Sequence record: KC801932
Reading direction: 5' to 3' (one strand)
Source: Escherichia phage Lw1
Length of the DNA stretch: 64,000 bases
Part shown: piece after piece, positions 1 through 64,000 of the stretch
Layout: every line of letters begins with the position of its first letter
How positions within the stretch are numbered: the first letter of the stretch is position 1
Translations under genes and position numbers: made by a program
The notes under the pieces: generated by a model
Database searches by the model: none
What the model was told of the DNA's origin: nothing
What the model saw: the letters and a program-made list of their open reading frames with translations, nothing else

Positions 1-404
1 CGGTTTTCATTAACTCCGGTTTATCGATGACGCATAGTGAAACGATAATTGATATCCTTCGAAACTATCGTTTTGATAGTGGGTATCCTAAGTTCTGGCC
101 CGATCGTGTTGCGCGTCTGGATGGTAACGGAAACCAGACATTTGACCTTGTGACAGGCGAAGCATTGTACGAACCTCACCCTAACGCGGGGCAACCGTTC
201 GATGTTCCTCCAGAATACGACATTGACGAACAACCGCTGAATGGTGTATTGCCGTCCGCGCGTAGATTCGATCAAAGTCCGCTGTTCGATAGTTCTGCGG
301 TTAAATACTCTCAGTTCCGTAACTTAGTGGAAAAACGATTGAAAGACGACGCGGGTAATCCTCGCGATCCGAATCCACCGACTCAGATAAAGGTAGGAAA
401 ATAA
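1..404 (+). CDS. 7: baseplate wedge protein gp7-like, C-terminal part (5' end upstream of window)
   Basis: Reading frame is open from nt 3 with no stop before the first ATG at 27; lies directly upstream of gp8 as in T4 order 7-8-9-10-11-12; identity to gp7 inferred from synteny only. Confidence 0.5.
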   Translation, partial: VFINSGLSMTHSETIIDILRNYRFDSGYPKFWPDRVARLDGNGNQTFDLVTGEALYEPHPNAGQPFDVPPEYDIDEQPLNGVLPSARRFDQSPLFDSSAVKYSQFRNLVEKRLKDDAGNPRDPNPPTQIKVGK

Positions 405-1396
405 TGGCTCAACAAAACATCTACCGTGCGGTCGTAACTGGTAAGTTCCGCACGGAAAACATGATGAACTTTCGTGATATGATCGGGGATGACCCCGATC
501 ACAACTCGATTTATATGTCAATCGGGAGAACAGAACAATGGGCTGATAATGAATCAGATCCTGAGTTTGCTCCCCCGTATCCGAACGATGATACAGATGG
601 TATTGTTGATATGTGGACGCATATGATCGGCACGACGAAAGTTCCTGGCGAAATGATTGATGCAATCGTTCCGCGTAAAGACTGGGGCGATACTCGATAC
701 CCAAACCCGAAAATATTCTATGTGAATGATATCGTGGTTGTCAACTCCGCTCCTTATAACCGTACTGACTATGGTAAAGGATGGATGGTATACCGCGTTG
801 TAGACGTTCCTGATATCGGTTCTTGCTCTATCTCCAGTATCACGGGTAAAGTTGAATGTGTGCGCATTGGTGGCGTTTGGACGCCTACTCATGAATCTGT
901 CGAACCCCCGCGCGGGGAAGCAAACGGGATTGATATGGGTGACGGGTATATTTGGGAATATCTCTATACTATCCCTCCTGATGTCGTGATCAACCGTTGC
1001 ACAAACGAACATATTGTCGTTCCATTCCCTGATGAACTTGAAGAAGATCCGGTACGCTGGGGTTACGATAACGTGATTAAATGGTATCCAGATATGTATG
1101 ATTTGGTGTTCCGTATGAAGGTACACTCAATGCGATTCCGTGCATATATGGATTCTCTGTTCTTCCCGCAAGCCTCATTACCTGGCAACCGTGGGTTCCG
1201 TCAAGTCAGCGTGATTGTTAACCCTCTGCTCAAAAAGGCGCAACCAACAGATCCAGAAGTGAAAGCAACCGGACAATTTTATACACGGGATCAGCTTGAA
1301 CTTGATTCAGGGCAAATGATCTACATGGAAAACAGACAACCGATTATTCGTTCTCCTGATCAGACCGAAGAAGTCAGTATTATTTTCGAATTCTAA
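404..1396 (+). CDS. 8: baseplate wedge protein gp8
   Basis: 330 aa; strong similarity along the length to T4 gp8 as recalled (e.g. YRAVVTGKFRTE, RKDWGDTRYP, NRCTNEHIVVP, MIYMENRQPII); synteny. Confidence 0.85.
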   Translation: MAQQNIYRAVVTGKFRTENMMNFRDMIGDDPDHNSIYMSIGRTEQWADNESDPEFAPPYPNDDTDGIVDMWTHMIGTTKVPGEMIDAIVPRKDWGDTRYPNPKIFYVNDIVVVNSAPYNRTDYGKGWMVYRVVDVPDIGSCSISSITGKVECVRIGGVWTPTHESVEPPRGEANGIDMGDGYIWEYLYTIPPDVVINRCTNEHIVVPFPDELEEDPVRWGYDNVIKWYPDMYDLVFRMKVHSMRFRAYMDSLFFPQASLPGNRGFRQVSVIVNPLLKKAQPTDPEVKATGQFYTRDQLELDSGQMIYMENRQPIIRSPDQTEEVSIIFEF

Positions 1397-1406
1397 GGAA
1401 AACATA

Positions 1407-2270
1407 ATGGCATATCAAACAGGCAAAAAATTAATTGACGTGGGGCAGATCGGCAACCCGTCAACTGGTGACCCGCTGTATGACGGCGGTGTAAAACTTA
1501 ACGAAATCATCACCAACGTGTATAACGCGTTTGGTGATGTGCGTTTACTGACTGCAAACGATGGTGTGGGTACAATGCTGCTCCACGCTACCGGATATTT
1601 TCAGAAGTTACCACGTACCTATTATTCAGGCAATCCGATCGAACTGGGTTCCTTGCATGATATGGATACGTCAACAGGACCGATCACGGTTGTTCTTCCT
1701 TCTGGCAAAGCGGGTGAAGGATGTTATTTCATAAATAGTAACGGTAGTATTTCTGTTGACCGTCCTCTGGTGTTCCGTCCTCAAGTTGGCGATAATATCA
1801 AAGGTGTCCAGGATCAGCTTTACATCACCTCTCCATACACCCAGATTAAATTGTGGTGTGTTAAGAAAGAGGGTTCTGTAACCACATGGGATTATTCAGT
1901 CGAATCAATGTTCGGCTCTAAAACAATGCCAGTGGATACTACCAAACTAATTCTGAAAGCATCACCGACCGCAATTCCTTTATTCGGTTACACTGAATTC
2001 AGCGGGGCGAAATTGCTCGTATATGCTGAAAGTATGACAGGAACAGTCAATAAAATGGCTGAAATCCTTCTCGCGGTAGACCGTATTGCTAAAGGCGTGT
2101 ATTCAACAGAATATGCTGTTCTGAAAAATAGCGATGACGATATGTACACCCTTACTTTCACTGTCGGCGCTGGTGATGTGGTATATGCAAACGTACAATC
2201 CAAAGTCGAAGATCGCATTAAGTTTTCGATTAAAGCGATTGACACCATTAAATCAGGGATCGCAGCATGA
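1407..2270 (+). CDS. 9: baseplate wedge / long-tail-fibre socket protein gp9
   Basis: 287 aa; KKLIDVGQIGNPSTGD..., CYFINSNGSISV and SVESMFG match recalled T4 gp9; synteny. Confidence 0.85.
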   Translation: MAYQTGKKLIDVGQIGNPSTGDPLYDGGVKLNEIITNVYNAFGDVRLLTANDGVGTMLLHATGYFQKLPRTYYSGNPIELGSLHDMDTSTGPITVVLPSGKAGEGCYFINSNGSISVDRPLVFRPQVGDNIKGVQDQLYITSPYTQIKLWCVKKEGSVTTWDYSVESMFGSKTMPVDTTKLILKASPTAIPLFGYTEFSGAKLLVYAESMTGTVNKMAEILLAVDRIAKGVYSTEYAVLKNSDDDMYTLTFTVGAGDVVYANVQSKVEDRIKFSIKAIDTIKSGIAA

Positions 2271-4084
2271 AACAAGAAATTATTATAGGTAACGTGGTTG
2301 ATGACGGCGCTGGCGATTACTTACGCCGTGGTGGTCAAAAAACAAACGCGAACTTTACCGAATTATATGAAAAGCTGGGTGACGGGGAAATCCCTCACCC
2401 AGCGGGTGCGTGGAAAACGCATTCCGCTCCTACATTGAACCCTATTTTTGGTGATTCATGGGCGCTGAATACCAGTAACAACCGTATTACTGTAAACCTC
2501 CCTAAAGGGGGCGTAAGCGATTATAACAAGGTTATTCGTCTGCGTGATGTTTGGAGTAAATGGGCGGTTAACAACGTGCGTATCGTTCCGGCAACGGGAG
2601 ACACCATCAAAGGTTCACCAACTTACAAAGAACTGTACAAAGATTTCATGGATGTTGAACTGGTTTATTGTGCTCCTGGGCGTTGGGAATACGTCGAGAA
2701 CAAACAGGTTGACAAAATAACAACTTCGGATCTGGCTACCGTAGCGAAAGAAACCTATATCGCAACTCAGGGACAGACAGACTTCCCGAATGTGTTCGGT
2801 CCTGGCAACATGTACAACGTTCGTGCTCTCGAAGTCTACTATCGTGGTAACTTGCTGTACATCGACGATAAGAACGGCTTTAATGAAGCAAACAGTGATT
2901 ACGGTTCGCCTGGGGCAACTGCGGGGCAACTCGTAGAACTGGATGGAACCAACATACGCCTTAAACGTCCCTGTAACGCTGGTGACACGCTTCAATTTGT
3001 CACCTATATGGATGGTATAGCAACATGGCGTTCGACGTATGAAGCGCATACAATGCGCGTATACAACACTGGAGACACTGAACTTGTGAGCGTACCTGGT
3101 GAAATCTGGGTTGGCGATCTGGCTAACAAGAAAGAATTCACCACTGCTGAATTTGGTATCAGTTCCCGTGTGTTGATTAACCCGAATTCATTCGAACTGC
3201 TGCTGAACGGTCGTCAGCTTGTAAAAGCAGGTGATGCGGATCTTCCTACGTTTGTTTGTGAAGGTGCGGAAGGTTATGATGAAGATAGCTGTTTGGCTAA
3301 CTCCGGTTTATGGGTTCCGTCTGGACAGGATTACAGTCTAATCTTTGTTAACTCTATTGTGACTGGGATTAAGTTTCATCAGGCACTGGAAACCCGCGAT
3401 GTGGTAACAATCCGTTGGTTCAATAACGATATCGGAACCGTAATGGAATGGGACGGCGTAGGCGGTATTAAAGAGCATACGGATAAACTGTATCTGAATA
3501 ACGAAGACGAATTGACTTTGGTTAATCAGATTGAATATACAGACTACAACAACCCGTCACAAAAAACAATGCGTAAGGTTGCAGATCCTTTCGTTGGTCG
3601 TCTGTTGGATTTGCAAGCGTTTTTCGATGTGATTCACCCTATTGGGACAATTTACGAAAACGCACACAACGACGCAAACCCAGGCGATTATATGGGATTT
3701 GGTATCTGGACACGATATGCAGAAGGGATGTTTATTGCTGGTTGGACTACCGATGCAGCAGATAGCGATTTTGGGCTGAACAATAACGATCTGGATGGTT
3801 CCGGTCAACCTACACACACATCAGGTGGTACTGGTGGTGAACGCGGCTACGAAATCAAACCGATCAACGTTCCACAAATCGAATCTACCGATAAAGTTCT
3901 GATTAAGGACGATAACGGGATCATTATCATTGGTGGTTGTCAGGTTGACCCAGATGCAACAGGACCAGGATACACTAAATACCGTGAGGATGTATTGAAA
4001 GTAAATCAGGGTAATACTACTCCTGATAAGCTGAAAACGCTCCCTCCGTATATTACTGCACATCGCTGGATAAGGGTAGCATAA
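2267..4084 (+). CDS. 10: baseplate wedge protein gp10
   Basis: 605 aa; N-terminus IGNVVDDGAGDYLRRGG and C-terminus YTKYRED...RWIRVA match recalled T4 gp10; start overlaps gp9 stop. Confidence 0.85.
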   Translation: MKQEIIIGNVVDDGAGDYLRRGGQKTNANFTELYEKLGDGEIPHPAGAWKTHSAPTLNPIFGDSWALNTSNNRITVNLPKGGVSDYNKVIRLRDVWSKWAVNNVRIVPATGDTIKGSPTYKELYKDFMDVELVYCAPGRWEYVENKQVDKITTSDLATVAKETYIATQGQTDFPNVFGPGNMYNVRALEVYYRGNLLYIDDKNGFNEANSDYGSPGATAGQLVELDGTNIRLKRPCNAGDTLQFVTYMDGIATWRSTYEAHTMRVYNTGDTELVSVPGEIWVGDLANKKEFTTAEFGISSRVLINPNSFELLLNGRQLVKAGDADLPTFVCEGAEGYDEDSCLANSGLWVPSGQDYSLIFVNSIVTGIKFHQALETRDVVTIRWFNNDIGTVMEWDGVGGIKEHTDKLYLNNEDELTLVNQIEYTDYNNPSQKTMRKVADPFVGRLLDLQAFFDVIHPIGTIYENAHNDANPGDYMGFGIWTRYAEGMFIAGWTTDAADSDFGLNNNDLDGSGQPTHTSGGTGGERGYEIKPINVPQIESTDKVLIKDDNGIIIIGGCQVDPDATGPGYTKYREDVLKVNQGNTTPDKLKTLPPYITAHRWIRVA

Positions 4085-4746
4085 TGACACAATTTATTTC
4101 AAAGACAAGGGAGGGGGCGAAAGTCCCTTCTCGTGAAGCAGACTTTTTGCAATATGAAATGGGTACGAAAGAACCCCTTATTGGTGGTAAACGTACCATC
4201 GGCGGTGCAAACGTTGATCAGCTTCGCAAAGGGATAGACTATCCCAACGTACAATCAGCAATCGATGACCTGTATTCTCTGACTCAACAGATCCCGATTA
4301 ACGGGGTTATCATGATGACAGAAGACAGTCCACCGACCGCTGTTCAGCAGGTAGAAACAATCACGTTTGATGGAACTGTACAAAATCCAGATCCAGACCA
4401 AACGAAAGCAACCGTTCATGTTTATGGCTTTCCGTTTGTATTCGATAACACAACGAACGCCTCTACGGTATGCGAAACAGTATTCAACAAGTTTACTGAA
4501 TTTGTCAACGACGAAAAATATTTCGATCTGGTTACGCGTAAAGGATTGAACGGGGAAATTCTGGAAGTTCGTTTTATTGATGCGGTTCCACATCCGGTAA
4601 CTAACGCAACAGAAAACGGGATCTCTATGGTTGGTGTAATCGACGTACAGGCGCGTTCTGGTTACGGTACGTGGTCGAAACTGGGTGAGATTGATCTTGC
4701 TGTAACTCCACCTGTTCCGATTTATTATTTCAAACGTATTGCGTAA
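4084..4746 (+). CDS. 11: baseplate wedge protein gp11
   Basis: 220 aa; C-terminal GYGTWSKLG...YYFKRIA resembles T4 gp11 C-terminus; synteny. Confidence 0.8.
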   Translation: MTQFISKTREGAKVPSREADFLQYEMGTKEPLIGGKRTIGGANVDQLRKGIDYPNVQSAIDDLYSLTQQIPINGVIMMTEDSPPTAVQQVETITFDGTVQNPDPDQTKATVHVYGFPFVFDNTTNASTVCETVFNKFTEFVNDEKYFDLVTRKGLNGEILEVRFIDAVPHPVTNATENGISMVGVIDVQARSGYGTWSKLGEIDLAVTPPVPIYYFKRIA

Positions 4747-4755
4747 GGATAACCA

Positions 4756-6147
4756 ATGAGTAACAACACAATTAACCACGTAAGCGATGCGTCAGTTTAC
4801 GTGACTTTCGATCCGGCTGGTACGCAATGGCCTTCGACGTTTACCAACGTACAGCAAGCCCTAGCCTCTATAGGCTCATGGGCGCGTGAAGATGTGGGTT
4901 TGCCTAACGCTGCCCCTGGTGTGCGTGGTATCGCTGCTATTGCTACCGAGGCGATGATTGACGCAGGTACTGACACCGAAACGATCGTTACTCCAGCGCT
5001 GTTGGCATATCGTTTACAGAATCCTCATGCGTCACAAACTGTATGGGGTTATACCCGTTATGCGACCGATGCAGAAGCAACCACAATCACTAACGATTTG
5101 GTTTCTGTAACTCCGCGTTCTGTTGATGTTATTTTCAACACCAGACAAGCAACAGAAACTGTATGGGGTTCTGCGAAACTGTCAACTACAGCACAAGCAA
5201 CATCAGGTACTGATGACACAACCGCAATGACTCCATTGAAGGTTAAACAAGCGATCTCCGCTCTGGTTCCGGTTCAATCTAACGCAACGGAAAGTTCGTT
5301 CGGTTTGGTTCAGTTGGCTACGGTTGCAGAAGTCCGCGCAGGTACTATCCGCGATGGATTTGCAATTTCACCATATACGTTTATTCGTCTGAATGCAACA
5401 GAATCCGATCTAGGTATTATTCGAATAGCTTCACAGGGTGAAGTCAACACAGGCGCTGATGATACAAAAGCTGTTACCCCGCTGAAACTGGCTAACTTGA
5501 AAGGTTCTGGTAGCGCGTTTGGTTTGGTTAAATTATCAACAGATGTAAACACAGGGCTGGCGAACACAGCGCTTTCTGCTGGTGCTAACGTGGTTCCGAG
5601 CAACCGTGATAGTGCAATTACTGGTGGTGCTCTGTATCAGGGTTCAGTTACTGGTGCTAATAAATACCAAACACATAGCGACGTTGAAGCAAATATTCCT
5701 ATTGGGTGTATGATGCTCGCGGCATTCAACTCAGATTACGGAAACCTGTTTATCGCAAACGGTCGCGCGATGAATAGAAACGCAAACCCAGAACTATTTG
5801 CACGTATTGGCTACGCATATGGCGGTAGTGGTGATATTTTCAACCTCCCAGATATGCGCGGGGTTGCTGCTCGTGGTTTCGATGCGGGACGTGGGTTAGA
5901 TCCTGGTCGCGGGTTTGGTACATATCAGGCCGATGCGTTTGCGTATCACGAACATAACCTACAGATGATTTTGCTGAACGGCGGTAATATTCCATCAAGT
6001 CAGGCTGTTTATGAACTGAAATGGGCCAAGAAAAATGACCAACGAATCTATGATTTAGATCCGAACTATAGCAAAGCTAAGGGTGTTGGTGCTAACGAAA
6101 CGCGAATGAAAAACGTTGCGGTCAACTATGTAATTCGAGTACGATAA
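4756..6147 (+). CDS. 12: short tail fibre protein gp12
   Basis: 463 aa; repeated A-x-x-G-T/A-DDT-x-A-x-TP fibre repeats; C-terminus NVAVNYVIRVR resembles gp12/gp37 C-terminal receptor-binding region; synteny. Confidence 0.8.
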   Translation: MSNNTINHVSDASVYVTFDPAGTQWPSTFTNVQQALASIGSWAREDVGLPNAAPGVRGIAAIATEAMIDAGTDTETIVTPALLAYRLQNPHASQTVWGYTRYATDAEATTITNDLVSVTPRSVDVIFNTRQATETVWGSAKLSTTAQATSGTDDTTAMTPLKVKQAISALVPVQSNATESSFGLVQLATVAEVRAGTIRDGFAISPYTFIRLNATESDLGIIRIASQGEVNTGADDTKAVTPLKLANLKGSGSAFGLVKLSTDVNTGLANTALSAGANVVPSNRDSAITGGALYQGSVTGANKYQTHSDVEANIPIGCMMLAAFNSDYGNLFIANGRAMNRNANPELFARIGYAYGGSGDIFNLPDMRGVAARGFDAGRGLDPGRGFGTYQADAFAYHEHNLQMILLNGGNIPSSQAVYELKWAKKNDQRIYDLDPNYSKAKGVGANETRMKNVAVNYVIRVR

Positions 6148-6159
6148 AGGGGTTAATCC

Positions 6160-8448
6160 ATGATTTCAAAACTTAACCCGTTACCAAAGATCCCGTTTGT
6201 TGATGGTGTCCCTTCGGACACCACACAAACCCCGATCAGTTGGATTCTTAACGGTGAGACTCTCGACGGGGCCAAAACAAAGGTCACTAGCGAGGGTTCT
6301 TTAAACAGATGCGGCGTTCTGGTTCAAAAGAACGCGGTGCAATTGGAAACAAACACCATTACGCAAACGGCAAAAATCAACGAAGTTATCGATCAAGTTA
6401 ACCTCATTAGTGAAAACCTCGCGGCTATTTCTGATGAAAGCGTGATCGAAAAACTGGATCAGGTCGTTGCTGATGTGGAAGTGTTAAAAGTCGATATGAC
6501 TGCGGTTCAAGGTTCTACCGCAAGCAATACCCTGAAAATTCAGGATCTCGATAAAGATATCGGGACATGGGATGCTACAACAGATCCAAAACACCGAACC
6601 ATTCGCAAAGATATTATTTTTCTGAAAGGGGAAATGGGCGCATATCCTGGATTTAATCAGGACGGTGACGTAGATCCTACTTCAACTGGCTCTGGAATGA
6701 AATACAAAATCATGACGAACGCGCAAGCGATTTCGATTCATGAAGGGCGTATTACCAGACTGGAAGACGATTGGGCCAACTCAGATGTAGGCCATTTAAC
6801 TGATGAAGTTACCGACTTGCGTAATGAAATGGGGCCGAAACATTTAGCAACGTTTGAATCGGTGTACGTTCGTCTGAATAAAATTGGTACGGATATCACT
6901 GGGATTAATACCGAACTGACAGAAATCAACCAATATATCGGTCGTACTGGTACAGGTGGTTCTGGAAGTATTTCTGCTCGAATGACTACGGCAGAAACGA
7001 ATATTGTTACTCTGCAAACGCAGATGAATGATTCTTCCGTTGGTGTTCTTCCTCGCGTAATTTCTCTTGAAAACCAAGTTGGGAATTCGCAGGTTCCGGG
7101 TAGTATTCGTTATGATATCAGTAATATCAAACGTGACATTAGCGACCTGAATATGGTTGTTGGTGAATCAAGCGATGAAGGGCTACGGGGCGAAATGGCT
7201 CAGGTTATGTCCGATATCGGTACAGATTCACAACCTACAAGCATTAAAGGCCGTCTGCTTAACGTAGAGAATACGCAGCGCGACGATCACCAGCGTTTGA
7301 TTGATGTCGAATCTATTGTTGGTAACACCTCAAGCGGACTTGTTGCGGCTAACATCGCAATGGGTAAAGCGGTTTATGGTGATGCAACCAGTTCAGATCC
7401 GTTCCTCAAAGACGGTATTCAGAAAACGACTCGCGATAGCAAAACTGCAATTGGTGTCAACACTACAGGTTCTGAAACTGGAATCTATAAGTTGATTTCC
7501 GATCTGACTGCTCGTGTTGCTGCTCTGGAAAGTGGTTCTGGTAGTGATCTCGAACAGCGTGTTTCCGATCTTGAAGTCAATAAAGCATCGCATCAGGACG
7601 TTACAAACGCACTGGTTCCGTATATTACTGAAACTGAGGCCGATATCAAGTACGAACCGAAGAAGATTCCGCTTGCGTTCACTCAAAACCTCGTTGGTCG
7701 AAATGATTATATCGAAGGTGATGACATTTCTCTGATGGTTACTGTATCTGGTGGTAAAGTCCCTTATGCGTACCAGTGGAAGAAAGACAACGCGAACGTA
7801 GGTACGAACGCATCAAGTTTGATGATCCAGACCATCACATCGGCTAACGCTGGCGTGTATAAGGTTGAAGTAACTGACGCAGATAACACGGTTATCACTT
7901 CTAACGAATTGACAATTGCTGTTTATCCGGTTCCTCAGTTCGATACTAACCTGGCTGATAAATCAGTGGTTGACGGTGATCCTCTGACTCTGGAAGTTGT
8001 GTATAGCGGCGGTAAACCTTCGTACACTTACGAGTGGTTCAAAGATAACTCTGTTATCTCTGGGGCAACATCAGCAACATTTACCAAATCTGCGGTTACA
8101 AGTGCCGATGCTGGTGAATACTATGTTTCTGTGACTGACTCGATGAACAACCAAAATGATTCAGTGAAAGCAAATGTGACGGTAACACCACGTCCTGCAC
8201 TGGCATTCACTACGGATCTGAGTTCTACTAAATCATATAGCACAGGTGCTGATATGGACCTTGCTGTTGTCGTAACTGGTGGTAAAACACCATATACGTA
8301 CAAATGGTTTAAAGACACTGCGGAAATTTCCGGTCAGACAGGCGCAAGCCTTACCACTGTAGCAGAAGATGGAGTGTATAAAGTCGAAGTGACTGATGCA
8401 CTAACGACTAAAATCACATCAACTGAATGCACGGTAACTGTTGCATAA
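6160..8448 (+). CDS. wac: fibritin (whisker) with three C-terminal Ig-like repeats
   Basis: 762 aa; N-terminus LPKIPFVDGVP...ISWILNGE...SEGSLNR matches recalled T4 wac N-terminus; long serine/threonine-rich coiled-coil segments; last 260 aa are three tandem 85-aa repeats (GGK-x-PY-x-Y-x-W-x-KD ... G-x-Y-x-V-x-VTD). Confidence 0.75.
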   Translation: MISKLNPLPKIPFVDGVPSDTTQTPISWILNGETLDGAKTKVTSEGSLNRCGVLVQKNAVQLETNTITQTAKINEVIDQVNLISENLAAISDESVIEKLDQVVADVEVLKVDMTAVQGSTASNTLKIQDLDKDIGTWDATTDPKHRTIRKDIIFLKGEMGAYPGFNQDGDVDPTSTGSGMKYKIMTNAQAISIHEGRITRLEDDWANSDVGHLTDEVTDLRNEMGPKHLATFESVYVRLNKIGTDITGINTELTEINQYIGRTGTGGSGSISARMTTAETNIVTLQTQMNDSSVGVLPRVISLENQVGNSQVPGSIRYDISNIKRDISDLNMVVGESSDEGLRGEMAQVMSDIGTDSQPTSIKGRLLNVENTQRDDHQRLIDVESIVGNTSSGLVAANIAMGKAVYGDATSSDPFLKDGIQKTTRDSKTAIGVNTTGSETGIYKLISDLTARVAALESGSGSDLEQRVSDLEVNKASHQDVTNALVPYITETEADIKYEPKKIPLAFTQNLVGRNDYIEGDDISLMVTVSGGKVPYAYQWKKDNANVGTNASSLMIQTITSANAGVYKVEVTDADNTVITSNELTIAVYPVPQFDTNLADKSVVDGDPLTLEVVYSGGKPSYTYEWFKDNSVISGATSATFTKSAVTSADAGEYYVSVTDSMNNQNDSVKANVTVTPRPALAFTTDLSSTKSYSTGADMDLAVVVTGGKTPYTYKWFKDTAEISGQTGASLTTVAEDGVYKVEVTDALTTKITSTECTVTVA

Positions 8449-8454
8449 TTTAAC

Positions 8455-8475
8455 AAGGGGCGCAAGCCCCTTTTG
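8455..8475 (+). terminator. stem-loop plus T-run downstream of wac
   Basis: GGGGC-gcaa-GCCCC followed by TTTT. Confidence 0.55.
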
Positions 8476-8483
8476 AGGATCAT

Positions 8484-9407
8484 ATGATTACGAACAACCC
8501 TGAACAATTGAAGGATGAAATTCTTCGTCGTCTGGGCGCACCAATCATCAAAATCGAAATCACACAAGACCAGATTTACGATTGCATTCAACGCGCACTG
8601 GATCTGTATGCGGAATATCATTACAACGGAACAAACAAAAGCTATATTATTCTGACACTGGGCGAAGATAACCCACGCAACGTATTTGATTTGAGCAAAG
8701 AACACATTTTCGCGATCACAAAAGTATTGCGTACAAATATCGGTTCCCTGGTTTCTATGGATGGTACAGCGGTTTATCCGTGGTTTACCGATTTCCTGAT
8801 GGGGCTTACTGGTGGTTCATTGGGCGGTCGCTGTTCATCCAGTGTATACGGTATGAACGCATACGGTGCGGATCTGGGGTATTTTACACAGATGATGTCC
8901 TATCAGCGCTCGATGCAAGATTTGCTGGCTCCGTTGCCTGATTACTGGTACAACGATGACACTGGTCAATTTTGCGCATGGGGTAAAGTCAACTACGGTG
9001 ATATCATTGTTATTGAAGCGATGGTCCGTTCTTTCGTTGACGTTCCTAGTGCCGTAGGAAGCGTTGCAGGATACGCTACAGCGGGTTCTAACGCAGTAGA
9101 AGACCAATCTATAGCCGACATCTACGATAACCCTTATAACGCGGTTGTGGGCGGTGTACGTGCGGGGCAGGGAACAACTGTTACTGGTGGAACCTCTGCA
9201 TATAACAACCGTTGGGTAAAAGACTACTCGACCGCGCTGGTAAAAGAAATCAACGGACAAATTCTGGCTAAGTTCCAGGGTATGCAATTGCCTGGTGGTG
9301 TTGCTCCTGATGGAACGCGACTGATCCAGGAAGCAGAAACCAAATTACAAGGATTGCGCGACGAACTGATTTCTATGTCTGACGCAGTTCCTATTATTAT
9401 GGTGTAG
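8484..9407 (+). CDS. 13: neck protein gp13
   Basis: 307 aa; LRRLGAPIIKIEITQDQIYDCIQRALDLY and YNNRWVKDYSTALVKEINGQILA match recalled T4 gp13. Confidence 0.85.
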   Translation: MITNNPEQLKDEILRRLGAPIIKIEITQDQIYDCIQRALDLYAEYHYNGTNKSYIILTLGEDNPRNVFDLSKEHIFAITKVLRTNIGSLVSMDGTAVYPWFTDFLMGLTGGSLGGRCSSSVYGMNAYGADLGYFTQMMSYQRSMQDLLAPLPDYWYNDDTGQFCAWGKVNYGDIIVIEAMVRSFVDVPSAVGSVAGYATAGSNAVEDQSIADIYDNPYNAVVGGVRAGQGTTVTGGTSAYNNRWVKDYSTALVKEINGQILAKFQGMQLPGGVAPDGTRLIQEAETKLQGLRDELISMSDAVPIIMV

Positions 9408-9415
9408 GGGGAATA

Positions 9416-10162
9416 ATGCAAAACTGGGATGAAAGTTTATTCGCTCAGTTGTCAACGGGAGAGGGAGTTGATCGCAACTTAAAGGATCAAGTTACTAACC
9501 CGTATGTAAACTGGTACAAATATAACCCGACACAACAGCTACACGATTCACTGACAGCAGAATCCATACAGATGAAATCACCTGATATGTATTATGTCAG
9601 ACGTGAATTTGTGAATATAGATAAAATACTGGGTGAAGACCGAGAATCTAAATTTACGAAATCGTGGAAGATTGCGGCATATATTGAATCATACGCCAAC
9701 TACGAAGGACAGCGGGACTTCTTTAGCAAATTTGGGTTGAGTTCTAACGACGAAATGACGCTGGTACTGAATCCGCGTTTATTTGCACATCAAACTGATG
9801 GTGGTATTCCTGTGTTGGGGGATTTGATTTATTTCCCTATGGACAACAGCCTGTTTGAAATTACATGGGTGGAAGCAGATCCGTTCTATCAGTTCGGTGA
9901 TCGTCCTCAACGTAAAATCAACCTGGCTAAATTCATCTACACGGGCGAAGAATTGGCTCCTGAATTGCAGCGAAACGAGGGAATCCATATTGAACCTGAT
10001 GCAGAACTGGATCTTGAACCTATTCGAAATCTCGACGGGCTGGCAGATATCAACATTGAACAGTACGAAGAAGACAAAGAATTTGAAAAAGAAAGTGACG
10101 AGTTCATCGATTCTTTTGATGTTGTCAACGGACGCGGATCTCCATTCGCAACGTTGCCCTAA
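9416..10162 (+). CDS. 14: neck protein gp14
   Basis: 248 aa; NPYVNWYKYNPTQQLHDSLTAESIQM and DLIYFPMDNSLFEITWVE match recalled T4 gp14. Confidence 0.85.
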   Translation: MQNWDESLFAQLSTGEGVDRNLKDQVTNPYVNWYKYNPTQQLHDSLTAESIQMKSPDMYYVRREFVNIDKILGEDRESKFTKSWKIAAYIESYANYEGQRDFFSKFGLSSNDEMTLVLNPRLFAHQTDGGIPVLGDLIYFPMDNSLFEITWVEADPFYQFGDRPQRKINLAKFIYTGEELAPELQRNEGIHIEPDAELDLEPIRNLDGLADINIEQYEEDKEFEKESDEFIDSFDVVNGRGSPFATLP

Positions 10163-10219
10163 ATAGTTTATATGGGTATAGGCGAAAGTCTGTACCCTCT
10201 TCGAAGAGGATTTTATGAT

Positions 10220-10945
10220 ATGGTTGCAAAAATCTCTATAGAACAAAGAGAACATCAATTAAAAGAACGTTGTGCGGAATTAGAACTATCTTTTGATGGA
10301 TGGGTAGACCAATCAGCGATCACAAAATATTCAAAGTTTTATGTTGTTTGCAGTAAAGGACATAGAACAGAAAAACAGATCAAACCATTTGTCAACAAAA
10401 GTCGTCCAAACGGATGTTATTTGTGTTCCCCTAAGATGAAAATATCAAAGGAAAACAGAATCGAGGAAATCAAAACTCTTGCAGATTCAATTGGATATAC
10501 ATTCGTAGATTTCGTTGGGGTGTATAAAGATGCACACACAAAAATATCAATGGTTTGCGATAAAGGCCATAATTGGGATGTAAGTATAGTTGCTTTTCTC
10601 AATCAAGGTCATCGCTGTAAAAAATGCGCAACGTCTGGGTTCAATCCGAACAAACCAGCATACGTATACGTACAATCACTATCTGGAAAATTTCTGAAAT
10701 TTGGGATAACCAACAGAACACCAAAGAAAAGAATGTGTGCGCAATCAAATAAATCCGTTTATAAACACGAACTGGTTTATCAAAAATTATTCGATAAAGG
10801 TATTGATGCAATGAGTATTGAACAGAAGATCAAACAATCTCTTGTTTGTGGCGTAGTCGATAAATCAGATATGATGGATGGATATACAGAAACAACAGAT
10901 ATATCCAATTACGATAAACTGTTGAATATTATAGAAGGAGTATAA
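10220..10945 (+). CDS. putative endonuclease with tandem zinc-ribbon modules and a C-terminal GIY-YIG-like (T5orf172-type) domain, inserted between genes 14 and 15
   Basis: Two repeats of C-x-KGH-x(15-20)-GC-x-x-C; C-terminal AYVYVQSLSGKFLKFGITN resembles GIY-(spacer)-YIG; start chosen at in-frame ATG 10220, which is 11 nt downstream of a GAGG; the six-frame track ORF begins at 10172. Confidence 0.5.
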   Translation: MVAKISIEQREHQLKERCAELELSFDGWVDQSAITKYSKFYVVCSKGHRTEKQIKPFVNKSRPNGCYLCSPKMKISKENRIEEIKTLADSIGYTFVDFVGVYKDAHTKISMVCDKGHNWDVSIVAFLNQGHRCKKCATSGFNPNKPAYVYVQSLSGKFLKFGITNRTPKKRMCAQSNKSVYKHELVYQKLFDKGIDAMSIEQKIKQSLVCGVVDKSDMMDGYTETTDISNYDKLLNIIEGV

Positions 10946-10947
10946 AA

Positions 10948-11765
10948 TTGTTTGGCTACTGGTATAATAGCTCACTGCGTAACTACATTGTTCTTATGGG
11001 ACAATTGTTTAACCATGTTCAGGTTAAAAGAGTTCGCGGCGACCAAGAAAAATTTATTAAGGTTCCAATTACCTACGCATCGAAAGAGAAATTTCTTGCT
11101 TCCATGAATAAACTCAACTATGCGTATAGTCAGGAAAACGTAGCAAAGACGGAAACCATTTTACCGCGAATGAACTTATCACTGGTCGATCTGCAATATA
11201 ACGCAATTCGTAAAACCAGCATCGCGGTCAACCAAAAAATGACGCAATTGCAATCACCCCGCAAGACGATCACGCAGTTTAACCCTGTGCCTTATCGTTT
11301 AATTTTTGAACTGGGTGTGTATACGCGATATGAAGACGACATGTTTCAGATTGCAGAACAGATTTTACCGTATTTTCAACCACATTTCAACTGCAAGATT
11401 ACCGAACTGCATAAGAACGAAATCACAGTTGACCGAGACATCAAAATCAGTCTCCAGTCGGTTGCACCAGATACAACGTTTGAGGGCGAAGCATCACAGC
11501 GCCGACATGTTGAATGGTCTTTCATGTTCGAATTGCAGGGTTATCTGTACCCGCCTGTTACTGACGTTAAGGGCGAAATCAGAACAGTATACACGGATTT
11601 CTTTGCCAATATGAACCCATTGGATAAAGATAACTTTGAATCCGTTGATAGTCAAGCCGATCCGGTAGATCTGCCTTTGCAGGATTACACGGGCGAAGAA
11701 TATATTCAGACGTATTCGCACGATAAGCCGATCCCGTCTGGTGATGAACCTCCTAAGCCGAGGGA

Positions 11766-11769
<4 letters not shown>
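10948..11769 (+). CDS. 15: tail sheath stabiliser / tail completion protein gp15
   Basis: 273 aa; TTG start preceded by AGGAG; MFGYWYNSS..., YEDDMFQI.EQILPYFQPHFN and TVYTDF.AN match recalled T4 gp15. Confidence 0.85.
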
Positions 11770-14109
<2,340 letters not shown>

Positions 14110-14127
14110 ATTAGAGGAAATTCTATA

Positions 14128-16119
14128 ATGGCTTTACAATCTCCAGGTATTGAAACCAAAGAAACATCGGTACAATCTACCGTTGTTCGAAATTCAACTG
14201 GTCGCGCTGCCATTGTTGGTAAATTTTCATGGGGGCCAGCTTATCAGATCCGTCAGATTTCTAACGAAGTCGAACTGGTAAACTATTTTGGTTCCCCAGA
14301 CAACCTAACCGCTGATTATTTCATGAGTGCTGTTAACTTCTTGCAGTACGGTAATGATCTCCGTGTGGTTCGTGTTGTCGATAAAGATGCCGCAAAAAAC
14401 GCAAGCGCAATTTTTAACCAGATCAAAACAACCATTGCTTCGCAGGGTTCCAACTACACCGTTGGCGACGTAATTAAGGTAAAATATAGCAACAACGTAG
14501 TTGAAGAAAATGGTAAAGTGTCAAAAGTTGACAGTAACGGCAAAATCCTTGCGGTAGTCATCCCAAGCGAAAAAATCGTTGCTCGTGCAAAACAGATCGG
14601 GACTTATCCAGATATTTCTACTGGCTGGACTACTGAAATCGTTTCTCAGTCTTCTGGTGTGTCTGCGTCAATCACGATCGATGGTATCGAAAGCGATTCT
14701 GGTATCACTCTGCTGAACCTGGATATTGCTAAAGAAACCATTCAAGGAACTGCGTTCCAGACACTGACCCAGAAATACCAGATCCCATCTGTTGTGGCTC
14801 TGTATCCTGGCGAACTGGGTTCTACTGTAGAGGTGGAGATTATCTCCAAAGCTGCTTACGATTCTGGCGCTATGATTTCCGGTTTCCCTTCTGGGATCTC
14901 CGTTAAAAACAGCGGTCGCTCTGTGATGACTTATGGTCCACAGACCGAAAACCAGTACGCTTTTGTTGTGCGTCGTGGTGGTATTGTACAAGAATCTTTC
15001 ATCGTGTCAACAGAAAAAACCGACAAAGATATCTACGGCGTAAACATCTATATGGATGACTTTTTCGCTAACGGTGGTTCACAGTACGTATTCGGTACTT
15101 CTATGAACTGGCCTAAAGGCTTCTCCGGTATTCTAGAATTTGGTGGTGGTTTGTCCTCAAACGACACCGTAGGCGCTGATGAACTGATGACTGGTTGGGA
15201 TATGTTCGCTGATCGCGAAGCCCTTCACGTCCCGCTGCTGATTGCTGGTGCTTGTGCTGGTGAAACCGTAGAAGTAATGTCTACTGTTCAGAAGCATGTT
15301 ATCTCGATCGGTGACGAACGTCAGGATTGTACTGTGTTTGTATCGCCTCCGCGTTCTCTTCTGGTGAACATTCCTCTTGCTCAGGCAGTGGATAACATCG
15401 TTGAATGGCGTATGGGATATACAATCAGTGGTAACACTCCGGTAGACAACAACCTGAACGTAAGTTCAAGCTATGGCTTCCTGGATGGTAACTATAAATA
15501 TCAGTATGATAAATACAATGACGTGAACCGCTGGGTTCCGCTGGCAGGTGATATCGCTGGCCTGTGTGTTTACACTGATAGCGTTGCGCAACCGTGGATG
15601 TCTCCGGCTGGTTACAACCGTGGTCAGATCCGTAACTGCATTAAACTGGCTATTGAACCGCGTACTGCACACCGTGACGCGATGTATCAAGTTCAGATTA
15701 ACCCGGTAACAGGTTTTGCAGGTGGCTCTGGTTTCGTTCTGTTCGGTGATAAAACACTGACTAATGTTCCGAGTCCGTTCGATCGTATCAACGTTCGTCG
15801 CTTGTTCAACATGATCAAGAAAGACATCGGGGATAACGCGAAATACAAACTGTTTGAAAACAACGACGATTTCACCCGTGCTTCGTTCCGTATGGATACT
15901 GGTCAGTACATGACGAATATTCGTGCGCTGGGTGGTTGCTATGATTACCGTGTAATCTGCGATACCACGAACAACACGCCGGATGTAATTGATCGTAACG
16001 AGTTTGTAGCGACCATTTACGTGAAACCGCCACGTTCTATCAACTACATCACTCTGAACTTCGTAGCAACGTCTACAGGCGCAGATTTCGATGAATTGGT
16101 AGGGCCACAAGCCGTATAA
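14128..16119 (+). CDS. 18: tail sheath protein gp18
   Basis: 663 aa; N-terminus SPGIETKETSVQSTVV and C-terminus RSINYITLNFVATSTGADFDEL match recalled T4 gp18. Confidence 0.92.
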   Translation: MALQSPGIETKETSVQSTVVRNSTGRAAIVGKFSWGPAYQIRQISNEVELVNYFGSPDNLTADYFMSAVNFLQYGNDLRVVRVVDKDAAKNASAIFNQIKTTIASQGSNYTVGDVIKVKYSNNVVEENGKVSKVDSNGKILAVVIPSEKIVARAKQIGTYPDISTGWTTEIVSQSSGVSASITIDGIESDSGITLLNLDIAKETIQGTAFQTLTQKYQIPSVVALYPGELGSTVEVEIISKAAYDSGAMISGFPSGISVKNSGRSVMTYGPQTENQYAFVVRRGGIVQESFIVSTEKTDKDIYGVNIYMDDFFANGGSQYVFGTSMNWPKGFSGILEFGGGLSSNDTVGADELMTGWDMFADREALHVPLLIAGACAGETVEVMSTVQKHVISIGDERQDCTVFVSPPRSLLVNIPLAQAVDNIVEWRMGYTISGNTPVDNNLNVSSSYGFLDGNYKYQYDKYNDVNRWVPLAGDIAGLCVYTDSVAQPWMSPAGYNRGQIRNCIKLAIEPRTAHRDAMYQVQINPVTGFAGGSGFVLFGDKTLTNVPSPFDRINVRRLFNMIKKDIGDNAKYKLFENNDDFTRASFRMDTGQYMTNIRALGGCYDYRVICDTTNNTPDVIDRNEFVATIYVKPPRSINYITLNFVATSTGADFDELVGPQAV

Positions 16120-16141
16120 GTCAAAGGGGCTTTTCAGCCCC

Positions 16142-16149
16142 TATAAATA
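16142..16149 (+). promoter_or_regulatory. T4-type late promoter core TATAAATA upstream of gene 19
   Basis: Exact TATAAATA, 15 nt upstream of the gp19 ATG. Confidence 0.55.
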
Positions 16150-16163
16150 ATCCGAGGTTAAAA

Positions 16164-16649
16164 ATGCTTACTGACATTTTACGCGCCTTTGAATCCGGTG
16201 ATTTCGCACGTCCGAACTTGTTCGAAGTAGAGATCCCGTATCTGGGCAAAAACTTTAAATTCAAATGTAAAGCGGCAACAATGCCAGCGGCTACAGTTGA
16301 AAAAGTCCCTGTAGGCTACCAGAACCGCAAAATTAACGTTGCTGGCGACCGTACCTATGATGACTGGACAATCACAATCTATAACGATGACGCGCACAAT
16401 ACGAGAAACGCACTGGTAGCATGGTCAAATATGCTGCACGGTATGGGTGATCAAATTAGCGGTGATATTCCAGCGAACTACAAAAAAACTGCTACGGTGA
16501 AACAGAAAAACCGTAACGAAGAGATAACCGCTGAACACACCATTCATGGTTTATTCCCGACTAACGTTGGTGAGGTTACTTTGGACTGGGATTCGAATAA
16601 TGAAGTATCAACTTTCGAGTGTACCTTTGCGCTGGACTGGTGGGAATAA
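16164..16649 (+). CDS. 19: tail tube protein gp19
   Basis: 161 aa; size and position match T4 gp19 (163 aa) between sheath and portal; late promoter upstream. Confidence 0.85.
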   Translation: MLTDILRAFESGDFARPNLFEVEIPYLGKNFKFKCKAATMPAATVEKVPVGYQNRKINVAGDRTYDDWTITIYNDDAHNTRNALVAWSNMLHGMGDQISGDIPANYKKTATVKQKNRNEEITAEHTIHGLFPTNVGEVTLDWDSNNEVSTFECTFALDWWE

Positions 16650-16654
16650 AGAGT

Positions 16655-16662
16655 TATAAATA
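16655..16662 (+). promoter_or_regulatory. T4-type late promoter core TATAAATA upstream of gene 20
   Basis: Exact TATAAATA; followed by stem-loop AGGGGTA-gcaa-TACCCCT and a T-run. Confidence 0.5.
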
Positions 16663-16663
16663 C

Positions 16664-16690
16664 AGGGGTAGCAATACCCCTATCATTATT
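16664..16690 (+). terminator. stem-loop with T-run between genes 19 and 20
   Basis: AGGGGTA/TACCCCT stem then ATCATTATTTTT; it lies downstream of the late promoter core, so it could instead be a 5' mRNA hairpin. Confidence 0.4.
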
Positions 16691-16703
16691 TTTCGGAGTT
16701 ACT

Positions 16704-18278
16704 ATGAACTTTTTGGGCTTTGGCAATGTACTTAGCTTTTTCAAGAATTTCGCCCGTGAGGATGAAATTGAACTTGAACAGCAATTAAAAAATGATACAG
16801 GTTCGGTCGCGCCTCCTAAAAATAATGATGGTGCTTACGAGATCGAAACCGATCTGAATAACCAGAAATATGCTGGCGTATTCCAACAATTTTATTCTGG
16901 ACAAGATCCAGCGATCCAAAACAAAGAACAATTAATTAATACGTATCGCGGTATTATGTCTTATCCAGAAGTTGAAAACGCAGTGTCGGAAATTATCGAC
17001 GATGCGATCGTTAACGAACAGGGTAAAGATATCATCACCCTGGATCTGGCTAAAACGAATTTTAGTAAGGCTATTCAAGATAAGATCGTTGAAGAGTTCG
17101 ACAACGTTCTAAATATCTATGACTTTGATAACATGGGCGCACGTCTGTTCCGTGATTGGTATGTGGATTCCCGTATATACTTCCATAAAATCATGCACAA
17201 AGACGAAACCAAAGGTATCCGCGAACTGCGTCAACTTGACCCGCGTTGCATGGAACTGATCCGAGAATCTATCACAGAAACCCTTGATGGTGGCGTGAAA
17301 GTATTCCGGGGTTATCGCGAATTTTTCGTGTATAGCGCTCCTAAAGCTGGCTATACATACAACGGACAGATCTACCAGGCAAACCAGAAGATTAAGATCC
17401 CGCGCTCCGCTATCGTGTACGCTCATTCCGGTCTGGAAGATTGCAGCAACAATATTATCGGATATCTTCACCGCGCTGTCAAGCCTGCAAACCAATTGCG
17501 TTTGCTTGAAGATGCGATGGTGATCTACCGTATTACCCGTGCTCCTGAACGCCGTGTGTTCTATATCGACGTTGGACAGATGGGCGGTAACAAAGCGACT
17601 CAGTACGTGAATAACATTGCACAGGGCTTAAAAAACCGTGTTGTGTATGATGCCCGTACAGGTACTGTTAAAAACCAGCAGAACAACCTGTCAATGACAG
17701 AAGATTACTGGTTGATGCGTCGTGACGGTAAAGCGATTACAGAGGTTTCTACGCTTCCAGGCGGTCAGAACTTCTCTGATATGGATGATATCAAATGGTT
17801 TAACCGTAAGCTCTATGAAGCCCTGCGTGTGCCATTAAGCCGTATGCCTCGCGATGACGGGGGTATGCAAATTGGTGGTGGTGGTGAAATCACCCGTGAT
17901 GAACTCAAATTTAACAAGTTCATACGCACACTGCAAATTCAGTTCAGTCCTGTTCTGTCAGATCCGTTAAAAACGAACCTGATTGCGAAAAAAGTCATCA
18001 CCGAAGATGAATGGGACGAGAACGTTAGCAAAATTTCGTTTATCTTCCAGCAGGATTCATATTATGCGGAAGTAAAAGACATCGAGATCATGGAACGCCG
18101 TCTAACGTTGATGTCTCAGGTCGAGGGTGTAGTTGGGAAATATGTCTCCCATAAATACATCATGAAAGAGATTCTTCGAATGTCCGACGAGGATATTGAC
18201 GAACAAGCGAAATTGATCGAAGAAGAATCTAAAGAAGAACGTTTTAAAAATCCAGAAGCGGAAGAGGAAAACTTTTGA
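16704..18278 (+). CDS. 20: portal vertex protein gp20
   Basis: 524 aa (T4 gp20 is 524 aa); position between tail tube and prohead core genes. Confidence 0.88.
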   Translation: MNFLGFGNVLSFFKNFAREDEIELEQQLKNDTGSVAPPKNNDGAYEIETDLNNQKYAGVFQQFYSGQDPAIQNKEQLINTYRGIMSYPEVENAVSEIIDDAIVNEQGKDIITLDLAKTNFSKAIQDKIVEEFDNVLNIYDFDNMGARLFRDWYVDSRIYFHKIMHKDETKGIRELRQLDPRCMELIRESITETLDGGVKVFRGYREFFVYSAPKAGYTYNGQIYQANQKIKIPRSAIVYAHSGLEDCSNNIIGYLHRAVKPANQLRLLEDAMVIYRITRAPERRVFYIDVGQMGGNKATQYVNNIAQGLKNRVVYDARTGTVKNQQNNLSMTEDYWLMRRDGKAITEVSTLPGGQNFSDMDDIKWFNRKLYEALRVPLSRMPRDDGGMQIGGGGEITRDELKFNKFIRTLQIQFSPVLSDPLKTNLIAKKVITEDEWDENVSKISFIFQQDSYYAEVKDIEIMERRLTLMSQVEGVVGKYVSHKYIMKEILRMSDEDIDEQAKLIEEESKEERFKNPEAEEENF

Positions 18279-18523
18279 TGAAAGAATTTATCGAAGCAAT
18301 CAAAAGCGGCGATCTGGTGGAGGCTAAGAAGCAATTCTACTCCATCATGGAAGACCGTACCGAAGCCCTTCGCCAAGAAATGCGCGTTGAAATTGCAGAA
18401 GCAGTCCGAATCGAAGGTGAAACCGACGAAGACGACAGCGACGATGATAAAGACGACAAAGACGGCGAAAAAGGCGAAAAAGACAAAAAGCCGTCTGAAA
18501 AAGACGACAAAGCCGACGAATAA
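18275..18523 (+). CDS. 67: prohead core protein gp67-like (acidic)
   Basis: 82 aa; highly acidic D/E/K-rich C-terminus; position between portal and gp68/gp21 as in T4. Confidence 0.6.
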   Translation: MMKEFIEAIKSGDLVEAKKQFYSIMEDRTEALRQEMRVEIAEAVRIEGETDEDDSDDDKDDKDGEKGEKDKKPSEKDDKADE

Positions 18524-18535
18524 GAGGTGTAAATA

Positions 18536-18943
18536 ATGCAACTCGAACTCGAAGATATTAGTACCGAACTTATCGAACCCCATTTAACCGAAGCGAAAGC
18601 CCGTGTTGATATTCTGGGGATTGATGAAGGTACAATTAAAATTATCGAAAATTTGGCGGTCGATGAACCTCATTTGGCCCTGGCGATGATGTCCATTGTT
18701 GAGGGTTTGAGTTTAGATGAAGTCATTGTTAAACACGTCGATTCTCGCGGTAATGTGGAACGTAAAAAGGACCGCAAAACCCGTGAACGTAACGCGTATC
18801 AAACAACTGGTCTTACTAAATCTCAACGTCGCCAGATCGCGCGTCGTGCGATGAAAACAAAACGTGCGAATCCTTCTATTACAACCCGCGCACAACGTAA
18901 GCGCAAAAAAGCGCTCCGTAAACGCGCCGCATTAGGGCTATAA
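18536..18943 (+). CDS. 68: prohead core protein gp68-like
   Basis: 135 aa; basic C-terminal tail; position as in T4. Confidence 0.6.
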   Translation: MQLELEDISTELIEPHLTEAKARVDILGIDEGTIKIIENLAVDEPHLALAMMSIVEGLSLDEVIVKHVDSRGNVERKKDRKTRERNAYQTTGLTKSQRRQIARRAMKTKRANPSITTRAQRKRKKALRKRAALGL

Positions 18944-18945
18944 AT

Positions 18946-19593
18946 ATGAATGAATCCCAACTCAATGAAAACGGCGATATGCTGCTAATCGAGGAATGGG
19001 GTTTACCTTGTGCGGATATTTCCGATTCGATTTTAGAATCGGTCGGTGCGTCTAAAGACGGTAAACTTCGGATTGAAGGTATTTTCCTACAGGCTGAAAA
19101 AGTAAACCGTAATAAACGACTGTACCCGAAAAAAGTATTAGAAGAAGCAGTAAATGATTATATCAGAACTCAAGTTAATACCCGTCAAGCACTGGGTGAA
19201 ATGAATCACCCTCCGCGCCCGAATGTGGACCCGCGAAATGCTTGCATCCTCATTGAAAAAATGTGGTGGAAAGGTAATGACGTTTGGGGCCGTGCGGTTG
19301 TTGTCGAAGGTGACAACGCGGATGGTGATAAACTTGCGGCGTTAATTCGTGCTGGTTGGGTTCCTGGTGTTTCTTCTCGCGGACTAGGTAAACTTGCCGA
19401 TTCCGGTAAAGGTTACGGTATCGTACAAGAAGGGTTTAAATTGGCTGTAGGTGTTGATGTAGTTTGGGGGCCAAGCGCTCCAGATGCTTACGTTAAACCA
19501 ATAACCGAATCTCAGCAGACGAAACCGCTTGTTGAGAATATTAGTGCTGATGACGCTTTCAGAAAATTATCTGAACGTTTGAAAGGTCTATAA
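18946..19593 (+). CDS. 21: prohead core scaffold protein and protease gp21
   Basis: 215 aa; position and size match T4 gp21; conserved block GIFLQAEKVNRNKRLYPKKVLEEAV. Confidence 0.85.
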   Translation: MNESQLNENGDMLLIEEWGLPCADISDSILESVGASKDGKLRIEGIFLQAEKVNRNKRLYPKKVLEEAVNDYIRTQVNTRQALGEMNHPPRPNVDPRNACILIEKMWWKGNDVWGRAVVVEGDNADGDKLAALIRAGWVPGVSSRGLGKLADSGKGYGIVQEGFKLAVGVDVVWGPSAPDAYVKPITESQQTKPLVENISADDAFRKLSERLKGL

Positions 19594-19596
19594 ATA
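19589..19596 (+). promoter_or_regulatory. T4-type late promoter core TATAAATA upstream of gene 22
   Basis: Exact TATAAATA, 28 nt upstream of the gp22 ATG. Confidence 0.5.
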
Positions 19597-19623
19597 ATAT
19601 CATATCAAACAGGAAACTTAGAA

Positions 19624-20415
19624 ATGCTAAAAGAACAACTGTTGGCAGAAGCCCAGAACCTGGATACTCCAGTTGAGTTAGACAGCATTTTCGAATCAGT
19701 TGAACTTTCTGATGAAGTGAAAGCGAATTTCACCACTGTATTCGAACAAGCTGTAAAAGCTAACGCTGTAAAACTCGCAGAATCCCATATCAATCAGATC
19801 GCGGAACGTTCCGATGAACTGGTTGAAGCCCAGGTTGCCGAAAAAGCTGGCGCAATCGAAACACAACTGTACGAAGATGCAAATAAATACTTCGACCACA
19901 TCGCACAAGAATGGCTCTCAGAAAACAAAGAAGCCGTATCCCGCGATATTAAGGCCGACTTATTCGAATCTCTGGTTGCTGGTATGAAAGAATTGTTCGT
20001 TGATCACAACGTAATTATTCCAGAAGCCCAGGTTGATGTTGTTGCAGAACTCGAAGATGAACTGACCGAAAATCAGCAGGAAGTTAAGCGCCTGTTTGAA
20101 GCGAATCAGGCTCAGGCTAAAGAGATCGCCAACATGAAACGCGATACAATCGTTTCAGAAAAAACCAAAGATTTAACCGAATCCCAGGTTGAGAAAGTTC
20201 AGAACCTGATCGAAGGTTTGGAATATTCCGACAAGTTCGAATCCAAACTGACCGCAATTGTCGAAATGGTAGCGACTAAAGCGGAAAAACAGGTTGACGA
20301 GAGTACAAATACTCAGACAACCACTAAAGACGATTTTGTTCCGGTAAATGAAAATGCTCCGGCAGAGAAATCGAAGATCAATAAATATGTTGAAGCGGCT
20401 AAACGCCTTTCCTAA
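19624..20415 (+). CDS. 22: prohead core scaffold protein gp22
   Basis: 263 aa; acidic, alanine/glutamate-rich coiled coil typical of scaffold; synteny. Confidence 0.8.
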   Translation: MLKEQLLAEAQNLDTPVELDSIFESVELSDEVKANFTTVFEQAVKANAVKLAESHINQIAERSDELVEAQVAEKAGAIETQLYEDANKYFDHIAQEWLSENKEAVSRDIKADLFESLVAGMKELFVDHNVIIPEAQVDVVAELEDELTENQQEVKRLFEANQAQAKEIANMKRDTIVSEKTKDLTESQVEKVQNLIEGLEYSDKFESKLTAIVEMVATKAEKQVDESTNTQTTTKDDFVPVNENAPAEKSKINKYVEAAKRLS

Positions 20416-20436
20416 TCTTTTATAAGGTAAGAAACA

Positions 20437-22017
20437 ATGTCTAAGAAAAACGAATTGATGGAAAAATGGAACGATCTTCTGGAATCTCAGGAAGGTTTAC
20501 CGGATATCGCTACCAAATCCAAAAAACAACTGGTCGCTGCCATTCTGGAAGCACAGGAAAAAGACGCTGAAACCGATCCGGTTTATCGCGACGAAAAAAT
20601 TGTGGAATCCTTCGGTGGTTTCCTGGCAGAAGCAGAAATTGCTGGCGATCATAACTATGACCCGACCAACATCGCTTCTGGTAAATCCAGCGGTGCTATC
20701 ACCAACATCGGTCCTGCTGTAATCGGTATGGTTCGCCGTGCGATCCCTAACCTGATTGCGTTCGACATTTGCGGTGTTCAGCCTATGACTGGTCCTACTG
20801 GTCAGGTGTTCGCTCTCCGTGCTGTCTACGGTAAAGATCCTCTGGCTGGCGGTACTCCGGCAGATGTTCGTGAAGCATTCCATCCGATGTTTGCCCCGGA
20901 TACCATGTATTCTGGTCAGGGTGCTGCACCAAGCAACGGTTTCGCGAAAATCACTACTGGTACTGCAATTGCAACTGGCGCTATCGTTTACCACTTCTTC
21001 GAAGAAACTGGTATTGCGTACTTCCAGAACGTAACTTCTGGTAACGTAACCGTAACTGGTGCTACTCCGGCAGAACTGGACCTGGCTGTTACCGCAGAGA
21101 ACGAAAAAGGTACTCTGGCTGAAATTTCTCAGGCTATGGCTACCAGTGTAGCAGAACTCCAGGAAAACTTCAACGGTTCCAGTTCTAACCCGTGGAACGA
21201 AATGGCTTTCCGTATCGACAAACAGGTTATCGAAGCCCGTAGCCGTCAACTGAAAGCACAGTATTCCGTTGAACTGGCACAGGATCTCCGCGCTGTTCAC
21301 GGTATGGACGCTGACGCAGAACTGTCTGCAATCCTGGCAACTGAAATCATGCTGGAAATCAACCGCGAAATCGTTGATCTGATCAACTTTACCGCGCAGA
21401 TTGGTAAAACTGGTTTCACCAAGACTGTAGGCTCTAAAGCTGGTGCGTTTGACTTCCAAGATCCGGTAGATATTCGCGGCGCTCGTTGGGCTGGTGAAAG
21501 CTACAAAGCTCTGTTGATTCAGATCGACAAAGAAGCGAACGAAATCGCACGTCAAACAGGCCGTGGTGCTGGTAACTTCATCATCGCTTCCCGTAACGTG
21601 GTTTCCGCTCTGGCTCGTATCGACAGCGGTATTACTCCGGCAGGTCAGGGCTTGCAGAAGTCTCTGAACGTTGACACTACCAAAGCGGTATTCGCTGGTG
21701 TTCTGGGTGGCACTTACAAAGTGTACATCGACCAGTACGCTCGTAGCGATTACTTCACCGTTGGCTTCAAGGGTGATAACGAAATGGATGCTGGTATCTA
21801 CTACGCTCCATACGTTGCGCTTACCCCGCTGCGTGGTTCTGATCCGAAGAACTTCCAGCCAGTAATGGGCTTCAAAACTCGTTACGGTATCGGTATCAAC
21901 CCGTTTGCGAACTCTCGCACTCAGGCTCCGGCAGATCGTATCACCTCCGGTATGATCACTAAAGACATGGTCGGCAAAAACGCATACTTCCGTAAAGTAT
22001 ACGTTAAAGGTCTGTAA
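20437..22017 (+). CDS. 23: major capsid protein gp23
   Basis: 526 aa; long near-identical stretches to T4 gp23 (VRRAIPNLIAFDICGVQPM..PTGQVFALRAVYGKDP, EAEIAGDHNYDPTNIASG). Confidence 0.95.
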   Translation: MSKKNELMEKWNDLLESQEGLPDIATKSKKQLVAAILEAQEKDAETDPVYRDEKIVESFGGFLAEAEIAGDHNYDPTNIASGKSSGAITNIGPAVIGMVRRAIPNLIAFDICGVQPMTGPTGQVFALRAVYGKDPLAGGTPADVREAFHPMFAPDTMYSGQGAAPSNGFAKITTGTAIATGAIVYHFFEETGIAYFQNVTSGNVTVTGATPAELDLAVTAENEKGTLAEISQAMATSVAELQENFNGSSSNPWNEMAFRIDKQVIEARSRQLKAQYSVELAQDLRAVHGMDADAELSAILATEIMLEINREIVDLINFTAQIGKTGFTKTVGSKAGAFDFQDPVDIRGARWAGESYKALLIQIDKEANEIARQTGRGAGNFIIASRNVVSALARIDSGITPAGQGLQKSLNVDTTKAVFAGVLGGTYKVYIDQYARSDYFTVGFKGDNEMDAGIYYAPYVALTPLRGSDPKNFQPVMGFKTRYGIGINPFANSRTQAPADRITSGMITKDMVGKNAYFRKVYVKGL

Positions 22018-22033
22018 GACTTTACACAAGAAA

Positions 22034-22058
22034 GGCAACCTACGGGTTGCCTTTTTTT
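22034..22058 (+). terminator. rho-independent terminator after gene 23
   Basis: GGCAACC-tacg-GGTTGCC followed by TTTTTTT. Confidence 0.7.
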
Positions 22059-22109
22059 ATGGTGTAAATAGATACAGGATAAAAGCCCTCTAATTCAGGA
22101 ACCAAAGAA

Positions 22110-23408
22110 ATGAGTGAAAAACATTACACAATTCACAAGTTGATGCGTCAGTCTACGCTTCCCCCTGGTAAACGCGAAAAGGTTATCAACGAAGCAACTG
22201 GAACGACCGACATCAACGTACAGAACACGCGCCCAGAACTGGTTTCTTTGACTCGCGCTGTTAACAACCTGATCTATCATGAACTGGTTGCTGTACAAGA
22301 AACAAATTTACCCGTAGCAACTCTGTTTGGTGTTCGCTATCGTAACCCTAACGGCGACATGACTTTCTCCAGCGCTGCAACCTATTCAGGCCGCATATCT
22401 GGACGTACAGACATCGACGATATCGATCTGGCTAAGGCATACGTCAAAGGCGATTTATTCAAGCACGATGTCACTGACGTTGTGTATGAGGTCATCGAAC
22501 CTGTAACGCTAAACGCGCTGGATACTGATAAAGACACCGCAATCATGAAAGCTGTGTTCCAAAGTAAAATTCGTTTGGTTAGCGAAGCCGCAGACACTTC
22601 AAAATATGAAACCAGTGAAGATATCGCATCAACCTCTTTCCAGATGGATCGCTGGAACATTCCGGTTCGTTCACGTAAGTTTAAAACTGAAATGACCGTG
22701 GAATTGATGCAGGATCTGGAAGCAAACCAGTTTGAAGCCGATGGGGTAATTGAAGATATCCTGGGTACGGTTGCAAGCGAAGAAGTCAACAAAGATATTA
22801 TTCAGACGCTGATCACCGTTTCCAAACGATATAACGTTGATGGTGTAGTTGTCGATGGTATTTTTGACGGTACAACCGCATACACTGCGAAGGATGCTCC
22901 AGCATTGGGCCGCATACTCTATCAATTAGCGTGTGAAATGGGTCAAGAAATGAATAGAACGACTTCATTTGATGCAACCTACGTCCTCGCTAGTGCTCGC
23001 GTTGTAGGCGTTCTGGCTGCGTCTGGTTGGATGACCGAAACCGACGAACAACACCCGCTGGCAACTGGTAAACTTCAAAACGGTTATTATGTCTATACCG
23101 ACACGAATACACCGTTTGATTATCTGCTTACCGGATGCAAATACGATCTGGGTGATATGGATCACGTAGGTTCTCTGTTCTTCACTCCGTACACCGAAGC
23201 GGATGAAGCAGGTTCAATCAAGGTATCCGTAGATCCTGCATCACTGCAACCGAAAGTTGCTATTCTGATGCGTTACGGTTTATCTGTGAACCCATACACA
23301 ACGGAATCCGACTCTGAACGGTTGACCAAAGGCGATGACTGGTCGAATCTGGCTGGTAAATCCAAACTCAGTCAAATCGTAGGTATTAAATTACCTAAGC
23401 TGGGTTAA
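22110..23408 (+). CDS. 24: capsid vertex protein gp24
   Basis: 432 aa; gp23 paralogue-like fold signatures (YGLSVNPYT near the C-terminus parallels gp23 YGIGINPFA); synteny. Confidence 0.85.
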   Translation: MSEKHYTIHKLMRQSTLPPGKREKVINEATGTTDINVQNTRPELVSLTRAVNNLIYHELVAVQETNLPVATLFGVRYRNPNGDMTFSSAATYSGRISGRTDIDDIDLAKAYVKGDLFKHDVTDVVYEVIEPVTLNALDTDKDTAIMKAVFQSKIRLVSEAADTSKYETSEDIASTSFQMDRWNIPVRSRKFKTEMTVELMQDLEANQFEADGVIEDILGTVASEEVNKDIIQTLITVSKRYNVDGVVVDGIFDGTTAYTAKDAPALGRILYQLACEMGQEMNRTTSFDATYVLASARVVGVLAASGWMTETDEQHPLATGKLQNGYYVYTDTNTPFDYLLTGCKYDLGDMDHVGSLFFTPYTEADEAGSIKVSVDPASLQPKVAILMRYGLSVNPYTTESDSERLTKGDDWSNLAGKSKLSQIVGIKLPKLG

Positions 23409-23426
23409 TCAAGTTTTGAGAAGACC

Positions 23427-23455
23427 ATTATAATAACAAAGATCAAGAAGGTCAA
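23427..23455 (-). promoter_or_regulatory. sigma70-like promoter (TTGACC-N17-TATAAT) reading leftward, antisense to the 3' end region of gene 24
   Basis: Minus-strand -35 = rc of GGTCAA (23450-23455), -10 = rc of ATTATA (23427-23432); mirror image of the uvsY promoter. Confidence 0.4.
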
Positions 23456-23457
23456 AC

Positions 23458-23621
23458 GAGCGAAGCGAGTTTTCACGAACGAAGTGAGTGATGGGTACTA
23501 CTAACTACATAATTATATTTTTATATTTTATATATAGAGAAAATGTAGTTTTTGGTATGGTTTTTAACCAACTGTAAACTATCCGTCTTCGCTTCGCTCA
23601 TTCATGTACTCACTTCGTTCG
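23458..23621. repeat. interleaved inverted repeats flanking an AT-rich spacer
   Basis: gagcgaagcgag (23458-23469) vs its reverse complement in cttcgcttcgctc (23587-23599); cgaacgaagtgagt (23476-23489) vs exact reverse complement actcacttcgttcg (23608-23621); core motif CGAAG(C/T)GAG occurs four times. Confidence 0.7.
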
Positions 23622-23626
23622 TAGAT

Positions 23627-23654
23627 TTGACTTCTTGATCATGATGGTTATAAT
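23627..23654 (+). promoter_or_regulatory. near-consensus sigma70-like promoter (TTGACT-N16-TATAAT) upstream of uvsY
   Basis: TTGACT 23627-23632, TATAAT 23649-23654; 24 nt upstream of the uvsY ATG. Confidence 0.6.
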
Positions 23655-23677
23655 ACTACTTTGTTTTGAGGTGATTC

Positions 23678-24100
23678 ATGGCTGAACTAAAACTTGAAGA
23701 TTTACAGGCTGAACTCGAAAAGGATATGTTGATCGACCCTCTGAAACTACAGAGTGAATCAGCAGACATTCCTAAGATTTGGTCTAAGTGGCTTCGATAT
23801 CATTCGAATGCTAAGAAAAAACTGATCCAGCTACAGGCCAGGAAAGAAGCAGAAGTGAAAGAACGGCTTCTGTACTATACTGGAAGACACGAAACCGAAA
23901 TGACTGATGTCATTTACACGGGTTCAGGTGAAATCAAGATCGCGATCAACGGTGATCCGAAAATTGTTGAGGTTAACAAACTGATTCAGTATTTCGAACT
24001 GATTGCGGAATTCACCAGTAAAGCCCTGGACATTGTTAAGAACAAAGGATATTCTATCAAAAATATGTTGGAAATCCGAAAACTTGAAAGTGGTGCATAA
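23678..24100 (+). CDS. uvsY: recombination mediator protein UvsY
   Basis: 140 aa; LEDLQAELEKDMLIDPLKLQ, YSKWL..HS, ARLLYYTGR match recalled T4 UvsY (137 aa). Confidence 0.88.
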   Translation: MAELKLEDLQAELEKDMLIDPLKLQSESADIPKIWSKWLRYHSNAKKKLIQLQARKEAEVKERLLYYTGRHETEMTDVIYTGSGEIKIAINGDPKIVEVNKLIQYFELIAEFTSKALDIVKNKGYSIKNMLEIRKLESGA

Positions 24101-24101
24101 A

Positions 24102-24284
24102 ATGGCAGAATTACAAGAAGACTGTAAATGTGTGGTTTGCAAAAGACCGATGGTGACTGCTACTGGTTTTGTTACTGAATCTGGTCCCGTGTGTGGCCCT
24201 ATCTGTGCGCAGTATTTGATTGATCGCAACAAATCCGGTCTGAATGAAGCTGACGATCTGAACGAAGTTCAGATGTTGCTATAG
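24102..24284 (+). CDS. small cysteine-rich protein (uvsY.-1/-2-like position)
   Basis: 60 aa from ATG 24102 directly after the uvsY stop; C-x-C-x-x-C ... C-x-x-x-C pattern suggests a zinc-binding module; the track ORF 24003-24284 is the same frame extended upstream. Confidence 0.5.
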   Translation: MAELQEDCKCVVCKRPMVTATGFVTESGPVCGPICAQYLIDRNKSGLNEADDLNEVQMLL

Positions 24285-24293
24285 GTGGAAATA

Positions 24294-24431
24294 TGAACGA
24301 CTATTCGAAAATCGACTTTAACGAAGTATTTCGTTTGCTGGGATTGATGGAAGAATGTGTGAACCATGTTCATTCACTTCGAATTAAATTTGAAAGTGGT
24401 TGCAATGAAGATGAACATCCATATTTTTAGG
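24294..24431 (+). CDS. small hypothetical protein (45 aa)
   Basis: ATG 24294 preceded by AGGTGGAA; below the 60-aa cutoff of the ORF track. Confidence 0.3.
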
Positions 24432-24756
24432 GTAGGTAAAAAGTTGCCATAGGCAAGACAAATCAAACTATAGGACAAACTTACGGATAGCCTAACGCCG
24501 AGGTGAGAACGTTAACTTTTGTCCGAGGCGGGTTTGAGTTCGAAACGCAAGGATCGGACGCTCTAAATACTGGTGTACCCCTTGTGGGGCTTGGGCTTGC
24601 CGTGTGGCGTACCCTTTTGCGCCGTCCGATAGAGTTTACTTTCGGCGGGGTGATTGGTAAGATACCTTCGAGTAAAGGCCAGTTAATTGTAATTCAGAAT
24701 AGTACAGCACTGAAATAAAATAAATGTATGTGTCGGAACAAACGGTTTCCGAAATT
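24432..24756. other. G+C-rich non-coding stretch with several hairpins (candidate structured RNA)
   Basis: No convincing ORF with ribosome-binding site on either strand; local hairpins such as TTGCC-ata-GGCAA, GTCCGA...TCGGAC, CGGACG...CGTCCG, TCGGAA...TTCCGA. Confidence 0.25.
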
Positions 24757-24791
24757 AAAAAGCCCCTTCCTTTCGGTTGGGGCTTTCTTTT
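24757..24791. terminator. bidirectional rho-independent terminator between the uvsY operon and uvsW.1
   Basis: AAAA-AGCCCC-ttcctttcggtt-GGGGCT-TTCTTTTT; A-run and T-run on both sides; convergent genes. Confidence 0.7.
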
Positions 24792-25021
24792 TAAAACTTC
24801 TCTTCTTCTCCGGTTTCGAGTTCGGCTTTCAGTTCTTCTCGCCGTCCCTTGATCGCGTCACGCATTGAAATATCATCGGATGCTGCGACCTCGACTTCTT
24901 TCACGCGTGTGTTGTAATACTTTTCAAGTTCTTTCAAACCGTCCAGTGTCCGGCACGAAGCAACCTTATTCATGAAATCATCAATCGCGGCTTCGTTTAC
25001 AAATTTGGTAAAACTTTTCAT
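24791..25021 (-). CDS. uvsW.1: UvsW.1-like small protein
   Basis: 76 aa ORF immediately downstream of uvsW on the same strand, as uvsW.1 in T4 (76 aa); assignment by size and synteny. Confidence 0.55.
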   Translation of the reverse strand: MKSFTKFVNEAAIDDFMNKVASCRTLDGLKELEKYYNTRVKEVEVAASDDISMRDAIKGRREELKAELETGEEEKF

Positions 25022-25030
25022 TGTAACCTC

Positions 25031-26530
25031 TTAAATGTCTACTTGTTTGATCACGTAGTCGAATCGTTCTTCGTTGTAGATCCGCACACGTTCGATCGCA
25101 TGTTTCATGCCGTAGTTCGTCGCACTGTATTTATTTTTAGCTGTTTTTGACTTCGACAGCGTAGCCAGGTTATCGACGATATCCCATACAGTTGCAAGCA
25201 GTTTCGAACCATGCTTACGAAGAACACGTCCGATTGACTGTTTCACAACAACAGCGGATTTGCAAGGATGTGCAAAAATGATGTGATGCAGGTTCTTGAT
25301 TGAAATACCTGTACTCAGTACCCCGATCGAACCGATGACGATTAAACCTTTCGTCGATTCTGCAATCTTCTTCATTTCGTTACGATCGTCAATCCCTGTA
25401 TCACCGTTAATCAGTACAACGTTATCGTAAACCTTGCTCAACTGCTCGTATAGCCATTTTCCGTGTTCTTTGTACCGGAACATCACGAATGTGTTTTCGT
25501 TCTTCTCACGGGACAGTTTAAGGGCTAATTTAAGAATCCATGAGTTGCGCCTTGTATGGCTCGTAACGTATTTGATTTCGGTCTGGTAGTCCGCACCTTT
25601 TAACTTCTTAACCTCTTCTTCTTTGTATCGAAGAAAGATTGTGTTAATTTTCAGGTTGGTGACTTGTCCATCATCCATCAGACGACGCGTATCAACTGGT
25701 TTAAAGACTTTACCGAACGCACCGATGTATTGCATCATGTTTGTTTTCCCTTCTTTCAGGGAACCGGATAAGCCCAGTTTGAAGATACATTGATCCATCG
25801 TGTCGATAATCTTTTTGATGCTCATACCTGTTGAGAGGTGGCATTCATCAACCATCAAGCACATGAACTGTTGGAACCATTCGGCAGGCATTTTAACCGC
25901 TGATTGCCAGGTTGAAACGTAAATCAACGCGTTACTGTTTTTTGCTGTGCCGGAACGGATACCAAGCATTGCCGATTTCGGGAACAGTCGATAGTTTGCG
26001 ATGTCTTCGATCATTTGGTCAACAAGTGCGGTAGTCGGAACGATAATCAACACCTTTCCGCTGTAATGTTCCAGACACCAACGAGAGATAAGCCCCTGAA
26101 TCAGAGATTTACCTGCTGATGTTGGCAGGTTCAGGACACCGCGACGGTTTTTGATACCGTGGAATACCGATTCTCTTTGATACCAGTACGGATCTATTTG
26201 TTTGTCACCGTCATAAACTGGATGGTCTTGAATCCACTTGTCAAAACTTTCCTGCGTGATATCCTCAGTTTCATGGATTTTTGGATCAACCCAGATTGAA
26301 TACCCGCGAGACTCTGCAAATTTTGATACCAGATAGGCTAACCCATACGGAAGTTTACCGTTGTAGTCCATCAGGTAGATATACCCGTTCCATCCACCAT
26401 ATTTGTATTTGGCTTGATACTGATAGCCTGGGGGCTGGAATGAAAAATAGTCACGCAGTTCATAGACTATGTTAGCGTCTGCCTGAATCTGTACGTGGCT
26501 TGTGTTTAAATATTTGACTTCAATATCCAC
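25031..26530 (-). CDS. uvsW: DNA/RNA helicase UvsW
   Basis: 499 aa; GTG start; SF2 helicase motifs (PTSAGKS, DECH, TSTG); N-terminus MDIEVKY..., size matches T4 UvsW (about 500 aa). Confidence 0.88.
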   Translation of the reverse strand: MDIEVKYLNTSHVQIQADANIVYELRDYFSFQPPGYQYQAKYKYGGWNGYIYLMDYNGKLPYGLAYLVSKFAESRGYSIWVDPKIHETEDITQESFDKWIQDHPVYDGDKQIDPYWYQRESVFHGIKNRRGVLNLPTSAGKSLIQGLISRWCLEHYSGKVLIIVPTTALVDQMIEDIANYRLFPKSAMLGIRSGTAKNSNALIYVSTWQSAVKMPAEWFQQFMCLMVDECHLSTGMSIKKIIDTMDQCIFKLGLSGSLKEGKTNMMQYIGAFGKVFKPVDTRRLMDDGQVTNLKINTIFLRYKEEEVKKLKGADYQTEIKYVTSHTRRNSWILKLALKLSREKNENTFVMFRYKEHGKWLYEQLSKVYDNVVLINGDTGIDDRNEMKKIAESTKGLIVIGSIGVLSTGISIKNLHHIIFAHPCKSAVVVKQSIGRVLRKHGSKLLATVWDIVDNLATLSKSKTAKNKYSATNYGMKHAIERVRIYNEERFDYVIKQVDI

Positions 26531-26602
26531 TATGATTACCCTATGTACATTGTATATAGGTATTTATGCAATAAATATTGGATAAACCCACTGGAGATAC
26601 CA

Positions 26603-27256
26603 ATGAAAATTGATTACGAATTAGTAGAAGGGTTCCGTGCTCTGTCTACAAAAGAACAAAAAGGCGCACTGGCTGACTATGCGCAAAGCACCTTCGATGT
26701 AAAACTGAACAAACAGAAATCATTCGATAACATGCTGGCTGATCTGGAAGCTGCTGTACCAGCGGAAGAAGATAAACCAGAACTGTTGATTGATTCGCCT
26801 GAACCGGAAATTCTGATTAAAGTTGGTGATATAACAGTCACTTCTGACGCAATGAAAGTTGAGATTGATTCGCCTGTTGATCTATCTGGTGACTTCATGC
26901 AATACGTTAAAGACGTTGCTCCTTGTGTCGCTGATCAGATCACGCTAGTTACCGATGATGTAGAACCTCCTGTAAGCGATTCTAACGAGTCCAAACCCGA
27001 TATGGCATGGTTGGATTGTTTTAGCCCTACAATCGTTCTGATGGGGCGTAGCGCTCGTTCTAATGGGTATTACACATGCCCCTGGTGGATCTACGATTGG
27101 ATTAAGAAAAATCCAGATTGGCACAAAGATCCTGACCAGTGTCCGCACTACAGCGCACGGGATACTCTCAAATCGCTGGTGTACTACATCAAGCGTGATG
27201 GACAAGTTACGGTGCGTGAAACCCGCAACAGTAGTTTCGACACCTTCAAATTTTAG
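26603..27256 (+). CDS. hypothetical protein
   Basis: 217 aa from ATG 26603 preceded by GGAG; acidic central region; no recognised family. Confidence 0.5.
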   Translation: MKIDYELVEGFRALSTKEQKGALADYAQSTFDVKLNKQKSFDNMLADLEAAVPAEEDKPELLIDSPEPEILIKVGDITVTSDAMKVEIDSPVDLSGDFMQYVKDVAPCVADQITLVTDDVEPPVSDSNESKPDMAWLDCFSPTIVLMGRSARSNGYYTCPWWIYDWIKKNPDWHKDPDQCPHYSARDTLKSLVYYIKRDGQVTVRETRNSSFDTFKF

Positions 27257-27278
27257 CACTTTTTGCTAATAAAACTTG

Positions 27279-27307
27279 TTGACCGTTACCCTGCTTTCGC
27301 GTATATT
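27279..27307 (+). promoter_or_regulatory. sigma70-like promoter TTGACC-N17-TATATT
   Basis: Hexamers at 27279-27284 and 27302-27307, upstream of ORF 27357. Confidence 0.5.
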
Positions 27308-27356
27308 TGTATTCGAAGGCGGGGGAAAGGCTCTCGCAGTGAAGAAGGAAAGCAAA

Positions 27357-27674
27357 ATGAAAAACGAAATGATGAAAAACGCTTACTATCCAGTTCTGTT
27401 TGTTTGGGGTGATGGGAAAGTTAAGAAAGTCGTCAATTCAAAAGCTCCTTATTACACTGTTGGAGAAGCTCTCCGTCATGCTGCTGAGGCTAATTATCCG
27501 GTAGCTTTCGAACCTGGTTATGCTCGTTGGAACGGTTCTAAATGGGTTGCTGATAGTTGGGATAATTACGAAGAAGAAAGAATGGAATGTGATCCTGATT
27601 ACGTTTCTCGTCAGATGGAAGCACATATGATTGCAGATCGCCGTCTTGATAACGAAGCTCGCGGTTTCTACTAA
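27357..27674 (+). CDS. hypothetical protein
   Basis: 105 aa from ATG 27357 preceded by GAAGGAAAG; terminator follows. Confidence 0.5.
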   Translation: MKNEMMKNAYYPVLFVWGDGKVKKVVNSKAPYYTVGEALRHAAEANYPVAFEPGYARWNGSKWVADSWDNYEEERMECDPDYVSRQMEAHMIADRRLDNEARGFY

Positions 27675-27682
27675 AATTTGAA

Positions 27683-27706
27683 AGGGGCTACGGCCCCTTT
27701 TTTCAT
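27683..27706 (+). terminator. rho-independent terminator
   Basis: GGGGC-tacg-GCCCC followed by TTTTTT. Confidence 0.7.
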
Positions 27707-27715
27707 AGGTGAATT

Positions 27716-28279
27716 ATGTTGAACCATGAATGTTTGAAAGATTTAAGTGACGGTAAAGAGATCGGGAACGTTATATTTCTCGATATTGATGGAGTTCTAA
27801 ATAATATGCGGTCTATGAAATTCGGTGAACATATGGACATCGAATGTGCGCGACACTTGCGCCGGATCGTGAACCATGCAGATTGTGATATCGTTGTTTC
27901 TTCAACATGGCGTATAGGAAACACGACACACAACCTACGTGAAATTCTGTACCCCTGGGGGCTTTATCGCGTTATCGGTCGAACTTGTAGTAATATGCAG
28001 GGTGCTTACCAACGTGGGGATGAAATCAAGGCATGGATCGACGCTTTCGGATGTAAGAATTATCTTATTCTGGATGATGATCGCGACATGTTACAGGAAC
28101 AGAATGAACACTTCATTCGAACCGATCCTTACATTGGGTTGACAGAAGAACAATCAACCTTTGCGATCCGTAATATATTTGGAATAACGACCCCGTTTTG
28201 TCCTGAATGCAATGGCTACGGGCGCGTGAATGAATATGATAAATGCGGTAGCTGCAACGGTAAAATTTTACGTCTATAA
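27716..28279 (+). CDS. HAD-superfamily phosphatase-like protein with C-terminal zinc ribbon
   Basis: 187 aa; N-terminal VIFLDIDGVLNN is the HAD motif I (DxDGxL); C-terminal C-P-E-C...C-G-S-C. Confidence 0.55.
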   Translation: MLNHECLKDLSDGKEIGNVIFLDIDGVLNNMRSMKFGEHMDIECARHLRRIVNHADCDIVVSSTWRIGNTTHNLREILYPWGLYRVIGRTCSNMQGAYQRGDEIKAWIDAFGCKNYLILDDDRDMLQEQNEHFIRTDPYIGLTEEQSTFAIRNIFGITTPFCPECNGYGRVNEYDKCGSCNGKILRL

Positions 28280-28282
28280 ATA
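28275..28282 (+). promoter_or_regulatory. T4-type late promoter core TATAAATA
   Basis: Exact TATAAATA, 25 nt upstream of ORF 28307. Confidence 0.5.
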
Positions 28283-28306
28283 TAGAAAAATTAAGAGGTT
28301 TCAACA

Positions 28307-28810
28307 ATGGCTACTGAAAAATGGACTACGGTTCACCCTATCCCGTGGCGTAATACCAGTTTTACCTATCTCCCGTGGTGGATCTTCGATATTATCGTTG
28401 CTGCTAATACGGCTGGTGATGACTGGCGAGGTTACGCCGAAGAAAAATATGCGAAAGAATTCGACACTCTGAAACAGGCATACATCGATTATACCGATGT
28501 TGATTTCATCGAATCTCGCAACGGTTATCTGTATAAACTGAGTGATTTTACTCCTGCTGATCCTGTCGTAACAATTACACCAAAAACCGCTCCTGCTGAT
28601 TTCAAAGTAGGTGATGCTGACCTAGCTGCAACTGATCTGTTTACCATCGATCCTTCTGGTACAGCAATGACTCTGAGTGTTGACTCTTCCGGTCATGGTT
28701 CTATCGTTGGTGGTAAACTCCATGCGGTTAGTGAAGGTGATGTTGTCGTAACAGCAACCTCTGGATCTGTTACTGCAACTCTGACGGTAAACGTTAAACC
28801 TGCACTATAA
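28307..28810 (+). CDS. hypothetical protein with C-terminal bacterial Ig-like (Big_2-type) domain
   Basis: 167 aa; C-terminal 80 aa (FKVGDADLAATDLFTIDPSG...LHAVSEGDVVVTATSGSVTATLTVNV) fits the Big_2 pattern. Confidence 0.6.
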   Translation: MATEKWTTVHPIPWRNTSFTYLPWWIFDIIVAANTAGDDWRGYAEEKYAKEFDTLKQAYIDYTDVDFIESRNGYLYKLSDFTPADPVVTITPKTAPADFKVGDADLAATDLFTIDPSGTAMTLSVDSSGHGSIVGGKLHAVSEGDVVVTATSGSVTATLTVNVKPAL

Positions 28811-28827
28811 CAACTAAGAAGGTAAAA

Positions 28828-29328
28828 ATGCTGCTATTTGAATTCAATGATGTATTCGCAAAATTCAGCGATGCAATCGAAGCTAAATTTGGCAAACGTC
28901 CACAAAACATGACAGAAACAGAATATAACGATGCTGTTTCGTCCCTGGTTCGTACAGATTTCTATGAAAAGCTGGCGATCGAGGTTTTGGGCTGGGATAT
29001 GATGAAATGGGGTATGACTTATCGCGATCGCGAAGTCGGTTTTATTCTCGTCAACGAAGTCAAAAGCCCGTCCTGGGTGAATAACCAGAAAATAGCATAT
29101 ATGGATAAAGTATGTGCGGAAATGGGGATTGTTCGACTGGACTTCTGGACTTGCCGTGATCTGAACGAACTGAAAGGTCACGCGTACCGTTGCCCGTTGA
29201 TTTCTCGCAATGAGAAACACCGTCAAGCATGGGATAGCGCTGGGAAATATCGTAGCGTGTTCCTGAACGACGACATTAACATCACTATTCAGGACGTGAA
29301 TCGAGCGTTCACTGAATACCATCCATAA
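28828..29328 (+). CDS. hypothetical protein
   Basis: 166 aa ORF with AGGT upstream; no recognised family. Confidence 0.5.
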   Translation: MLLFEFNDVFAKFSDAIEAKFGKRPQNMTETEYNDAVSSLVRTDFYEKLAIEVLGWDMMKWGMTYRDREVGFILVNEVKSPSWVNNQKIAYMDKVCAEMGIVRLDFWTCRDLNELKGHAYRCPLISRNEKHRQAWDSAGKYRSVFLNDDINITIQDVNRAFTEYHP

Positions 29329-29330
29329 TA

Positions 29331-29360
29331 AAAAAGGGAACCGCAATGGTTCCCTTTCTT
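29331..29360. terminator. bidirectional terminator between convergent genes
   Basis: AAAAA-GGGAACC-gcaat-GGTTCCC-TTTCTT. Confidence 0.6.
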
Positions 29361-29828
29361 CTAGGCTATTTTTCTTATTTCTTTCAAGGCTTCTTCTTTG
29401 CTTCCAACGAAGAGGATCGCTTTACCTCCGGCTTTTCTGAATGGCAACACGGCTTTTGCTCTGTCGTCTATCAGTATGCCCTGGCTCGCGTAGGCTGCTT
29501 TGTCTTTGCTGCTTTTGGTGTAGTGGAATTCAGGTAAGTATCCCAATTCTCTCAACAGCGCTTTTTTCTTCTGTTCTGCTACTTCTTCTGAATCATACTT
29601 CCCAACACTGGTCAAGATCGCAACCTGTCCCAATGTTTTCAGGTGGTGGAACAATTCAAACCCTTCTTTTAAAGGTTTCAGGTTTTCGTAGAAGTCGGTT
29701 TTTGCGATTGCTTGTTTAGCCTTTTTCAGTTCTTCTTCTGGCATTCTCGCCGGATCACCATACATCGGTATGAAAGAACCTTCCCAATCAAACAGTACAC
29801 CATCCATATCAAAGAAAAACTTATTCAT
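29361..29828 (-). CDS. HAD-family 5'(3')-deoxyribonucleotidase-like protein
   Basis: 155 aa from ATG at 29828 (GAGG upstream); N-terminal FFFDMDGVLFDW matches the DMDGVL motif of 5'(3')-deoxyribonucleotidases; the track ORF extends to 29915 but overlaps the upstream gene. Confidence 0.6.
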   Translation of the reverse strand: MNKFFFDMDGVLFDWEGSFIPMYGDPARMPEEELKKAKQAIAKTDFYENLKPLKEGFELFHHLKTLGQVAILTSVGKYDSEEVAEQKKKALLRELGYLPEFHYTKSSKDKAAYASQGILIDDRAKAVLPFRKAGGKAILFVGSKEEALKEIRKIA

Positions 29829-29877
29829 ATCAATTCCTCGCCTTGTGTGTGCATAATATTCATATATGTTCTCATTG

Positions 29878-30711
29878 TCAACCCCATGTATCGGTTTTAG
29901 GTGCGTATGCTGCAACTTTAGCCACTAATTCCTTATCAAGCTGATCAATGGATTTCTGCGGTTTGCCTTTTGCCTTAACTTTGATGTAATTAGACTTGAC
30001 AACGAACATACCGCCTTTGTCGGATTTCTTAACTTCGCTATCAATACCAACTTTGTTAAAGCTGATCCAGATGTCACCATCCATGTACTGTTTCAGAGAA
30101 TCGCCCATGTTAAGGATCTTAGCCATAGTAAGCGCGGCCCCTTCGTGGGTATCCATGAGGATCTCTTTTGGAACAACACGGTCGCGTTTCAGGTTCTGCT
30201 GCATGGCAATATGAACATCGTTCATTACCCAAACGATATGGATGTTTTCTTTCTTGTACCCCAGCGCTTCAACATCACGGGCGATACTTGCCAGTTTGCT
30301 CATGCTTTTCAGGGTTACGTCAAAAATCAGGTTTGGTTTGCGATCTTCCGGTGCTGCTGCGATACCAGCATAAACACGCGCCTGGTTTTTGTTTGATACG
30401 TTGAAAACGTCTGCGATCACATGGTGAAGTGTTGCAACGTTATCAGGGTTTTTCAGGTTCATTGTTTTAACGTCATGACCTGTTTTTGCTTTAATTTCTG
30501 CTGCTAGTTTGGTGCTACCCATTACCAGCTTTTTCAATGCGTCAACGTCCAGTGTGATCCCTTCGATGCCTAACAGCTTTTCGAGAGTGAAGCCTTTACC
30601 GGAACCCGCACCGCCAGCCAGGATCACGACCTGACCGAATTTCTGATAAGCCTTACCGCCGAAGGTAATCAGCGCTTCATCAAGGCTCACAAAGTCTTTG
30701 AATGATTTCAT
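29878..30711 (-). CDS. nucleoside-monophosphate-kinase-like P-loop protein
   Basis: 277 aa; P-loop ILAGGAGSGKG resembles the adenylate/UMP-CMP kinase G-x-x-G-x-GKG loop; precise substrate unknown. Confidence 0.5.
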   Translation of the reverse strand: MKSFKDFVSLDEALITFGGKAYQKFGQVVILAGGAGSGKGFTLEKLLGIEGITLDVDALKKLVMGSTKLAAEIKAKTGHDVKTMNLKNPDNVATLHHVIADVFNVSNKNQARVYAGIAAAPEDRKPNLIFDVTLKSMSKLASIARDVEALGYKKENIHIVWVMNDVHIAMQQNLKRDRVVPKEILMDTHEGAALTMAKILNMGDSLKQYMDGDIWISFNKVGIDSEVKKSDKGGMFVVKSNYIKVKAKGKPQKSIDQLDKELVAKVAAYAPKTDTWG

Positions 30712-30743
30712 TTTAGAACTCCAGGGTTATTTTAATATATTTA

Positions 30744-30773
30744 TTGACATCGTTTTGCTGATGGATTTATAGT
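30744..30773 (+). promoter_or_regulatory. sigma70-like promoter TTGACA-N18-TATAGT
   Basis: Hexamers at 30744-30749 and 30768-30773, in the divergent intergenic region upstream of ORF 30824. Confidence 0.45.
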
Positions 30774-30823
30774 GAAGATGTTCGACGGATAGGCCGGAAG
30801 AACTTTAACCATAAGGTGACATT

Positions 30824-31717
30824 ATGAAACTTGAATTAAACCGCTTCATCAAAGCCGCTGCTGCTGGCGACCAGTCAAAATATACATCACGCCGCAACCA
30901 CACATTGTCAAACGATTTCGCTGACCTGCTTGGGTTCAAGCGCTGGCATACTCCGGTTATGCGTCCCGACTGCGATCCTAAATGGGATTACTTTCGTTGG
31001 AGTATTCCCAAACATGCCATTGTGAAAAAGATCCGTGTGATGTCTTTCCGTTTTCTGTATCCTAACTGTATCATCGAAATCGCAAAAGAACGAGATATCA
31101 CCCTCCCTAATGGTTGGAAACTTGCTGACCTGATGGAAACACTGATCCAGATGCGTAGAGAATACAAAGCTGGATACATCCGTTCCTTTGATAAGTTGGG
31201 TGATTACTCAGACAGCGATAATTACAAAGAATGGCAAATGATCGCAAAGTACCTGTTAAACAGCATATGGATTATTATTTGCGGCAAAGGTTCTGCGATC
31301 AACCTGGGAGGTCATGAAATTATTGCCCGTGCTCGCGAAAAGGTTTGTGATGCGGTAAACAAAATCATTTCTTCAGGTGGCGTTGTTCTGCATGTAAACG
31401 TTGACGAAATCGTGTATTACGGCGAACAGGTGGAAGTTGATAATGTCCATCATGAAAAACACTGGAAAGCTATTTTTACTGGTGGCGGTGCTGCATGGGG
31501 TGATAATATGATAACAAGTGGCCCCATTCCAACGATTAAATTTGACCTTGATGACTGGGAACCGCAAAACAACGGTATTCGTTCGGTCGAGGAACAACGC
31601 GCAATGGCTGAACGTATGGCTGCAACGCGAATCAAACGTTTCACCAATGAAATCATAGAGTATATGAACCGCACAAAAGAAGACGTGTTGAAAGATGTTG
31701 ACTTGTCCGGTGAATAA
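30824..31717 (+). CDS. hypothetical protein
   Basis: 297 aa ORF with GGTGA upstream; no recognised family. Confidence 0.5.
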   Translation: MKLELNRFIKAAAAGDQSKYTSRRNHTLSNDFADLLGFKRWHTPVMRPDCDPKWDYFRWSIPKHAIVKKIRVMSFRFLYPNCIIEIAKERDITLPNGWKLADLMETLIQMRREYKAGYIRSFDKLGDYSDSDNYKEWQMIAKYLLNSIWIIICGKGSAINLGGHEIIARAREKVCDAVNKIISSGGVVLHVNVDEIVYYGEQVEVDNVHHEKHWKAIFTGGGAAWGDNMITSGPIPTIKFDLDDWEPQNNGIRSVEEQRAMAERMAATRIKRFTNEIIEYMNRTKEDVLKDVDLSGE

Positions 31718-31753
31718 CTGTAAGCTGTAATCACTGAAAACAAGGAGATAACC

Positions 31754-32071
31754 ATGAAAACGATTCACTGCCGCGAAGAACACGTTGTTTATTACCACGG
31801 ATCTTGTACTGCTGCTGGGATTGAGAGCATGTTGTTGCCTCCTTGTGCTTCTGAAACTCTGTCTGAAAAAGGCAGAAAGAAAAATCTGGATCGTGTTTTC
31901 TTCACTGCTGACATCGGACTTGCTCGGATCTATGCTGGAAGGGCTGCACGTTCTATAGGTGGTGATCCGGTACTGTATCGGGTTGTGTGTCCGGTTGATG
32001 CTGTATGTATGAACGACGACAAAGGCGCGAGCGTTTACCATGCTGCATGGGCTTTCTGTGAGGAAGTATGA
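31754..32071 (+). CDS. hypothetical protein
   Basis: 105 aa; AAGGAG 6 nt upstream; first gene of a translationally coupled five-gene string. Confidence 0.5.
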   Translation: MKTIHCREEHVVYYHGSCTAAGIESMLLPPCASETLSEKGRKKNLDRVFFTADIGLARIYAGRAARSIGGDPVLYRVVCPVDAVCMNDDKGASVYHAAWAFCEEV

Positions 32072-32235
32072 ATGACCGTGTTTTAGCAGTTCTCGTTTTC
32101 CTTCTGGGTTATCGAGTTGAAGTAATGGGTGGTATCATGGCGATGGACGGTGACCTGACCGCAATTTGGGTTACTGCTTTAGGTGTGATGTTCACGTTTC
32201 TTTCTTTTGCGATTGTTAACGAGGCAAACAAATGA
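32068..32235 (+). CDS. small hydrophobic (two-helix membrane) protein, 55 aa
   Basis: ATG 32068 overlaps the upstream stop (ATGA) and its own stop overlaps the next ATG (ATGA); two hydrophobic segments (VLAVLVFLLGY, AIWVTALGVMFTFLSFAIV); absent from the ORF track because it is under 60 aa. Confidence 0.4.
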   Translation: MNDRVLAVLVFLLGYRVEVMGGIMAMDGDLTAIWVTALGVMFTFLSFAIVNEANK

Positions 32236-32558
32236 AACTATTTCATGTAGTGTATGGCGGTATACGTAATCTTGATGTACCATTGCTTGCTGCGGGAACA
32301 GTTGATACACTTGAAGGTAAGATCGGGAAGCGTTTTAAAACTACCGTATCCGAAATCAAAACGGTGTTTGTTGACCATCCGTCAGATATGGAAAATTTAA
32401 TCAATACTCTGGATGACTTGATGATTCCGTTTGCGGAAGAATTTCATTATCAATCAGGACTGTATTTGATTGTGACATTTGTTCTAAAAAATGTTGACAA
32501 TCGAAATCCAGAAGTGTTAGATTTTGTAAGAAAAATCGATTCAATTAAAGGAAAGTGA
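32232..32558 (+). CDS. hypothetical protein
   Basis: 108 aa; start overlaps the preceding stop. Confidence 0.5.
   Translation: MKLFHVVYGGIRNLDVPLLAAGTVDTLEGKIGKRFKTTVSEIKTVFVDHPSDMENLINTLDDLMIPFAEEFHYQSGLYLIVTFVLKNVDNRNPEVLDFVRKIDSIKGK
32494..32522 (+). promoter_or_regulatory. possible internal sigma70-like promoter TTGACA-N17-TTAGAT
   Basis: Good -35, weak -10; lies inside ORF 32232-32558. Confidence 0.3.
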
Positions 32559-32899
32559 TTATGAAAATCGTTCAGCGTAATATCAGCGAAGTTAGCCAGG
32601 AAGAAAAAGTTCAGATTCATTTCAAATTTAATGATCTGAAACGTGGTTATGCAGAAATTGCCCGTGTTCATGGGCTGGACAATGGGGATATTTATATGAT
32701 TGTCCAAGAAATTGAGCGAATTCGTGCTTTCCGTGCGGAGAACCCGAAAGTAAAACGCGTTCTGCGTCGTGTATATGTCAACAAACACCGCAAAGCGGCG
32801 AAACAAGTTAAAACCAAACGCGAACCGCGTCCAGATAACAAACGTAAAGCAATCAACGGTGCTATGGCGCTGGCTTTCCAGGAAGCGGGTTTAGTGTAA
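32555..32899 (+). CDS. hypothetical basic protein
   Basis: 114 aa; lysine/arginine-rich C-terminal half; start overlaps the preceding stop. Confidence 0.5.
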   Translation: MIMKIVQRNISEVSQEEKVQIHFKFNDLKRGYAEIARVHGLDNGDIYMIVQEIERIRAFRAENPKVKRVLRRVYVNKHRKAAKQVKTKREPRPDNKRKAINGAMALAFQEAGLV

Positions 32900-32908
32900 G
32901 GGGCTGAC

Positions 32909-33439
32909 ATGAGTCGTAGACAAAATATGGAACGTTGGACTGGTGTTGTAACCAGCAGTGTTAAACCAGTTACCGCTGTAGTGAAAGAAGTTGTTGAAGA
33001 AACTCCGGTTAAAACTCAGATGGTTATTTCTCTGAGTGATGAAGAGTTAGAGCATCGTCGCCGTGCGAATCAAATTGAATTCGATCTGCGTATCGCTCGT
33101 TCATACAACAGCAAAAATGATGATGCTCGTAGCCGGAATCTGCAATTTGCTCTTACGTTGAGTGATTGGACCTCTTTAATGAGTCAACCAACTTGCTTGT
33201 ATTCTGGGAAGGTGTTTAGTTCTCGTGGAGATAGCCCGAATTCTCGAACGATGGAACGAATTAACCCGATGCTGGGTTACACTCCAGAAAATACGATCGC
33301 AGTGACAAAAGCCGCTAACAGTGAAAAATCATCACTTGATGCGTTTATGAAGGGTTCGGTAATCCTTCCAGAAGTAAAACTGAAACTGTTACGCAAAGCC
33401 GCGTATCAAATTGAAAAACAATTGAAAATCAAAGGTTAA
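32909..33439 (+). CDS. hypothetical protein with degenerate HNH-like motif
   Basis: 176 aa; C-LYSG...ERINP..GY..EN...V.KAAN.EK aligns to the HNH scaffold (CxxCG...HHIxP..GG...N....C..CN..K) but lacks the catalytic His and most zinc ligands. Confidence 0.4.
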   Translation: MSRRQNMERWTGVVTSSVKPVTAVVKEVVEETPVKTQMVISLSDEELEHRRRANQIEFDLRIARSYNSKNDDARSRNLQFALTLSDWTSLMSQPTCLYSGKVFSSRGDSPNSRTMERINPMLGYTPENTIAVTKAANSEKSSLDAFMKGSVILPEVKLKLLRKAAYQIEKQLKIKG

Positions 33440-33443
33440 TATT

Positions 33444-34490
33444 ATGTTTGTGAAATATTCTTCTCTTACTAACCATTACGAAGGTAAGTTCATTAATGGC
33501 GTGATCATGAATGGCCTTACTGGTGGTGTGTGGTGTGCTCGTGAAAAGATACACGGTACAAACTTTAGTCTGATTACTTCGGACGGTGAAAAAGTCATTC
33601 CAGCAAAACGTAGCGGTGAAATCCTTCCTACTGAACAGTTTTACGGTTGTGAACCTGTCGTTGCAAAATATTCTAATGCTGTGCGCGAGTTGTGGGAAAC
33701 CCTCGCAAATACCTGTGAATATAAGGAATACGCTGATATCGGTTCTCTGGTTGTACAGGTATACGGCGAATTTGCGGGGCGTGGTGTTCAAAAAGATGTT
33801 GATTACGGAGAAAAAGATTTCTATGTATTCGATATCCGTGTGAATGATAAATTTTTACCAGATAACATTGTTGCATCGGCTGCTGTTTGTGTTGGTTTGA
33901 AAATGGCTCCATTGCTGGCATATGGTACGTTTGAAGAGATCCGCGAACTGCCTATCACGTTTGATTCTGTTGTCAACCTGGCTAATTCCGGCGCAATTGT
34001 TGCGCAAAATGGCGTTGAACCTGCGTTCAAAAACTTCATGACTCTGAAAGATGGTGAAGGTGAAAACATCGCGGAAGGTTTCGTGATGAAGCCCGTCGAA
34101 CCTGCTTTCATGCCGAACGGTGAACGCGTTGCGATCAAATGCAAAACGACGAAGTTCACAGAGAAGAAGAACAAGCAAGCGAACCGCTTCAATGCTCCTG
34201 TTGAACTGTCTGAAAATGATAAAGTTAAACTGGATGTGTTTACCTGTTACCTGAACGAAAACCGCGTGAAAAATGTTTTGTCTAAAATTGACAGCGCAAA
34301 TCTCACTGCAAAAGATTTCGGTCGCGTAATGGGCCTGACGGTACAGGATGCGCTGGAAGAAATCGAACGTAATTATGGCCCGTTCCTGGAACAGTTCGAG
34401 AATCCAACGCTGGCGAAGAAAACCTTCACTAACGAAGCGTCAAATCTGGTTCGTGAGAACTGGGGCGCAATCCTGAACAATGAATTTTAA
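33444..34490 (+). CDS. rnlB: RNA ligase 2
   Basis: 348 aa; strong similarity to T4 Rnl2 as recalled (AREKIHGTNFSL, KDFYVFDI, RVAIKCK.SKF.EKK, MGLTVQD.LEE). Confidence 0.88.
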   Translation: MFVKYSSLTNHYEGKFINGVIMNGLTGGVWCAREKIHGTNFSLITSDGEKVIPAKRSGEILPTEQFYGCEPVVAKYSNAVRELWETLANTCEYKEYADIGSLVVQVYGEFAGRGVQKDVDYGEKDFYVFDIRVNDKFLPDNIVASAAVCVGLKMAPLLAYGTFEEIRELPITFDSVVNLANSGAIVAQNGVEPAFKNFMTLKDGEGENIAEGFVMKPVEPAFMPNGERVAIKCKTTKFTEKKNKQANRFNAPVELSENDKVKLDVFTCYLNENRVKNVLSKIDSANLTAKDFGRVMGLTVQDALEEIERNYGPFLEQFENPTLAKKTFTNEASNLVRENWGAILNNEF

Positions 34491-35064
34491 AACGGTTCTG
34501 GACAACGCGAAGACGGCTACCCTGATCGGTAGCCGTGAACCCCCCGAACGTATCGCAAACCTCGCAATCAAGATCGGACGCGCTTTAAGTGATCGGGAAA
34601 TATTCGCTTACTCTGGTGGTGCTCCAGGAATGGATAGTCATTTTTTATTTGATTACTCACCAGAAAGACGGCGTATAATTCTTCCTGAGAACGGTTTTAA
34701 CGGGTTGTACTCAAATGGTAAGGATATCATCGACTATACAGAATACGACACGTACAAAGCCGCTGACGAAGCGAGAAAGGTAGCTGGACACTTCGACAAC
34801 CAAAACGAATGGACACAGCGCCGATATGCTCGAAATTCCATGCAGGTGCTAACCGAACATCTGGATACGCCTACGGATTTTGTGTTATTCTGGGCTGTTG
34901 AAAAAGAGTTTTGTGTGAAAGGCGGTACTGCGATCGCAGTAAGATTGGCCCGACTGTATGGCATACCCTGTTTCAATCTCTGGAATGAACGGGTATTAAA
35001 TGAAGTTTGCGACACTTTGGGGATTAATACTAAACCTCCAACTTTGGATTTTCTCTGGTGCTAA
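34480..35064 (+). CDS. DprA/SLOG-like Rossmann-fold protein
   Basis: 194 aa; YSGGAPGMDSHF resembles the DprA/Smf SG-x-A-x-GID-x-x-H nucleotide-binding loop; start overlaps the rnlB stop. Confidence 0.45.
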   Translation: MNFKTVLDNAKTATLIGSREPPERIANLAIKIGRALSDREIFAYSGGAPGMDSHFLFDYSPERRRIILPENGFNGLYSNGKDIIDYTEYDTYKAADEARKVAGHFDNQNEWTQRRYARNSMQVLTEHLDTPTDFVLFWAVEKEFCVKGGTAIAVRLARLYGIPCFNLWNERVLNEVCDTLGINTKPPTLDFLWC

Positions 35065-35130
35065 CTCCTGAACAATCACGTAATTACGAACGCCTCGCAG
35101 TTGAAGAGGCATTAAAAAAGGCGGAATATA

Positions 35131-35559
35131 ATGGTAGAAATCAATGGGATCGGGGTAGTCGGTGTAACCCCCGCAAATCGCAGTCAAAAGGATGATCCGC
35201 GCTGTGGGCGTAGTCCAACACTGGCAGAACGTGCGCGTAAGCTGGTAGACGACATGAACGCGAAGATGGTCGAAGAGTCGCGGAACGATATCACGGCGTA
35301 TGTTCTGAAATATGCGACAAAACAATCATATACATTTGATATGAAACGTTTTGTTGGTGCTAATTTAGGTCAAGAATGCACACAAAAAGCATACGATGAT
35401 CTGGGTGAATGGCTGAAATCAGAAGGGTTGACTTTTGATACTATGGCGAACCGTCTGAATGCGTATTCGAATTATCCGAGTGGAATCCGTTCTCGTCGTA
35501 TTCAGACGAGTAATGATCGCGACGTGTACAGCGAATTCACTTACTTCATCACTTGGTAA
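35131..35559 (+). CDS. hypothetical protein
   Basis: 142 aa ORF; no recognised family. Confidence 0.5.
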   Translation: MVEINGIGVVGVTPANRSQKDDPRCGRSPTLAERARKLVDDMNAKMVEESRNDITAYVLKYATKQSYTFDMKRFVGANLGQECTQKAYDDLGEWLKSEGLTFDTMANRLNAYSNYPSGIRSRRIQTSNDRDVYSEFTYFITW

Positions 35560-35578
35560 AAATAATTCGAAATAGTTG

Positions 35579-35606
35579 TTGACGGGAGTTGTGAGTGTGG
35601 TAATAT
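35579..35606 (+). promoter_or_regulatory. sigma70-like promoter TTGACG-N16-TAATAT with flanking inverted repeat
   Basis: Hexamers at 35579-35584 and 35601-35606; GGGAG (35584-35588) and CTCCC (35609-35613) bracket the -10. Confidence 0.5.
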
Positions 35607-35646
35607 AGCTCCCGTAGATAAGACACTAACCCAAAAGGAAAACATC

Positions 35647-35916
35647 ATGGAAATCAGATTAATCCCTACTTGCGCTGGTTACTGCTTGGCCCTGAACGGC
35701 GTAGCAAACAACGGCAAAGGCTTACGGGCTAACGTTGAAGCAATGCTGAACGAATTAGCGTTGCGGAGTGAACCAGGGATGCAGTATGAGTATGATGACG
35801 TTGCAACCAGCGTTAAAATCTCTAATTTGGTTTTGGACGGTGTTGACTGTGCGGGTTGGTGGGACTGTTACATCGACTACACTGACAACCGGGTTTTCTT
35901 ATTGACCAGCAATTAA
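35647..35916 (+). CDS. hypothetical protein
   Basis: 89 aa ORF downstream of the promoter, with AAAGGAAA before the ATG. Confidence 0.45.
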   Translation: MEIRLIPTCAGYCLALNGVANNGKGLRANVEAMLNELALRSEPGMQYEYDDVATSVKISNLVLDGVDCAGWWDCYIDYTDNRVFLLTSN

Positions 35917-35924
35917 GGAATATC

Positions 35925-36338
35925 ATGAAAGATTATATTTCAGAAGCTGAGGCTCTTGAACAAAGCGGTTATTGTGTCAACGTCGAAGATGAAGACGAAG
36001 ATGACGGCTATGATGGTGGTGTTATGTGGGGGCTTAAACGTCCTCAACGCAAAACCCCAGTTCAGTATTCCGATGGTTCGGTAAGATACGAAACGGTTGT
36101 CAAAGAAGTAAACGGGCGTGTCATTACGTCCGAGCGACAGAAGGACATCAAACAGTTGTATGATGTTGCGAAAGCCGCTAAAGTGGGAACCATGATTGTT
36201 TGCCCTACGTGCAAAGAGTTGCACAATAAGACGACTTATCACAAGGTGTTCTGCTCTAATGGCAAAAAATCCAGGAAAGACTGTAAGAGTAAATACTGGA
36301 ACACGATCCATCCAGAACGGTTAGATCGTATCTTTTAA
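35925..36338 (+). CDS. hypothetical protein with C-terminal zinc-ribbon-like cysteines
   Basis: 137 aa; CPTC...C..C cluster in the C-terminal third. Confidence 0.5.
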   Translation: MKDYISEAEALEQSGYCVNVEDEDEDDGYDGGVMWGLKRPQRKTPVQYSDGSVRYETVVKEVNGRVITSERQKDIKQLYDVAKAAKVGTMIVCPTCKELHNKTTYHKVFCSNGKKSRKDCKSKYWNTIHPERLDRIF

Positions 36339-36361
36339 ATCAAAACGTGGAGTACGTTTAA

Positions 36362-37795
36362 ATGCAAAAATTTACTGAACTGAATAGCCTGATCACCTCA
36401 ACTGATTCCTACAAAGTGTCTCACTGGATGCAGTATCCACAAGGCACTGATGCAACGATGTTCTATATCGAATCTCGTGGTGGTAAATTTGATGAAGTCG
36501 TAACTGCTGGCGTTAACTACGTTGCGCGGGTACTGGCTGAACCTGTTACCATGAAACAAGTTGAGTTGGCGCGGGTGCTTTACCGTAAGCACTTCGGGAA
36601 AGAAATTTTCAACTATGAAGGATGGAAAGAGATCGCAGAACTGGGTTACACCCCTGTGATTTTCCGTTCTATTCCAGAAGGTACAGTTGTTCCGGTTAAA
36701 AACGCCGTTGCGACCGTGTTCTCTGAGAATCAATTCTCCTGGTTGGCTGGTTGGTTGGAAACAATGACGATTCGCGGTATCTGGTATCCGTCATCTGTTG
36801 CGACTCTATCCCGTGAGTGTAAAAAGGTTCTGGCTCAGTACCTGAATATGACTTCTGACCTGACTGGCGAAGCATATAATGTTACACTGGGTACACGTCT
36901 GCATGACTTTGGGGCGCGGGGCGCGACCTCTGCTGAGTCTGCGGGTATTGGTGGGCTGGCGCACCTTTACAACTTCGTTGGAACTGATACCGTCGAAGGG
37001 ATGATTATGGCAATCAGCCTGTTTGCGGATCATCAGACTCTGTTTGATGAACTGGAAAATGTCGAAGCCGCTGGCATTTCGATTCCTGCTCGCGAACACT
37101 CAACGACGATTTCCTACGGTAAAGAAAACGAAGAAGACGCATACAAAAACAGCATCAAAATGTTCGGTACTGGGTTCTACGCTTGTGTGTATGACTCATG
37201 GGACTATAAAGCCGCTGTTGATCGCATTGCTGAGTATAAAGAGAAAATCATTGCTGCGGGTGGTACTCTGGTAGTTCGTCCAGATTCAGGGGATATGATC
37301 GATAACATCATGTATACCCTTCGTAAATTGGCGCAAATTTTCGGATACACCGTAAACAGCAAAGGTTATAAAGTTCTGCATAACGCAGTTCGTATCATCC
37401 AGGGCGACGAGATCCACGGGCCTGAGACAATCAACCGTGTGTTAAGCTGGATGGAAGCGAACAAGTGGTCAAGCGAGAATATCGCGTTTGGTATGGGTGG
37501 AGGTTTGCTGCAAGAAGTTACCCGCGATACTCAAAAGTATGCCGAAAAGCTGTGCGCTATCCGTGTGAATGGTAAGTGGACAGGCGTTTACAAATGTCCG
37601 AAAGGTTCTGAGTGGAAAAAGAGTAAAAAAGGTTTGCTGATGACCATCACTAACGGTATGGAATTCAAGACCATTGATATTCTGGAAGACTCAATTCCTG
37701 ACGGTTGGTTCGATGCGATGGTGACTTATTACGATAATGGTTACTTGAACACCGACGACACTTTAGGGGAAATTCGTGAGCGTAGCCGGATTTAA
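36362..37795 (+). CDS. nadV: nicotinamide phosphoribosyltransferase (NAMPT / NadV)
   Basis: 477 aa; diagnostic blocks SYKVSHW, HDFGARG, VRPDSGD, IQGD, IAFGMGGGLLQ shared with eukaryotic and bacterial NAMPT. Confidence 0.88.
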   Translation: MQKFTELNSLITSTDSYKVSHWMQYPQGTDATMFYIESRGGKFDEVVTAGVNYVARVLAEPVTMKQVELARVLYRKHFGKEIFNYEGWKEIAELGYTPVIFRSIPEGTVVPVKNAVATVFSENQFSWLAGWLETMTIRGIWYPSSVATLSRECKKVLAQYLNMTSDLTGEAYNVTLGTRLHDFGARGATSAESAGIGGLAHLYNFVGTDTVEGMIMAISLFADHQTLFDELENVEAAGISIPAREHSTTISYGKENEEDAYKNSIKMFGTGFYACVYDSWDYKAAVDRIAEYKEKIIAAGGTLVVRPDSGDMIDNIMYTLRKLAQIFGYTVNSKGYKVLHNAVRIIQGDEIHGPETINRVLSWMEANKWSSENIAFGMGGGLLQEVTRDTQKYAEKLCAIRVNGKWTGVYKCPKGSEWKKSKKGLLMTITNGMEFKTIDILEDSIPDGWFDAMVTYYDNGYLNTDDTLGEIRERSRI

Positions 37796-38084
37796 TATCC
37801 GCGCCAACGATAACGGATCTGTAATCTTCTATAACAATCAGCCCCTTGTTGCTCGCAAGGGGTTTTTTTGTAAGCTGGTTGGTTACGGGTTCAAGTTGGA
37901 GGAAGTGGATAATTCAACTCTGAAAGAGATAGTGCGAATAGCCTATCTCCTGAAAGACAAAAAAGATGAACATAAAGCGGTTGCAATGTTGGAGAAATTA
38001 GGCGAAACTCATTGCTTCATTATCAATCGTGGGTACAAATATGACACGATCGCTTTATTCGAAAAGGGGCTTTGTGAATTATGA
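37776..38084 (+). CDS. questionable ORF spanning the nadV terminator
   Basis: 102-aa track ORF that overlaps the nadV 3' end and contains the terminator hairpin; a shorter real ORF may start downstream of 37868. Confidence 0.2.
   Translation: MSVAGFNIRANDNGSVIFYNNQPLVARKGFFCKLVGYGFKLEEVDNSTLKEIVRIAYLLKDKKDEHKAVAMLEKLGETHCFIINRGYKYDTIALFEKGLCEL
37841..37868 (+). terminator. strong rho-independent terminator after nadV
   Basis: CCCCTTG-ttgctcg-CAAGGGG followed by TTTTTTT. Confidence 0.75.
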
Positions 38085-38932
38085 ATTATTTGGGTGTGAT
38101 TCCCTATACGGGCAACAAGCAGAATTTATTGCCTAAGTTGTTTGAACTCTTTCCAGATCGCAGACATTATCATCGATTCGTTGATTGTTTTTGTGGTGGA
38201 TTGAGTGTGTCGCTAAACGTCCCCAAACCCGTTCTAAGCAACGATTACGATAAGACACTGATTGATGTGTATAAGATGCTTAAACGCGCTCCTGATCTCT
38301 CTGAGGTGCGAGAATTGATTGCTAAGAAGGGACTGAACAAAGAAAACAAGGAAGCGTATCTGGCTTTTCGTGAAGAATACAACCAGCATCGTGATCCGTT
38401 GTGGCTATACGTTCTGATCCTTCATTCGTTCAGCAATGTCAACCGCACCAATGAGAAAGGGGAGTTTAACGCGCATTTCGGATACCGGACGATAAACACA
38501 TCGACCGTGAAGAGGTTCGAACACTTCAAAAATAACGTGGCTGGAATTGAGTTTCGTTCTGGTTCATACTCTGATATTGAAATCAACGATAACGATTTTG
38601 TTTATTGCGATCCTCCGTACCTGATAACCGATGCGGTGTATAATAAATTCTGGAACGCAGATCGCGAACGCGAGTTATATGCTTTCCTTGACTCCCTGCA
38701 TGAGCGGGGCATTTGGTTTGGTTTGTCTAACGTGACGCACCATGCCGGAAAACAAAACGATATCCTGATTGAATGGATGAAGAAATACACCGTTCATAAC
38801 CTGGATAAAAAGTATCTGTTAGGGCAACACACAGAATCCTATGAGCAAAACAAAACACAGGAGGTGTACGTGTGCAACTACCAGAAACGAGAAGTAAATA
38901 CATTCCCACAAACACTAGATGATTTAATGTAG
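38081..38932 (+). CDS. dam: DNA adenine methyltransferase Dam
   Basis: 283 aa; YTGNKQ.LLP, FVD.FCGGLSVSLNV, DPPYLIT and NKFW match recalled T4 Dam. Confidence 0.88.
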   Translation: MNYLGVIPYTGNKQNLLPKLFELFPDRRHYHRFVDCFCGGLSVSLNVPKPVLSNDYDKTLIDVYKMLKRAPDLSEVRELIAKKGLNKENKEAYLAFREEYNQHRDPLWLYVLILHSFSNVNRTNEKGEFNAHFGYRTINTSTVKRFEHFKNNVAGIEFRSGSYSDIEINDNDFVYCDPPYLITDAVYNKFWNADRERELYAFLDSLHERGIWFGLSNVTHHAGKQNDILIEWMKKYTVHNLDKKYLLGQHTESYEQNKTQEVYVCNYQKREVNTFPQTLDDLM

Positions 38933-38938
38933 GTTAAC

Positions 38939-39211
38939 ATGTTTAAAATTTATGGCTATATCCCTTCCGTATACAATTGCGCTCCGTGCCTGAACTCGAA
39001 ACGACTGCTGGACGCAAAGAAACATGAATATGAATTCGTATCTGTTGCTGATTCCAAAGGCGAAGACGGCAAACCGATCCTGAATGAAAAAGTGATTGAC
39101 GAACTCGAAGGTCTTTTGGGTACTCGCAAAATGACCATGCCTCAGATTTTCCACGATGGGAAACACATTGGCGGGTTCGACCAACTTCGTGAGTATGTCC
39201 GCACCCTGTGA
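38939..39211 (+). CDS. nrdC: glutaredoxin/thioredoxin NrdC
   Basis: 90 aa; MFK.YGY...C.YC..AKRLL and TMPQ.F..G.HIGGFDQLREY match recalled T4 NrdC. Confidence 0.8.
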   Translation: MFKIYGYIPSVYNCAPCLNSKRLLDAKKHEYEFVSVADSKGEDGKPILNEKVIDELEGLLGTRKMTMPQIFHDGKHIGGFDQLREYVRTL

Positions 39212-39243
39212 TAAATAATGACACCTTACTGAATGGTGTTATT

Positions 39244-39726
39244 ATGCTGACGAAACGAATTACCAAAAAAGATTACCCAACAATCAAGCAAGCTCTCTTT
39301 GACAAACAAGGGGGCTGCTGTGCTCTCTGTAAACGTCCTCTTGAGGGTGATATAGAGAAACATCACCTTGACCATGACCATGCTTTAGACGGCGAAAACG
39401 CCGGACGTGTGCGCGGGCTTCTGTGTAACCTATGCAACGGTACAGAAGGTATTGTAAAGCACAAATTCAATCGATCCGGTCTGGTTTCCCGTGATGTTTA
39501 TTACATCGCCTGGTTAGAGAATCTGCTTGCATATCTCAAGCAAGACTATTCCGAAAACCGTATTCATGACAAATTCATACCAGATAAGGTAAAATGGTTT
39601 TCAAGACTTACCAAACCTGATATGATTGCCGAAATGGTTTCTATGGGCTTCGAGTACGCCGACAAAGACGAACGCAAAGCCTTAACCGCAAAATATAGAA
39701 AGCAATTAATGAAGGCAACCAAATGA
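39244..39726 (+). CDS. 49: recombination endonuclease VII (gp49)
   Basis: 160 aa from ATG 39244; HLDHDH.L.G..AG.VRGLLCNLCN..EG..KHKFNRSGL and WLENLL.YLK.DY matches recalled T4 gp49; the track ORF starts at GTG 39208. Confidence 0.82.
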   Translation: MLTKRITKKDYPTIKQALFDKQGGCCALCKRPLEGDIEKHHLDHDHALDGENAGRVRGLLCNLCNGTEGIVKHKFNRSGLVSRDVYYIAWLENLLAYLKQDYSENRIHDKFIPDKVKWFSRLTKPDMIAEMVSMGFEYADKDERKALTAKYRKQLMKATK

Positions 39727-41852
39727 AAGTAGAAAAGCGCGACAATACAATTGTCGATTTCGACAAAGAAAAAATCCGTAATGCAGTGTATAAAGCTGGA
39801 GGAACATCAGACGATGCTGATGCGGCTGTAGAATCTGCTATCGGTTCGTATCACCTGGATGGTAAACCAAACACAATTGCACGTATTCAAAGTGCTGTTG
39901 AAGAATCCTTGATGAAAACGAACCCAGCGGTCGCCCGTTCATACATTGAGTATCGCCACGATCGCGACATTGCCCGTGAACAGAAAAGCAAGCTGTTCTC
40001 TGATATCTCCGGCATGGTGAACCTGTCCAACAAAGAGATCACCAACGAGAACGCGAACAAAGATGCAAGGGTATTCCCGACACAGCGCGATTTGCTGGCG
40101 GGTATCGTAGCGAAGCATTTCGCCCGTAATCATATCCTCCCGAAACATATCGTAGAAGCGCATGATTCCGGTGACATCCACTATCACGATCTGGACTATA
40201 GCCCGTTCACCCCTTACACTAACTGCTGTCTGGTTGACCTGAAAGGTATGCTGGAGAACGGTTTTAAAATGGGTAACGCGGACATTGAACCGCCTAAATC
40301 GATCGGTGTTGCTACCGCTCTCATGGCGCAGATCACCGCACAGATTGCCTCTCACCAGTACGGCGGGACAACCTTTGCGAACGTGGATAAAGTGCTGGCT
40401 CCATACGTCGAAATGACATTCTTCAAACATCTGCACGATGCTGAACATTACGGTATCGAACACTATAATGATTATGTGTATGCGATTGAAAAGACTGAAA
40501 AAGATGTGTATGATGCGTTCCAGTCCTATGAGTATGAAGTAAACACCCTACATACTGCCAACGGACAAACCCCGTTTGTTACCATCACTTTCGGTACTGG
40601 TACGAGCGATTATGAACGCATGATCCAGAAAGCGATCCTGAAAAACCGTATTCGCGGCCTTGGTAAAGAGGGTATTACTCCGGTATTCCCGAAACTGGTT
40701 ATGTTCATGGAAAAAGGAATTAACCTTGATCCAGAGGATCAAAACTATGACATCAAACAACTTGCCCTGGAATGTGCTTCGAAACGCATGTACCCAGATA
40801 TCATTAGCGCATCTAATAACCGCCGTATCACTGGTTCTAGCGTTCCTGTATCTCCTATGGGTTGTCGCAGTTTCCTTAGCGTGTGGCATGATGATAACGG
40901 TAATGAAATTCTGGATGGACGTAATAACCTTGGTGTGGTGACAATCAACCTCCCGCGCATTGCGATCGAAGCTGAAGCACAGGAAGATGAAGACGCACAC
41001 GACGCATTCTGGCGCATCCTTGATGAACGTCTGGATCTGTGCTTTGAAGCCCTGATGACTCGTATCGAAAGCCTACGCGGTGTTAAAGCCAGTGTTGCGC
41101 CGATCCTGTACACAGAAGGTGCTTTTGGTGTCCGACTGAAACCGGATGATGAAATTCTGGAACTGTTCAAAAATGGGCGTAGCTCTATCAGCCTTGGTTA
41201 TATCGGACTACATGAAACACTGTTGATGTTCGGATCTGGACAACACCCATTCGATCGGGTTGGCTCCCAGAATTTCGGTAAACATGTTCTGGAACACCTG
41301 AAAAACAAAACCGAACGTTGGAAAGCCCAAACAGGCTTTGGATTCAGCCTGTATTCAACCCCTGCTGAATCTCTCTGTCACCGTTTCTGCAAACTTGATT
41401 ATCAGAAGTTCGGAAGCATCAAAGGGATCACTGATAAGGGTTGGTATACAAACAGTTTCCATCTTGACGTTGACCGCAAGGTAACACCGTTCGAGAAAAT
41501 CGACTATGAAGCCGATTATCATTACATTGCGACTGCTGGACATATCAGCTATGTAGAATTTCCTGATATGAAAAACAACCTGGAAGCACTTGAAAAAGTC
41601 TGGGATTACGCGATGGAAAAACTGGACTACTTCGGAACTAACCTTCCGGTCGATAAGTGCTTTGTATGTGGCTCTGATGACGAGTTCACGCCTACAGAAG
41701 ACGGTTTCCACTGTAAGCACTGCGGTAATCACGATCCGGCTAAAATGAGCGTCACGCGCCGTACATGCGGTTATTTGGGTGCTCCTGCTGTTCGTGGATT
41801 CAACGAAGGTAAGAACAAAGAAATGATGCACCGAACTAAGCATCAAAATTAA
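39723..41852 (+). CDS. nrdD: anaerobic ribonucleoside-triphosphate reductase NrdD
   Basis: 709 aa; N-terminal ATP-cone-like segment; C-terminal CxxC...C..C zinc site and glycyl-radical motif RTCGYLG; no intron interruption evident. Confidence 0.9.
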   Translation: MKVEKRDNTIVDFDKEKIRNAVYKAGGTSDDADAAVESAIGSYHLDGKPNTIARIQSAVEESLMKTNPAVARSYIEYRHDRDIAREQKSKLFSDISGMVNLSNKEITNENANKDARVFPTQRDLLAGIVAKHFARNHILPKHIVEAHDSGDIHYHDLDYSPFTPYTNCCLVDLKGMLENGFKMGNADIEPPKSIGVATALMAQITAQIASHQYGGTTFANVDKVLAPYVEMTFFKHLHDAEHYGIEHYNDYVYAIEKTEKDVYDAFQSYEYEVNTLHTANGQTPFVTITFGTGTSDYERMIQKAILKNRIRGLGKEGITPVFPKLVMFMEKGINLDPEDQNYDIKQLALECASKRMYPDIISASNNRRITGSSVPVSPMGCRSFLSVWHDDNGNEILDGRNNLGVVTINLPRIAIEAEAQEDEDAHDAFWRILDERLDLCFEALMTRIESLRGVKASVAPILYTEGAFGVRLKPDDEILELFKNGRSSISLGYIGLHETLLMFGSGQHPFDRVGSQNFGKHVLEHLKNKTERWKAQTGFGFSLYSTPAESLCHRFCKLDYQKFGSIKGITDKGWYTNSFHLDVDRKVTPFEKIDYEADYHYIATAGHISYVEFPDMKNNLEALEKVWDYAMEKLDYFGTNLPVDKCFVCGSDDEFTPTEDGFHCKHCGNHDPAKMSVTRRTCGYLGAPAVRGFNEGKNKEMMHRTKHQN

Positions 41853-41856
41853 TCAA

Positions 41857-41887
41857 AAAGCCCCTTGCGAAAGTGAGGGGCTTTTGT
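41857..41887 (+). terminator. rho-independent terminator after nrdD
   Basis: GCCCCT-tgcgaaagtg-AGGGGC followed by TTTTGTT. Confidence 0.6.
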
Positions 41888-41923
41888 TATATTGCACATA
41901 CCTAAACTATGAGGTATTGAAAA

Positions 41924-42406
41924 ATGATGTACTGGACAAAAGATTATTTTGAATTTCGTGATGAAGAAAGTTTTGGGACGGTGTACCGCAACTTAGCTTT
42001 GCGTGGTAGTCCTCTGTCGCCTAATCAACTATCATCTGTCGTGTTTCCAATCAAGGTAACGCACTGTGATCGGAAAGGTGTCAATGGGATCGTTGATGCC
42101 AATGGCACAACCTGGTATTCCGAAGATTCATATCTGTTTGACAACGAGGATCGCGGATTCTTTAAAAAGTTTGTCGCGCTTAAACCTGCTGTTGAAAAAG
42201 CAGACGCACAACAACTGCTGGACTGTTCGCATCTTCTGGGACGAATCTACGTAGATGGTAAACTGGTGACGAAACCTGGTGATCTGGAAAAATTCTTGCG
42301 TAAGGCGCGGGAAACTACCCTGAAAGACACCGAAAAACGACACGTCACAGCAACCGCCGATCTACAGCGTTTATCTGGTGAACTGAAAGTTCTGTGGGGT
42401 GAATGA
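41924..42406 (+). CDS. hypothetical protein
   Basis: 160 aa; TGAGGT 8 nt upstream of the ATG; first gene of the nrdD-nrdG insertion. Confidence 0.5.
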   Translation: MMYWTKDYFEFRDEESFGTVYRNLALRGSPLSPNQLSSVVFPIKVTHCDRKGVNGIVDANGTTWYSEDSYLFDNEDRGFFKKFVALKPAVEKADAQQLLDCSHLLGRIYVDGKLVTKPGDLEKFLRKARETTLKDTEKRHVTATADLQRLSGELKVLWGE

Positions 42407-42906
42407 TGTTCGAGAAAATCCTTGATACTCTGTTTCCCTCCCGTGTACGCGCACGGGTAGAGCGAGAAAACCGACTCGAAGAAATCCGTTTTAACAAGTT
42501 CCTTGAGGACAAGAAGAAGCGCGAAGACGAGAAACACCCAAACGCGGTAATGGCTGAGGGTGTATCGAAATGTTCTGTCGGGCGGTTCTGGGTTGAAAAG
42601 GATTATCTTGATCTGATAGGTGCAATTGCACCTGGTGTTACGCTGGAGGACTTATCCCGTGCAACAGGACGTTCGTATACAGGATGTATAAATCGTCTCC
42701 GTATGTTGTCTATAGTGGTGCGTGGTGCGCATTTTGGCTATCGTGACGTTATCCTTCCGGTGATCCCAGTAAGCAGATTAAAAATTCACCTTGCAAACGG
42801 AAAAAGAATTGACTTAACCGAAGAACTATGTAGAATAGGCTATATCAGAGAGGGGAAATTCGTGAAAGCCCCTGAATGGTTCATCAAACAATTTGAAATC
42901 AAATAA
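42403..42906 (+). CDS. hypothetical protein
   Basis: 167 aa; start overlaps the preceding stop. Confidence 0.5.
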   Translation: MMFEKILDTLFPSRVRARVERENRLEEIRFNKFLEDKKKREDEKHPNAVMAEGVSKCSVGRFWVEKDYLDLIGAIAPGVTLEDLSRATGRSYTGCINRLRMLSIVVRGAHFGYRDVILPVIPVSRLKIHLANGKRIDLTEELCRIGYIREGKFVKAPEWFIKQFEIK

Positions 42907-42915
42907 GGTAATATT

Positions 42916-43512
42916 ATGTTTAAGAAACTGATGTCTTTCATTAACAATAAAGCAGAAACCGCCATCGAAAAGAACACTTCCCCAGAAGACGCATGGCGTA
43001 GTGCTGGACGTATTCTGATCAAAGAGATCGACCGTCTGCGACATACTCGCATTACCGCTGCACACGAAATCAAGAAGCTGGAGAAGAAGGTCGCGGAACA
43101 TAAAGCGCACCATGAGAACAAAGAAGCAGAAATCAAAAAACTGCTGGCGGCTAATCAGGAAGTTTCGAACAGCCATTACATCCTGGCGCTGCAACATCGC
43201 AATATCTGGCAAGGGTTGCAGGACAAGATTGAAGATCTTCGCAGCATGAATGTTCAGATCGACCTTTCGGTTGTCGAACTGGATAAGAAAATGGCTGAGG
43301 TTAAAATCAACCTTGACATTATCGAACTGAACAAAGAAACCGAAAACATGGGCCTGACAATACCGGAAGATGTGATCGCCAGCGTGGGACATACCACTGT
43401 GAACGTCGATACAATCGTAACGAAAATTGATGTGTTGCTGGGTGGCAAGAACGCCGCTTCCGTAACCTCTGCCGATGTCAGCGCGTATATCGATGCCCTA
43501 AAAGCAAACTAA
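42916..43512 (+). CDS. PspA/IM30-like coiled-coil protein (putative)
   Basis: 198 aa, heptad-rich; N-terminal 45 aa (MFKKLMSFINNKAETAIEKNTSPEDAWRSAGRILIKEIDRLR) align in pattern with E. coli PspA N-terminus ([44 protein letters not shown]). Confidence 0.45.
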   Translation: MFKKLMSFINNKAETAIEKNTSPEDAWRSAGRILIKEIDRLRHTRITAAHEIKKLEKKVAEHKAHHENKEAEIKKLLAANQEVSNSHYILALQHRNIWQGLQDKIEDLRSMNVQIDLSVVELDKKMAEVKINLDIIELNKETENMGLTIPEDVIASVGHTTVNVDTIVTKIDVLLGGKNAASVTSADVSAYIDALKAN

Positions 43513-43517
43513 GAGGA

Positions 43518-43538
43518 AGGGGCGAAAGCCCCTTTTTT
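43518..43538 (+). terminator. rho-independent terminator
   Basis: AGGGGC-gaaa-GCCCCT followed by TTTTTT. Confidence 0.75.
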
Positions 43539-43542
43539 CATT

Positions 43543-44430
43543 ATGTATAGTATTGAGAAAGATTATGGCGGTGGTTGCTGGGTAGTAGATCATGTTACTC
43601 TTGTAAAAGAAAAACTTCCTGATAACTGGGAATTTTTATCTACATCCACGAAAAATCGTATTGCTGATACTGTTTACCGTACAGCAATGGAACGACATAA
43701 AAATGATATTCATCGACGAAAAGCACAGATGTTGAAATCTCGTAATATCGATGTTAGTCATTTGGATATAATAGGAACTCAACCGATGACGCTTTCAAGC
43801 ATCACCAACGCTTACGTGAATGGCGAAACCCGCGAGGAAGAAAAAATGATGTGGGAACCTGGATTATCAGAACCGGATAATGGATATAAAAAGCAAATGC
43901 AATCTCTTGATTTTAATGAGAAAATCAATAATTTGCTTAATTATTGCGCATCGAGCGTTTCGTCGTGGGAATATCATGGCCCGATTGATATAGCAGGTTT
44001 TACTGCTCGTGGTGTTGAGGTTTTTAACTTCGAAAAACTGATGAATGGTATCATGTCTTCTGACTATATCGTTTCTGTGAATGTCCCTGTTGTTGCGACA
44101 TCCCGTTTTTCATCTCCTTGTAACGTTGTTACGGATAAACTTAATATTGTTGCTGTCGATAATAGCGATGTTAATATTAGCGATGGTGATAGAATCGGAA
44201 GCATCCTGGTTGCCCTAGAACTGACTTGCGAAGACGGCTATACTTGTAGTATGTTTGTTGTTTCTTGTGTTGATGATGCCGTGAACTCAGTGTTTACTAA
44301 TTTCAGCAAGAAATTAAATGCTCTGCATATTGAAAAATTTATACACAAATGTAAAAAGAACGTGATGGGGAATTATGATCCGTCATTAACATACACGAAA
44401 ATTGATGAAAACATGGTGGACTTATGCTGA
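43543..44430 (+). CDS. hypothetical protein
   Basis: 295 aa ORF; no recognised family. Confidence 0.5.
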   Translation: MYSIEKDYGGGCWVVDHVTLVKEKLPDNWEFLSTSTKNRIADTVYRTAMERHKNDIHRRKAQMLKSRNIDVSHLDIIGTQPMTLSSITNAYVNGETREEEKMMWEPGLSEPDNGYKKQMQSLDFNEKINNLLNYCASSVSSWEYHGPIDIAGFTARGVEVFNFEKLMNGIMSSDYIVSVNVPVVATSRFSSPCNVVTDKLNIVAVDNSDVNISDGDRIGSILVALELTCEDGYTCSMFVVSCVDDAVNSVFTNFSKKLNALHIEKFIHKCKKNVMGNYDPSLTYTKIDENMVDLC

Positions 44431-44714
44431 TTAATACGGCGCAATGTAAAGCCCTGAACTTTCTGATTCATGAACTGGTTGAATACGATATTCCTTTTGA
44501 GTTCGTCGATCCGATAAACTCAGAATACAACTATACGTTTTTCTGGTCGTCTGGTGATGACAGTATCGACGCGGTGGATAAAATCGTTAGAAGTGCTCTA
44601 CGTAATAATAGCATGGTGATGATCGGAAGCGTAAACGCTAACACCTGGAACGGTGCTGATGCGTATTTCATCGGCTATCGGACTATGTTTGATACGGTAG
44701 TAGAAATATGTTGA
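44424..44714 (+). CDS. hypothetical protein
   Basis: 96 aa ORF overlapping the preceding stop. Confidence 0.45.
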   Translation: MLINTAQCKALNFLIHELVEYDIPFEFVDPINSEYNYTFFWSSGDDSIDAVDKIVRSALRNNSMVMIGSVNANTWNGADAYFIGYRTMFDTVVEIC

Positions 44715-44739
44715 CAGCGGATTCATGAACGCGTACTAT
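44711..44739 (+). promoter_or_regulatory. sigma70-like promoter TTGACA-N17-TACTAT followed by a 5' hairpin
   Basis: Hexamers at 44711-44716 and 44734-44739; hairpin GCCCCTGTAG...CTATAGGGGC at 44740-44767 directly downstream. Confidence 0.5.
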
Positions 44740-44773
44740 GCCCCTGTAGACAACAAACTATAGGGGCTAAATC

Positions 44774-45010
44774 ATGAAAATCAAAAATACTGCTACTGAA
44801 AATCTTTGCAACGAAATCGCGGTGACTTACTGGAAAGAAGGTCACGCAAAAGCAATGAAGGATTTTCAACACTGGAAAGAAGGTCACGCAAAAGCAATGA
44901 AGGATTTTCAACCGTGGTGTGATACCCAGAAGTTAGCCAAATGGGAATACATCGTAATCGTGGAACGGATCAAAGAACTGATCCTTGAGAAGAAAGGCAC
45001 TATAAAATGA
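44774..45010 (+). CDS. hypothetical small protein containing an in-frame 14-codon tandem duplication
   Basis: 78 aa; WKEGHAKAMKDFQH / WKEGHAKAMKDFQP encoded by the 42-bp tandem repeat. Confidence 0.45.
   Translation: MKIKNTATENLCNEIAVTYWKEGHAKAMKDFQHWKEGHAKAMKDFQPWCDTQKLAKWEYIVIVERIKELILEKKGTIK
44830..44913 (+). repeat. perfect-over-40-nt tandem duplication, period 42 bp, 2 copies
   Basis: ctggaaagaaggtcacgcaaaagcaatgaaggattttcaa at 44830-44869 and again at 44872-44911. Confidence 0.9.
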
Positions 45011-45068
45011 TTCAACTGAAATTAGACACCTATACGCTGAACAATCTGTTCCCAGAGGCAAAAGGCTG

Positions 45069-45560
45069 ATGAACTTTGACCGCATCTACAACATGGATGT
45101 GGTCAACGGTAAAGGAATCCGTGTAGTGTTGTTTGTCACTGGCTGCAATCATAAATGCGAAGGTTGCTACAACAAATCAACATGGAATCCCCGCAACGGT
45201 ACACCATACACCGAAGAGACTGAAAACGAGTTGATTAAACTCCTTTCAAATCCTTATGTGGACGGATTGACGCTTACAGGTGGCGATCCGTTTTACCGCA
45301 CCAATCATCCAACACTGTTAAACCTGCTCCAGCGCGTTCGTGCTGAGTTGCCGGATAAGAACGTATGGGTTTGGACAGGCTACACACTGGACGCCTTACA
45401 AAGCGATACAGAACGTTCTAAGCTACTTCCGTTTATTGATGTTCTTATCGACGGGAAGTATGAAAAAGATTTGCCGACTAAGAAACCGTTTCGCGGTTCT
45501 GATAATCAGCGATTGATTGAGTTTCAGAAAGATTCAATAGAAATTAAAAATATCGCTTGA
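45069..45560 (+). CDS. nrdG: anaerobic ribonucleotide reductase activating protein NrdG
   Basis: 163 aa; radical-SAM C-x3-C-x2-C (CNHKCEGC) and GLTLTGGDP motifs. Confidence 0.85.
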   Translation: MNFDRIYNMDVVNGKGIRVVLFVTGCNHKCEGCYNKSTWNPRNGTPYTEETENELIKLLSNPYVDGLTLTGGDPFYRTNHPTLLNLLQRVRAELPDKNVWVWTGYTLDALQSDTERSKLLPFIDVLIDGKYEKDLPTKKPFRGSDNQRLIEFQKDSIEIKNIA

Positions 45561-45626
45561 CCTGGTTGGTGATTCTGATAAGATGTAGCACGTAACGAAA
45601 CATAAACTTTAATTGAGAGAAACATT

Positions 45627-46574
45627 ATGATCCTGAATTTCAAAACCCGTAATGAAGCCCGTAAGTATTGCTGGAAGTGGAACATTCCGCCGAAAAACAT
45701 CAAAAAGCATAACGATGGTTCAAACCATCCGTGGCGCGTAACAACCGAAGAAACCATGTTCAAAGTAGGACGTGATTATAAACTGGTTGATGTTGAAGGT
45801 TTTACCGAAGGTGGTAAAAATCGCGCAAATAAAGTACAGGCAGAACAAATCAATGCTCATTTGAATGGCGTGATCTCCCTGGTAAGCAAAGACGGCGACA
45901 AGTTCCGTTTTAAATCTCCGGCTAACGTAGCAATGGACGTTGTGCGTCCGTGGGAAGCGCGTTTCTTCAAAGAAGTTGCATCAGTTGTCAACGCAAAGCC
46001 GAAGAAAGCCGCTGCTGCTAAAAGACCAACGAAAGTAACACCAGTGAAGCCTGAAATCAAACCTGCTCCGGTTGAAGATCTGGACGCGGTGCTTGATGGT
46101 GGTGTTAACCTCGCTCCGGTTGAAGAAAAAACGTTTAGCGAAGCATGGCCTGGTATTTTTGTAACCAATACACCTTACGTTCTGGTTGACGAAGATGGTT
46201 TCATTGCTGCACATCACGGCGATGCAAATAAAATCATTGTCGATTACATGAAATCGAACAATAATGTTCTCGTGTTCGACTTTTTTGACCAAGACGGTGA
46301 CGCTATTATAAAAACCAACGGGCAACGTCTACCGTATGTTATGAAACGTGAGCGTAAATTCTTCCGCGAACTGGGTACTGGTAAAGCTCCAGAAACTCCA
46401 GCAGTACAGGCGGTTGATATCGAAGCTCAGAAACGTGATCAAGAAATCATCGCTGCTGCTCAGAAAGTAGAAGACGCACTGGCAGAACACCAGAAAGCAA
46501 TCGAAATCGTACAGAAAGCCGCTCGCGCTGTTCGCGAAGCTGCACAAGAACTTGCGCTCCTGGCACGTAAGTAA
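45627..46574 (+). CDS. hypothetical protein with lysine/alanine/proline-rich linker
   Basis: 315 aa; central low-complexity AKPKKAAAAKRPTKVTPVKPEIKPAPV; no recognised family. Confidence 0.5.
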   Translation: MILNFKTRNEARKYCWKWNIPPKNIKKHNDGSNHPWRVTTEETMFKVGRDYKLVDVEGFTEGGKNRANKVQAEQINAHLNGVISLVSKDGDKFRFKSPANVAMDVVRPWEARFFKEVASVVNAKPKKAAAAKRPTKVTPVKPEIKPAPVEDLDAVLDGGVNLAPVEEKTFSEAWPGIFVTNTPYVLVDEDGFIAAHHGDANKIIVDYMKSNNNVLVFDFFDQDGDAIIKTNGQRLPYVMKRERKFFRELGTGKAPETPAVQAVDIEAQKRDQEIIAAAQKVEDALAEHQKAIEIVQKAARAVREAAQELALLARK

Positions 46575-46582
46575 TACAATTT

Positions 46583-46609
46583 GGGGATGCTGAAAAGCAT
46601 CCCCTTTTT
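46583..46609 (+). terminator. rho-independent terminator
   Basis: GGGGATGC-tgaaaa-GCATCCCC followed by TTTTT. Confidence 0.75.
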
Positions 46610-46623
46610 ATTTGAGGTATATT

Positions 46624-47340
46624 ATGGAATTGTTAGCTGGAAAAACTTACGGGTTGACCGTATCCCCAGAAGTGTTTGCTGAAAAGACCTGGAAAACTGG
46701 TATCGCTGGAATCCTTCGTGATAAAGGTTATATTACTGTTGACAGAACTTCTATTGGTGAATTTGAAGACCGCGCATTTATTGTCGATGGTGGATATGAA
46801 TACGAAATTCCATCTTCTGAATGGAAATGGTTTAAAGAAGTAACCCCGCAAGATGGTGAATTCGTGGAACCTACACAGGAAGTTCAGTCTGATACGCGAG
46901 AAATGGATGGTTTCGTTGCTCAGAATATAGAAAAACTGGACATCCCTTCTTTTACGTTTCAGGATTCAGACGGTTTTAAAACGATGCCACTCGCACCGTA
47001 CAACCCGATTAAAAATCTGGACATCCACACCACTTTCGGAAAAGAACTGGAAGAGATCCGCATCGTTCCTGATCCCTGCAACAAATCTGGACTGCATTTG
47101 CGTTTCGCGTTGCAACATCTTTTCAATGGTGGTAGCATCTATCAAATCGATATGGAAAGCTCGCTGAAAACTCAGGAAGAAGAGATCGAAAAACTTTTCA
47201 ATCTTCATGCCCGATTAGAAGCAGTTGAACACATCGAAAAACTGTTAGGCAAAGAGAAAGCGCGAATTGTGCAAGAACTCGCGCCATACGGAAAGAAAGA
47301 TGAAAGTAGAAATTTACGGAATTCCCGAAAACGTTCATAA
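46624..47340 (+). CDS. hypothetical protein
   Basis: 238 aa from ATG 46624 (TGAGGT upstream); 3' end overlaps the nrdH start in another frame. Confidence 0.45.
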   Translation: MELLAGKTYGLTVSPEVFAEKTWKTGIAGILRDKGYITVDRTSIGEFEDRAFIVDGGYEYEIPSSEWKWFKEVTPQDGEFVEPTQEVQSDTREMDGFVAQNIEKLDIPSFTFQDSDGFKTMPLAPYNPIKNLDIHTTFGKELEEIRIVPDPCNKSGLHLRFALQHLFNGGSIYQIDMESSLKTQEEEIEKLFNLHARLEAVEHIEKLLGKEKARIVQELAPYGKKDESRNLRNSRKRS

Positions 47341-47578
47341 GTGTTATGGATGTATAGAGGCGCAAAAGTTACTTAAAGAAAAGGGAATTGAATACGTATT
47401 CTACCCTGTTCTGAAAGAAGCAAAGAATGACCTGGGCTTTGAGTACGATCGTCCACGAATTCAGGAATTAGCAAAGAGGGCGCGACAACGTAGTTTAGCG
47501 TTCCAGTACCCTCGAATTTTTGTCGATGAAAAACTCATTGGCGGTTATCTGCAATTGAAACAACTTATTGGTGATTAA
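47300..47578 (+). CDS. nrdH: glutaredoxin-like protein NrdH
   Basis: 92 aa from ATG 47300; MKVEIYG.P...C.GC..AK.LL...G glutaredoxin signature (C-x-x-C active site). Confidence 0.7.
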   Translation: MKVEIYGIPENVHKCYGCIEAQKLLKEKGIEYVFYPVLKEAKNDLGFEYDRPRIQELAKRARQRSLAFQYPRIFVDEKLIGGYLQLKQLIGD

Positions 47579-47890
47579 ATGAGCCGTGAAATTTTACTCC
47601 CTGCTGCAAACGCGATCCACGCTGAAACGATGGAATACATGGAAAATTTTGTTGAACGTGATAACACCGCGATCATCACTCCTATTCACTTGGACGCGCT
47701 TGAAGATAGTCTTCATAAGCAGATTAAAAATCAATTCCCTGAAAAAGTTAGTCGCAATTTTGTTCGTCAGGAAATCGTTGCAATGATCCTGAAACATTAC
47801 GGTGTCGAAATGTTCGGCGTTAAACCTATTGCGAAAACACAAAATGAAATTTCGGAAAAGACGATTAAGAAGTACGCTAAGAAGAAATGA
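47579..47890 (+). CDS. hypothetical protein
   Basis: 103 aa ORF; start overlaps the nrdH stop. Confidence 0.5.
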   Translation: MSREILLPAANAIHAETMEYMENFVERDNTAIITPIHLDALEDSLHKQIKNQFPEKVSRNFVRQEIVAMILKHYGVEMFGVKPIAKTQNEISEKTIKKYAKKK

Positions 47891-49314
47891 TTTTTGAAAC
47901 GATTGAATGTGTTCCGTCAAGTGGTAAGACAAAGGCGATTCTGAACCATATCAATCAAACGGGCGAAAAAGCAATCATAGCGTCGATTTCCATGATGTTA
48001 TCAAAGCAGTCTTACGACTACTACATCAATGAAGTAAAAGGGAAACGCGCTGTGATTGTGGACACGGATCACCGAACAAAACGAACCAACAATGATGCAC
48101 TGAAAGAAGTAATCAAAGATTACGATGTGATTTTTATCACTCATGCAGCGCTTAAAAATATCAATGACTTTGATTTGTATAAGGATTATTCCTTGTATAT
48201 TGATGAAGTTCCTGATTTGGTATCGTTCGAAAGTTTGCGATTTAATAGCAATATCAAGCACATACGCGAGATTTGCTTGCCGTTTAGTTGCAATGCCGAT
48301 GACATCGTTGATTTAAAACTTGACGAAGAAAAACGAGAACTGGTTACACGATTAGCCTATGATGGGCTAAGAAAACGTGATGATATCGCAGTTAAAATGT
48401 TCCCGCTTTACCGCGCTCTGTTGGGCGAAATTCCGGTAAAGATGCAATGCAGTGATACGGGATACGTATGCTACTTCGTAGAAGATCATGACGTTAGCCA
48501 GTGGAAGTTTAAAAATGTGACCATTGCTTCATCTAACATCAAGGACACGATAACAGGAAAAATCCTGAAAACGTTTCATGATGTGGAATTCGAAGAATCA
48601 CCGCTTCAAAAACTGGTGGACTTCAAGCAATACAAAAACACTGGGCGCATACATATACATGTGCTCGCAGAGGGGGATTATTCGCGTTATACGGGCGATC
48701 TCTCTCAATCTGGAACGACAGTATACACCCAGATTAAAAAACGCGTAGAGGCGCTTTTAGGGGGCGAACAGTTCATCTATTGCACCAACACGTACAGATC
48801 GAAGTTTAGTGAAGGGCAAGAAATTCCTTACAACTCGCATGGGTTGAACTTCTATTCAAGTTACACAAATGTGGTTGCGCTATTCAGTTACAACCCGTTA
48901 CCCTGGCTGCGTCAAATGCTTCGAGCGGTGGCGGTATCCTCTGGATTAGAAGAGGAAGAATTGGTTGATGCGTATGTTGTCAGTAAATACTATGAACCAG
49001 CCTTTCAATTATGCGCTCGTTCTGATATTCGCCACAACAACAGCAAACGCAAAATTAATTTGTTTGTGCCTGATATGCGGTTAGCAAAATACATGAAGGA
49101 AAAATATTTTCCTGATGCTGTTATCGAAACCACAGAAGCAGTACAAACGAAAAGGCAACGCAGATCATTTCAGTCTCTTTTCCAGATGACAGCACAAGAA
49201 ATAAATGCTTTCAACTGGTACAAAAAGAAACATAAACTTGAATTTGCTAATCCTCTTCATCACGCAATTGTGAAAGATTGGCTTAACAATTACCGTGAGA
49301 AAAAGGCGACTTGA
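47887..49314 (+). CDS. hypothetical P-loop protein
   Basis: 475 aa; Walker A-like VPSSGKTKA near the N-terminus and Walker B-like LYIDEV; family not recognised. Confidence 0.5.
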   Translation: MIFETIECVPSSGKTKAILNHINQTGEKAIIASISMMLSKQSYDYYINEVKGKRAVIVDTDHRTKRTNNDALKEVIKDYDVIFITHAALKNINDFDLYKDYSLYIDEVPDLVSFESLRFNSNIKHIREICLPFSCNADDIVDLKLDEEKRELVTRLAYDGLRKRDDIAVKMFPLYRALLGEIPVKMQCSDTGYVCYFVEDHDVSQWKFKNVTIASSNIKDTITGKILKTFHDVEFEESPLQKLVDFKQYKNTGRIHIHVLAEGDYSRYTGDLSQSGTTVYTQIKKRVEALLGGEQFIYCTNTYRSKFSEGQEIPYNSHGLNFYSSYTNVVALFSYNPLPWLRQMLRAVAVSSGLEEEELVDAYVVSKYYEPAFQLCARSDIRHNNSKRKINLFVPDMRLAKYMKEKYFPDAVIETTEAVQTKRQRRSFQSLFQMTAQEINAFNWYKKKHKLEFANPLHHAIVKDWLNNYREKKAT

Positions 49315-49329
49315 TGGTCGCCTTTTTTG
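49304..49329 (+). terminator. rho-independent terminator overlapping the stop codon
   Basis: GGCGAC-ttgatg-GTCGCC followed by TTTTTT; the TGA stop sits in the loop. Confidence 0.75.
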
Positions 49330-49331
49330 TT

Positions 49332-49339
49332 TATAAATA
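49332..49339 (+). promoter_or_regulatory. T4-type late promoter core TATAAATA upstream of gene 34
   Basis: Exact TATAAATA, 31 nt upstream of the gp34 ATG. Confidence 0.55.
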
Positions 49340-49369
49340 TCAATATTGAATAGATAAAGGAAAACGATA

Positions 49370-52300
49370 ATGGTAGCTAAATCATTCCGCGCCACAAGTG
49401 GCCTTGATGCTGCTGGCGAAAAGGTTATCAACGTTGGTAAAGCATCCCGCTCTGTGTTGAGCGACGGCGTGAACGTTGACTTTTTTAACGAATTTAACAC
49501 CGTGCAACAGTATGATCCCGATCGCGGATATTCTGCATACATGGCGATCATCTATGCGCGTCGTATTTGGTATGCTCGTGCTGATATTGCATCACCTGCT
49601 GGGGCATTCGATGAAACAAAATGGATCTCAACTCGTAACGATCCAAAATGGGTTTATAATAACGTAACCAGTGTTGACGGTCTTCCCGTTGAATCTGGCA
49701 CATACTTAATGGCTGATGGACGTTTTTCTGAACTGACCTATGTTCTGCCTGATTCCCCTGTAGAGGGTGATATTGTCACGATTAAAGATGGTGGCGGTAT
49801 GGTTGGTGTCAACAGTATGTTGGTACGTTCCAACACTCGTCAGATCCGTCTTCGTGATGCTCAGTCAAGTTCTTATCGACTGACTCACCCATATATGACC
49901 GTTGCGTTTATTTTTAACGGTAACTTATGGCGCGTTTCTGAAATGCGTGATAACAGGGATTCCCAGTTTGTTAACGCAACTGGTGCGGGTTCTTTCCAGA
50001 TGCAGTCCGGTATGGTTACGTTCCGTAATAGCGGTACTGGTAAAATCACTCTGCAATTGCCGAAATATGCAAACGATGGTGACTCAATCACAACCTATGA
50101 CCTGGATAAACTCAGTTCTGTAAACGTTGCGACTTTGCAGGTTTACCCGAACAGCGGACATACTATTACGTATGATAGCATTAACGGCGTAACCTCTGTT
50201 GCTTCACAGCGTTCCGGTTATGGTATATTCATCTTTGACCAGACTAACAACCGCTGGGTTGTCTATGATGGTGATAACCGCGTTCGTCTGCGTCGTATCA
50301 GTGACGACCTGAACATGCTCCCGAATGATTATGTTTTCGTTACTCCTATTGCTGGGAACCCCCCTACAGTACGTAACGTAACATTAACCCTCCCGCAAGA
50401 TGTTGCAGAAGGGGATCGCGTGTACATCAGTATGTACATGATGGGTAAAACGCAGAACTGTACGATCAAAGTTAAAGATGGTTCTGGTGAAACGATCCGT
50501 ACCAACAAAAACATGATGCAGTTCCCACAGCGTAAAGATTATCCACCTGATGACTGGTTCAGTGTAACTACGCTTTCGTTTAACGCTGATACTGACTATC
50601 TTCCGTATATGGAATTGTCTTATCTGAAAGCAACGAAAGAATGGGTTGTTGCACAATATCGACCACTGGTTGAACGTGTCGATCCGACTAACCGTTCTCG
50701 TCTGGGTGTTATCGCTCTGGCTACTCAAGCAGAAGTGAACAAGAACCATGAAGATACACCGTCCGATGAACTGGCAGTAACCCCGCGCACACTGGCGAAT
50801 AAAACTGCTACTGAAACGCGTCGTGGTATTGCTCGCCTGGCGACAACTGCGGAAGTAAACCAGAACACTACGGCTACTTTTTTGGATGACGTAATCGTAA
50901 CGCCTAAAAAGCTGAACGAACGTACAGCAACAGAAGATCGTCGCGGTATACTGGAAATTGCAACTCAGGCAGAAACAAACGCTGGTACTGATGACAATAC
51001 CGCAATCACGCCTAAAAAGCTCGATGCGCGTCGTGCGTCCGAAACTTTAGCAGGTATCGGTAAACTCGTCACAACAGGCGATACGACTGCTGAGGGGGCT
51101 TTACGTGGGGATGCTGGCACTAACGTCTATAACTTCAATAACGGTGTTGATCTGATCACTCCGAAATCGTTGAACGAAAAGACGGCAACCGAGAAATCAA
51201 AAGGTTTGGTTGTTCTCGCGACTGAAAACGAAGTGGTTACGGGTGCTGCTGCGGGATCTGCTTCAATGCCGATCGTAGTTACTCCTGAAATGCTGCATCG
51301 TAAAACGTCTACTGAGGCGCGGATCGGTTTGATTGAGATCGCTACCCAAACAGAAACAAACGCGGGTACTGATGATTTACGTGCGGTTACTCCTAAGAAA
51401 CTGAACGATCGTAAAGCGACGGAAACCCTTGACGGCATTATTGCACTGGCAACCACTGCGGAAGTTGCGGCAGGGACAGTAACCAATAAGGCAGTTGTTC
51501 CGGTTAAACTGAAAGAGTTCTTCGACGTTACGAGTCATGTTGCTGTTGCGACTGTTGACGGCTTGACTCAATCAGGTACTATCTGGACAACGGTTAATCT
51601 GGGGATCGCGGCTGCTACTGAAACTCAACGTGGTACTTTACGCGTTGCAACTCAGGCAGAAACAAACGCGGGTACTCTTGATACTGTTATCATCACTGCG
51701 AAGAAACTGCAAGCGAAAAAAGCAACTGACACAGCAGAAGGTATCATTCGTTGTGCAACTAACAGCGAAGCGGCTGCGGGTACTTCAACGACTCTTGCAA
51801 TCACTCCGGCTACCATGCAATATCTGAATGGTAACGATCCGGCGTGGGGTGCAACCACTGTTCGTCGTGGTGCTGTGTTTATCACGACTAAATCGAATAC
51901 GTTTATCGGTGATAATCTGGTCGGTTCTACACAGCCAGTGGATAACTATCTGGAAGATTTCTACGCTGTATCGCCTCGCGGTTTGAACTATGCTTTGCAG
52001 AACTTCTTACCTTTGAATGCGACAGCACAGAATAGCCTGAAACTGGGTGGCGTTGTTGCTGCAAGCTGGATGCGTCGTGATGCTGATCAAACCGTAACGG
52101 GCAACAACACGTTCAACGGTACGAGTAACTTTGTGGGTAACGTAACCACTAACGGAACTCTGACGGCTAACGCGGCGGTGACTGTAAACAATACCGTAAC
52201 GACGAACAACAACATTAACCAGTCTGCGAAAGCAAACACTGTTTATGCAAATACGGTTCTGAGTTCTGCGGCTGCTGGTACTAAAAACCTGCTTCGTACT

Positions 52301-53029
52301 TTCCGTGGTGGTACAACGGATACAACGTGGCATGAAACGGTACAAGCAAGTGCATATCGCCTGGCGACTGGTACAACGGATACTGTTGATGTTCTGACGG
52401 TTGGTGATACCACAAACGGTGTTCTGGCTTACTACGGTAACACGTTGCGCCTGAACAGCAAAGCACTGGCGAATATTAACGCAAACGGTGATGTTGCTAT
52501 TGCAAGTGACGCAAGTCCTTCGATACAATTACGAACCGCTGCAACAAACGGCTGGAACGGGGTTGTTATCAGTAACGACAACGGAACTACCACAGCGACG
52601 GTGATCAACACTCGCAACTTTACCCAACACCTTGACAGTACCTATGTCAACGTAACGGGTGACACGATGACTGGCACACTGTCAGTTAACGTTAGCGGTA
52701 CGGGTGGACGCTTTACCAGTGTAAGCGGTACAGCACATATTCAGGCAGGTGATTTCGCTGGGGCAACTCAGAAAATGCGTCTGACTGGTATCAATGACCA
52801 GGTATTGACTGAATTTAACATCAATATCACCGATTACAATAAAGCGATGATCAACGGCAACCTGATCTATCATGCAGGTCGTAAGCCTACTCCGGCAGAA
52901 ATCGGGGCGGTTGCGGTTGCAGGTTCGACGGTTGATACGCTGGTTGTTCGTGACTACATCAAGATCGGAAACGTGAAAATCTACGCAAATCCAGTCACTA
53001 AGACTTGTGAATTTGAGTGGGAGGAATAA
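49370..53029 (+). CDS. 34: long tail fibre proximal subunit gp34
   Basis: 1219 aa; N-terminus FRATSGLDAAGEKVINV...GVNVDF...NTVQQYDPDRGY...KPAGAFDETKW matches recalled T4 gp34; many repeats of the fibre motif A-T-Q/T-A-E-x-N-A-G-T-DD-x-x-A-x-TPKKL. Confidence 0.88.
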   Translation: MVAKSFRATSGLDAAGEKVINVGKASRSVLSDGVNVDFFNEFNTVQQYDPDRGYSAYMAIIYARRIWYARADIASPAGAFDETKWISTRNDPKWVYNNVTSVDGLPVESGTYLMADGRFSELTYVLPDSPVEGDIVTIKDGGGMVGVNSMLVRSNTRQIRLRDAQSSSYRLTHPYMTVAFIFNGNLWRVSEMRDNRDSQFVNATGAGSFQMQSGMVTFRNSGTGKITLQLPKYANDGDSITTYDLDKLSSVNVATLQVYPNSGHTITYDSINGVTSVASQRSGYGIFIFDQTNNRWVVYDGDNRVRLRRISDDLNMLPNDYVFVTPIAGNPPTVRNVTLTLPQDVAEGDRVYISMYMMGKTQNCTIKVKDGSGETIRTNKNMMQFPQRKDYPPDDWFSVTTLSFNADTDYLPYMELSYLKATKEWVVAQYRPLVERVDPTNRSRLGVIALATQAEVNKNHEDTPSDELAVTPRTLANKTATETRRGIARLATTAEVNQNTTATFLDDVIVTPKKLNERTATEDRRGILEIATQAETNAGTDDNTAITPKKLDARRASETLAGIGKLVTTGDTTAEGALRGDAGTNVYNFNNGVDLITPKSLNEKTATEKSKGLVVLATENEVVTGAAAGSASMPIVVTPEMLHRKTSTEARIGLIEIATQTETNAGTDDLRAVTPKKLNDRKATETLDGIIALATTAEVAAGTVTNKAVVPVKLKEFFDVTSHVAVATVDGLTQSGTIWTTVNLGIAAATETQRGTLRVATQAETNAGTLDTVIITAKKLQAKKATDTAEGIIRCATNSEAAAGTSTTLAITPATMQYLNGNDPAWGATTVRRGAVFITTKSNTFIGDNLVGSTQPVDNYLEDFYAVSPRGLNYALQNFLPLNATAQNSLKLGGVVAASWMRRDADQTVTGNNTFNGTSNFVGNVTTNGTLTANAAVTVNNTVTTNNNINQSAKANTVYANTVLSSAAAGTKNLLRTFRGGTTDTTWHETVQASAYRLATGTTDTVDVLTVGDTTNGVLAYYGNTLRLNSKALANINANGDVAIASDASPSIQLRTAATNGWNGVVISNDNGTTTATVINTRNFTQHLDSTYVNVTGDTMTGTLSVNVSGTGGRFTSVSGTAHIQAGDFAGATQKMRLTGINDQVLTEFNINITDYNKAMINGNLIYHAGRKPTPAEIGAVAVAGSTVDTLVVRDYIKIGNVKIYANPVTKTCEFEWEE

Positions 53030-53034
53030 TTTAA

Positions 53035-54615
53035 ATGGCGAATAACGAATTCATGGCGTTATTCGGCCCTGATAGTTTCACGGCGAATGTGTTTTCAGAA
53101 GCAAACGCCGTGAAATATCGGCTTGTTGTGCGTGGGGCTAATTTAAGCTCTACGCTCAACACGGTCGAGGTTTCTATTAACGGGGCTGATATTATCAACC
53201 GAAACACACAACGCGATCGCGGAATTAACCTAGCTATTATTGACGGAACAACTTTAGCATTATTGGATCACAAGACATTTGATATGTACGGCGATCCTGC
53301 TACGAACGGGAATGCACTTAGGGATTATCTGGATTCTCTTCCCGCGAATAGAATTGTGTGTTTTTATACCTACGACGCAATAGGCGGTGATGCTAACTTT
53401 ACTACAATCATGCGTAAGTTGGGATCTGTTGCATGGCCCGAAGCAAGATATTTTTCAAATGACGATCGTCGTCGTTCATCATATTCTGCGATCTATTCAT
53501 CAACCATGAAGAAAATCTGTATGGAAAACTTTGTGGGTGGTGCTGGTTCTGCTTCAAAGGATGACACCAGAAGTTTTGTTGAAGTCGTATTTGACGAATT
53601 CAGCGATATAGGCGTGACGGGTATTCCTGAACGTATGGTTGATGACGTAAACACATATCAAAACAGTGGTACAATGTACGGATATCATGCGTATGGTTTA
53701 TGGAATGTTGGAACCGATGTATTCCGTGGGGATATATTCAAAGTTACAGCAGACGTTTACTGTTCGCAAGAACTCCGAGATGCTGGCGGTGATACATATC
53801 TTTATATCTGGACTGAAACGACTGGTTCGCAATGGGTAACGTCTTCACTGATCCGAACTTTGGGTCTTGCTGCTGATACATGGCATTCGTTGTCTATGTA
53901 TTTCACGATCCCACAGGGAACAGAAAACGCTAAGATGGGATGTCAGGTTTATCACTATCCGTCAACTGTTAGCGTTGGTTTGTCTCAGTGTCGTAATGTT
54001 CAGATCTCAAAAGTACCACGCGAAGAAGTAAATCGTAATGGCGCTGCAATTGGTGTGAACGGTGTACGTATGCAGACGCTTTCCGAAGTCGATGATGCTG
54101 GAACCGAAAACCCGATTGAACAGTTGCTTTCATTGCCTGTATCACCTGCTGGAACACCGAGCAATAAAACGATTGTTTCACATAACTTCGCAGAACTCGA
54201 TTATCTTGTTTCTGATCCGGTTGAATACACGTCAACGGATACAACGAAATACTTGGTTAAAGAGTGGGCGAATAAACAGTATGATTCTGCTACCGTTTCT
54301 CTAAGCAGTGTGGGGGCTAAACCTGGCGATACAATGAGAATTGCTATCCAGGCCAAACGCGATGCAACGGCGATTTCTAACGATAAACGTTCGTTGGTTA
54401 CTGCACAATTCCTTGATGCTAACGGTCAGTATCTGTCAACTGATATACGCATTCAAGATGTAAGCACTATTCCGAACGTGTATACATTCTACAAGATGGA
54501 AGGTGTTATTCCTGATAATGCTGTTACATTTAACTTCGGGTTTTATCGTTATCCGAATAATACACGAACAGGATCTGTGTCTGTTAAAGACGTTAAACTG
54601 TCTATCGTTCGTTAA
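53035..54615 (+). CDS. 35: long tail fibre hinge protein gp35
   Basis: 526 aa; N-terminus MANNEFMALFG....FSEANAVKYRL and NRIV motif align with recalled T4 gp35 N-terminus; larger than T4 gp35. Confidence 0.72.
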   Translation: MANNEFMALFGPDSFTANVFSEANAVKYRLVVRGANLSSTLNTVEVSINGADIINRNTQRDRGINLAIIDGTTLALLDHKTFDMYGDPATNGNALRDYLDSLPANRIVCFYTYDAIGGDANFTTIMRKLGSVAWPEARYFSNDDRRRSSYSAIYSSTMKKICMENFVGGAGSASKDDTRSFVEVVFDEFSDIGVTGIPERMVDDVNTYQNSGTMYGYHAYGLWNVGTDVFRGDIFKVTADVYCSQELRDAGGDTYLYIWTETTGSQWVTSSLIRTLGLAADTWHSLSMYFTIPQGTENAKMGCQVYHYPSTVSVGLSQCRNVQISKVPREEVNRNGAAIGVNGVRMQTLSEVDDAGTENPIEQLLSLPVSPAGTPSNKTIVSHNFAELDYLVSDPVEYTSTDTTKYLVKEWANKQYDSATVSLSSVGAKPGDTMRIAIQAKRDATAISNDKRSLVTAQFLDANGQYLSTDIRIQDVSTIPNVYTFYKMEGVIPDNAVTFNFGFYRYPNNTRTGSVSVKDVKLSIVR

Positions 54616-54634
54616 GGGGCTTTGGCCCCTTTTT
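54614..54634 (+). terminator. rho-independent terminator after gene 35
   Basis: AAGGGGC-tttg-GCCCCTT followed by TTTTC. Confidence 0.7.
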
Positions 54635-54718
54635 CATAAATACAGTCATTATAGGAGAATTTTATGGCTGATTTGAAATGGGGGCGCTGGTATCTGGAGT
54701 GCGTCAAACCTTCCGTTA

Positions 54719-56965
54719 ATGCCGTCCGGTGGACAAATAACGTATAAAGGCTGGCGTATCTATACCGAAAATGATCGCCCGACAGCGGAAGATATAGGCG
54801 CATTATCACTTGCTAATGGTGGTACTGTAAACAATGATACAACATTCAATAAAGACGTAACCGTAGGCGTTAACGCTGTTGTAGGGGCGTTGTTTTCAAG
54901 ATCGTATATTGATATTACTCGATCAGGAACTGAACCAAACATTGTATTTCGTCGCTCAGACGTTACTACTACGCCAACAACAGAACAAGCCCTTTTAATA
55001 ATTAACGCTATGAATGGGGCTAATCTTACTGCTGGTACGTTTAATATTCATGCGCGACCTGATGGTGGAAACAAGGTTTATATTACTGCGTATAAATCAG
55101 GATCGCAAAATACCTCATTGACTCTTGATTCACAGACACAATCGGTAACGGTAGAACAAGGTACTTTCCGTGTGCAAGGAAATACTGTTCTTGCTGGTAC
55201 TACGGCAACCAGTATGGCTGTATCTGGTGCGTTGACTGCGAATACCGTTACTCCGACGAACTGGTCAAATCATGACGTTCGTTATATGACGGGTATTCCT
55301 AACAACATAACAGGAACAAGCCTGGGTGCTGCTGAGGTAACTGAAAAGAACGATGTCCTGTCTGTATCAGGTAATATTGTTGATGGGCCTTACGGGAATA
55401 CCACGTATAACGGTCAGGTGTTGAACTATCGCCGTACTTCAAACGCTGGTAATGCTCTTACTCAGTTTTATCTGGATAATGGTGTATTCCATGTTCGTAG
55501 CGGTTCTGGTTCCCCCGGTGCGTGGTCGTGGATTGGTGGTAATGCTAACGGATGGCGCAAGGTTTACGACGAAAATAATAAGCCCACTCCGGCAGAAATC
55601 GGGGCGTTGAAAAACACAACCGATACGTTGAACGGTTCGTTAACTATCAATAGTGGTTCTTCGTTTGCTGGACTTTCTATAAGAAGTACCGCTGGACAAA
55701 GTGAATATCAGTTTGGAACAGCAACAAACACTGGTCATATCGGTATCGGAACAGTAGATCTGTATATTGGAAACCTTACCTCTGGTAAGTATATCCAAAT
55801 GTCGCATAACGGGGCTTTGACTTATTCAGGCGCGAAGATTTATCGTTCTGATGATAAACCAACTCCGAAAGAAATTGGCGCACCGACAACAGAAACTGCG
55901 TATATTAGTAATAACGATTCTATATGGGTTAAAATTGGCACTGCTACCGTAGTGCAATCAGCATCAACAATGAGCATCCGTATTACTGGTGGTTCCGGTT
56001 ATAATGCAGAACCTTCACAAGCACAATATGCGGATATTATCATTCGTAGCAACAACGGGGAATCGAAATCAATCGGCATTTCTATGTTCCGTACTGGTGC
56101 TTCTGCTCCTGGACAAGTTGGTTGGATTTATACAGGGACAGGGGATGATTATGACATCTATGTAGCTGTTGGCCCGTATCAACAAGGTGTTATGTTAACG
56201 TGGGATGGGACAGCACCAACTAAGTTTGTGCATAACATTGTTCCTGGAACAGGAACACAACCTGCTGGACTTACTCTGGGTATCACAAGCACATTGTTAA
56301 ACAGTGTGGATAGAGCAGTAACCAGTAGTGCTGTATTGAACGGTAAAACAACGCTTGCTGGCTATCTTCAATTGGATGGTACTGAGAGCACTATTCGAGG
56401 GATATACGGCGATGTCATTTTAAGGGATCATAATAATGGTAACGTGTCAGTTTCTGCTTCTCGTATAAATGGTACTCCTGGTACTCTTTATGTAGGTTAT
56501 CATAACCCAGGCATTGGTATATATTGTGCGGGTATTCGATTAGAAACTCCTACATTTGCCGCGAGTACGCTAACATGTAATGCTACATTATCATGTAACA
56601 GCAATATAACCGCTACTGGTGAAATTTATACAGCGAACAACGGCAACTTTAACGATGTGTATATTCGTTCCGATGAAAAACTGAAAAGTAATTTCAAAAA
56701 GATTGAAAACGCGTTGGATAAAGTTGATTTGATTGATGGTTTAACTTACGATAAAGCAAGTTATATCGGGGGCGAAACTGTTAATCGCGAAGCGGGTTTG
56801 ATTGCACAGCAACTACAGAAAGTATTACCGGAAGCTGTTGCGGTCAGTCGTGATGCAAAAGATAACGAAGTATTGGTGATCTCGCCTACGGCTACAATCG
56901 CTTTGCTGGTTAATGCGATCAAGGAACTGCGTGAAGAAGTAAGGGAACTCAAATCCCGAATTTAA
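54719..56965 (+). CDS. distal tail fibre protein A (gp36/gp37-like) with C-terminal intramolecular chaperone (peptidase S74-type) domain; 5' end apparently frameshifted
   Basis: 748-aa track ORF; the conserved fibre N-terminus MADLK is encoded from ATG 54664 (GGAG 8 nt upstream) in the -1 frame and joins this frame across a G5 run at 54680-54684; C-terminus YIRSDEKLKSNFKKIENAL...EAGLIAQQLQKVLPEAV matches the self-cleaving chaperone domain of endosialidase/T5 pb1-type fibres. Confidence 0.7.
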   Translation: MPSGGQITYKGWRIYTENDRPTAEDIGALSLANGGTVNNDTTFNKDVTVGVNAVVGALFSRSYIDITRSGTEPNIVFRRSDVTTTPTTEQALLIINAMNGANLTAGTFNIHARPDGGNKVYITAYKSGSQNTSLTLDSQTQSVTVEQGTFRVQGNTVLAGTTATSMAVSGALTANTVTPTNWSNHDVRYMTGIPNNITGTSLGAAEVTEKNDVLSVSGNIVDGPYGNTTYNGQVLNYRRTSNAGNALTQFYLDNGVFHVRSGSGSPGAWSWIGGNANGWRKVYDENNKPTPAEIGALKNTTDTLNGSLTINSGSSFAGLSIRSTAGQSEYQFGTATNTGHIGIGTVDLYIGNLTSGKYIQMSHNGALTYSGAKIYRSDDKPTPKEIGAPTTETAYISNNDSIWVKIGTATVVQSASTMSIRITGGSGYNAEPSQAQYADIIIRSNNGESKSIGISMFRTGASAPGQVGWIYTGTGDDYDIYVAVGPYQQGVMLTWDGTAPTKFVHNIVPGTGTQPAGLTLGITSTLLNSVDRAVTSSAVLNGKTTLAGYLQLDGTESTIRGIYGDVILRDHNNGNVSVSASRINGTPGTLYVGYHNPGIGIYCAGIRLETPTFAASTLTCNATLSCNSNITATGEIYTANNGNFNDVYIRSDEKLKSNFKKIENALDKVDLIDGLTYDKASYIGGETVNREAGLIAQQLQKVLPEAVAVSRDAKDNEVLVISPTATIALLVNAIKELREEVRELKSRI

Positions 56966-56969
56966 GAAA

Positions 56970-56990
56970 AGCCCTACGGGGCTTTTTCTT
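56970..56990 (+). terminator. rho-independent terminator
   Basis: AGCCC-tacg-GGGCT followed by TTTTTC. Confidence 0.7.
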
Positions 56991-56992
56991 TT

Positions 56993-57000
56993 TATAAATA
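56993..57000 (+). promoter_or_regulatory. T4-type late promoter core TATAAATA upstream of the second distal fibre gene
   Basis: Exact TATAAATA, 27 nt upstream of ATG 57027. Confidence 0.55.
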
Positions 57001-57026
57001 TCATAAAAGCATTTGAGGATCTAATA

Positions 57027-59495
57027 ATGGCAGATTTAAAAACGGGTACTACCATAGGCGGTAATACTATCTGGAGTCAGGCGAATTTACCCTTACTCAC
57101 TAACGGAAACACATTAACGTATAAAGGCTTTAAAGTCTATACTGAAAACGACAAACCAACGAAAGCCGAAATCGGTCTGGGTAACGTAACAAACGATGCA
57201 CAGGTTAAAAAGTCCGGCGATGAAATGACAGGAGATTTGACGTTAAAGAATAACTCGCAACTTACCGTCCCTCGCTGTATTAACCTGGTATCAGACACAA
57301 CCAATTTAGCCCCTTGGTTATTAACGACTCGTTCAGATAATAACGCGGTTACAGATCCGTTTCCATCACAGCATACACGTACATTTACGTTGTTCATCAA
57401 TACGAAGTCAAATACTTCTGATCCTGGTGGTGGCGCAAACCTTGCTGCTCTATTATCACATCAGGCAACTACTGGGGCTGGTTCTATCGAACTGCAAGCA
57501 TACGATGCACCAAACAAGACAACTGGCGCTACGGGCATTCTACGCGCTCAGATTGGGCTTAATGGTTGGGATGGTTCAATTAACCTTGCCGGTGCTTCGT
57601 TAAACGTTGGAATGACAACGACAATTAACTCTAATTTATACGCGAATGAACTCATTTCGAAAGGGGCAGGAAACCGTAACGTAACTATGCAAGACACAAA
57701 CGGCAACGAACTAGCTATGCTGTTTGCAGATACGGGTAAGAACCTGTATGTTCGTACTGGTGGTTCATATGTATCTCGTTTCGCTGCTGATGGCACTCTT
57801 ATTCTGGCTAACGGCTTGACTGTTCCGCGTCAGGTATTTGTTAACGGTGCTTCACTTCCAGTGAACAATGGTCAAGTTCGACTTGATACAAGCGCTGATG
57901 GAAACGCTGTTGGTGACGGTGCAACGCATCTTGGTATGAAATTAGAAGATGGGAAATATTATCATTATTTCCGTGGTGCTGGTGTGATGTACATTGACAT
58001 GAAAGGTGGAATATCTTCTTCAACCCCGTTGTATATGAATGGAGTTGATCAAGCAATACCTAAAGTTGAAATGCTATCTACTGGTGCTGCTGGTGCTAAA
58101 AACTTTTTGCGGCGGTTTCGTGGTGGTCTTCCTGATATTATATGGCATGAAACTGTTCAGGGTGGTGATTACCGATTAGCAATAGGGGATACCGATGCGG
58201 ATTATCAGTTAAGAATTAGTGCTGATGGTGCTAATAGAGGTGGTTATGTATTTGGTGGTACGTTTACGGCTGATCGCGGTAATGATGGATTCAAGATCCG
58301 TTATAAACCTGATACTGAATCAGCAATGTTCCAGATCTGGAACAGGGATACATCAGTATTGAACTCTTATTTCGGATACGGGTCAAGTAATCAGGCAACA
58401 GTTAACCTGTATAACCGTTTAGGTGATATTGGCGTTTCTACTCCAAACGCGGCGTTCCGTCTGGATAATACTACGTTAACTCTTGGTAACTCTTCATCTG
58501 CGGAAGCCAGTCAACGTGCGTTTACTATCAGGAACTGGGGAAACAACTCGGCGGGTGGATACCGTGCTGCTGTACTTGAAGTTGGTGACGGCACAAGTTA
58601 TCACTTTTATAGCCAACGCCGTTCTGATAACTTAGTCGAAATTGCATTTGTTGGCGATGCTTATGTCAATGGGACTACATTTCTACAGAATAACGCGCGT
58701 GTTCGTGGCAGTGACGGTATTTCTATCGAAGCGGATACAAACTGTCATGTGTGGTTTAGAACCGCTGGCGGTGCGGAAAAAGCAGTATTATATGCAGAGA
58801 ATAACGGCAGCGTAAAACTTCGTACATCAAACCAGCAATATTCTCTTACGATCGCTGACGGCATGATCCTCGCTACTGGACAACAGACAACTGGAGACAC
58901 TAGAGGGTTAATCCGTGGTGCTGTTACTGGTGGTGCGTTTGTCGCATGGCGCGATCGTCCTGCTGGTTTGCTGCTGGATTGTCCTGATTCACGAAATCTA
59001 GCATACGCTATTTGGAAAGCTACTCATTGGGGTGAACAACATATCGCATCAATGGATGTCCATGCGGGTGGCGGCAATCCAGTGGTAATTATGCACGTTG
59101 GTGGCGGTGAATTTACCTTTAACAACGTTGGTTACTTTAGCACTAACGGCGCTATGTATGCAGGTGGAAACGGCGATTTTAACGATGTCTATATTCGTTC
59201 TGATATCAGACTGAAATCTAACCTGGTTGAACTGAAAGATGCACTGAGTAAAGTTGAACAGCTTAAAGGTTATATCTATGATAAGAAACAGAAAATCGAA
59301 GATGAAGAACCACAGCATCGTGAAGCGGGTATTATTGCTCAGGATCTTCAAAAGGTTTTACCGGAAGCAGTAAGAGAAAACGAAGAAACCGGAATGTTGA
59401 CGATCTCCCCGTCAAGTGTTAACGCGCTTCTGATTACGGCAATCAATGAATTGCGTGAACGTCTGGAAGCAATCGAACGGAAAATAGGGGCGTAA
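57027..59495 (+). CDS. distal tail fibre protein B (gp36/gp37-like) with C-terminal intramolecular chaperone (peptidase S74-type) domain
   Basis: 822 aa; N-terminus MADLKTGTTIGGNTIWSQANLPL...TYKGFKVYTENDKPT parallels T4 gp36 N-terminus (MADLKVGSTTGGSVIW...YKSFKIYSEYNKP); internal FRGG...WHETVQ joint motif shared with gp34; C-terminus YIRSDIRLKSNL...EAGIIAQDLQKVLPEAV. Confidence 0.8.
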   Translation: MADLKTGTTIGGNTIWSQANLPLLTNGNTLTYKGFKVYTENDKPTKAEIGLGNVTNDAQVKKSGDEMTGDLTLKNNSQLTVPRCINLVSDTTNLAPWLLTTRSDNNAVTDPFPSQHTRTFTLFINTKSNTSDPGGGANLAALLSHQATTGAGSIELQAYDAPNKTTGATGILRAQIGLNGWDGSINLAGASLNVGMTTTINSNLYANELISKGAGNRNVTMQDTNGNELAMLFADTGKNLYVRTGGSYVSRFAADGTLILANGLTVPRQVFVNGASLPVNNGQVRLDTSADGNAVGDGATHLGMKLEDGKYYHYFRGAGVMYIDMKGGISSSTPLYMNGVDQAIPKVEMLSTGAAGAKNFLRRFRGGLPDIIWHETVQGGDYRLAIGDTDADYQLRISADGANRGGYVFGGTFTADRGNDGFKIRYKPDTESAMFQIWNRDTSVLNSYFGYGSSNQATVNLYNRLGDIGVSTPNAAFRLDNTTLTLGNSSSAEASQRAFTIRNWGNNSAGGYRAAVLEVGDGTSYHFYSQRRSDNLVEIAFVGDAYVNGTTFLQNNARVRGSDGISIEADTNCHVWFRTAGGAEKAVLYAENNGSVKLRTSNQQYSLTIADGMILATGQQTTGDTRGLIRGAVTGGAFVAWRDRPAGLLLDCPDSRNLAYAIWKATHWGEQHIASMDVHAGGGNPVVIMHVGGGEFTFNNVGYFSTNGAMYAGGNGDFNDVYIRSDIRLKSNLVELKDALSKVEQLKGYIYDKKQKIEDEEPQHREAGIIAQDLQKVLPEAVRENEETGMLTISPSSVNALLITAINELRERLEAIERKIGA

Positions 59496-59520
59496 TGCCC
59501 CTCTTTAAAGAGGTAAAATT

Positions 59521-60045
59521 ATGGCAATTGTTGGAGTACCCGGATGGATCGGGTCGTCTGCGGTAGCAGAAACAGGACAGCGTTGGATGTCTGCGGCTGG
59601 TAGTGCTGTTCGTATTGGTGCGCCATTATGGATGTCGCAAATGGCAAACCAATCAGTATATAACATTTCCATTCCGATTTTTGAACGTTATTATAATGGT
59701 ATTCGTTATCGTGGGTGTTGGGGGACGGGTTGGAACTTCCCATATTCTAAACCTGGTTGGAACGCTACTCCTGGTGGTAGTTTTAACGGGCTGGCTTACG
59801 GGACTTGTGTTGCAGTGCAAAAACATCTCGATGGCGAATATAGCGTATTAACTATTCAAAACGGTCCTGCTGCAAACTTCCGACTCACTACTGATGACGG
59901 CGCGGTGTTCAACTTCGTTGATACCGGACGATATGACGCTGGTTATAGAAACTACAAAATCGATCCGACTCAACATTTTGTATGGTTCGAATATCTTAAC
60001 GCTCGTGTAGGACAAACAAGGCAAGGATTGGTAGCTATAAGATAA
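59521..60045 (+). CDS. 38: gp38-like protein (N-terminal fibre-tip attachment domain only)
   Basis: 174 aa; N-terminus MAIVGVPGWIGSSAVAETGQRWMS closely matches the recalled N-terminus of T2-type gp38 adhesins (MAVVGVPGWIGSSAVNETGQRWMS); lacks the long glycine-rich receptor-binding segment. Confidence 0.6.
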   Translation: MAIVGVPGWIGSSAVAETGQRWMSAAGSAVRIGAPLWMSQMANQSVYNISIPIFERYYNGIRYRGCWGTGWNFPYSKPGWNATPGGSFNGLAYGTCVAVQKHLDGEYSVLTIQNGPAANFRLTTDDGAVFNFVDTGRYDAGYRNYKIDPTQHFVWFEYLNARVGQTRQGLVAIR

Positions 60046-60093
60046 ATCTAAATATGATCGGGGGGTTGGGAATCCCCCGAATGAGGGTATAAA

Positions 60094-60735
60094 ATGGCGC
60101 TATTACAAGATAAATTGGCGGTGCTTGAACGGGTAATATCGTTCATCATGGCAGTCAAAACATGGAAACAACTTTTCATTAAATTGGTTCTTATCGTTAC
60201 TATATTCATTATGTTTGTTACGTGGTACAAGTGGGATGACTTATTCGCAGTCTGGAAATCATCGAGCGTCATAGACGTTCCGACGATGGAGGTTGAAAAA
60301 GCAAAAAAGTTTGAATCCGCATCCATTGAACAGTTAAACATAGTGCATTTAACTACGGGTGCGGATTTTTCGGCAGTCTTTGGGTTCAGACCTAAGAATG
60401 TTAATTATTTTGTTGATATAATTGCGTATGAAGGGAAGTTACCACACCAGATAAATCCGAAAAATTTGGGGGGCTATCCTATAGACAAAACATCGGAAGA
60501 ATACAACAGACATATAAACGGGCTGTACTACGTTTCACACGTCGCCAGCCCGTATCTTCCGACCAAAGATCTTGTTCCGGTTGCCTATACCTTTAGTTGT
60601 CCTTACTTCAATCTCGAAAACTACTATTCAGGATCAATCTTAATGGAATGGTATAAGCAGAAGCCCGAAGTCACCGATATGAAGTTAATGATCGTGTGCA
60701 ATCAGGCCGCTAGAATTTTAGGCAGGATTCGATGA
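60094..60735 (+). CDS. t: holin T
   Basis: 213 aa; one N-terminal transmembrane segment; EQL.IVH..... ADFSAV..FRPKN.NYFVDIIAYEGKLP, CPYFNL.N.Y.G and CNQAARILGR match recalled T4 holin T. Confidence 0.88.
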   Translation: MALLQDKLAVLERVISFIMAVKTWKQLFIKLVLIVTIFIMFVTWYKWDDLFAVWKSSSVIDVPTMEVEKAKKFESASIEQLNIVHLTTGADFSAVFGFRPKNVNYFVDIIAYEGKLPHQINPKNLGGYPIDKTSEEYNRHINGLYYVSHVASPYLPTKDLVPVAYTFSCPYFNLENYYSGSILMEWYKQKPEVTDMKLMIVCNQAARILGRIR

Positions 60736-60990
60736 TAATTTCAGTTTTTTACTCAAAGCCCGACTGATGAAGTTTTTAATCTTCGTCATCGGGCTTTTGT
60801 CGTATATTTCCCATACCCGCATAAGCTCGTAAGGTGTCGGAACGTATTCATCGTTCCAGTATCCCACGTTCCCTATCGTAATGCGCCGGAAACCAGCCTC
60901 TGCGTTGTAATATACAAAGAACCCAGCCTTGCCTACAGGGGATACCTTAAAACCCCGTGTAGCGGCTTTCATTGCCTCTTCGTGTGTCAT
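60718..60990 (-). CDS. hypothetical protein
   Basis: 90 aa from ATG at 60990, which overlaps the upstream stop (ATGA coupling); the track ORF extends to 61062. Confidence 0.45.
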   Translation of the reverse strand: MTHEEAMKAATRGFKVSPVGKAGFFVYYNAEAGFRRITIGNVGYWNDEYVPTPYELMRVWEIYDKSPMTKIKNFISRALSKKLKLSSNPA

Positions 60991-61277
60991 CACGCATCCC
61001 CGCACCACTGGTTGATATGGAACCGGACACCATATGCTTCCATTTCTATAAAATGTAGACAATGCAACCCGTCATGATGATCCTGTTCTGCAACTATATC
61101 CCAGTCGGTTGCCTTTTGTTCTTCAACACTGGCAATGAATACCTGGTTGATTTCAACTTTGCGATGTGACCGACGAATGATCGTATCTCCTTCACGGAAA
61201 ACGATCATATCTGGAACCGTTGGACGGTACGCGGTTTTACCCGCGCACACTACATTTAACATTTCTTCATAAGTCAT
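60990..61277 (-). CDS. hypothetical protein
   Basis: 95 aa; translationally coupled to neighbours. Confidence 0.45.
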   Translation of the reverse strand: MTYEEMLNVVCAGKTAYRPTVPDMIVFREGDTIIRRSHRKVEINQVFIASVEEQKATDWDIVAEQDHHDGLHCLHFIEMEAYGVRFHINQWCGDA

Positions 61278-62065
61278 TCTAATACCTTTACTCGCTGAAC
61301 GATTGTTTGTTTAACTTCTTTGTATTCGTTGTGAAGTTTAGGGGTAGCTTTGAATTTAATCATATCACCCTCTTCAACAATTTTGTTACCGTAGTAGATA
61401 ACCACGTTACCACCTACGTTAATTTTGGTCATGAATCTTTCTACTTCGGTATAGTAAGAAACTTGGGTGTATCCGAGAGAAACAACTTTCTCAACAACCC
61501 CGCTCATTTCCATACGCTTACCGATTACCCCGATGTGCTGTGCTGATGCAATCTTTGCCTGACGCTCTGCTTCCCATTCTGCGCGGATTTCTTCACGTTT
61601 AGCGATGTAATCCTTATCCAACGCAACACCCATACAGTAAGCGCATACAGCCTGGAATACTGGGTGATCGTTACCGTTTTCTTTGCACTGATCAGCCCAC
61701 CACAGAATCGTATACATCGGCATATCTGCAATCACTTCGCCTTTACGCTTACCGATCGGCATGATGCCTTGCTCCAACAGTTCCAGATTTTCGGTATCCT
61801 GTACAGACAGTTTACCGCGACGTTCGAACAGATCGAAATCTGCGAAGCCCTGGAACACCATCTGGAAAGTATCGGTTTGGTTCAGACGATCCACCATGCG
61901 ATCGAAGTATTCACGCGCTTTCGCTTCCGCTTTATCTGGGTCAGTAGACAGGTTGCAGATATAGTTATCAGAAGTGAAATCACCCCCGCGACGTTCTACA
62001 CGCAGAGTGTACATAGCGTTTTTAGCGCCAGAAGAAATGAAGTAAGTAGCGGTAACTTTAGTCAT
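61274..62065 (-). CDS. hypothetical protein
   Basis: 263 aa from ATG at 62065 with GGAG 7 nt upstream; the track ORF extends to 62104. Confidence 0.5.
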   Translation of the reverse strand: MTKVTATYFISSGAKNAMYTLRVERRGGDFTSDNYICNLSTDPDKAEAKAREYFDRMVDRLNQTDTFQMVFQGFADFDLFERRGKLSVQDTENLELLEQGIMPIGKRKGEVIADMPMYTILWWADQCKENGNDHPVFQAVCAYCMGVALDKDYIAKREEIRAEWEAERQAKIASAQHIGVIGKRMEMSGVVEKVVSLGYTQVSYYTEVERFMTKINVGGNVVIYYGNKIVEEGDMIKFKATPKLHNEYKEVKQTIVQRVKVLE

Positions 62066-62145
62066 GGTGAATCTCCTTTGAACGTTTCGTTTCGACAAGG
62101 CCAATATAGCAAAAGCCCCCGACCGAAGTCAAGGGCTTTTTAAAA

Positions 62146-62307
62146 TTACAGGAAGAAACCTGTTCGAACCACTAAATCAATTGGTTTCATCGGGAAGAAA
62201 GGGGAACTTCCATCGATCCCGCATTTATCAAAAATGCCTACAAGCTCATGAGGAATACCGGATTCACGCGCCCATTCCAGATTGTCATCTGTACGCGGCC
62301 CCAACAT
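62146..62307 (-). CDS. small hypothetical protein (53 aa)
   Basis: ATG at 62307; below the track cutoff; immediately downstream of ORF 62322-62474 in another frame. Confidence 0.3.
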   Translation of the reverse strand: MLGPRTDDNLEWARESGIPHELVGIFDKCGIDGSSPFFPMKPIDLVVRTGFFL

Positions 62308-62321
62308 CAGGTTTATTGTGT

Positions 62322-62474
62322 CTACCGCTTTATCTTGTTCTGGGTATTATTACCCCCATTTACGTAGTGACCGTGTGCGGTTTTCAGAATTTCGACCATG
62401 TCGTCGGTTGCTTCAACCAGAAAAAGTCTGGTATTTTCTGGGATTTCCTCAAATATAATCAAAGCGGTTTTCAT
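62322..62474 (-). CDS. small hypothetical protein (50 aa)
   Basis: ATG at 62474 with AAAGG upstream; shorter version of track ORF 62322-62561. Confidence 0.3.
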   Translation of the reverse strand: MKTALIIFEEIPENTRLFLVEATDDMVEILKTAHGHYVNGGNNTQNKIKR

Positions 62475-62579
62475 CACACTTACCTTTATGTTTTTGTTTA
62501 CGTTTTGCTTCTTTAGATACTCGCTTGCGGTCGGCGTGAGTAGAAGCGCGGTTAAAATCATGTTTCTTTACCAGGTTGT

Positions 62580-62816
62580 TTATCGAGGATATAACACGAC
62601 ATGGTTTTGAATACTGACTTCGCCTTGCAATTTAATAATACTCAGACTATCACGTCCTTTAACCATTCTGTACTTTTCAGGAACAACACGGTCAATTTCT
62701 TTTTTAACAGAATCGAGTATTTCGTAGTCATTCACTTCTGACGATACAGGGTTTACAGAAACAGAAGATAGTGCTACACGTTGACGAGAGTCGTAATATG
62801 AAGAAATGATAAACAT
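62580..62816 (-). CDS. hypothetical protein
   Basis: 78 aa; GGAA upstream of the ATG. Confidence 0.4.
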   Translation of the reverse strand: MFIISSYYDSRQRVALSSVSVNPVSSEVNDYEILDSVKKEIDRVVPEKYRMVKGRDSLSIIKLQGEVSIQNHVVLYPR

Positions 62817-62854
62817 AAATTTCCTTAATGGGGCTTTTCAGCCCCCAGTTTTAG

Positions 62855-63118
62855 TTAATCCAGCAGTTTGCGGATCTTGTCTGCAATGCGTCCGGCACGG
62901 GTTGCGCTTTCGGTATGGTCGCTTTCTTTGGTAGCCAGTTCAGCCAGGCGGCGCTGATGTTCTTCTTCCGCTGCTTTGCGGTCTGCTGCAACCTGTGCAA
63001 CCTGATCGTTGTCGTGTTGAATACGCGCTTCCAGTTCGGTCAGAGTTTTGTCGAACGTTGCAACGATTTCATCAACAGAGCGGATTTTAGAAGAAAAAGG
63101 ATTCAGTTTCATATTCAT
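62855..63118 (-). CDS. hypothetical coiled-coil protein
   Basis: 87 aa; charged alanine/glutamate-rich helix. Confidence 0.45.
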   Translation of the reverse strand: MNMKLNPFSSKIRSVDEIVATFDKTLTELEARIQHDNDQVAQVAADRKAAEEEHQRRLAELATKESDHTESATRAGRIADKIRKLLD

Positions 63119-63126
63119 AGTCTCAA

Positions 63127-63567
63127 TTAGTATGGTTGGAATTCAAAGTCAAACAGATCATTTAAAGCACGGTTGTATTCAGTGTAGTTCTCACCATCAC
63201 CGAAACGCATTTGAATCGCGCTTTCCGCTATTGTACCAGTAAGATTCGAGAAACCAAAGAGGTTTTTAATCTTATCGTGTGCAACGAAGTACAGAGAAGC
63301 ACTATCCAGCAACGCAACCATCGCAGACGGTTCGTGCTCGCGGCGTTTAATACGTAACAGGGTACGATTTGCGCCAGTCTTGCGGCGTTGATTCGGTGCT
63401 ACGTAGAAACGAAATACTACTTTGCCCGTTTTATCATCAACTACCAGGTAGAAACCGTGTTCTTTCAGGTCAACCCCTTCGAACTTGGTGAACTCACCGC
63501 GTTTCATGTCACCTATCTTAACAGCATATTTGTGGATGTCAAGCCTTGTCAGAATTCTTTTCGTCAT
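63127..63567 (-). CDS. ndd: nucleoid disruption protein Ndd
   Basis: 146 aa; FYLVVDDKTGK..FRFYVAPNQRRKTG and C-terminal LNDLFDFEFQPY parallel recalled T4 Ndd (FYFLVSKLDGRPF..ARFYVGNQRSKQG ... LADNFKFVLQAY). Confidence 0.7.
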   Translation of the reverse strand: MTKRILTRLDIHKYAVKIGDMKRGEFTKFEGVDLKEHGFYLVVDDKTGKVVFRFYVAPNQRRKTGANRTLLRIKRREHEPSAMVALLDSASLYFVAHDKIKNLFGFSNLTGTIAESAIQMRFGDGENYTEYNRALNDLFDFEFQPY

Positions 63568-63961
63568 TTTCTTTTACCAGTTTATTTCCGAATTTGGTGT
63601 TCACACCAGTTTTTGCATTAACGGTCAGCATAACCAGGACAATTGGTGATGATACCAGCAGGATCACAACACCAAAAAACAGACGTATCAAACGTATGGA
63701 TAACGTACCCAGCCACACAAGAGATTTTTCAACCCAGCGATTAACCGTTCCGAGTACCAGCATAACATATGCCATATTAAATGCAAGTGCTACTGCGATA
63801 TATCCGTAAGGTTTTTTGAAATAAGTTTGTTTTCCGTCTTCTGAATGTCCAGCAAGAGGGTTTCCACCGTTCCAGAGGTCTTTAGAATCTTCCAGCGCAC
63901 GTTTACCACGATCAATATATTCCCAGTAATCGGGAACGCCTTGCAGTAATTTCATAATCAA
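63539..63961 (-). CDS. hypothetical membrane protein
   Basis: 140 aa; two to three hydrophobic segments (YIAVALAFNMAYVMLVLG, VVILLVSSPIVLVMLTV). Confidence 0.5.
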   Translation of the reverse strand: MIMKLLQGVPDYWEYIDRGKRALEDSKDLWNGGNPLAGHSEDGKQTYFKKPYGYIAVALAFNMAYVMLVLGTVNRWVEKSLVWLGTLSIRLIRLFFGVVILLVSSPIVLVMLTVNAKTGVNTKFGNKLVKENDEKNSDKA

Positions 63962-64000
63962 ATCCTATGCGCCTGAATCGCTCCAGGCGCTGTTGTTGGG

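What the first reader, a model, noticed from the sequence alone, without database searches (positions are those of the whole stretch)
41924..45010. Six-ORF insertion separating nrdD from nrdG
In T4, nrdD and nrdG are close neighbours. Here they are separated by about 3.1 kb carrying six ORFs of unknown function (41924-42406, 42403-42906, the PspA-like 42916-43512, 43543-44430, 44424-44714, 44774-45010). The block has an internal terminator (43518-43538) and an internal sigma70-like promoter (44711-44739) followed by a GC hairpin. This is the architecture of a hyperplastic accessory module, where T4-like phages tend to carry host-interaction and anti-defence genes.
Basis: partly seen in the sequence, partly recalled or inferred. 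Interest (0 to 1): 0.5.

Follow-up and report, generated by a model that had tools for sequence, protein, structure and literature searches.

The report
Conserved variable gene block between nrdD/nrdG
The six genes between the two anaerobic ribonucleotide-reductase genes of this T4-like phage (Escherichia phage Lw1) are not a private insertion but an old, genus-wide variable region, whose one interpretable gene is the counterpart of T4 gene e.6, an uncharacterised phage version of the bacterial membrane-repair protein PspA/Vipp1.

Summary
nrdD (39723-41852) and nrdG (45069-45560) are 3.2 kb apart, with six real ORFs, two stable terminator hairpins and a conserved early promoter.

The window is phage Lw1 (Pseudotevenvirus). 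ORF3-ORF6 lie at this position in all ~61 sequenced genus members. ORF1, 2, 5, 6 and 7 also sit between nrdD and nrdG in Slopekvirus KP15 and phage JC221. So the block is an inherited hyperplastic region, not a recent insertion.

It is plastic:
- Small ORFs come and go.
- Homing endonucleases replace ORF1-2 or ORF7 in some relatives.
- ORF4 is hypervariable (43% identity or less to any relative).
- Lw1 keeps only a 20-codon remnant of ORF7, deleted between 11-12 bp direct repeats.
- Lw1 carries a private 42-bp duplication in ORF6.

The lineage-specific part is ORF3+ORF4. ORF3 is the ortholog of T4 e.6 (1,176 phage genomes) and a remote PspA/Vipp1 homolog by profile and predicted fold. ORF4 has no recognisable fold and may correspond to T4 e.5.

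The internal promoter heads a translationally coupled ORF6-(ORF7)-nrdG unit. No anti-defence evidence was found.

The parts
41856..41893 (+). Composite element after nrdD: an intrinsic-terminator hairpin (41856-41885) overlapped by a promoter-like site (TTGCGA-17-TATATT with an upstream TG). The SD and ATG of ORF1 follow.
   Evidence: dG -21 kcal/mol, z -5.6. Nearly identical in 8 genus relatives, and kept with compensatory stem changes in KP15, where it is annotated as terminator plus putative middle promoter.
41924..42406 (+). ORF1, 160 aa, phrog_8646, function unknown. Present in Pseudotevenvirus and Slopekvirus. Three allelic classes (97-98%, 67-69%, 57% identity).
   Evidence: No PDB or Pfam relative. 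Absent from leE.
42403..42906 (+). ORF2, 167 aa, phrog_10107, function unknown. Its start overlaps the ORF1 stop (ATGA).
   Evidence: No PDB or Pfam relative.
42916..43512 (+). ORF3, 198 aa, ortholog of T4 gene e.6 (phrog_1203). Remote PspA/Vipp1 (ESCRT-III superfamily) homolog with a family-specific C-terminal third.
   Evidence: tblastn finds 1,176 phage records including T4-type e.6 at ~30% identity over the full length. The family profile hits Vipp1/PspA PDB chains in register, residues 1-145, E 1.9e-5. Seven of 37 members hit PF04012, best E 8.9e-10. The AF2 model has helices 2-17, 23-78 and 85-144. The Foldseek top 12 PDB hits are all Vipp1/PspA.
43513..43538 (+). Intrinsic-terminator hairpin GGGGCGAAAGCCCC plus T6 between ORF3 and ORF4. 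It marks the left edge of the hypervariable segment and lies between a GAGGA motif and the ORF4 AUG.
   Evidence: Conserved in 8 relatives with loop variants. Nucleotide identity to every relative drops right after it.
43543..44430 (+). ORF4, 295 aa (Lw1_gp252), phrog_10543. The body is hypervariable and the C-terminal ~35 aa are invariant (EKFIHxCKKNV..YDPSL.YTKID). Restricted to Pseudotevenvirus, plus a distant homolog that follows the e.6 homolog in Pectobacterium phage POP12.
   Evidence: only 16 clusters among 5.8 billion proteins. Best relative 43% identity, others 25%. POP12_124 hhalign 95%, E 2e-8. AF2 pLDDT 60.6 and no fold match.
44424..44714 (+). ORF5, 96 aa, phrog_7412, overlaps the ORF4 stop. 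Variable (51-85% identity). Homologs are KP15_223 and JC221_207.
44711..44767 (+). Early-type promoter GTTGACA-17-TACTAT (44711-44739), immediately followed by a 10-bp-stem hairpin (44740-44767). The 3' arm of the hairpin contains the ORF6 Shine-Dalgarno sequence. There is no T-run.
   Evidence: 90-95% conserved across the genus between divergent flanks. The G at -33 fits the RB43 early-promoter consensus (PMC1524935).
44774..45010 (+). ORF6, 78 aa, phrog_5072. It is 64 aa in relatives. Lw1 carries a perfect in-frame 42-bp tandem duplication at 44829-44912.
45007..45069 (+). 20-codon remnant of ORF7 (phrog_3806, 176 aa in relatives). It results from an in-frame 468-bp deletion between two copies of (T)CTGTTCCCAGA. 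The start overlaps the ORF6 stop (ATGA) and the stop overlaps the nrdG start (TGATG).
39723..41852 (+). nrdD, left border gene. It is itself mosaic.
45069..45560 (+). nrdG, right border gene and last cistron of the ORF6-(ORF7)-nrdG unit.

Best explanation
The nrdD-nrdG spacer of this phage (Escherichia phage Lw1, genus Pseudotevenvirus) is the local version of an old, vertically inherited hyperplastic region of the RB43-type phages. It is not an insertion private to this genome.

Shown:
- The common frame nrdD-ORF1-ORF2-ORF5-ORF6-ORF7-nrdG is shared with Slopekvirus KP15 and phage JC221.
- Pseudotevenvirus additionally carries ORF3 + terminator + ORF4 between ORF2 and ORF5.
- The region is remodelled by allelic replacement through recombination, by homing-endonuclease replacement, by direct-repeat deletion (ORF7 in Lw1 and about half of the genus) and by slippage (the 42-bp duplication in ORF6).

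Inferred expression plan, three units:
1. The terminator/promoter composite after nrdD drives ORF1-ORF2-ORF3, ending at the terminator at 43538.
2. ORF4-ORF5 have no promoter of their own and are reached only by read-through of that terminator.
3. A conserved early promoter at 44711 drives ORF6-(ORF7 remnant)-nrdG, which are translationally coupled. The -10 box abuts the 5' arm of a hairpin that sequesters the ORF6 SD. Read-through transcripts should therefore be poorly translated and promoter-proximal transcripts well translated, as for T4 genes e, soc and 49.

Inferred function:
- ORF3, the T4 e.6 ortholog, is a PspA/Vipp1-type protein. It most likely binds the host inner membrane through its N-terminal helix and oligomerises. 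This would keep the membrane sealed and energised during infection, either by controlling premature leakage or lysis or by blunting membrane-damaging host responses. I put this at roughly 35%.
- ORF4 is its hypervariable partner, positionally equivalent to T4 e.5. It carries a constant C-terminal tail and a fast-changing body that may contact a variable host component.
- ORF1, 2, 5 and 6 remain without inferable activity.
For: - Identity: ORF4 is 100% identical to Lw1_gp252. The nearest DNA relatives are all Pseudotevenvirus.
- Synteny: annotated regions of 10 relatives, KP15 and JC221.
- Distribution counts: 61-64 records for ORF4 and ORF5, 173 for ORF6, 376 for ORF7 and 1,176 for ORF3.
- ORF5 homologs in KP15 and JC221: hhalign 97%.
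- Mosaicism and the ORF4 identity trough. G+C also dips to 0.37-0.40 there.
- ORF7 deletion junction and direct repeats.
- Duplication in ORF6.
- Regulatory elements are conserved and stable.
- T4 precedents for SD-sequestering leaders: PMC3014915. RB43 early-promoter consensus: PMC1524935.
- ORF3 as PspA/Vipp1-like.
- e.6 is a single copy per genome.
- The e.6 + ORF4-homolog pair recurs next to nrdG in POP12.
- ORF4 and the genes that follow e.6 in T4, Jiaodavirus, Bragavirus, Biquartavirus, Kanagawavirus and Muldoonvirus share a C-terminal [FY][IV]xxC[KR] motif.
Against: - No transcript data: promoter, terminator read-through and start site are all predictions.
- The window protein itself scores below Pfam's PspA gathering cut-off (20.9 vs 33.9 bits). 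Composition bias in the HMMER hits is high. A profile search of 1.84 billion proteins returned only ~200-aa phage-type relatives and no cellular PspA.
- The ORF3 alignment stops at residue ~145. The C-terminal third, which is the most conserved part of the family, has no counterpart in PspA and is modelled with low confidence.
- The N-terminal helix is only moderately amphipathic (muH 0.46 against 0.61 for Vipp1).
- The ORF4-e.5 link rests on 16-17 aligned columns (hhalign probability 42-58%). Single-sequence comparisons fail and the BFVD fold search did not recover e.5-type proteins clearly.
- The direction of the ORF3-ORF4 event (gain in Pseudotevenvirus or loss in Slopekvirus/JC221) was not resolved.
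Confidence: 0.7

Rival explanations
1. The block is an accessory module of horizontally acquired host-interaction or anti-defence genes, with its own promoter and terminator, inserted between nrdD and nrdG.
For: - The region is variable among close relatives and is visited by homing endonucleases.
- ORF4 and ORF5 are hypervariable and have lower G+C, a pattern often seen in counter-defence genes.
- T4 lacks the block.
Against: - ORF3-ORF6 are present at this site in all ~61 genus members, and five of the genes also sit between nrdD and nrdG in KP15 and JC221.
- ORF3 is a pan-T4-like gene.
- The promoter serves nrdG.
- No match to any known defence-related or anti-defence-like family or fold.
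Confidence: 0.2
2. ORF3's resemblance to PspA/Vipp1 is a coiled-coil artefact. It would then be a generic helical-hairpin protein unrelated to membrane repair.
For: - The window protein falls below the Pfam threshold.
- Single-sequence PDB search is non-significant.
- High bias terms in the profile hits.
- No cellular PspA among the 44 relatives found in 1.84 billion proteins.
- Foldseek rmsd values are large.
Against: - The profile alignment runs from residue 1 to ~145 of both proteins, with the same helix boundaries.
- One family member reaches E 8.9e-10 on PF04012.
- The 12 best PDB fold hits are exclusively Vipp1/PspA, ahead of SMC or Rad50 coiled coils.
- Independent annotators reached the same label.
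Confidence: 0.2
3. The genes are auxiliary factors of anaerobic nucleotide reduction, kept next to nrdD/nrdG because they work with the enzyme.
For: - ORF6-ORF7-nrdG are translationally coupled and conserved across two genera and JC221.
- ORF7 homologs in Jiaodavirus sit next to nrdC in the nrdC-49-nrdD neighbourhood.
Against: - ORF7 is deleted or replaced in about half of the genus.
- T4 runs NrdDG without any of these genes next to it.
- ORF3 sits far from the nrd genes in most T4-like phages.
- No redox, radical-SAM or nucleotide-binding signature in any ORF.
Confidence: 0.07

Closest known systems
Hyperplastic regions (HPRs) of T4-like genomes and their promoter/stem-loop composites (PeSLs; Arbiol et al. 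2010, Comeau et al. 2014, PMC4122927)
   Same: A run of small, mostly unknown early-type ORFs lies between conserved core genes. Gene content differs among close relatives. Conserved stem-loop and sigma70-type promoter motifs sit at the edges of the variable segments. The element after nrdD has the PeSL order: stem-loop, promoter, SD, ATG.
   Different: The block's position and most of its genes are stable across a whole genus and beyond. The 44711 element has the hairpin downstream of the promoter, not upstream. Neither motif is repeated elsewhere in the 64-kb window. The one clear deletion used a coding direct repeat, not a PeSL.
PspA / IM30 / Vipp1 family (PF04012; bacterial branch of the ESCRT-III superfamily, PMC8281802)
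   Same: ORF3 and its family (T4 e.6) align in register with Vipp1/PspA over residues 1-145. The predicted helices are an N-terminal helix followed by a long alpha1-alpha2/3 hairpin. The best structural matches are Vipp1 and PspA polymers.
   Different: - Shorter: ~198 aa against 222-267 aa.
- The C-terminal third is a family-specific conserved segment (GL..PEDV...VDT...GG) with no counterpart, in place of recognisable alpha4-alpha5.
- Encoded by a lytic phage with no pspBC/F or liaI-type partner.
- The window protein is below the Pfam threshold.
- No biochemical data exist.
T4 e.6-e.5 gene pair in the tRNA-e cluster
   Same: ORF3 is the e.6 ortholog (~30% identity, full length). In eight lineages e.6 is followed directly by a 160-320 aa soluble, highly divergent protein ending in the [FY][IV]xxC[KR] motif. 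ORF4 fits that description.
   Different: In Lw1 the pair lies between nrdD and nrdG instead of near the lysozyme and tRNA genes. No 2-TM e.4-like gene follows it. ORF4-e.5 homology is not statistically secure.
SD-sequestering leaders of T4 genes e, soc, 49 and I-TevI (PMC3014915)
   Same: A promoter lies immediately upstream of, or inside, the 5' arm of a hairpin whose 3' arm holds the ribosome-binding site. Long read-through transcripts would therefore be translationally silent.
   Different: Here the promoter is an early (sigma70-type) one, not a late one, and the arrangement is untested.

Membership tests
PspA/IM30/Vipp1 (PF04012) | Score above the Pfam gathering threshold | tested here: not met
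   The window ORF3 scores 20.9 bits against a cut-off of 33.9 (E 3e-4). At family level, 7 of 37 diverse members match at E<=0.01, best 8.9e-10.
PspA/IM30/Vipp1 (PF04012) | In-register homology to solved PspA/Vipp1 from the N-terminus through the alpha1-alpha3 hairpin | tested here: met
   The family profile A5 hits Synechocystis and Nostoc Vipp1 and E. coli PspA, residues 1-145 to 1-146, E 1.9e-5 to 2.6e-3.
PspA/IM30/Vipp1 (PF04012) | Fold: N-terminal helix alpha0 plus a long helical hairpin | tested here: met
   The AF2 model has helices 2-17, 23-78 and 85-144, with pLDDT above 90 over most of residues 40-120. The Foldseek top 12 PDB hits are all Vipp1/PspA, best E 2.5e-4.
PspA/IM30/Vipp1 (PF04012) | alpha4-alpha5 region that mediates ESCRT-III-type polymerisation | tested here: inconclusive
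   Alignments end near residue 145. Residues 146-198 are conserved within the family but modelled as three short helices at pLDDT 45-68.
PspA/IM30/Vipp1 (PF04012) | Amphipathic N-terminal membrane-binding helix | tested here: inconclusive
   muH is 0.46 (shuffle p 0.017) against 0.61 for Vipp1. Other family members range from 0.31 to 0.61.
PspA/IM30/Vipp1 (PF04012) | Membrane binding and ring or rod assembly | not testable with these tools
   Needs purified protein, liposomes and EM.
PeSL (promoter-early stem-loop) elements | Stem-loop immediately upstream of a sigma70-like early promoter, followed by SD and start codon | tested here: inconclusive
   Met by the 41856-41893 element, although its promoter scores only 9 of 12. 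Not met by the 44711-44767 element, where the hairpin is downstream of the promoter (definition from PMC4122927).
PeSL (promoter-early stem-loop) elements | Family of similar copies dispersed through the variable regions of the genome | tested here: not met
   The hairpin sequence is unique in the 64-kb window even with 3 mismatches allowed. Only one + strand match exists to TTGAC-N18-TANNAT. The rest of the genome was not available.
PeSL (promoter-early stem-loop) elements | Located at borders of indels or replacements between close relatives | tested here: met
   The 77-aa ORF0 indel abuts the nrdD element. The hypervariable ORF4-ORF5 segment lies between the 43513 stem-loop and the 44711 promoter.
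Hyperplastic region of T4-like genomes | Set between conserved core genes, with gene content differing among close relatives | tested here: met
T4 e.6 family (phrog_1203) | Full-length sequence homology to T4 e.6 | tested here: met
   phrog_1203 at E 2e-71. tblastn to T4-type e.6 over residues 2-196, ~30% identity, E ~5e-12. Alignment.
T4 e.5 family (phrog_2607 and relatives) | Sequence or profile homology to e.5-type proteins | tested here: inconclusive
   hhalign probability 42-58%, E 1e-4 to 2.6e-4 over 16-17 C-terminal columns. T4 e.5 alone gives 1.5%. The shared motif occurs in only 2 unrelated ORFs (one antisense nrdD frame, seen in two close relatives) out of 328 ORFs scanned. Position after e.6 is met.
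Known defence / anti-defence proteins | Match to a described family | tested here: not met
   PADLOC gave only coiled-coil noise. Pfam and PHROGs gave no function. No dedicated anti-defence library was available.

The most novel reading that the evidence does not exclude
T4 e.6 (here ORF3) and the hypervariable gene that follows it (T4 e.5-type, here ORF4) may form a phage-encoded PSP-like membrane-maintenance pair, carried by more than a thousand T4-like phages. In this reading a PspA/Vipp1-type polymer protects the infected cell's inner membrane. Its fast-evolving partner adapts it to variable host targets, for example membrane-depolarising abortive-infection effectors or the lysis clock.
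Probability: 0.2. Interest if true: 0.65.

Novelty: new member of a known kind. Interest (0 to 1): 0.35.

Why it matters
As a genome feature the block is ordinary: one more hyperplastic region of a T4-like phage, in a genome that is already published (Lw1) with these ORFs annotated as hypothetical.

Three points are still useful:
- It gives a clean natural experiment on dispensability. ORF7 is deleted in about half of the genus and ORF1-2 are replaced in some phages.
- It identifies ORF4 as a divergence hot spot with a frozen C-terminal tail.
- It links the uncharacterised pan-T4-like gene e.6 to the PspA/Vipp1/ESCRT-III membrane-remodelling family. I found no paper on this. Only stray automated labels exist ('shock protein A').

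A phage-encoded PspA homolog in the best-studied lytic phage would be directly testable in T4 genetics. It would bear on how phages manage host membrane integrity.

Tried and rejected
- ORF1 and ORF2: family profiles against PDB, and members against Pfam, gave nothing significant. The HTH-like stretch in ORF2 (E 0.7) and the S4 hit in ORF1 (E 0.068) are rejected as noise.
- ORF6: the DUF446 hit (E 0.009, below cut-off) is rejected.
- PADLOC hits of ORF3 to JetC and LmuB are rejected as coiled-coil noise.
- T4 e.5 as a direct homolog of ORF4: single-sequence hhalign failed. Only the C-terminal motif survives.
- PeSL repeat family: searched the window for further copies of the promoter/hairpin and found none.
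- Literature searches for T4 e.6, phage-encoded PspA and ESCRT-III in phages found nothing relevant. Miller et al. 2003 (PMC150520) is not held.
- The word-indexed homolog search for ORF3 returned only close relatives. The exhaustive search was needed to reach T4-type members.
- I did not resolve where, or whether, Slopekvirus carries e.6. The polarity of the ORF3-ORF4 event is therefore open.

Full report
**What is there.** On the + strand the window reads nrdC (38939-39211), endonuclease VII (39208-39726), nrdD (39723-41852), six ORFs, then nrdG (45069-45560). Each matches one PHROG family over its full length: phrog_8646, 10107, 1203, 10543, 7412 and 5072, all 'unknown function'. They are therefore genes and not chance frames. 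In T4 only the homing endonuclease mobC separates nrdD from nrdG, so the contrast with T4 is real.

**Which genome.** ORF4 is 100% identical to Lw1_gp252 of Escherichia phage Lw1, on a 176,227-bp contig. Lw1 is a published RB43-group phage (PMC3861415). Lw1 itself is not in the phage collection searched. The nearest DNA relatives there are all Pseudotevenvirus, at 84-91% identity.

**Not a private insertion.** I fetched annotated nrdD-nrdG regions of GuL6, Dev_CS701, RB43 (two records), IME-CF2, Miller, leB, KPN-11i, Banach and leE. All have the same genes in the same order. tblastn counts in 50,697 phage records were:

| ORF | Records | Where |
|---|---|---|
| ORF4 | 61 | Pseudotevenvirus only |
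| ORF5 | 64 | Pseudotevenvirus, plus a weak JC221 hit |
| ORF3 at 60% identity or more | 61 | Pseudotevenvirus |
| ORF6 | 173 | also Slopekvirus |
| ORF1 | 147 | also Slopekvirus |
| ORF2 | 90 | also Slopekvirus |

In Slopekvirus KP15 and Yersinia phage JC221 the order is nrdD, small ORFs, ORF1, ORF2, ORF5-like, ORF6, ORF7, nrdG. KP15_223 and JC221_207 are ORF5 homologs (hhalign 97%). The frame of the block therefore predates the genus. What Pseudotevenvirus has in addition is ORF3 + stem-loop + ORF4 between ORF2 and ORF5. I could not decide whether this was a gain in Pseudotevenvirus or a loss in the others.

**But plastic.**
- A 77-aa ORF after nrdD (phrog_12911) is present in RB43, GuL6 and KP15 and absent from Lw1.
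- An ~80-aa ORF between ORF1 and ORF2 is present in most relatives and absent from Lw1, Dev_CS701 and GuL6.
- In leE a Seg-like homing endonuclease replaces ORF1-ORF2 and another replaces ORF7. leB has one at the ORF7 position.
- Protein identities to relatives are mosaic. ORF1 falls into three classes (97-98%, 67-69%, 57%). ORF3 is 84% or 78% identical. ORF5 ranges from 85% to 51%.
- A 100-bp sliding comparison shows patches of exchange even inside nrdD. It also shows a trough at 43523-44323 (33-67% identity) against every relative. The trough coincides with lower G+C of 0.37-0.40.

**ORF7 remnant and ORF6 duplication.**
- Relatives have a 176-aa ORF7 (phrog_3806) whose start overlaps the ORF6 stop and whose stop overlaps the nrdG start.
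- Lw1 has only MIQLKLDTYTLNNLFPEAKG* at 45007-45069.
- Full-length ORF7 carries (T)CTGTTCCCAGA twice, 468 bp apart. The Lw1 sequence is exactly the fusion of the two copies.
- The same junction is present in IME-CF2, Miller, KPN-11i and Banach. By length it is also present in several more.
- About 32 of 61 genus genomes keep ORF7. ORF7 is therefore dispensable, and the deletion preserves the ATGA and TGATG coupling.
- ORF6 carries a perfect in-frame 42-bp tandem duplication at 44829-44912, giving 78 aa against 64 aa in every relative seen.

**Regulatory elements.** Three hairpins are far more stable than shuffled controls: -21, -16.9 and -18 kcal/mol, with z scores of -5.6, -4.1 and -5.7.
- *Hairpin 1 (41856-41885)* is a terminator after nrdD. 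It is overlapped by TTGCGA-17-TATATT with an upstream TG. It is nearly invariant in the genus and kept with compensatory changes in KP15, where it is annotated as terminator plus putative middle promoter. Its order matches the PeSL pattern of stem-loop, promoter, SD, ATG (PMC4122927).
- *Hairpin 2 (43513-43538)* is a terminator with a T6 run, conserved with loop variants. The ORF4 AUG follows 4 nt after the T-run and no promoter intervenes. ORF4-ORF5 therefore depend on read-through. A GAGGA motif lies 24 nt before the AUG, or 10 nt if the hairpin is discounted. This recalls T4 genes 25 and 38 (PMC3014915). That reading is inference.
- *Hairpin 3 (44740-44767)* follows the promoter GTTGACA-17-TACTAT (44711-44739). 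This is the only + strand match to that pattern in the window. It is 90-95% conserved between diverged flanks, and its G at -33 fits the RB43 early-promoter consensus (PMC1524935). The hairpin has no T-run, so it is not a terminator. Its 3' arm contains the ORF6 SD, and the -10 box abuts its 5' arm. A start about 7 nt downstream would fall inside the stem. Transcripts from this promoter could not form the hairpin, while read-through transcripts could. This is the logic described for T4 e, soc, 49 and I-TevI (PMC3014915). It is inference, not shown.
- Because ORF6, the ORF7 remnant and nrdG overlap end to start, this promoter most likely serves nrdG.

**ORF3.**
- tblastn finds 1,176 phage records, one copy each. 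They include T4-type e.6 at ~30% identity over the full length and some Ackermannviridae.
- In T4, Jiaodavirus, Bragavirus, Karamvirus, Biquartavirus, Kanagawavirus and Muldoonvirus the gene lies in the tRNA-e.x-nudE-lysozyme cluster, not near the nrd genes.
- The window protein alone gives PF04012 at E 3e-4, below threshold, and nothing significant against PDB.
- An exhaustive profile search of 1.84 billion representatives found only 44 clusters. All full-length ones are ~200 aa, and no cellular PspA was among them.
- A profile of 37 diverse members hits Synechocystis and Nostoc Vipp1 and E. coli PspA in register, residues 1-145, at E 1.9e-5 to 2.6e-3. Seven members hit PF04012, best E 8.9e-10.
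- The AF2 model (pLDDT 74.6, above 90 in the hairpin) has helices 2-17, 23-78 and 85-144. Its 12 best Foldseek matches in PDB are all Vipp1 or PspA.
- Residues 146-198 hold the family's only invariant column (G146) and other conserved motifs (VDT, C-terminal Tyr). They have no counterpart in PspA and are poorly modelled.
- The N-terminal helix is moderately amphipathic.
- I conclude that ORF3/e.6 is a remote, shortened PspA/Vipp1-type protein. Its membrane role is inferred from family knowledge (PMC8281802). I found no paper on it. Only automated labels such as 'shock protein A' exist.

**ORF4.**
- Only 16 clusters exist among 5.8 billion proteins.
- The body is hypervariable, with three allelic classes at 25-43% identity. 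Two parts are invariant: the motif KMMWEPGLSEP and the C-terminal EKFIHxCKKNV..YDPSL.YTKID.
- The model is of low confidence and no fold match was found.
- In Pectobacterium phage POP12 the e.6 homolog is followed by a 300-aa ORF4 homolog (hhalign 95%, E 2e-8; phrog_10543 at E 9e-11), three small ORFs upstream of nrdG.
- In six other genera the gene right after e.6 is a divergent 160-320 aa soluble protein ending in [FY][IV]xxC[KR]. These include T4 e.5 (phrog_2607) and linked PHROGs. ORF4 ends the same way.
- Among 328 ORFs of at least 100 aa in all DNA held, 25 carry the motif near the C-terminus. Only two of these are unrelated, both the same antisense nrdD frame in two close relatives.
- Profile-profile comparison aligns only those 16-17 columns (probability 42-58%, E about 1e-4). 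ORF4 as an e.5 equivalent is plausible but not established.

**ORF1, ORF2, ORF5, ORF6.** No informative match in Pfam, PADLOC or PDB profiles. None has a predicted transmembrane segment.

**Verdict.** It is wrong that it is an insertion of accessory cargo. The region is an inherited, genus-wide block whose internal promoter probably belongs to nrdG and whose one interpretable gene is a relocated pan-T4-like gene. The most interesting lead is the e.6 family as a phage PspA/Vipp1 homolog with a hypervariable neighbour.

Noticed in passing
window 44829-44912: Perfect in-frame 42-bp tandem duplication (2.0 copies, 100% match) inside ORF6. It repeats WKEGHAKAMKDFQ(H/P). It is absent from every relative examined (64 aa there). 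It could be a recent slippage event or a 454 assembly artefact.
   Followed up: partly
window 45007-45069; L002 5807-6337: 20-codon remnant of a 176-aa gene (phrog_3806). It was created by deletion between two copies of (T)CTGTTCCCAGA lying 468 bp apart. The same junction occurs in several species of the genus, so the event is either recurrent or spread by recombination.
   Followed up: yes
window 39823-39922, 40423-40522, 41223-41322: Short patches inside nrdD where identity to different relatives switches abruptly (for example 98% to Dev_CS701 against 63-69% to the others). This is mosaic recombination inside a core gene.
   Followed up: no
L012 (T4 e.3, e.5), L016 (four ORFs of phiP4-3), L018, L020-L022, L014; window 44330-44430: A C-terminal motif [FY][IV]xxC[KR], often preceded by E/D-x, recurs in many small unknown ORFs clustered around e.6 in T4-like phages. 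Examples are T4 e.3 and e.5 and four neighbouring paralogs in Proteus phage phiP4-3. It looks like an unrecognised paralogous family or a shared tail.
   Followed up: partly
window 43513-43545: The ORF4 AUG follows a terminator hairpin directly, with a GAGGA motif on the far side of the hairpin (24 nt away, or 10 nt if the stem is discounted). This resembles the split ribosome-binding sites of T4 genes 25 and 38. In the MFE fold, however, the GAGGA pairs with the T-run.
   Followed up: no
L003 (NC_007023, RB43) versus L009 (HE858210, RB43-GVA): In the RefSeq RB43 record the ORF1, ORF3 and ORF4 homologs are broken into fragments, one of them labelled 'e.6'. In the resequenced RB43-GVA they are intact. 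The cause is probably sequencing errors in the older record.
   Followed up: no
L008 (leB) 6098-6544, L013 (leE) 4064-4915 and 7085-7726: Homing endonuclease genes occupy the ORF1-ORF2 and ORF7 positions next to nrdD/nrdG in some Cronobacter phages, echoing mobC between nrdD and nrdG in T4. In leB nrdG is annotated only as a misc_feature.
   Followed up: partly
window 45627-46574: The 315-aa gene after nrdG is also mosaic: 98-99% identical to Miller and IME-CF2 over the part held, 61-75% to other genus members and 36% to KP15. The variable region therefore continues beyond nrdG.
   Followed up: no
L023 (LilPanda) 3501-4013: In Jiaodavirus the ORF7 homolog sits immediately after nrdC (overlapping start) in the nrdC-49-nrdD neighbourhood. 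The family is loosely tied to the nrd region in several genera.
   Followed up: no

What the first reader, a model, noticed from the sequence alone, without database searches (positions are those of the whole stretch)
42916..43512. PspA/IM30-like coiled-coil protein encoded within the nrdD-nrdG insertion
The 198-aa protein is almost entirely heptad-repeat coiled coil, and its N-terminal 45 residues follow the residue pattern of the PspA/Vipp1 N-terminal amphipathic helix and first coiled-coil helix. PspA-family (ESCRT-III-like) proteins bind and repair stressed membranes. A phage copy could stabilise the inner membrane against holin leakage or abortive-infection membrane toxins, or could modulate the host Psp response. 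It is followed by a strong terminator.
Basis: inference. Interest (0 to 1): 0.55.

Follow-up and report, generated by a model that had tools for sequence, protein, structure and literature searches.

The report
Phage-encoded PspA-like membrane protein
This T4-like phage gene, the counterpart of the uncharacterised T4 gene e.6, encodes a short, divergent relative of the bacterial membrane-repair protein PspA/Vipp1, so many large phages probably carry their own membrane-stabilising protein, although its function is untested.

Summary
Window 42916-43512 (+) is a real 198-aa gene with a ribosome-binding site and a strong terminator, in an RB43-like Pseudotevenvirus. The PspA reading also holds at the level of homology.

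- Pfam PspA_IM30 is the top but sub-threshold hit (20.9 bits against a cut-off of 33.9).
- Two clear relatives of the protein pass the Pfam cut-off.
- A 38-sequence family profile finds only Vipp1/PspA as its nine best PDB matches, aligned 1-145 to 1-146.
- hhalign against PspA gives 94.5% probability, E 8e-8. Reversed and shuffled controls give 0.2% or less.
- The AlphaFold model shows an amphipathic N-terminal helix plus the long helical hairpin, and Foldseek ranks Vipp1 first.
- The C-terminal 50 residues are family-specific and about 24 residues shorter than in PspA. Homology there is unproven.

The gene is the orthologue of T4 e.6 (phrog_1203), found in more than 1,100 Straboviridae and Ackermannviridae genome records and annotated as hypothetical in nearly all of them. 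In T4, e.6 mRNA is early, the protein accumulates at middle times, and knock-down has no fitness cost in the laboratory.

The most likely role is phage-supplied stabilisation of the inner membrane and proton-motive force. That role is inferred, not shown. I class it as a new variant of a known kind, of moderate to high interest.

The parts
41856..41885 (+). Intrinsic terminator after nrdD. It marks the upstream edge of the small transcription unit that ends with the PspA-like gene.
   Evidence: 13-bp stem, 6 G-C pairs, T-run. A terminator is annotated at the same place in phage Margaery.
41924..42906 (+). Two upstream ORFs (41924-42406, 160 aa, phrog_8646; 42403-42906, 167 aa, phrog_10107). 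They are probably co-transcribed with the PspA-like gene. Function unknown, no transmembrane segments.
   Evidence: Overlapping or close-packed ORFs with no terminator between them. PHROG hits. Hydropathy. They are not conserved next to T4 e.6.
42905..42908 (+). Ribosome-binding site AAGG, 7 nt upstream of the ATG.
   Evidence: Read directly from the sequence.
42916..43512 (+). CDS of the 198-aa PspA/IM30-like protein, the orthologue of T4 e.6 (phrog_1203).
   Evidence: 30% identity and E 3e-28 to T4 e.6 over the full length. hhalign to PspA gives 94.5% probability, E 8e-8.
42919..42975 (+). Residues 2-20: predicted N-terminal amphipathic helix (alpha0), FKKLMSFINNKAETAIEKN, aligned to the PspA/Vipp1 membrane-binding helix AHa. 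P23 (42982-42984) aligns with the PspA helix-breaker P25.
   Evidence: Helix in both AF2 models. Hydrophobic moment 0.47 against 0.41 for E. coli PspA and 0.59 for Vipp1. Net charge +2, and positive in 35 of the 38 family members. Alignment. Role of AHa and P25 from PMC4556811.
42982..43347 (+). Residues 23-144: the alpha1 / alpha2-3 helical hairpin (helices 23-78 and 85-144, tip at 79-84). This is the hallmark of the PspA/Vipp1/ESCRT-III superfamily.
43348..43509 (+). Residues 145-198: family-specific C-terminal module. It contains the invariant G146 ('elbow'), the motifs LG[IL]xxxEDV and V[DN]VDT, a variable linker at 176-184, and a terminal helix 185-197 with near-invariant Y191 and conserved L195. 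It may be a shortened alpha4/alpha5.
   Evidence: It is conserved at least as well as the hairpin. pLDDT is low, 44-77. hhalign carries the alignment on to PspA residue 172, but the C-terminus alone is not significant (probability 1.6%).
43513..43538 (+). Intrinsic terminator ending the unit (GAGGAAGGGGC-GAAA-GCCCCTTTTTT).
   Evidence: -17.2 kcal/mol, z -4.2. A terminator is annotated at the same position in phage Margaery.
43543..44430 (+). Downstream 295-aa ORF (phrog_10543). It may be a very distant relative of T4 e.5, the gene that follows e.6 in most T4-like phages. Its membership of a functional pair is unproven.
   Evidence: hhalign of the window/Margaery/POP12 group against the e.5-like group gives E 1.4e-3 at only 17.5% probability, with a shared C-terminal EKF[IV]xxC[KR] motif. 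The e.5-like PHROG network is.

Best explanation
The gene encodes a soluble, peripheral-membrane protein that is a divergent, phage-specific and shortened member of the PspA/IM30(Vipp1)/ESCRT-III superfamily. It is the Pseudotevenvirus orthologue of T4 e.6.

Shown: common ancestry with PspA over alpha0 to alpha3 (residues 1 to about 145, perhaps to 175); the predicted amphipathic N-terminal helix plus long hairpin; wide conservation in Straboviridae and Ackermannviridae; placement in early/middle gene clusters.

Inferred mechanism: the protein is made early to mid infection. It binds the cytoplasmic face of the inner membrane through alpha0 and the hairpin, and probably self-assembles, with the conserved C-terminal helix packing on a neighbour's hairpin as alpha5 does in PspA. 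This limits proton leakage and keeps up the proton-motive force of the infected cell. It would therefore substitute for the host's inducible Psp response, which depends on sigma54 and PspF. A T4-like phage cannot rely on that response once it shuts off host transcription. The benefit would be sustained energy supply and no premature triggering of the holin, for example during lysis inhibition or superinfection.

My confidence is about 0.9 for the homology and about 0.45 for the membrane-maintenance function.
For: Homology:
- Pfam PspA_IM30 is the top hit, at E 3e-4, residues 2-146 against model positions 3-148. It is the most frequent hit among family members (8 of 11; 9 of 38).
- Relatives P0077 (39.0 bits) and P0071 (35.1 bits) pass the 33.9-bit Pfam cut-off. 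Both are unambiguous relatives of the window protein (E 1.6e-23 and 1.8e-27 to its profile).
- The family profile run against 177,635 PDB sequences gives only Vipp1/PspA as its nine best hits (E 4e-5 to 2e-3), aligned 1-145 to 1-146.
- hhalign gives 94.5% probability, E 8e-8, over 168 columns. Reversed and column-shuffled PspA controls give 0.2% or less. Circular shifts recover the same register.

Structure:
- AF2 pLDDT is 80, with helices at 2-20, 23-78 and 85-144.
- The Foldseek top 8 PDB hits are all Vipp1, followed by CdvB2 and PspA.
- alpha0 is amphipathic and cationic like PspA AHa. AHa is required for membrane binding (PMC4556811).

Biology:
- There is no late promoter motif nearby.
- The gene lies among early/middle nucleotide-metabolism genes here, and among replication genes in Ackermannviridae.
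- T4 e.6 is classed as early mRNA with middle protein (PMC9697503 supplement).
- T4 infection induces the host psp operon only weakly (PMC12795941).
- In T4, Klebsiella phi1_146043 and Erwinia FBB1, e.6-e.5 is followed by three small predicted membrane proteins. In Kuttervirus GOT a predicted membrane protein follows directly.
Against: - The window protein itself is below the Pfam gathering score (20.9 against 33.9 bits). T4 e.6 alone gives no PspA hit at all.
- The C-terminal region, which in PspA/Vipp1 carries the alpha5 domain-swap needed for polymers, is about 24 residues shorter and not demonstrably homologous. E. coli PspA lacking its last helical domain does not form higher oligomers (PMC4556811).
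- No membrane binding, oligomerisation or phenotype has been measured.
- T4 e.6 knock-down has no fitness cost under laboratory conditions (PMC11879866 supplement).
- No membrane-protein partner lies near the gene in this window.
Confidence: 0.5

Rival explanations
1. Regulatory mimic or poison subunit. The protein uses its PspA-like alpha1-alpha3 surface to bind host PspF (as PspA does) and block induction of the host Psp response, or it co-assembles with host PspA and disables or redirects it. On this reading the membrane effect is indirect.
For: The homologous region (residues 1 to about 145) is the part of PspA that carries negative regulation. An AHb (residues 25-42) deletion mutant of PspA loses regulatory function, and PspA1-186 keeps negative regulation without forming large oligomers (PMC4556811). 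The phage protein looks like a C-terminally shortened PspA. T4 gives only weak psp induction. A truncated gain-of-function PspA alters the Klebsiella envelope and its phage sensitivity (PMC12234005).
Against: Identity to host PspA in the profile alignment is only about 16%, and pairwise BLAST finds nothing, so conservation of a specific PspF-binding surface is doubtful. T4-like phages already shut off host transcription (established knowledge), which makes a dedicated PspF inhibitor largely redundant. The family occurs in phages of many hosts and has a strongly conserved C-terminal module of its own.
Confidence: 0.13
2. Counter-defence protein. The PspA-like protein specifically neutralises host abortive-infection effectors that kill by depolarising or permeabilising the inner membrane, and has no housekeeping role in unchallenged hosts.
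For: It is dispensable in a laboratory K-12-type host, as is typical of anti-defence genes. It is an early or middle gene in a variable accessory region. The PspA fold is suited to sealing leaky membranes.
Against: The gene is conserved across more than 1,100 genome records from at least two phage families, at constant length. That pattern fits a general physiological role better than a strain-specific arms-race gene. No known anti-defence family matches it. I did not run a defence-system library (PADLOC) on this protein.
Confidence: 0.12
3. A PspA-derived or convergent helical hairpin used for something unrelated to membranes, for example a chaperone, a scaffold, or an adaptor for replication or nucleotide-metabolism complexes.
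Against: Convergence is unlikely. The match is specific to one register, starts at residue 1, includes the alpha0 helix and its breaker, and vanishes with reversed or shuffled controls. Two relatives pass the curated Pfam threshold. The cationic amphipathic alpha0 is conserved across the family.
Confidence: 0.12
4. A virion or tail-associated structural protein, as some database records label its relatives ('host specificity protein', 'tail completion protein').
For: The only support is the annotation strings on a few records.
Against: The gene lies in early/middle gene clusters with no late promoter motif. T4 e.6 mRNA is early. There is no similarity to tail proteins in Pfam, PHROGs or the PDB. 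The labels are inconsistent between near-identical proteins.
Confidence: 0.03

Closest known systems
E. coli PspA (phage shock protein A; Pfam PF04012; PDB 4WHE)
   Same: An N-terminal amphipathic helix followed by a helix breaker, then the alpha1 / alpha2-3 hairpin. The alignment is collinear from residue 1 to about residue 172 of PspA (hhalign 94.5% probability). The size class is similar (198 against 222 aa). Both are soluble with no transmembrane segment.
   Different: Identity in the profile alignment is only about 16%. The window protein is below the Pfam cut-off. The alpha4/alpha5 region is about 24 residues shorter and not demonstrably homologous. The gene is encoded by a virulent phage, with no pspF or pspBC neighbours and no sigma54 promoter context. 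The function is untested.
Cyanobacterial/plastid Vipp1 (IM30); PDB 7O3W, 6ZVR, 8QFV
   Same: Best sequence-profile hits in the PDB (E 4e-5, aligned 1-145 to 1-146) and best Foldseek hits. It has the same alpha0 plus hairpin architecture, which builds ESCRT-III-like rings that bind and deform membranes (PMC8281802).
   Different: Vipp1 has full-length alpha4 and alpha5 plus an extra alpha6. The phage protein lacks these lengths. Polymer formation by the phage protein is unknown.
Bacteriophage T4 e.6 (NP_049742.1, phrog_1203), uncharacterised
   Same: Orthologue: 30% identity over the full length, E 3e-28. Same PHROG. Same length class.
   Different: The genomic position differs. T4 e.6 lies between e.7 and e.5, near the lysozyme and tRNA genes, whereas this gene lies between nrdD and nrdG. 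T4 e.6 has drifted so far that on its own it gives no Pfam PspA signal. No function is published in the literature I could search.
Archaeal and eukaryotic ESCRT-III (CdvB2, CHMP1B, Snf7)
   Different: There is no detectable sequence similarity, no MIM/Vps4-type partner, and these proteins lack the PspA-type alpha0.

Membership tests
PspA/IM30 family (Pfam PF04012) | Sequence score at or above the curated gathering threshold (33.9 bits) | tested here: not met
   The window protein scores 20.9 bits, E 3e-4. T4 e.6 gives no hit at E up to 0.1. Family members P0077 (39.0 bits) and P0071 (35.1 bits) do pass, and both are clear relatives of the window protein.
PspA/IM30/ESCRT-III superfamily | Statistically supported, collinear profile-level homology to PspA/Vipp1 | tested here: met
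   hhalign gives 94.5% probability, E 8e-8, over 168 columns. Controls give 0.2% or less. The nine best hits of the PDB profile search are all Vipp1/PspA.
PspA/IM30/ESCRT-III superfamily | Helical hairpin motif (alpha1 plus the joined alpha2/alpha3, about 120 residues) | tested here: met
PspA/IM30 family | N-terminal amphipathic membrane-binding helix (alpha0/AHa) separated from alpha1 by a helix breaker (P25 in PspA) | tested here: met
   Predicted helix at 2-20, hydrophobic moment 0.47, net charge +2. P23 aligns with PspA P25. The proline is not universal in the wider phage family. Actual membrane binding was not tested.
PspA/IM30/ESCRT-III superfamily | alpha4 and alpha5 with hinges; alpha5 domain-swap onto a neighbour's hairpin tip (Interface 1), which builds the polymer | tested here: inconclusive
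   The invariant G146 and short helices at 152-157, 165-174 and 185-197 could be a shortened elbow, alpha4 and alpha5. hhalign extends to PspA residue 172, but the C-terminus alone gives only 1.6% probability. The feature is defined in PMC8281802.
PspA/IM30/ESCRT-III superfamily | Homo-oligomeric rings or rods, and membrane binding or remodelling | not testable with these tools
   This needs purified protein, or a multimer structure prediction, which was not available here.
Proteobacterial Psp system | Operon or regulon context with pspF and pspB/pspC and a sigma54 promoter | tested here: not met
   The neighbours are phage ORFs of unknown function with no transmembrane segments. The small membrane proteins near T4 e.6 give no Pfam PspB or PspC match.
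T4 e.6 family (phrog_1203) | Full-length match to the PHROG profile and to T4 e.6 | tested here: met
   phrog_1203 at E 2e-71, residues 1-196 against model positions 3-199 of 200. BLASTP to T4 e.6 gives 30% identity, E 3e-28, over 195 aligned positions.

The most novel reading that the evidence does not exclude
The e.6 family is a true viral ESCRT-III-like polymer. Large lytic phages would express it early to remodel or reseal the host inner membrane for their own purposes, not merely to replace PspA. Possible purposes are closing the lesion left by DNA injection, excluding superinfecting phage DNA, organising membrane-bound assembly sites, or holding the holin-loaded membrane intact during lysis inhibition. 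The family-specific C-terminal module would provide a new assembly or partner interface, possibly with the co-conserved e.5-type protein and the small e.2-e.4 membrane proteins.
Probability: 0.15. Interest if true: 0.8.

Novelty: new variant of a known kind. Interest (0 to 1): 0.6.

Why it matters
PspA was named 'phage shock protein' because phage infection induces it in the host. This result indicates that more than a thousand sequenced T4-like and Vi1-like phages encode their own divergent PspA/ESCRT-III-type protein. One of them is T4 e.6, a gene still listed as 'function unknown' in a 2025 genome-wide study of T4 (PMC11879866). The result gives a concrete, testable hypothesis for a conserved dark-matter gene of the best-studied phage. 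It extends the PspA/Vipp1/ESCRT-III superfamily to viruses of bacteria. It also points to membrane energetics as something these phages manage actively once host gene expression is shut off. A naturally shortened PspA with a different C-terminal module could also help show which parts of the fold are needed for membrane binding and which for polymerisation.

Tried and rejected
- **Single-sequence searches were too weak.** phmmer against the PDB gave only noise, with Vipp1 at E 1.3. A profile of close relatives placed PspA at E 7.5. The link became significant only with the 38-sequence profile built from the exhaustive representative search.
- **NCBIfam** gave only scattered weak hits. The PspA equivalog appeared for one relative at E 6e-3.
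- **T4 IPIII as orthologue.** I suspected it at first from gene length and map position. BLASTP gives E 0.029 over 39 residues, so I rejected it. e.6 is the orthologue.
- **Conserved neighbours with T4.** None of the window ORFs flanking the gene matches T4 e.1-e.8. A possible remote link between the downstream ORF and e.5 stays inconclusive.
- **PspB/PspC-like partners.** The small membrane proteins next to T4 e.6 give no Pfam match.
- **Homology of the C-terminal module** to PspA alpha4/alpha5 is not significant when tested alone.
- The afdb50 library was unavailable.
- **Literature searches** for T4 e.6, its accession numbers, or phage-encoded PspA homologues found no functional study.
- **Paralogues and late promoters.** There is no paralogue in the window. 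No late promoter (TATAAATA) lies between 28.3 kb and 49.3 kb on the + strand.

Full report
**1. The observation**

The window is part of an RB43-like T4-type phage (genus Pseudotevenvirus, Straboviridae). The region 41800-45600 matches phages of Buttiauxella, Citrobacter, Cronobacter, Enterobacter and Klebsiella at 82-90% identity. Citrobacter phage Margaery has the same gene order.

AAGG lies 7 nt before the ATG. A strong intrinsic terminator follows the stop codon at once (43513-43538, -17.2 kcal/mol, z -4.2). A second terminator lies after nrdD (41856-41885). The gene therefore closes a three-gene unit (41924-43512).

This unit sits inside a 3.2-kb block of six ORFs between nrdD and nrdG. 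In T4 that interval holds only the homing endonuclease mobC. The gene has no paralogue in the window and no predicted transmembrane segment.

**2. Identity: family membership**

The protein matches phrog_1203 ('unknown function') over its full length at E 2e-71. The word-indexed protein search returned 58 clusters at 56% identity or more, all about 198 aa. Those with long contigs lie on roughly 175-180-kb phage contigs. All are unnamed or 'hypothetical', except for one automatic JGI label, 'phage shock protein A'.

An exhaustive HMM search of 1.84 billion cluster representatives found 44 representatives. The full-length ones are 195-209 aa, and no canonical PspA appeared at E 1e-3 or better. 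This is a compact, distinct family.

tblastn finds the family in 1,176 phage records, including T2 and the Tequatrovirus group. A distant member finds 528 records, which extend to Ackermannviridae: Taipeivirus and Kuttervirus.

The T4 orthologue is e.6 (NP_049742.1, 197 aa), at 30% identity and E 3e-28 over 195 aligned positions. My first guess, IPIII, was wrong.

**3. Identity: relationship to PspA**

*Pfam.* PspA_IM30 is the best hit of the window protein. It scores 20.9 bits (E 3e-4), below the 33.9-bit gathering score, and aligns residues 2-146 to model positions 3-148. It is the most frequent hit among relatives. Two members of the phage family, P0077 (39.0 bits) and P0071 (35.1 bits), pass the curated threshold.

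*PDB profile search.* A profile of 38 diverse members was searched against all PDB sequences. Its nine best hits were Vipp1/PspA and nothing else (E 4e-5 to 2e-3), always aligned from residue 1 to about residue 145 of both proteins.

*Profile against profile.* hhalign against a small PspA/Vipp1 alignment gave 94.5% probability, E 8e-8, over 168 columns.

*Controls.* Reversed and column-shuffled PspA alignments gave 0.2% probability or less and E 0.28 or worse. Circular shifts by multiples of seven always recovered the true register. The first 27-63 alignment columns (the protein N-terminus) alone still found the PspA N-terminus at E 1e-3 to 6e-5. The similarity is therefore not generic coiled-coil bias.

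*Not a recent capture.* Pairwise BLAST against Klebsiella PspA finds nothing (E 0.30). T4 e.6 alone gives no Pfam PspA signal. This explains why the relationship has gone unannotated, and it shows that the gene was not recently taken from a host.

**4. Structure**

AlphaFold2 with the 38-sequence alignment gives mean pLDDT 80.2. It predicts helices at 2-20, 23-78 and 85-144, with pLDDT 84-98 over the hairpin. Three short helices follow at 152-157, 165-174 and 185-197, with low confidence (first model).

Foldseek against the PDB ranks eight Vipp1 chains first (best E 7e-4). Archaeal CdvB2 (ESCRT-III) follows, with PspA lower in the list.

**5. Anatomy compared with PspA**

*N-terminal helix.* Residues 2-20 (FKKLMSFINNKAETAIEKN) form an amphipathic helix. 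Its hydrophobic moment is 0.47, against 0.41 for E. coli PspA and 0.59 for Vipp1. Its net charge is +2, and the charge is positive in 35 of the 38 family members. In PspA and Vipp1 this helix (AHa, residues 2-19) is required for direct membrane binding, and P25 breaks the helix (PMC4556811). P23 of the phage protein aligns with P25.

*Hairpin.* Residues 23-144 correspond to PspA 24-142. This is the hallmark of the PspA/Vipp1/ESCRT-III superfamily (PMC8281802).

*C-terminal module.* Residues 145-198 are at least as conserved as the hairpin. They include the invariant G146, the motifs LG[IL]xxxEDV and V[DN]VDT, and the conserved Y191 and L195. The segment is about 24 residues shorter than the matching part of PspA. 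Taken alone it is not significantly similar to it (1.6% probability).

In Vipp1 and ESCRT-III, alpha5 binds a neighbour's hairpin tip, and that contact builds the polymer. E. coli PspA1-186 no longer forms higher oligomers. Whether the phage protein polymerises is therefore open.

**6. Expression and dispensability**

No late-promoter motif (TATAAATA) occurs on the + strand between 28.3 kb and 49.3 kb. The gene lies among early/middle nucleotide-metabolism genes here, and among primase, ligase and helicase-loader genes in Ackermannviridae.

T4 e.6 is classed as early at the RNA level and middle at the protein level, so the protein is made in infected cells (PMC9697503 supplement). A genome-wide CRISPRi-ART knock-down study of T4 lists e.6 as of unknown function and 'Not Fit' after knock-down, meaning no measurable fitness cost in the laboratory (PMC11879866 supplement). 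T4 infection induces the host psp operon only weakly, unlike PhiX174 (PMC12795941).

**7. Genomic associations**

The flanking genes differ between this phage and T4. In T4, Klebsiella phi1_146043, Erwinia FBB1 and Aeromonas phages, however, the gene downstream of the e.6 homologue belongs to a linked set of e.5-like PHROGs: 2607, 13418, 16253 and 10830.

In the first three of those phages, three small predicted membrane proteins of the e.4, e.3 and e.2 type come next. In Kuttervirus GOT a predicted membrane protein follows directly. None of these small proteins matches Pfam PspB or PspC.

The window's downstream ORF (43543-44430) is at best a very remote relative of e.5 (hhalign E 1.4e-3, probability 17.5%). 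These associations fit a membrane-related role in some lineages, but they are not universal.

**8. Mechanism**

*Shown.* The protein is a divergent PspA/IM30-superfamily member with a conserved alpha0 and hairpin, encoded by large virulent phages in early or middle gene clusters.

*Inferred, about 0.45.* It binds the inner membrane and stabilises it, maintaining the proton-motive force. In effect it replaces the host's inducible Psp response, which a phage that shuts off host transcription cannot rely on. Host shut-off by T4-type phages is established knowledge, not tested here. This would prevent energy loss and premature holin triggering.

*Rivals.*
- Mimicry of PspA's regulatory interaction with PspF, or poisoning of host PspA (0.13).
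- Dedicated counter-defence against membrane-depolarising abortive-infection effectors (0.12).
- A hairpin re-used for a role unrelated to membranes (0.12).
- A virion protein, as a few records annotate it (0.03).

**9. Novelty**

I found no paper in the searchable library that links T4 e.6 or any T4-like phage gene to PspA. Reviews and evolutionary surveys of PspA/ESCRT-III do not discuss phage-encoded members. The only trace is the automatic JGI label.

The protein cannot be filed as an ordinary PF04012 member, because it scores below the threshold and its C-terminus differs. It is a new, shortened, virus-specific variant of a known kind. Interest: 0.6.

Noticed in passing
window 44829-44912: A perfect 42-bp tandem duplication (2.0 copies, 100% match) lies inside the 78-aa ORF 44774-45010 (phrog_5072). 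It duplicates a 14-residue peptide (WKEGHAKAMKDFQ plus one more residue). It looks like a recent in-frame duplication.
   Followed up: partly
window 43543-44430; L002 6663-7271 (T4 e.5); L008 3628-4218; L010 3638-4204; L007 3630-4421: In many T4-like phages the gene after the e.6 homologue is an e.5-like protein (linked PHROGs 2607, 13418, 16253, 10830), so e.6-e.5 may be a conserved pair. The window's downstream ORF (phrog_10543) shares only a C-terminal EKF[IV]xxC[KR] motif with them (hhalign E 1.4e-3, probability 17.5%).
   Followed up: partly
L002 5653-6694 (T4 e.2-e.4); L008 4215-5193; L010 4191-5254; L009 3497-4219: In T4, Klebsiella phage phi1_146043 and Erwinia phage FBB1, e.6-e.5 is followed by three small predicted membrane proteins. 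In Kuttervirus GOT a predicted membrane protein (phrog_11433) directly follows the PspA-like gene. None of them matches Pfam PspB or PspC. No such genes lie near the window copy.
   Followed up: partly
public records: Some family members are labelled 'host specificity protein' (for example Escherichia phages AV112 and vB_EcoM-G3F6) or 'Tail completion protein' (Klebsiella phage UPM 2146). Two members are attributed to Brucella melitensis and Enterobacter cloacae complex, although their longest contigs are about 175 kb. These are probably annotation errors, or phage contigs inside bacterial assemblies.
   Followed up: no
window 41856-41893: The nrdD terminator (13-bp stem) overlaps a sigma70-like site: TTGCGA, 17 nt, TATATT, with a TG extension. 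This may be a restart promoter for the three-gene unit that ends with the PspA-like gene.
   Followed up: no
window 41853-45068 versus T4 (L005) and Margaery (L001): The nrdD-nrdG interval is a variable slot. T4 has only mobC there, this phage has six ORFs, and Margaery has eight. The e.6 orthologue has moved here from its T4 position near the lysozyme and tRNA genes.
   Followed up: partly
window 42916-43512: Third-position G+C of the gene is 0.54, against 0.32-0.49 for its neighbours. This may reflect codon usage for high expression.
   Followed up: no

Follow-up and report, generated by a model that had tools for sequence, protein, structure and literature searches.

An in-frame 42-bp tandem duplication in a small gene of Escherichia phage Lw1

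A short open reading frame of Escherichia phage Lw1 (sequence record KC801932) appears to contain the same 14 codons twice in succession, which raises the question of whether the second copy is genuine, how and when it arose, and what it does to the encoded protein and to the genes downstream. The locus was studied within a stretch of 64,000 nucleotides of the phage genome, referred to here as the window. Lw1 is a Pseudotevenvirus of the RB43 group; according to its genome paper, it is a pseudo-T-even phage found in a lysed insulin-production culture of E. coli BL21(DE3), and its genome was sequenced by 454 technology and assembled with Newbler 2.5.3 (GenBank KC801932.2). That paper makes no mention of a 42-bp duplication, and a literature search found no specific literature on in-frame duplications in phages. 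The following features define the locus.

44774..45010, plus strand: Lw1 gp254, 78 aa, a member of family PHROG 5072 and a predicted three-helix protein (ORF, profile match, AlphaFold)
44829..44870, plus strand: copy 1 of the 42-bp unit, covering positions 2-3 of codon 19, W20-Q32 and position 1 of the junction codon H33
44871..44912, plus strand: copy 2 of the 42-bp unit, covering positions 2-3 of H33, W34-Q46 and position 1 of P47

Direct string comparison showed that positions 44829-44870 and 44871-44912 hold one and the same 42-bp sequence, ACTGGAAAGAAGGTCACGCAAAAGCAATGAAGGATTTTCAAC, repeated head-to-tail. TRF reported a single array at 44829-44912 (period 42, 2.0 copies, 100% matches, no indels, score 168), and this array was also recovered by a separate repeat scan. 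Both TRF and string comparison thus confirm the original prediction of a 42-bp in-frame tandem duplication spanning 14 codons of the 78-aa ORF at 44774-45010. The two 40-mers that it had placed at 44830-44869 and 44872-44911 do match each other; the unit nevertheless extends one base further on each side, such that the copies abut and the supposed 2-bp spacer disappears. The copies do match as claimed, and ‘near-perfect’ was too weak a description, as identity is 100% over 42 × 2 positions. In terms of reading frame, the unit runs from position 2 of codon 19 (T|AC) to position 1 of codon 33 or, with the second copy, of codon 47, generating a junction codon C+AC (CAC, H33) and a distal codon C+CG (CCG, P47). 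The His/Pro difference that had been noticed between the translated copies is therefore present in the protein, and it arises because the flanks complete the codons differently rather than because the copies have diverged. The extra copy is not assignable to either unit, and relatives show a 42-bp gap at this place. The second-best tandem array in the 64-kb window has a TRF score of 82, compared with 168 for the 42-bp repeat, no other exact direct repeat in the window exceeds 25 bp, and the number of perfect 42-bp tandem pairs expected by chance in 64 kb is about 3e-21.

The product of the ORF is 100% identical to ‘hypothetical protein Lw1_gp254’, and among 5.8 billion protein clusters the exact 78-aa sequence has just one entry, Lw1_gp254; no independent assembly carrying it was found, and it is on record only from the Lw1 GenBank genome. 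gp254 matches PHROG 5072 over the full length of the family (E = 4.7e-31, 107.7 bits). The match is split into two stretches, the better of which pairs gp254 residues 33-76 with profile positions 20-63 of 64, as expected when part of a 64-position profile is present twice; profile positions ~20-33 indeed occur twice in gp254. Outside the duplicated columns gp254 is 76-95% identical to its phage homologues, and it differs from the Pseudotevenvirus and Slopekvirus members in being 78 aa long as opposed to 63-67 aa. Annotated phage homologues (RB16p248, RB43ORF270w and others) have 63-64 aa, and full-length homologues in protein clusters have 61-67 aa, bar one variant of 91 aa that also lacks the duplication. 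Between diverged alleles of the family dN/dS is 0.11-0.24, and gp254 is therefore a real protein-coding gene under purifying selection.

The family is narrow and clade-restricted: an HMMER profile search of 1.84 billion representatives returned three proteins and no domain fusions. Searches for a function in Pfam, NCBIfam and PADLOC gave nothing above threshold, as did comparison with the PDB both by sequence profile and by fold, and a fold search of BFVD returned solely uncharacterised phage proteins, some of them distant members found in T4-like Aeromonas phages. A match of the 78-aa protein to Pfam DUF446 (YqcC-like; 16.4 bits, E = 0.009) lies under the gathering threshold of 25 bits and was discarded as noise, the single-copy relatives giving no match to this family even at E <= 10. 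As a separate observation, in the 91-aa metagenome homologue the conserved C-terminal half, starting with AMKEFQKWCD, is preceded by a different and longer N-terminal half (MIFNKTNSRNLNYLRCELEANEIELFFCGATDPEH...), which suggests modular replacement of the N-terminal helices within PHROG 5072.

Downstream, gp254 is linked to nrdG through a very short reading frame.

45007..45069, plus strand: 20-codon micro-ORF linking the gp254 stop to the nrdG start, a remnant of an RB43ORF271w-like gene
45069..45560, plus strand: nrdG, anaerobic ribonucleotide reductase activase (radical SAM), the downstream neighbour of gp254

The gp254 stop overlaps the start of the micro-ORF (ATGA, 45007-45010), and the micro-ORF stop overlaps the start of nrdG (TGATG, 45067-45071). 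Gene order upstream of nrdG is identical in RB16, IME-CF2, Miller, RB43, GuL6 and KP13MC5-1, and Lw1 shares with the PHROG 5072 loci of RB16 (RB16p248) and RB43 (RB43ORF270w) the arrangement of promoter, gene, ORF271w or its remnant, and nrdG. The DNA neighbourhood is ~86-89% identical to Pseudotevenvirus genomes (IME-CF2, Miller, CfP1, RB43, GuL6). An INPHARED-derived phage collection lacks Lw1 itself and offers at best ~88-89% identity over 20 kb. For the gp254 allele the nearest sequences are those of RB16-type phages (96.7%), whereas for the flanking 20 kb they are those of the IME-CF2/Miller/CfP1 group, a discordance that indicates local mosaicism.

The number of copies was then compared across relatives, comprising 172 phage records (119 matches inspected), 10 protein clusters and 5 IMG/VR contigs, and a single copy was found in all 119 inspected matches, in all ten clusters and in all five contigs. 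With a 331-nt query placed round the ORF, full-length matches among the 172 records span 288-289 bp, i.e. 331 minus 42 or 43, and partial matches are shortened by an equal amount. Among the best 60 of the 172 matches and 59 of 60 evenly sampled ones, the span equals the query length minus 41-45 bp; in the evenly sampled records this corresponds to 195 or 192 bp for the 237 bp of query where the whole ORF is matched, and to 187 or 182-183 bp for 229 or 224 bp where it is matched in part. The sole exception among the 60 sampled is a partial Yersinia phage match that begins past the junction. Base-level alignment with RB16, IME-CF2, Miller, RB43, GuL6 and Slopekvirus KP13MC5-1 gave a clean 42-column gap in sequences that are otherwise collinear.

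The ten metagenome and genome protein clusters (49-91 aa) lack the repeat, and a codon-degenerate pattern for the junction, MKDFQxWKEGH (11 residues), had 0 matches in the metagenome, IMG/VR and GTDB genome collections. The control pattern for a single copy, MKDFQxWCD, retrieved five IMG/VR contigs, all with one copy. Two other results were set aside: an initial junction pattern with 20 specified bases matched three IMG/VR sequences that are unrelated and share the pattern alone, and a 50-nt junction-centred BLAST query reported as ‘96% covered’ proved to have its halves mapped in permuted order onto a single copy (two pieces within a 47-bp span), which is no sign of a duplication. Since one copy is present in all inspected relatives, the duplication is, as judged by these comparisons, derived and, in public data, private to Lw1. 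The check that the original prediction had proposed, one versus two copies in related genomes, thus returned two for Lw1 and one for every inspected relative, and the copy-number variation that it had anticipated is found as a difference between related phages.

We consider it probable, at roughly 80%, that a single spontaneous in-frame duplication of 42 bp (14 codons) occurred in the Lw1 lineage within a small conserved early gene, and that it is likely neutral. The two-copy allele would most likely be neutral or slightly deleterious and have been fixed by the bottleneck of isolation, rather than having been selected or programmed. A programmed variable repeat, that is, a contingency locus or VNTR whose copy number modulates the protein or the translation of nrdG, has in its favour that the array is tandem and in frame and precedes a gene linked to gp254 in translation. 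Such loci display several copy-number alleles among related strains; at gp254 only two states exist, the two-copy state is confined to a single genome, and neither three-copy nor partial arrays occur in the inspected matches of the 172 relatives or in metagenomes. Moreover, the unit is long and non-repetitive, and its DNA structure is not significant (z = 0.34). A programmed repeat is effectively refuted by this distribution.

The restriction of the two-copy allele to one record would also fit a finishing or assembly artefact, whereby an untrimmed end overlap was left when the circularly permuted Newbler contig was closed and re-oriented to start at rIIB, or the repeat was introduced in the version-2 revision. 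Copies that are 100% identical with zero microhomology at their junction are what an untrimmed overlap gives, the genome was in fact re-oriented, and the public record is its second version. Against this, an artefact would be in frame with a probability of only 1/3, yet the ORF is complete and the coupled starts downstream are intact, and a comparable repeat is found nowhere else in the 64-kb window. Furthermore, 454 reads, typically several hundred bases long, would reach across the 84 bp of the array, repeats of this sort are not a normal product of overlap-layout assembly, and a k-mer overlap of 42 would be untypical, all of which we count against an artefact. On balance we regard this explanation as unlikely.

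If the duplication arose in the phage, as we favour, its breakpoints bear on the mutational route. Streisinger-type slipped-strand mispairing gives rise to short tandem duplications and has been studied classically in the rII and lysozyme genes of T4. The gp254 repeat resembles these in being a head-to-tail duplication of a few tens of bases in a gene of a T4-type phage, with perfect copies and an in-frame survivor. Identical head-to-tail copies without intervening sequence, one hallmark of slipped mispairing, are present; however, the direct repeats of several base pairs at both ancestral endpoints by which such duplications are defined are missing in Lw1 (0, at most 1 bp). The base before the array is T whereas the last base of the unit is C, and the base after the array is C whereas the first base of the unit is A, such that the array comprises exactly 2.0 copies and junction microhomology is 0 bp as the sequence stands. 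Nor was a DNA secondary structure found that could have promoted the event, the fold of 44810-44930 being no better than that of shuffled sequences (z = 0.34).

The exact breakpoint hinges on whether the ancestral codon was CAG, AAG or CCG. In relatives the end of the unit reads CAA-CAG-TGG (RB16, GuL6 and three IMG/VR contigs) or CAA-AAG-TGG. From a CAG ancestor, crossover would have taken place on a single shared A, and a later A-to-C substitution would have produced the distal CCG (Gln to Pro); from an ancestor that was already CCG, the junction would have been blunt. Each route takes one duplication and one substitution, and the two are indistinguishable. A model based on a three-base TGG microhomology was rejected as less parsimonious because it requires a further substitution in each of two codons, CAG to CAC at the junction and CAG to CCG at the distal position. 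Given endpoint homology of 0-1 bp, classical slipped mispairing is unsupported, and the duplication most likely originated by a replication template switch or by illegitimate recombination, which may have occurred between sister or concatemeric copies. Of the two origins first suggested, slippage or recombination, slippage in its classical form is thus not evidenced, and a template switch or illegitimate recombination is the likelier.

A second length change lies close by. In RB43, GuL6 and KP13MC5-1 an ORF of 175-176 aa (RB43ORF271w; 176 aa in RB43) separates the gp254 homologue from nrdG, and in RB43ORF271w the 11-bp sequence CTGTTCCCAGA occurs as a direct repeat, at nt 40 and again at nt 508. 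An in-frame deletion of 468 bp between these CTGTTCCCAGA repeats gave exactly the micro-ORF that Lw1, RB16, IME-CF2 and Miller carry. Repeat-mediated recombination is evident at this deletion, unlike at the duplication 100 bp upstream. A private duplication thus adjoins a repeat-mediated deletion in the same 300-bp neighbourhood.

The original prediction had also called the event recent. Zero differences over 42 paired sites limit the divergence per lineage since the event to <3.6% (95%). The closest allele, of RB16 type, differs from the de-duplicated Lw1 gene by 3.3%; the bound set by copy identity is no tighter than this distance and dates the event weakly. A young age is better argued from the phylogenetic distribution than from the near-identity first invoked, and ‘recent’ holds only in a relative sense.

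Turning to the protein, AlphaFold models built from family alignments place helices at residues 6-22, 24-38 and 42-62 in the 64-aa form (pLDDT 85) and at 6-22, 24-45 and 51-72 in the 78-aa form of Lw1 (pLDDT 82), the confidence of the latter dropping to 65-70 over residues 41-60. The duplicated stretch, W20-H33, takes in the last part of helix 1, the Gly-His break and the greater part of helix 2. Most of the residues conserved in the N-terminal half (W20, G23, H24, M28, K29, F31, Q32) fall within this stretch, whose duplication doubles the most conserved N-terminal motif of PHROG 5072, WKEGHAKAMKDFQ. The modelling predicts that the 14 added residues would be accommodated as a longer helix 2, with the inserted columns lacking co-evolutionary support. 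The Matthews laboratory reportedly engineered tandem sequence repeats in the helices of T4 lysozyme, and duplicated helix segments are expected either to extend the helix or to loop out. The situation in gp254 is similar in that a segment of about a dozen helical residues is doubled in a small helical protein, and of the two expected outcomes AlphaFold predicts extension, of helix 2; it differs in that gp254 is a natural and unrelated protein with a structure that is predicted only.

As 42 is divisible by three, both the C-terminal helix and the overlapping stop/start chain are kept. An in-frame event would leave the C-terminal half and the chain of overlaps from gp254 through the micro-ORF to nrdG intact, and the mutation may thereby have been tolerable; a frame-shifting event would break both the C-terminal helix and the chain, which could plausibly explain why the observed variant is in frame.

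Whether the longer protein could have been favoured for its own sake was considered in two forms. According to the first, the lengthened helix and doubled motif alter an activity or a partner of gp254 and were selected on the insulin-producing E. coli BL21(DE3) host. The duplicated segment does hold the majority of the conserved residues of the N-terminal half, gp254 is under purifying selection, Lw1 comes from an unusual niche and displays host-dependent population behaviour, and proline at the distal junction codon (P47) is found in Lw1 alone among the aligned homologues. Set against these points, the duplication does not recur in other phages, coliphages of the genus included (inspected matches of the 172 related records), family, structure and fold searches linked no function, partner or phenotype to gp254, and neutral fixation at isolation would lead one to expect just one occurrence. 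We therefore hold selection on this host to be very unlikely. The second form, a selected gain or change of function in which the doubled WKEGHxKAMKDFQ and the longer helix 2 retarget gp254 as a possible host-takeover factor made beside the genes for anaerobic nucleotide reduction, seems to us more doubtful still; if it were true, a retargeted gp254 might help Lw1 to attack the BL21(DE3) production strain or play a part in the unusual population behaviour of the phage.

On the neutral reading that we prefer, the duplication is an ordinary kind of event, a private in-frame change in a small accessory early gene of a published phage genome. It provides an example of T4-type phages generating small in-frame length variants in accessory early genes, and a natural case of a small helical protein accommodating a duplicated helix segment. 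The two-copy allele also offers a simple PCR-length marker that tells Lw1 from all known relatives. It would pose a new biological question only if it had a phenotype.

The region preceding gp254 contains two further elements.

44711..44739, plus strand: sigma-70-type promoter-like sequence TTGACA-17-TACTAT, with hexamers conserved in relatives and a mostly variable spacer
44740..44767, plus strand: hairpin with a 10-bp stem and an 8-nt loop (GCCCCUGUAG...CUAUAGGGGC), the 3′ arm containing AGGGG (Shine-Dalgarno-like, for gp254)

The hairpin directly follows the promoter-like site and folds at -18 kcal/mol (z = -6.4). Its stem is invariant in seven phages, and covariation is absent for that reason. 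If transcription started ~7 nt past the -10 element, the RNA would have its 5′ end within the 5′ arm and is predicted to lack structure (-2.9 kcal/mol), whereas a transcript reading through from upstream is predicted to adopt a strong fold (-33 kcal/mol, z = -5.1) that buries the ribosome-binding site. The gene's own RNA, from its predicted start in that arm, would accordingly be open, and the ribosome-binding site of read-through transcripts would be masked. Translational masking is known for several T4 genes, which the predicted read-through fold at gp254 resembles. Within the promoter spacer (44720-44729), four positions (ATGA) are invariant across the seven phages, the spacer being otherwise variable; in the read-through fold of Lw1 this ATGA pairs with the start-codon region (UCAUGAA), a helix that is absent from the RNAalifold consensus. 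No Rfam family was found in 44400-45200.

Promoter/stem-loop cassettes of T4-like phages, termed PeSL, are said to have been treated by Arbiol et al. in 2010. In these cassettes an early promoter is directly preceded by the stem-loop, and copies of the cassette recur across the genome (PMC4122927, Comeau et al, 2014). Like them, the gp254 region brings together a near-consensus early promoter, a stem-loop and a start codon with its Shine-Dalgarno sequence, and it lies in a variable region where indels occur nearby. It differs in that its stem-loop is situated downstream of the -10 element and overlaps the Shine-Dalgarno sequence, and in that the stem-loop motif is unique in the 64-kb window; neither the position nor the repetition of a PeSL is thus found here. 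At a greater distance, GC-rich hairpins with T-runs at 43513-43538 and 46583-46604, terminator-like on both strands, flank the block of small early ORFs that includes gp254 and nrdG.

Two other groups of repeats were observed in the window. The second-strongest tandem array, at 18429-18525, consists of imperfect 21/30-bp repeats (TRF scores 63-82) and is rich in AAAGACGAC (Lys/Asp-type codons). Between 50958 and 51680 one exact direct repeat is 25 bp long (50958 and 51645) and another 20 bp (51351 and 51657), the two having a common core, CAGAAACAAACGC; this region is annotated as long tail fibre genes in relatives, and the repeats are probably internal repeats of a fibre protein.

Follow-up and report, generated by a model that had tools for sequence, protein, structure and literature searches.

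A predicted SF2 helicase-family protein encoded between genes 55.2 and 34 of Escherichia phage Lw1

The stretch of the Escherichia phage Lw1 genome analysed here (record KC801932; 64,000 nucleotides, hereafter the window) contains an open reading frame for a 475-aa protein (47887–49314, + strand) whose downstream neighbour is gene 34, which encodes the long tail fibre proximal subunit (49370–53029, +). In T4 the neighbours upstream of gene 34 are rnh, dsbA and 33, as the original prediction correctly stated; the same prediction took the Lw1 gene to be a non-T4 replacement of these, coding for an uncharacterised P-loop protein with no recognisable helicase motifs beyond Walker A and Walker B. 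Two questions arise from this locus: what kind of protein is encoded here, and how did its gene come to adjoin a tail fibre gene?

Results

The open reading frame and its distribution

The open reading frame begins with an ATG at 47887 that overlaps the stop codon of the preceding gene in the sequence ATGA (47887–47890). Because the N-terminus, including the Walker A motif, is kept in all homologs, we take this ATG to be the right start; in Citrobacter phage Miller the annotated start lies further downstream, which is wrong and would cut off the P-loop, so that a miscall is corrected in at least one reference genome. Orthologs include RB16p255, RB49p044 and PHG25ORF049c, and the family corresponds to PHROG 2467. 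The description as an uncharacterised P-loop protein holds, as this is a genuine P-loop NTPase gene that about 240 phage records call 'hypothetical' and PHROG 2467 lists as of 'unknown function'.

The gene is found at full length in about 240 phage genomes, with identities of 36–98%, and the wider family comprises 1,692 matching cluster representatives at E ≤ 1e-3. Its distribution among T4-like phages is patchy: there is no copy in T4, and it occurs in 240 records as against 1969 with gp55, or about 1 in 8 T4-like phage genomes, whereas a core gene would be expected in every relative or almost every one. Since about 88% of the gp55-containing records are without it, a T4-like lifestyle does not require the gene. 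Its GC content is the same as that of the neighbouring genes, giving no compositional sign of recent horizontal transfer. We also considered whether its presence is tied to a lack of hydroxymethyl-cytosine DNA and rejected this, as phage 25 has both gene 42 and the helicase (gene 42 is carried by Aeromonas phages 44RR, 31 and 25; PMC2993671). Gene 55.1, the T4 occupant of the same slot, was likewise rejected as a remnant of the gene (hhalign probability 0.7%).

Conserved motifs of superfamily 2

The two motifs singled out by the original prediction are both present, namely motif I (Walker A; VPSSGKTKA, residues 9–17 with G13, K14 and T15; 47911–47937, this and all following motifs on the + strand) and motif II (Walker B; LYIDEVPD, residues 103–110; 48193–48216), and they have the SF2 form, with SSGKT at residues 11–15 and DEVP at residues 106–109. 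The further claim that there are no helicase motifs beyond these does not survive alignment of the family. A motif Ia-like segment, IIASISMMLSKQS (47974–48012; family consensus AxPTxxLxxQ, or AS/PTxxLxxQS), is paired in HMM alignments with PTRELAxQ of DEAD-box proteins, and a motif Ib-like segment, VIFITHAAL (48127–48153; FITHxAL in the family), aligns with the DEAD-box TPGRL region and contains T85 and H86, both invariant in phage members. To the C-terminal side of motif II are a motif III-like segment, VTIASSN (48517–48537; TIAxxN, family consensus LxAN), a motif V-like segment, YNSHGLNFY (48829–48855; HGLN), in which G319 is invariant and N321 at least 90% conserved, and motif VI, YEPAFQLCARSDIR (48991–49032; QLCxRxDIR), which holds Q374 and, as putative arginine fingers, R378 and R382.

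Across 94 family sequences with only 16–27% identity to the query, the sole invariant residues are K14, D106, E107, G319, Q374, R378 and R382, with G13 conserved in at least 90%. That these alone remain unchanged at such distances indicates purifying selection on the NTPase active site.

Sequence-profile searches link the family to SF2 once relatives are included. The window protein alone gives nothing above threshold in Pfam, and its matches to SERRATE_Ars2_N (E = 0.077) and a 2-oxoacid oxidoreductase (E = 0.0011) in the Pfam, NCBIfam and PADLOC scans were dismissed as noise. Pfam DEAD is matched by 15 of the 31 homologs (best E = 2e-7), which again runs against the view that helicase motifs are unrecognisable, and longer relatives exceed the gathering score for DEAD and ResIII (for the relative P0119, 39.1 bits where the cut-off is 26). 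Searched against the PDB, a profile of the 94 sequences finds DDX42 at E = 3e-6 and also PriA, Mfd, UvrB, NS3, DDX52 and MjDEAD, whereas a narrow phage-only profile reaches only E = 0.4; in hhalign, E. coli RhlE is matched with 85% probability (E = 6e-6). Helicase_C did not detect the second RecA domain in the family. A sub-threshold DEAD/DEAH match (E = 0.069) had been tabulated for RB49ORF044c in 2006 (PMC1524935), and we confirm that RB49ORF044c is the ortholog of the window protein.

Predicted fold and relation to XPD and DinG

The AlphaFold model of the protein (pLDDT 88.8, pTM 0.77) consists of two tandem RecA-like domains, with the arginines of motif VI in domain 2. The best Foldseek matches are XPD, DinG and CasDinG, with E values of 2e-9 to 1e-7 and moderate TM-scores of 0.42–0.49. 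The predicted fold is that of a two-RecA SF2 helicase, nearest to XPD/DinG. Between motifs II and III the model places an insertion of about 100 residues (residues 110–210; 48214–48516, +), built of a beta strand, an alpha helix, a beta strand, two long helices and two beta strands. The topological position of this insertion is that of the Arch domain in XPD and DinG, and the isolated insertion domain gave no significant match in the PDB. The protein ends in a basic, helical tail (KRQRRSF...W465...R470; 49150–49311, +) with 12 K/R against 4 D/E.

Like XPD, Rad3 and DinG, the protein has a two-RecA motor whose RecA1 carries an accessory domain between motifs II and III, together with the Q...R...R arrangement of motif VI, and some relatives give weak PADLOC matches to type IV DinG. 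In Pfam, neither the query nor any of 31 homologs or 10 long relatives matches DEAD_2 (PF06733), Helicase_C_2 (PF13307) or HBB; hhalign against E. coli DinG gives a probability of just 12%; and the chain is shorter, at 475 aa compared with 550–900 aa for the matched XPD/DinG chains. Unlike XPD/DinG members with a four-Cys 4Fe-4S cluster, it has neither an Fe-S domain nor a vestige of one between motifs Ia and II, C130 and C376 being the only conserved cysteines and residues 43–103 forming core RecA elements alone in the model. CasDinG and Staphylococcus aureus DinG, both accepted DinG members, are also without an Fe-S cluster.

With DEAD-box and generic SF2 proteins (PF00270 DEAD, PF04851 ResIII; for example RhlE, DDX42, PriA and Mfd) it shares motifs I, Ia, Ib and II at the level of sequence profiles, but it has DEVP instead of DEAD, ASS/ACAN (TIASSN) instead of SAT, and FQLCARSDIR instead of HRxGRxGR in motif VI; a P-loop that begins at residue 9 leaves no space upstream for a Q motif. 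The protein differs further in the large insertion that follows motif II and precedes motif III, and the structural scores for this group are below those of XPD/DinG. T4 UvsW resembles the protein in being an SF2-fold protein of about 500–590 aa encoded by a T4-like phage gene outside the replisome core. We rejected the possibility that the protein is a divergent UvsW, as BLASTP gives only E = 0.074 and a separate UvsW ortholog, 50% identical to T4 UvsW, lies in the window at 24800–26530 (−).

Gene order and the junction with gene 34

The gene upstream (47579–47890, +) is a homolog of T4 gene 55.2 (tblastn with T4 55.2: 36% identity, E = 1.7e-10) and is annotated as 55.2 in RB16. The product of T4 55.2 inhibits host topoisomerase I (PMC4396842). 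Tight linkage of 55.2 and the helicase gene is also seen in JSE, RB49 and PX29, and in RB49-, PX29- and phage-25-type phages the conserved order is 55.2, helicase, gene 55. In genomes of the RB16 type, rnh, dsbA and 33 are intact elsewhere and adjoin gene 55, so that the helicase gene cannot be called a replacement of them: its conserved slot is that between 55.2 and 55. It is very likely that in RB16/RB43-type phages a large inversion, the one by which genomes of this type are defined, exchanged the junctions helicase–55 and rnh–34 for helicase–34 and rnh–55, and that this inversion is the reason why the helicase gene now adjoins a tail fibre gene. One pair of breakpoints is thereby pinned to the helicase–55 and rnh–34 intergenic regions.

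At the junction itself, an intrinsic terminator (49299–49328, +) consists of an A-tract, GGCGAC, a UGA-containing loop, GTCGCC and a T-run. When folded, the RNA has a 13-bp stem capped by a UGAU tetraloop (ΔG −18.1 kcal/mol, z = −5.15), a stability reached by none of 200 shuffles, and the UGA stop codon of the helicase gene (49312–49314) lies in the loop of the hairpin with the T-run after it. A scan for terminators by consensus pattern missed this hairpin, which was revealed by direct folding. It is followed by the T4-type late promoter of gene 34, TATAAATA (49332–49339, +), 30 nt 5′ of the gene 34 ATG (49370); this octamer occurs nine times in the window compared with 2.7 expected, and no shuffle attains nine. 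Folding and octamer count together bear out the original prediction of a stop codon within the loop of a strong terminator that directly precedes a late promoter, and the arrangement is also kept in RB16 and Miller.

From this arrangement we suggest that the helicase gene is the last gene of an early/middle nrdD-nrdG-nrdH-55.2 transcription unit, and that its translation may be coupled to that of 55.2 through the ATGA overlap. The terminator at the stop codon would then end the early/middle unit and could insulate the helicase gene from the late transcription of gene 34.

Relatives on bacterial islands

Full-length homologs are also encoded in bacterial chromosomes. In Pseudomonas, proteins annotated as 'DEAD/DEAH box helicase family protein' (for example P0094, P0290 and P0300) agree with the phage protein in their motifs and in the insertion; P0094 is 24% identical over 99% coverage (E = 1e-15). 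Their genes lie directly 3′ of a DUF6538/tyrosine integrase gene and 5′ of a serine resolvase gene, at a conserved end of small islands, and a Thalassotalea homolog is likewise close to a resolvase. The homologs belong to the core of the islands, whose defence cargo includes Hachiman HamA/HamB and reverse transcriptases, and a plasmid search found the family on three Sinorhizobium megaplasmids only. Unlike the phage gene, the Pseudomonas relatives are chromosomal island genes, and many of them, as many bacterial relatives, have at the position of the phage tail a recognisable C-terminal HTH_23, HTH_7 or HTH_Tnp_1 domain that is undetectable in the phage proteins. Homology of the phage tail to these domains was not demonstrated by hhalign, which aligned the end of the helicase core only.

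Discussion

We conclude that the window protein is very likely a functional SF2-fold NTPase motor. The gene, its motifs, fold and conservation, the synteny and the rearrangement rest on the analyses above; the ATPase activity, DNA substrate, polarity and biological role are inferred. On balance we favour an active, ATP-driven SF2 helicase or translocase of a distinct family, and we incline to DNA as its substrate, with a part in replication, recombination or repair; a DinG/XPD-like mechanism with 5′→3′ polarity is a tentative suggestion, and somewhat doubtful. In the model that we propose, ATP would be bound and hydrolysed in the cleft between the RecA domains by K14, D106/E107, Q374, R378 and R382, and hydrolysis would drive translocation along a single nucleic-acid strand, most probably DNA, passing under the arch-like insertion. 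Forks, R-loops, D-loops and proteins bound to phage DNA are examples of the intermediates that such a motor could unwind or remodel. It would be an accessory helicase, the fourth after gp41, Dda and UvsW (RB16 also encodes Dda and gp41).

Other explanations have to be set against this one. That the open reading frame is decaying and its P-loop a matter of chance would fit the lack of a Pfam match for the protein alone and the label 'hypothetical' in all annotations, yet it is effectively refuted by retention of the full length in some 240 phage genomes at identities between 36% and 98%, by the breadth of the family (the 1,692 representatives), by the invariant catalytic residues and by the confident structure prediction. 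An RNA helicase or chaperone of DEAD-box type, acting on phage or host transcripts, for instance in early/middle mRNA processing or translation control, could account for motifs I–II, whose best sequence matches are DEAD-box (Pfam DEAD, DDX42, DDX52, MjDEAD and RhlE), and for the sub-threshold match of RB49ORF044c. We regard it as improbable, since the features that define DEAD-box proteins (Q motif, DEAD, SAT and HRxGRxGR) are missing, the best whole-structure matches of the model are to DNA helicases, and relatives are found with DNA-binding HTH domains and recombinases.

By analogy with a role suggested for the bacterial relatives that adjoin integrases and have HTH domains, the protein might be a site-specific initiator or mobilisation helicase, derived from or shared with mobile elements, in which the basic tail would read a DNA site, such as an origin, that the motor opens. 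This is unlikely, if less so than an RNA helicase: the placing of the Pseudomonas genes between integrase and resolvase at an island end, the nearby resolvase in Thalassotalea, the HTH domains of many Pseudomonas homologs and the basic, helical character of the phage tail at the equivalent position are all consistent with it, but no significant resemblance links that tail with the bacterial HTH domains and, in established T4 biology, replication of T4-like phages starts at R-loops and through recombination and is not known to use a dedicated origin-binding helicase. The islands can also be read as pointing to a factor in counter-defence or competition, not in replication or repair, which as a DinG-like motor might clear phage DNA of R-loops or of protein–DNA complexes (those of CRISPR or other surveillance systems, for instance) or might hamper islands and satellites with a homologous gene. 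In accord with this are the patchy, accessory distribution across T4-like lineages, the position among early host-takeover genes beside the topoisomerase I inhibitor 55.2, the resemblance of the model to CasDinG and the presence of homologs as core genes of islands laden with defence genes. We give this a low probability, much as for the RNA helicase, as the support is purely circumstantial, the phage clade has no significant PADLOC match, and strict conservation of catalytic residues is equally expected of a housekeeping helicase; moreover, we know of no anti-defence protein with this helicase fold and function.

The accessory DNA helicase that we favour can be extended, speculatively and with little confidence, to an Fe-S-less family of XPD/DinG-like architecture common to T4-like phages and small integrase–helicase–resolvase islands with anti-phage defence genes, the phage copy pairing with gp55.2 and the island copy driving replication or mobilisation. 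R-loops and DNA intermediates that depend on supercoiling might then be under the control of the helicase and its coupled gp55.2, as in the processing of origin R-loops or the removal of surveillance complexes, and the role of the island copy might possibly respond to phage infection. In the literature we found no description of the helicase family, of the Pseudomonas islands or of DUF6538.

Helicases are common in phages, and established biology is not contradicted by these results. PHROG 2467 and about 240 'hypothetical' genes of T4-like phages nevertheless gain a testable annotation, that of an SF2 helicase/translocase with XPD/DinG-like architecture, and several T4-like lineages would encode a fourth helicase. 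The gene is also linked to a core gene of defence-carrying bacterial integrative islands, a link whose interest may outweigh that of the phage gene.

Sequence motifs and family membership

The ORF at 47887–49314 (+ strand, 475 aa, ATG start) is as originally predicted, with a Walker A motif VPSSGKTKA at residues 9–17 and a Walker B motif LYIDEVPD at residues 103–110. Its closest relatives are proteins of Buttiauxella phage GuL6 (98.5% identity), Citrobacter phage Miller (97.7%) and E. coli phage RB16 (96.8%), and on sequence grounds we assign the window to an RB16/RB43-type T4-like phage of the genus Pseudotevenvirus. The description of the protein as uncharacterised is correct, as it falls in PHROG 2467 of 'unknown function' (E = 3e-194) and its RB16 ortholog, RB16p255, is labelled 'conserved hypothetical phage protein'. 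Scanned alone, the protein matches no Pfam family.

The original prediction saw no helicase motifs beyond the Walker motifs, and this does not hold, as motifs Ia, Ib, III, V and VI are present and homologs match DEAD. In an alignment of 94 members with 16–27% identity to the query, the only invariant residues are K14 (Walker A), D106 and E107 (Walker B), G319 (motif V, HGLN) and Q374, R378 and R382 (motif VI), and the consensus contains AxPTxxLxxQ (Ia), THxxL (Ib), IDExP (II) and LxAN (III). Pfam DEAD is matched by 15 of 31 diverse homologs scanned singly (best E = 2e-7), several of the 94 homologs carry a precomputed DEAD-helicase match, longer relatives surpass the gathering scores of DEAD and ResIII, and P0094, a full-length relative from bacteria, is annotated as a DEAD/DEAH box helicase. 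An exhaustive profile search yields 1,692 cluster representatives at E <= 1e-3, and searching the PDB with the 94-member profile brings up the helicases DDX42, PriA, Mfd, UvrB and NS3, matched over motifs I–II (best E = 3e-6). A sub-threshold DEAD/DEAH match (E = 0.069) was tabulated in 2006 for RB49ORF044c (PMC1524935), which we confirm as the RB49 ortholog; our literature search found no follow-up of that match.

Predicted structure and place within SF2

The AlphaFold2 model, built with a 31-sequence alignment, is confident (pLDDT 88.8, pTM 0.77). Its structural matches are Finegoldia DinG (9kqh_A; score 18.6, 347 aligned residues), the type IV-A3 CRISPR DinG (8s35_M; 18.0, 310 residues), XPD (3crv_A; 17.7, 307 residues, and 2vl7_A; 17.6, 309 residues) and Rad3 (5fmf_Y; 17.5, 322 residues), with Snf2-type motors, SecA and DEAD-box proteins lower at 12–15 over about 230–267 aligned residues and T4 UvsW at 12.2. 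Similarly, the top 16 Foldseek matches are all XPD, DinG or CasDinG (E = 2e-9 to 3e-7, TM 0.35–0.49). The 80–90 extra residues aligned with XPD/DinG are accounted for by an insertion at residues 110–210, modelled as a strand, a helix and a strand followed by two long helices and a pair of beta strands, which lies between motif II and a motif III-like TIASSN, the position of the Arch domain in XPD and DinG. Overall, the protein combines a predicted two-RecA fold of the SF2 type, in which the NTPase residues are strictly conserved, with an accessory insertion where the Arch would be and a basic tail.

We do not place it in the XPD/DinG family itself, however, as there is no Fe-S domain (C130 and C376 are the only conserved cysteines), Pfam scans of the query, diverse homologs and longer relatives give no DEAD_2 or Helicase_C_2 signature, and hhalign gives only 12% probability against E. 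coli DinG. With 85% probability against RhlE, the family by sequence resembles a DEAD-box protein more than DinG, although we do not place it there either, as the defining Q, DEAD, SAT and HRxGRxGR motifs are all missing. Because of these absences on both sides, we file the helicase as a distinct SF2 family with XPD/DinG-like architecture, outside both the XPD/DinG and DEAD-box families. This is a useful re-annotation, adding to the SF2 superfamily a helicase that forms its own family, and is unlikely to surprise specialists.

Gene order and the two ends of the gene

In RB16 the gene order is nrdD, nrdG, nrdH, 55.2, RB16p255 and then gene 34, whereas T4 gene 34 has rnh, dsbA and 33, as the original prediction stated, and also 59 upstream in divergent transcription. 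The further proposal that the helicase replaces these genes is wrong, since 32-59-33-dsbA-rnh is intact in RB16, divergently adjoining gene 55; the window contains neither these five genes nor gene 55. The ortholog occupies a slot between 55.2 and gene 55, the late sigma factor, in Krischvirus JSE and RB49, Angelvirus PX29 and Tulanevirus phage 25 (nrdD-nrdG-...-nrdH-55.2-[helicase]-55-a-gt.4-47-46), and in T4 the order is unchanged except that the small gene 55.1 takes the helicase slot. Gene 55.1 is rejected as a relative (hhalign probability 0.7% against the family).

Because of this conserved slot, together with the position of rnh beside gene 55 in RB16, we conclude that the two ancestral junctions were exchanged reciprocally, helicase|55 and rnh|34 giving helicase|34 (here in the window) and rnh|55 (at RB16 31.1–31.4 kb), the outcome expected if the intervening segment was inverted. 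What remains of the RB16 order is explained by a second, nested inversion, and this reading fits the unique, rearranged topology published for RB43 and RB16 (PMC1524935; PMC2993671). One breakpoint pair of this rearrangement can be placed in two stretches between genes, at window 49299–49369 and RB16 (locus L014) 31084–31407.

The helicase is translationally coupled to 55.2, its start codon overlapping the upstream stop in an ATGA, and is the last gene of an early/middle operon. In Miller the annotated start of the ortholog CPTMiller_00263 (L007 1501–2928; NC_025414 162339–163766) is 55 codons too late and removes the conserved N-terminus with Walker A; we prefer the longer ORF, which both homology and the ATGA shared with the 55.2 stop support. 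At the other end, the stop codon was predicted to sit in a terminator loop followed by the late promoter of gene 34, and both are found: the RNA of 49299–49328 folds into a 13-bp hairpin (dG -18.1 kcal/mol, z = -5.15) with the UGA in its UGAU tetraloop and a T-run next, and TATAAATA lies at 49332–49339, 30 nt before the gene 34 ATG. Hairpin and promoter are both kept in RB16 and Miller. In JSE (L002 6455–6490) a GAAA-loop hairpin spans the helicase TAG just ahead of gene 55, and in Aeromonas phage 25 (L004 6410–6445) a GGCCTC/GAGGCC hairpin lies across the TGA, followed by TTTGTTG, again ahead of gene 55. The helicase therefore ends its transcription unit in unrearranged genomes too, and the arrangement of a stop codon inside a terminator is older than the RB16-type inversion, after which the terminator shields the early/middle unit from late gene 34, which is transcribed in the same direction. 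The octamer TATAAATA, the late-promoter sequence of T4, occurs nine times in the window (15493, 16142, 16655, 18939, 19589, 28275, 32689(-), 49332 and 56993), about 3-fold over the 2.7 expected by chance, and the location of eight of the nine on the + strand is consistent with mainly rightward late transcription.

Distribution and proposed function

By tblastn the helicase is present in 240 of 50,697 phage records and gp55 in 1,969, that is, the helicase in about one in eight T4-like records; 55.2 is far commoner (at least 1,008 records). Among Aeromonas phage records 77 have the helicase and an equal number have gp55, and further carriers are RB49-like, RB43-like, Proteus, Serratia, Cronobacter and Vibrio T4-likes and the jumbo Agrobacterium phage Atu_ph07. 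Neither T4 nor any close relative of T4 has it, so its designation as non-T4 is right. Its GC content matches that of adjacent genes. Also encoded in the genome are UvsW, the SF2 helicase already known from T4-like phages (window 24800–26530, - strand; full-length, 50% identity to T4 UvsW over 587 aa), Dda and gp41 (the latter two from RB16), making this a fourth helicase-type protein and no substitute.

Long forms of about 760–835 aa, in which the same core is extended at the C-terminus by about 300 aa lacking a Pfam match, occur in unrelated phage genomes, namely Atu_ph07 (L015 4995–7283) and a phage-like wastewater metagenome contig (L020 7001–9508; the 835-aa form), and make up about a third of the 150 best representatives of the family. 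The Pseudomonas homologs (480–527 aa) in many cases carry a C-terminal HTH_23, HTH_7 or HTH_Tnp_1; the phage basic helical tail (12 K/R versus 4 D/E) lies at that position, with no detectable homology to the HTH. In all three cases examined the Pseudomonas gene is directly 3' of a tyrosine integrase and 5' of a serine resolvase (chromosomal loci L005 6405–9584, L010 6425–10359, L012 6425–11890), and this module forms the invariant end of small integrative islands, the rest of which varies, with cargo including Hachiman (HamA and a DEAD helicase), reverse transcriptases (one a trypsin fusion), MazG-like and DUF8370/8371 genes. A Thalassotalea homolog is likewise near a resolvase, and the family is almost missing from plasmids. 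Our literature search found no description of this island type. Two of the Pseudomonas islands are near dnaX/ybaB/recR.

The likeliest mechanism is that ATP hydrolysis between the RecA domains would power movement along one strand of nucleic acid, held beneath the insertion; both the structural neighbours and the association of the homologs with DNA recombination make DNA the most probable substrate. In an accessory role, the motor may open or remodel intermediates of replication, recombination or repair. It is unlikely, though deserving some weight, that the protein is an element-type initiator or mobilisation helicase; an RNA helicase, as the RhlE match might suggest, seems improbable, and we would give equally little credence to a counter-defence motor. 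In T4, gp55.2 inhibits host topoisomerase I (PMC4396842), and one may speculate, from the adjacency of the genes alone, that the two proteins act jointly on supercoiling-dependent or R-loop intermediates.

Other features of the window

Between nrdG and nrdH, on the + strand, are two conserved hypothetical ORFs at 45627–46574 (315 aa, RB16p251), which has a linker rich in Ala, Lys and Pro and, C-terminally, a coiled-coil-like segment, and 46612–47340 (242 aa, RB16p252); neither has a T4 equivalent at this position. The small conserved hypothetical ORF 44774–45010 contains a perfect 42-bp tandem duplication (44829–44912, + strand; 2.0 copies, 100% match) adding 14 aa (WKEGHAKAMKDFQ...), which looks recent and in-frame, since its RB16 counterpart RB16p248 (64 aa) is exactly 14 aa shorter.
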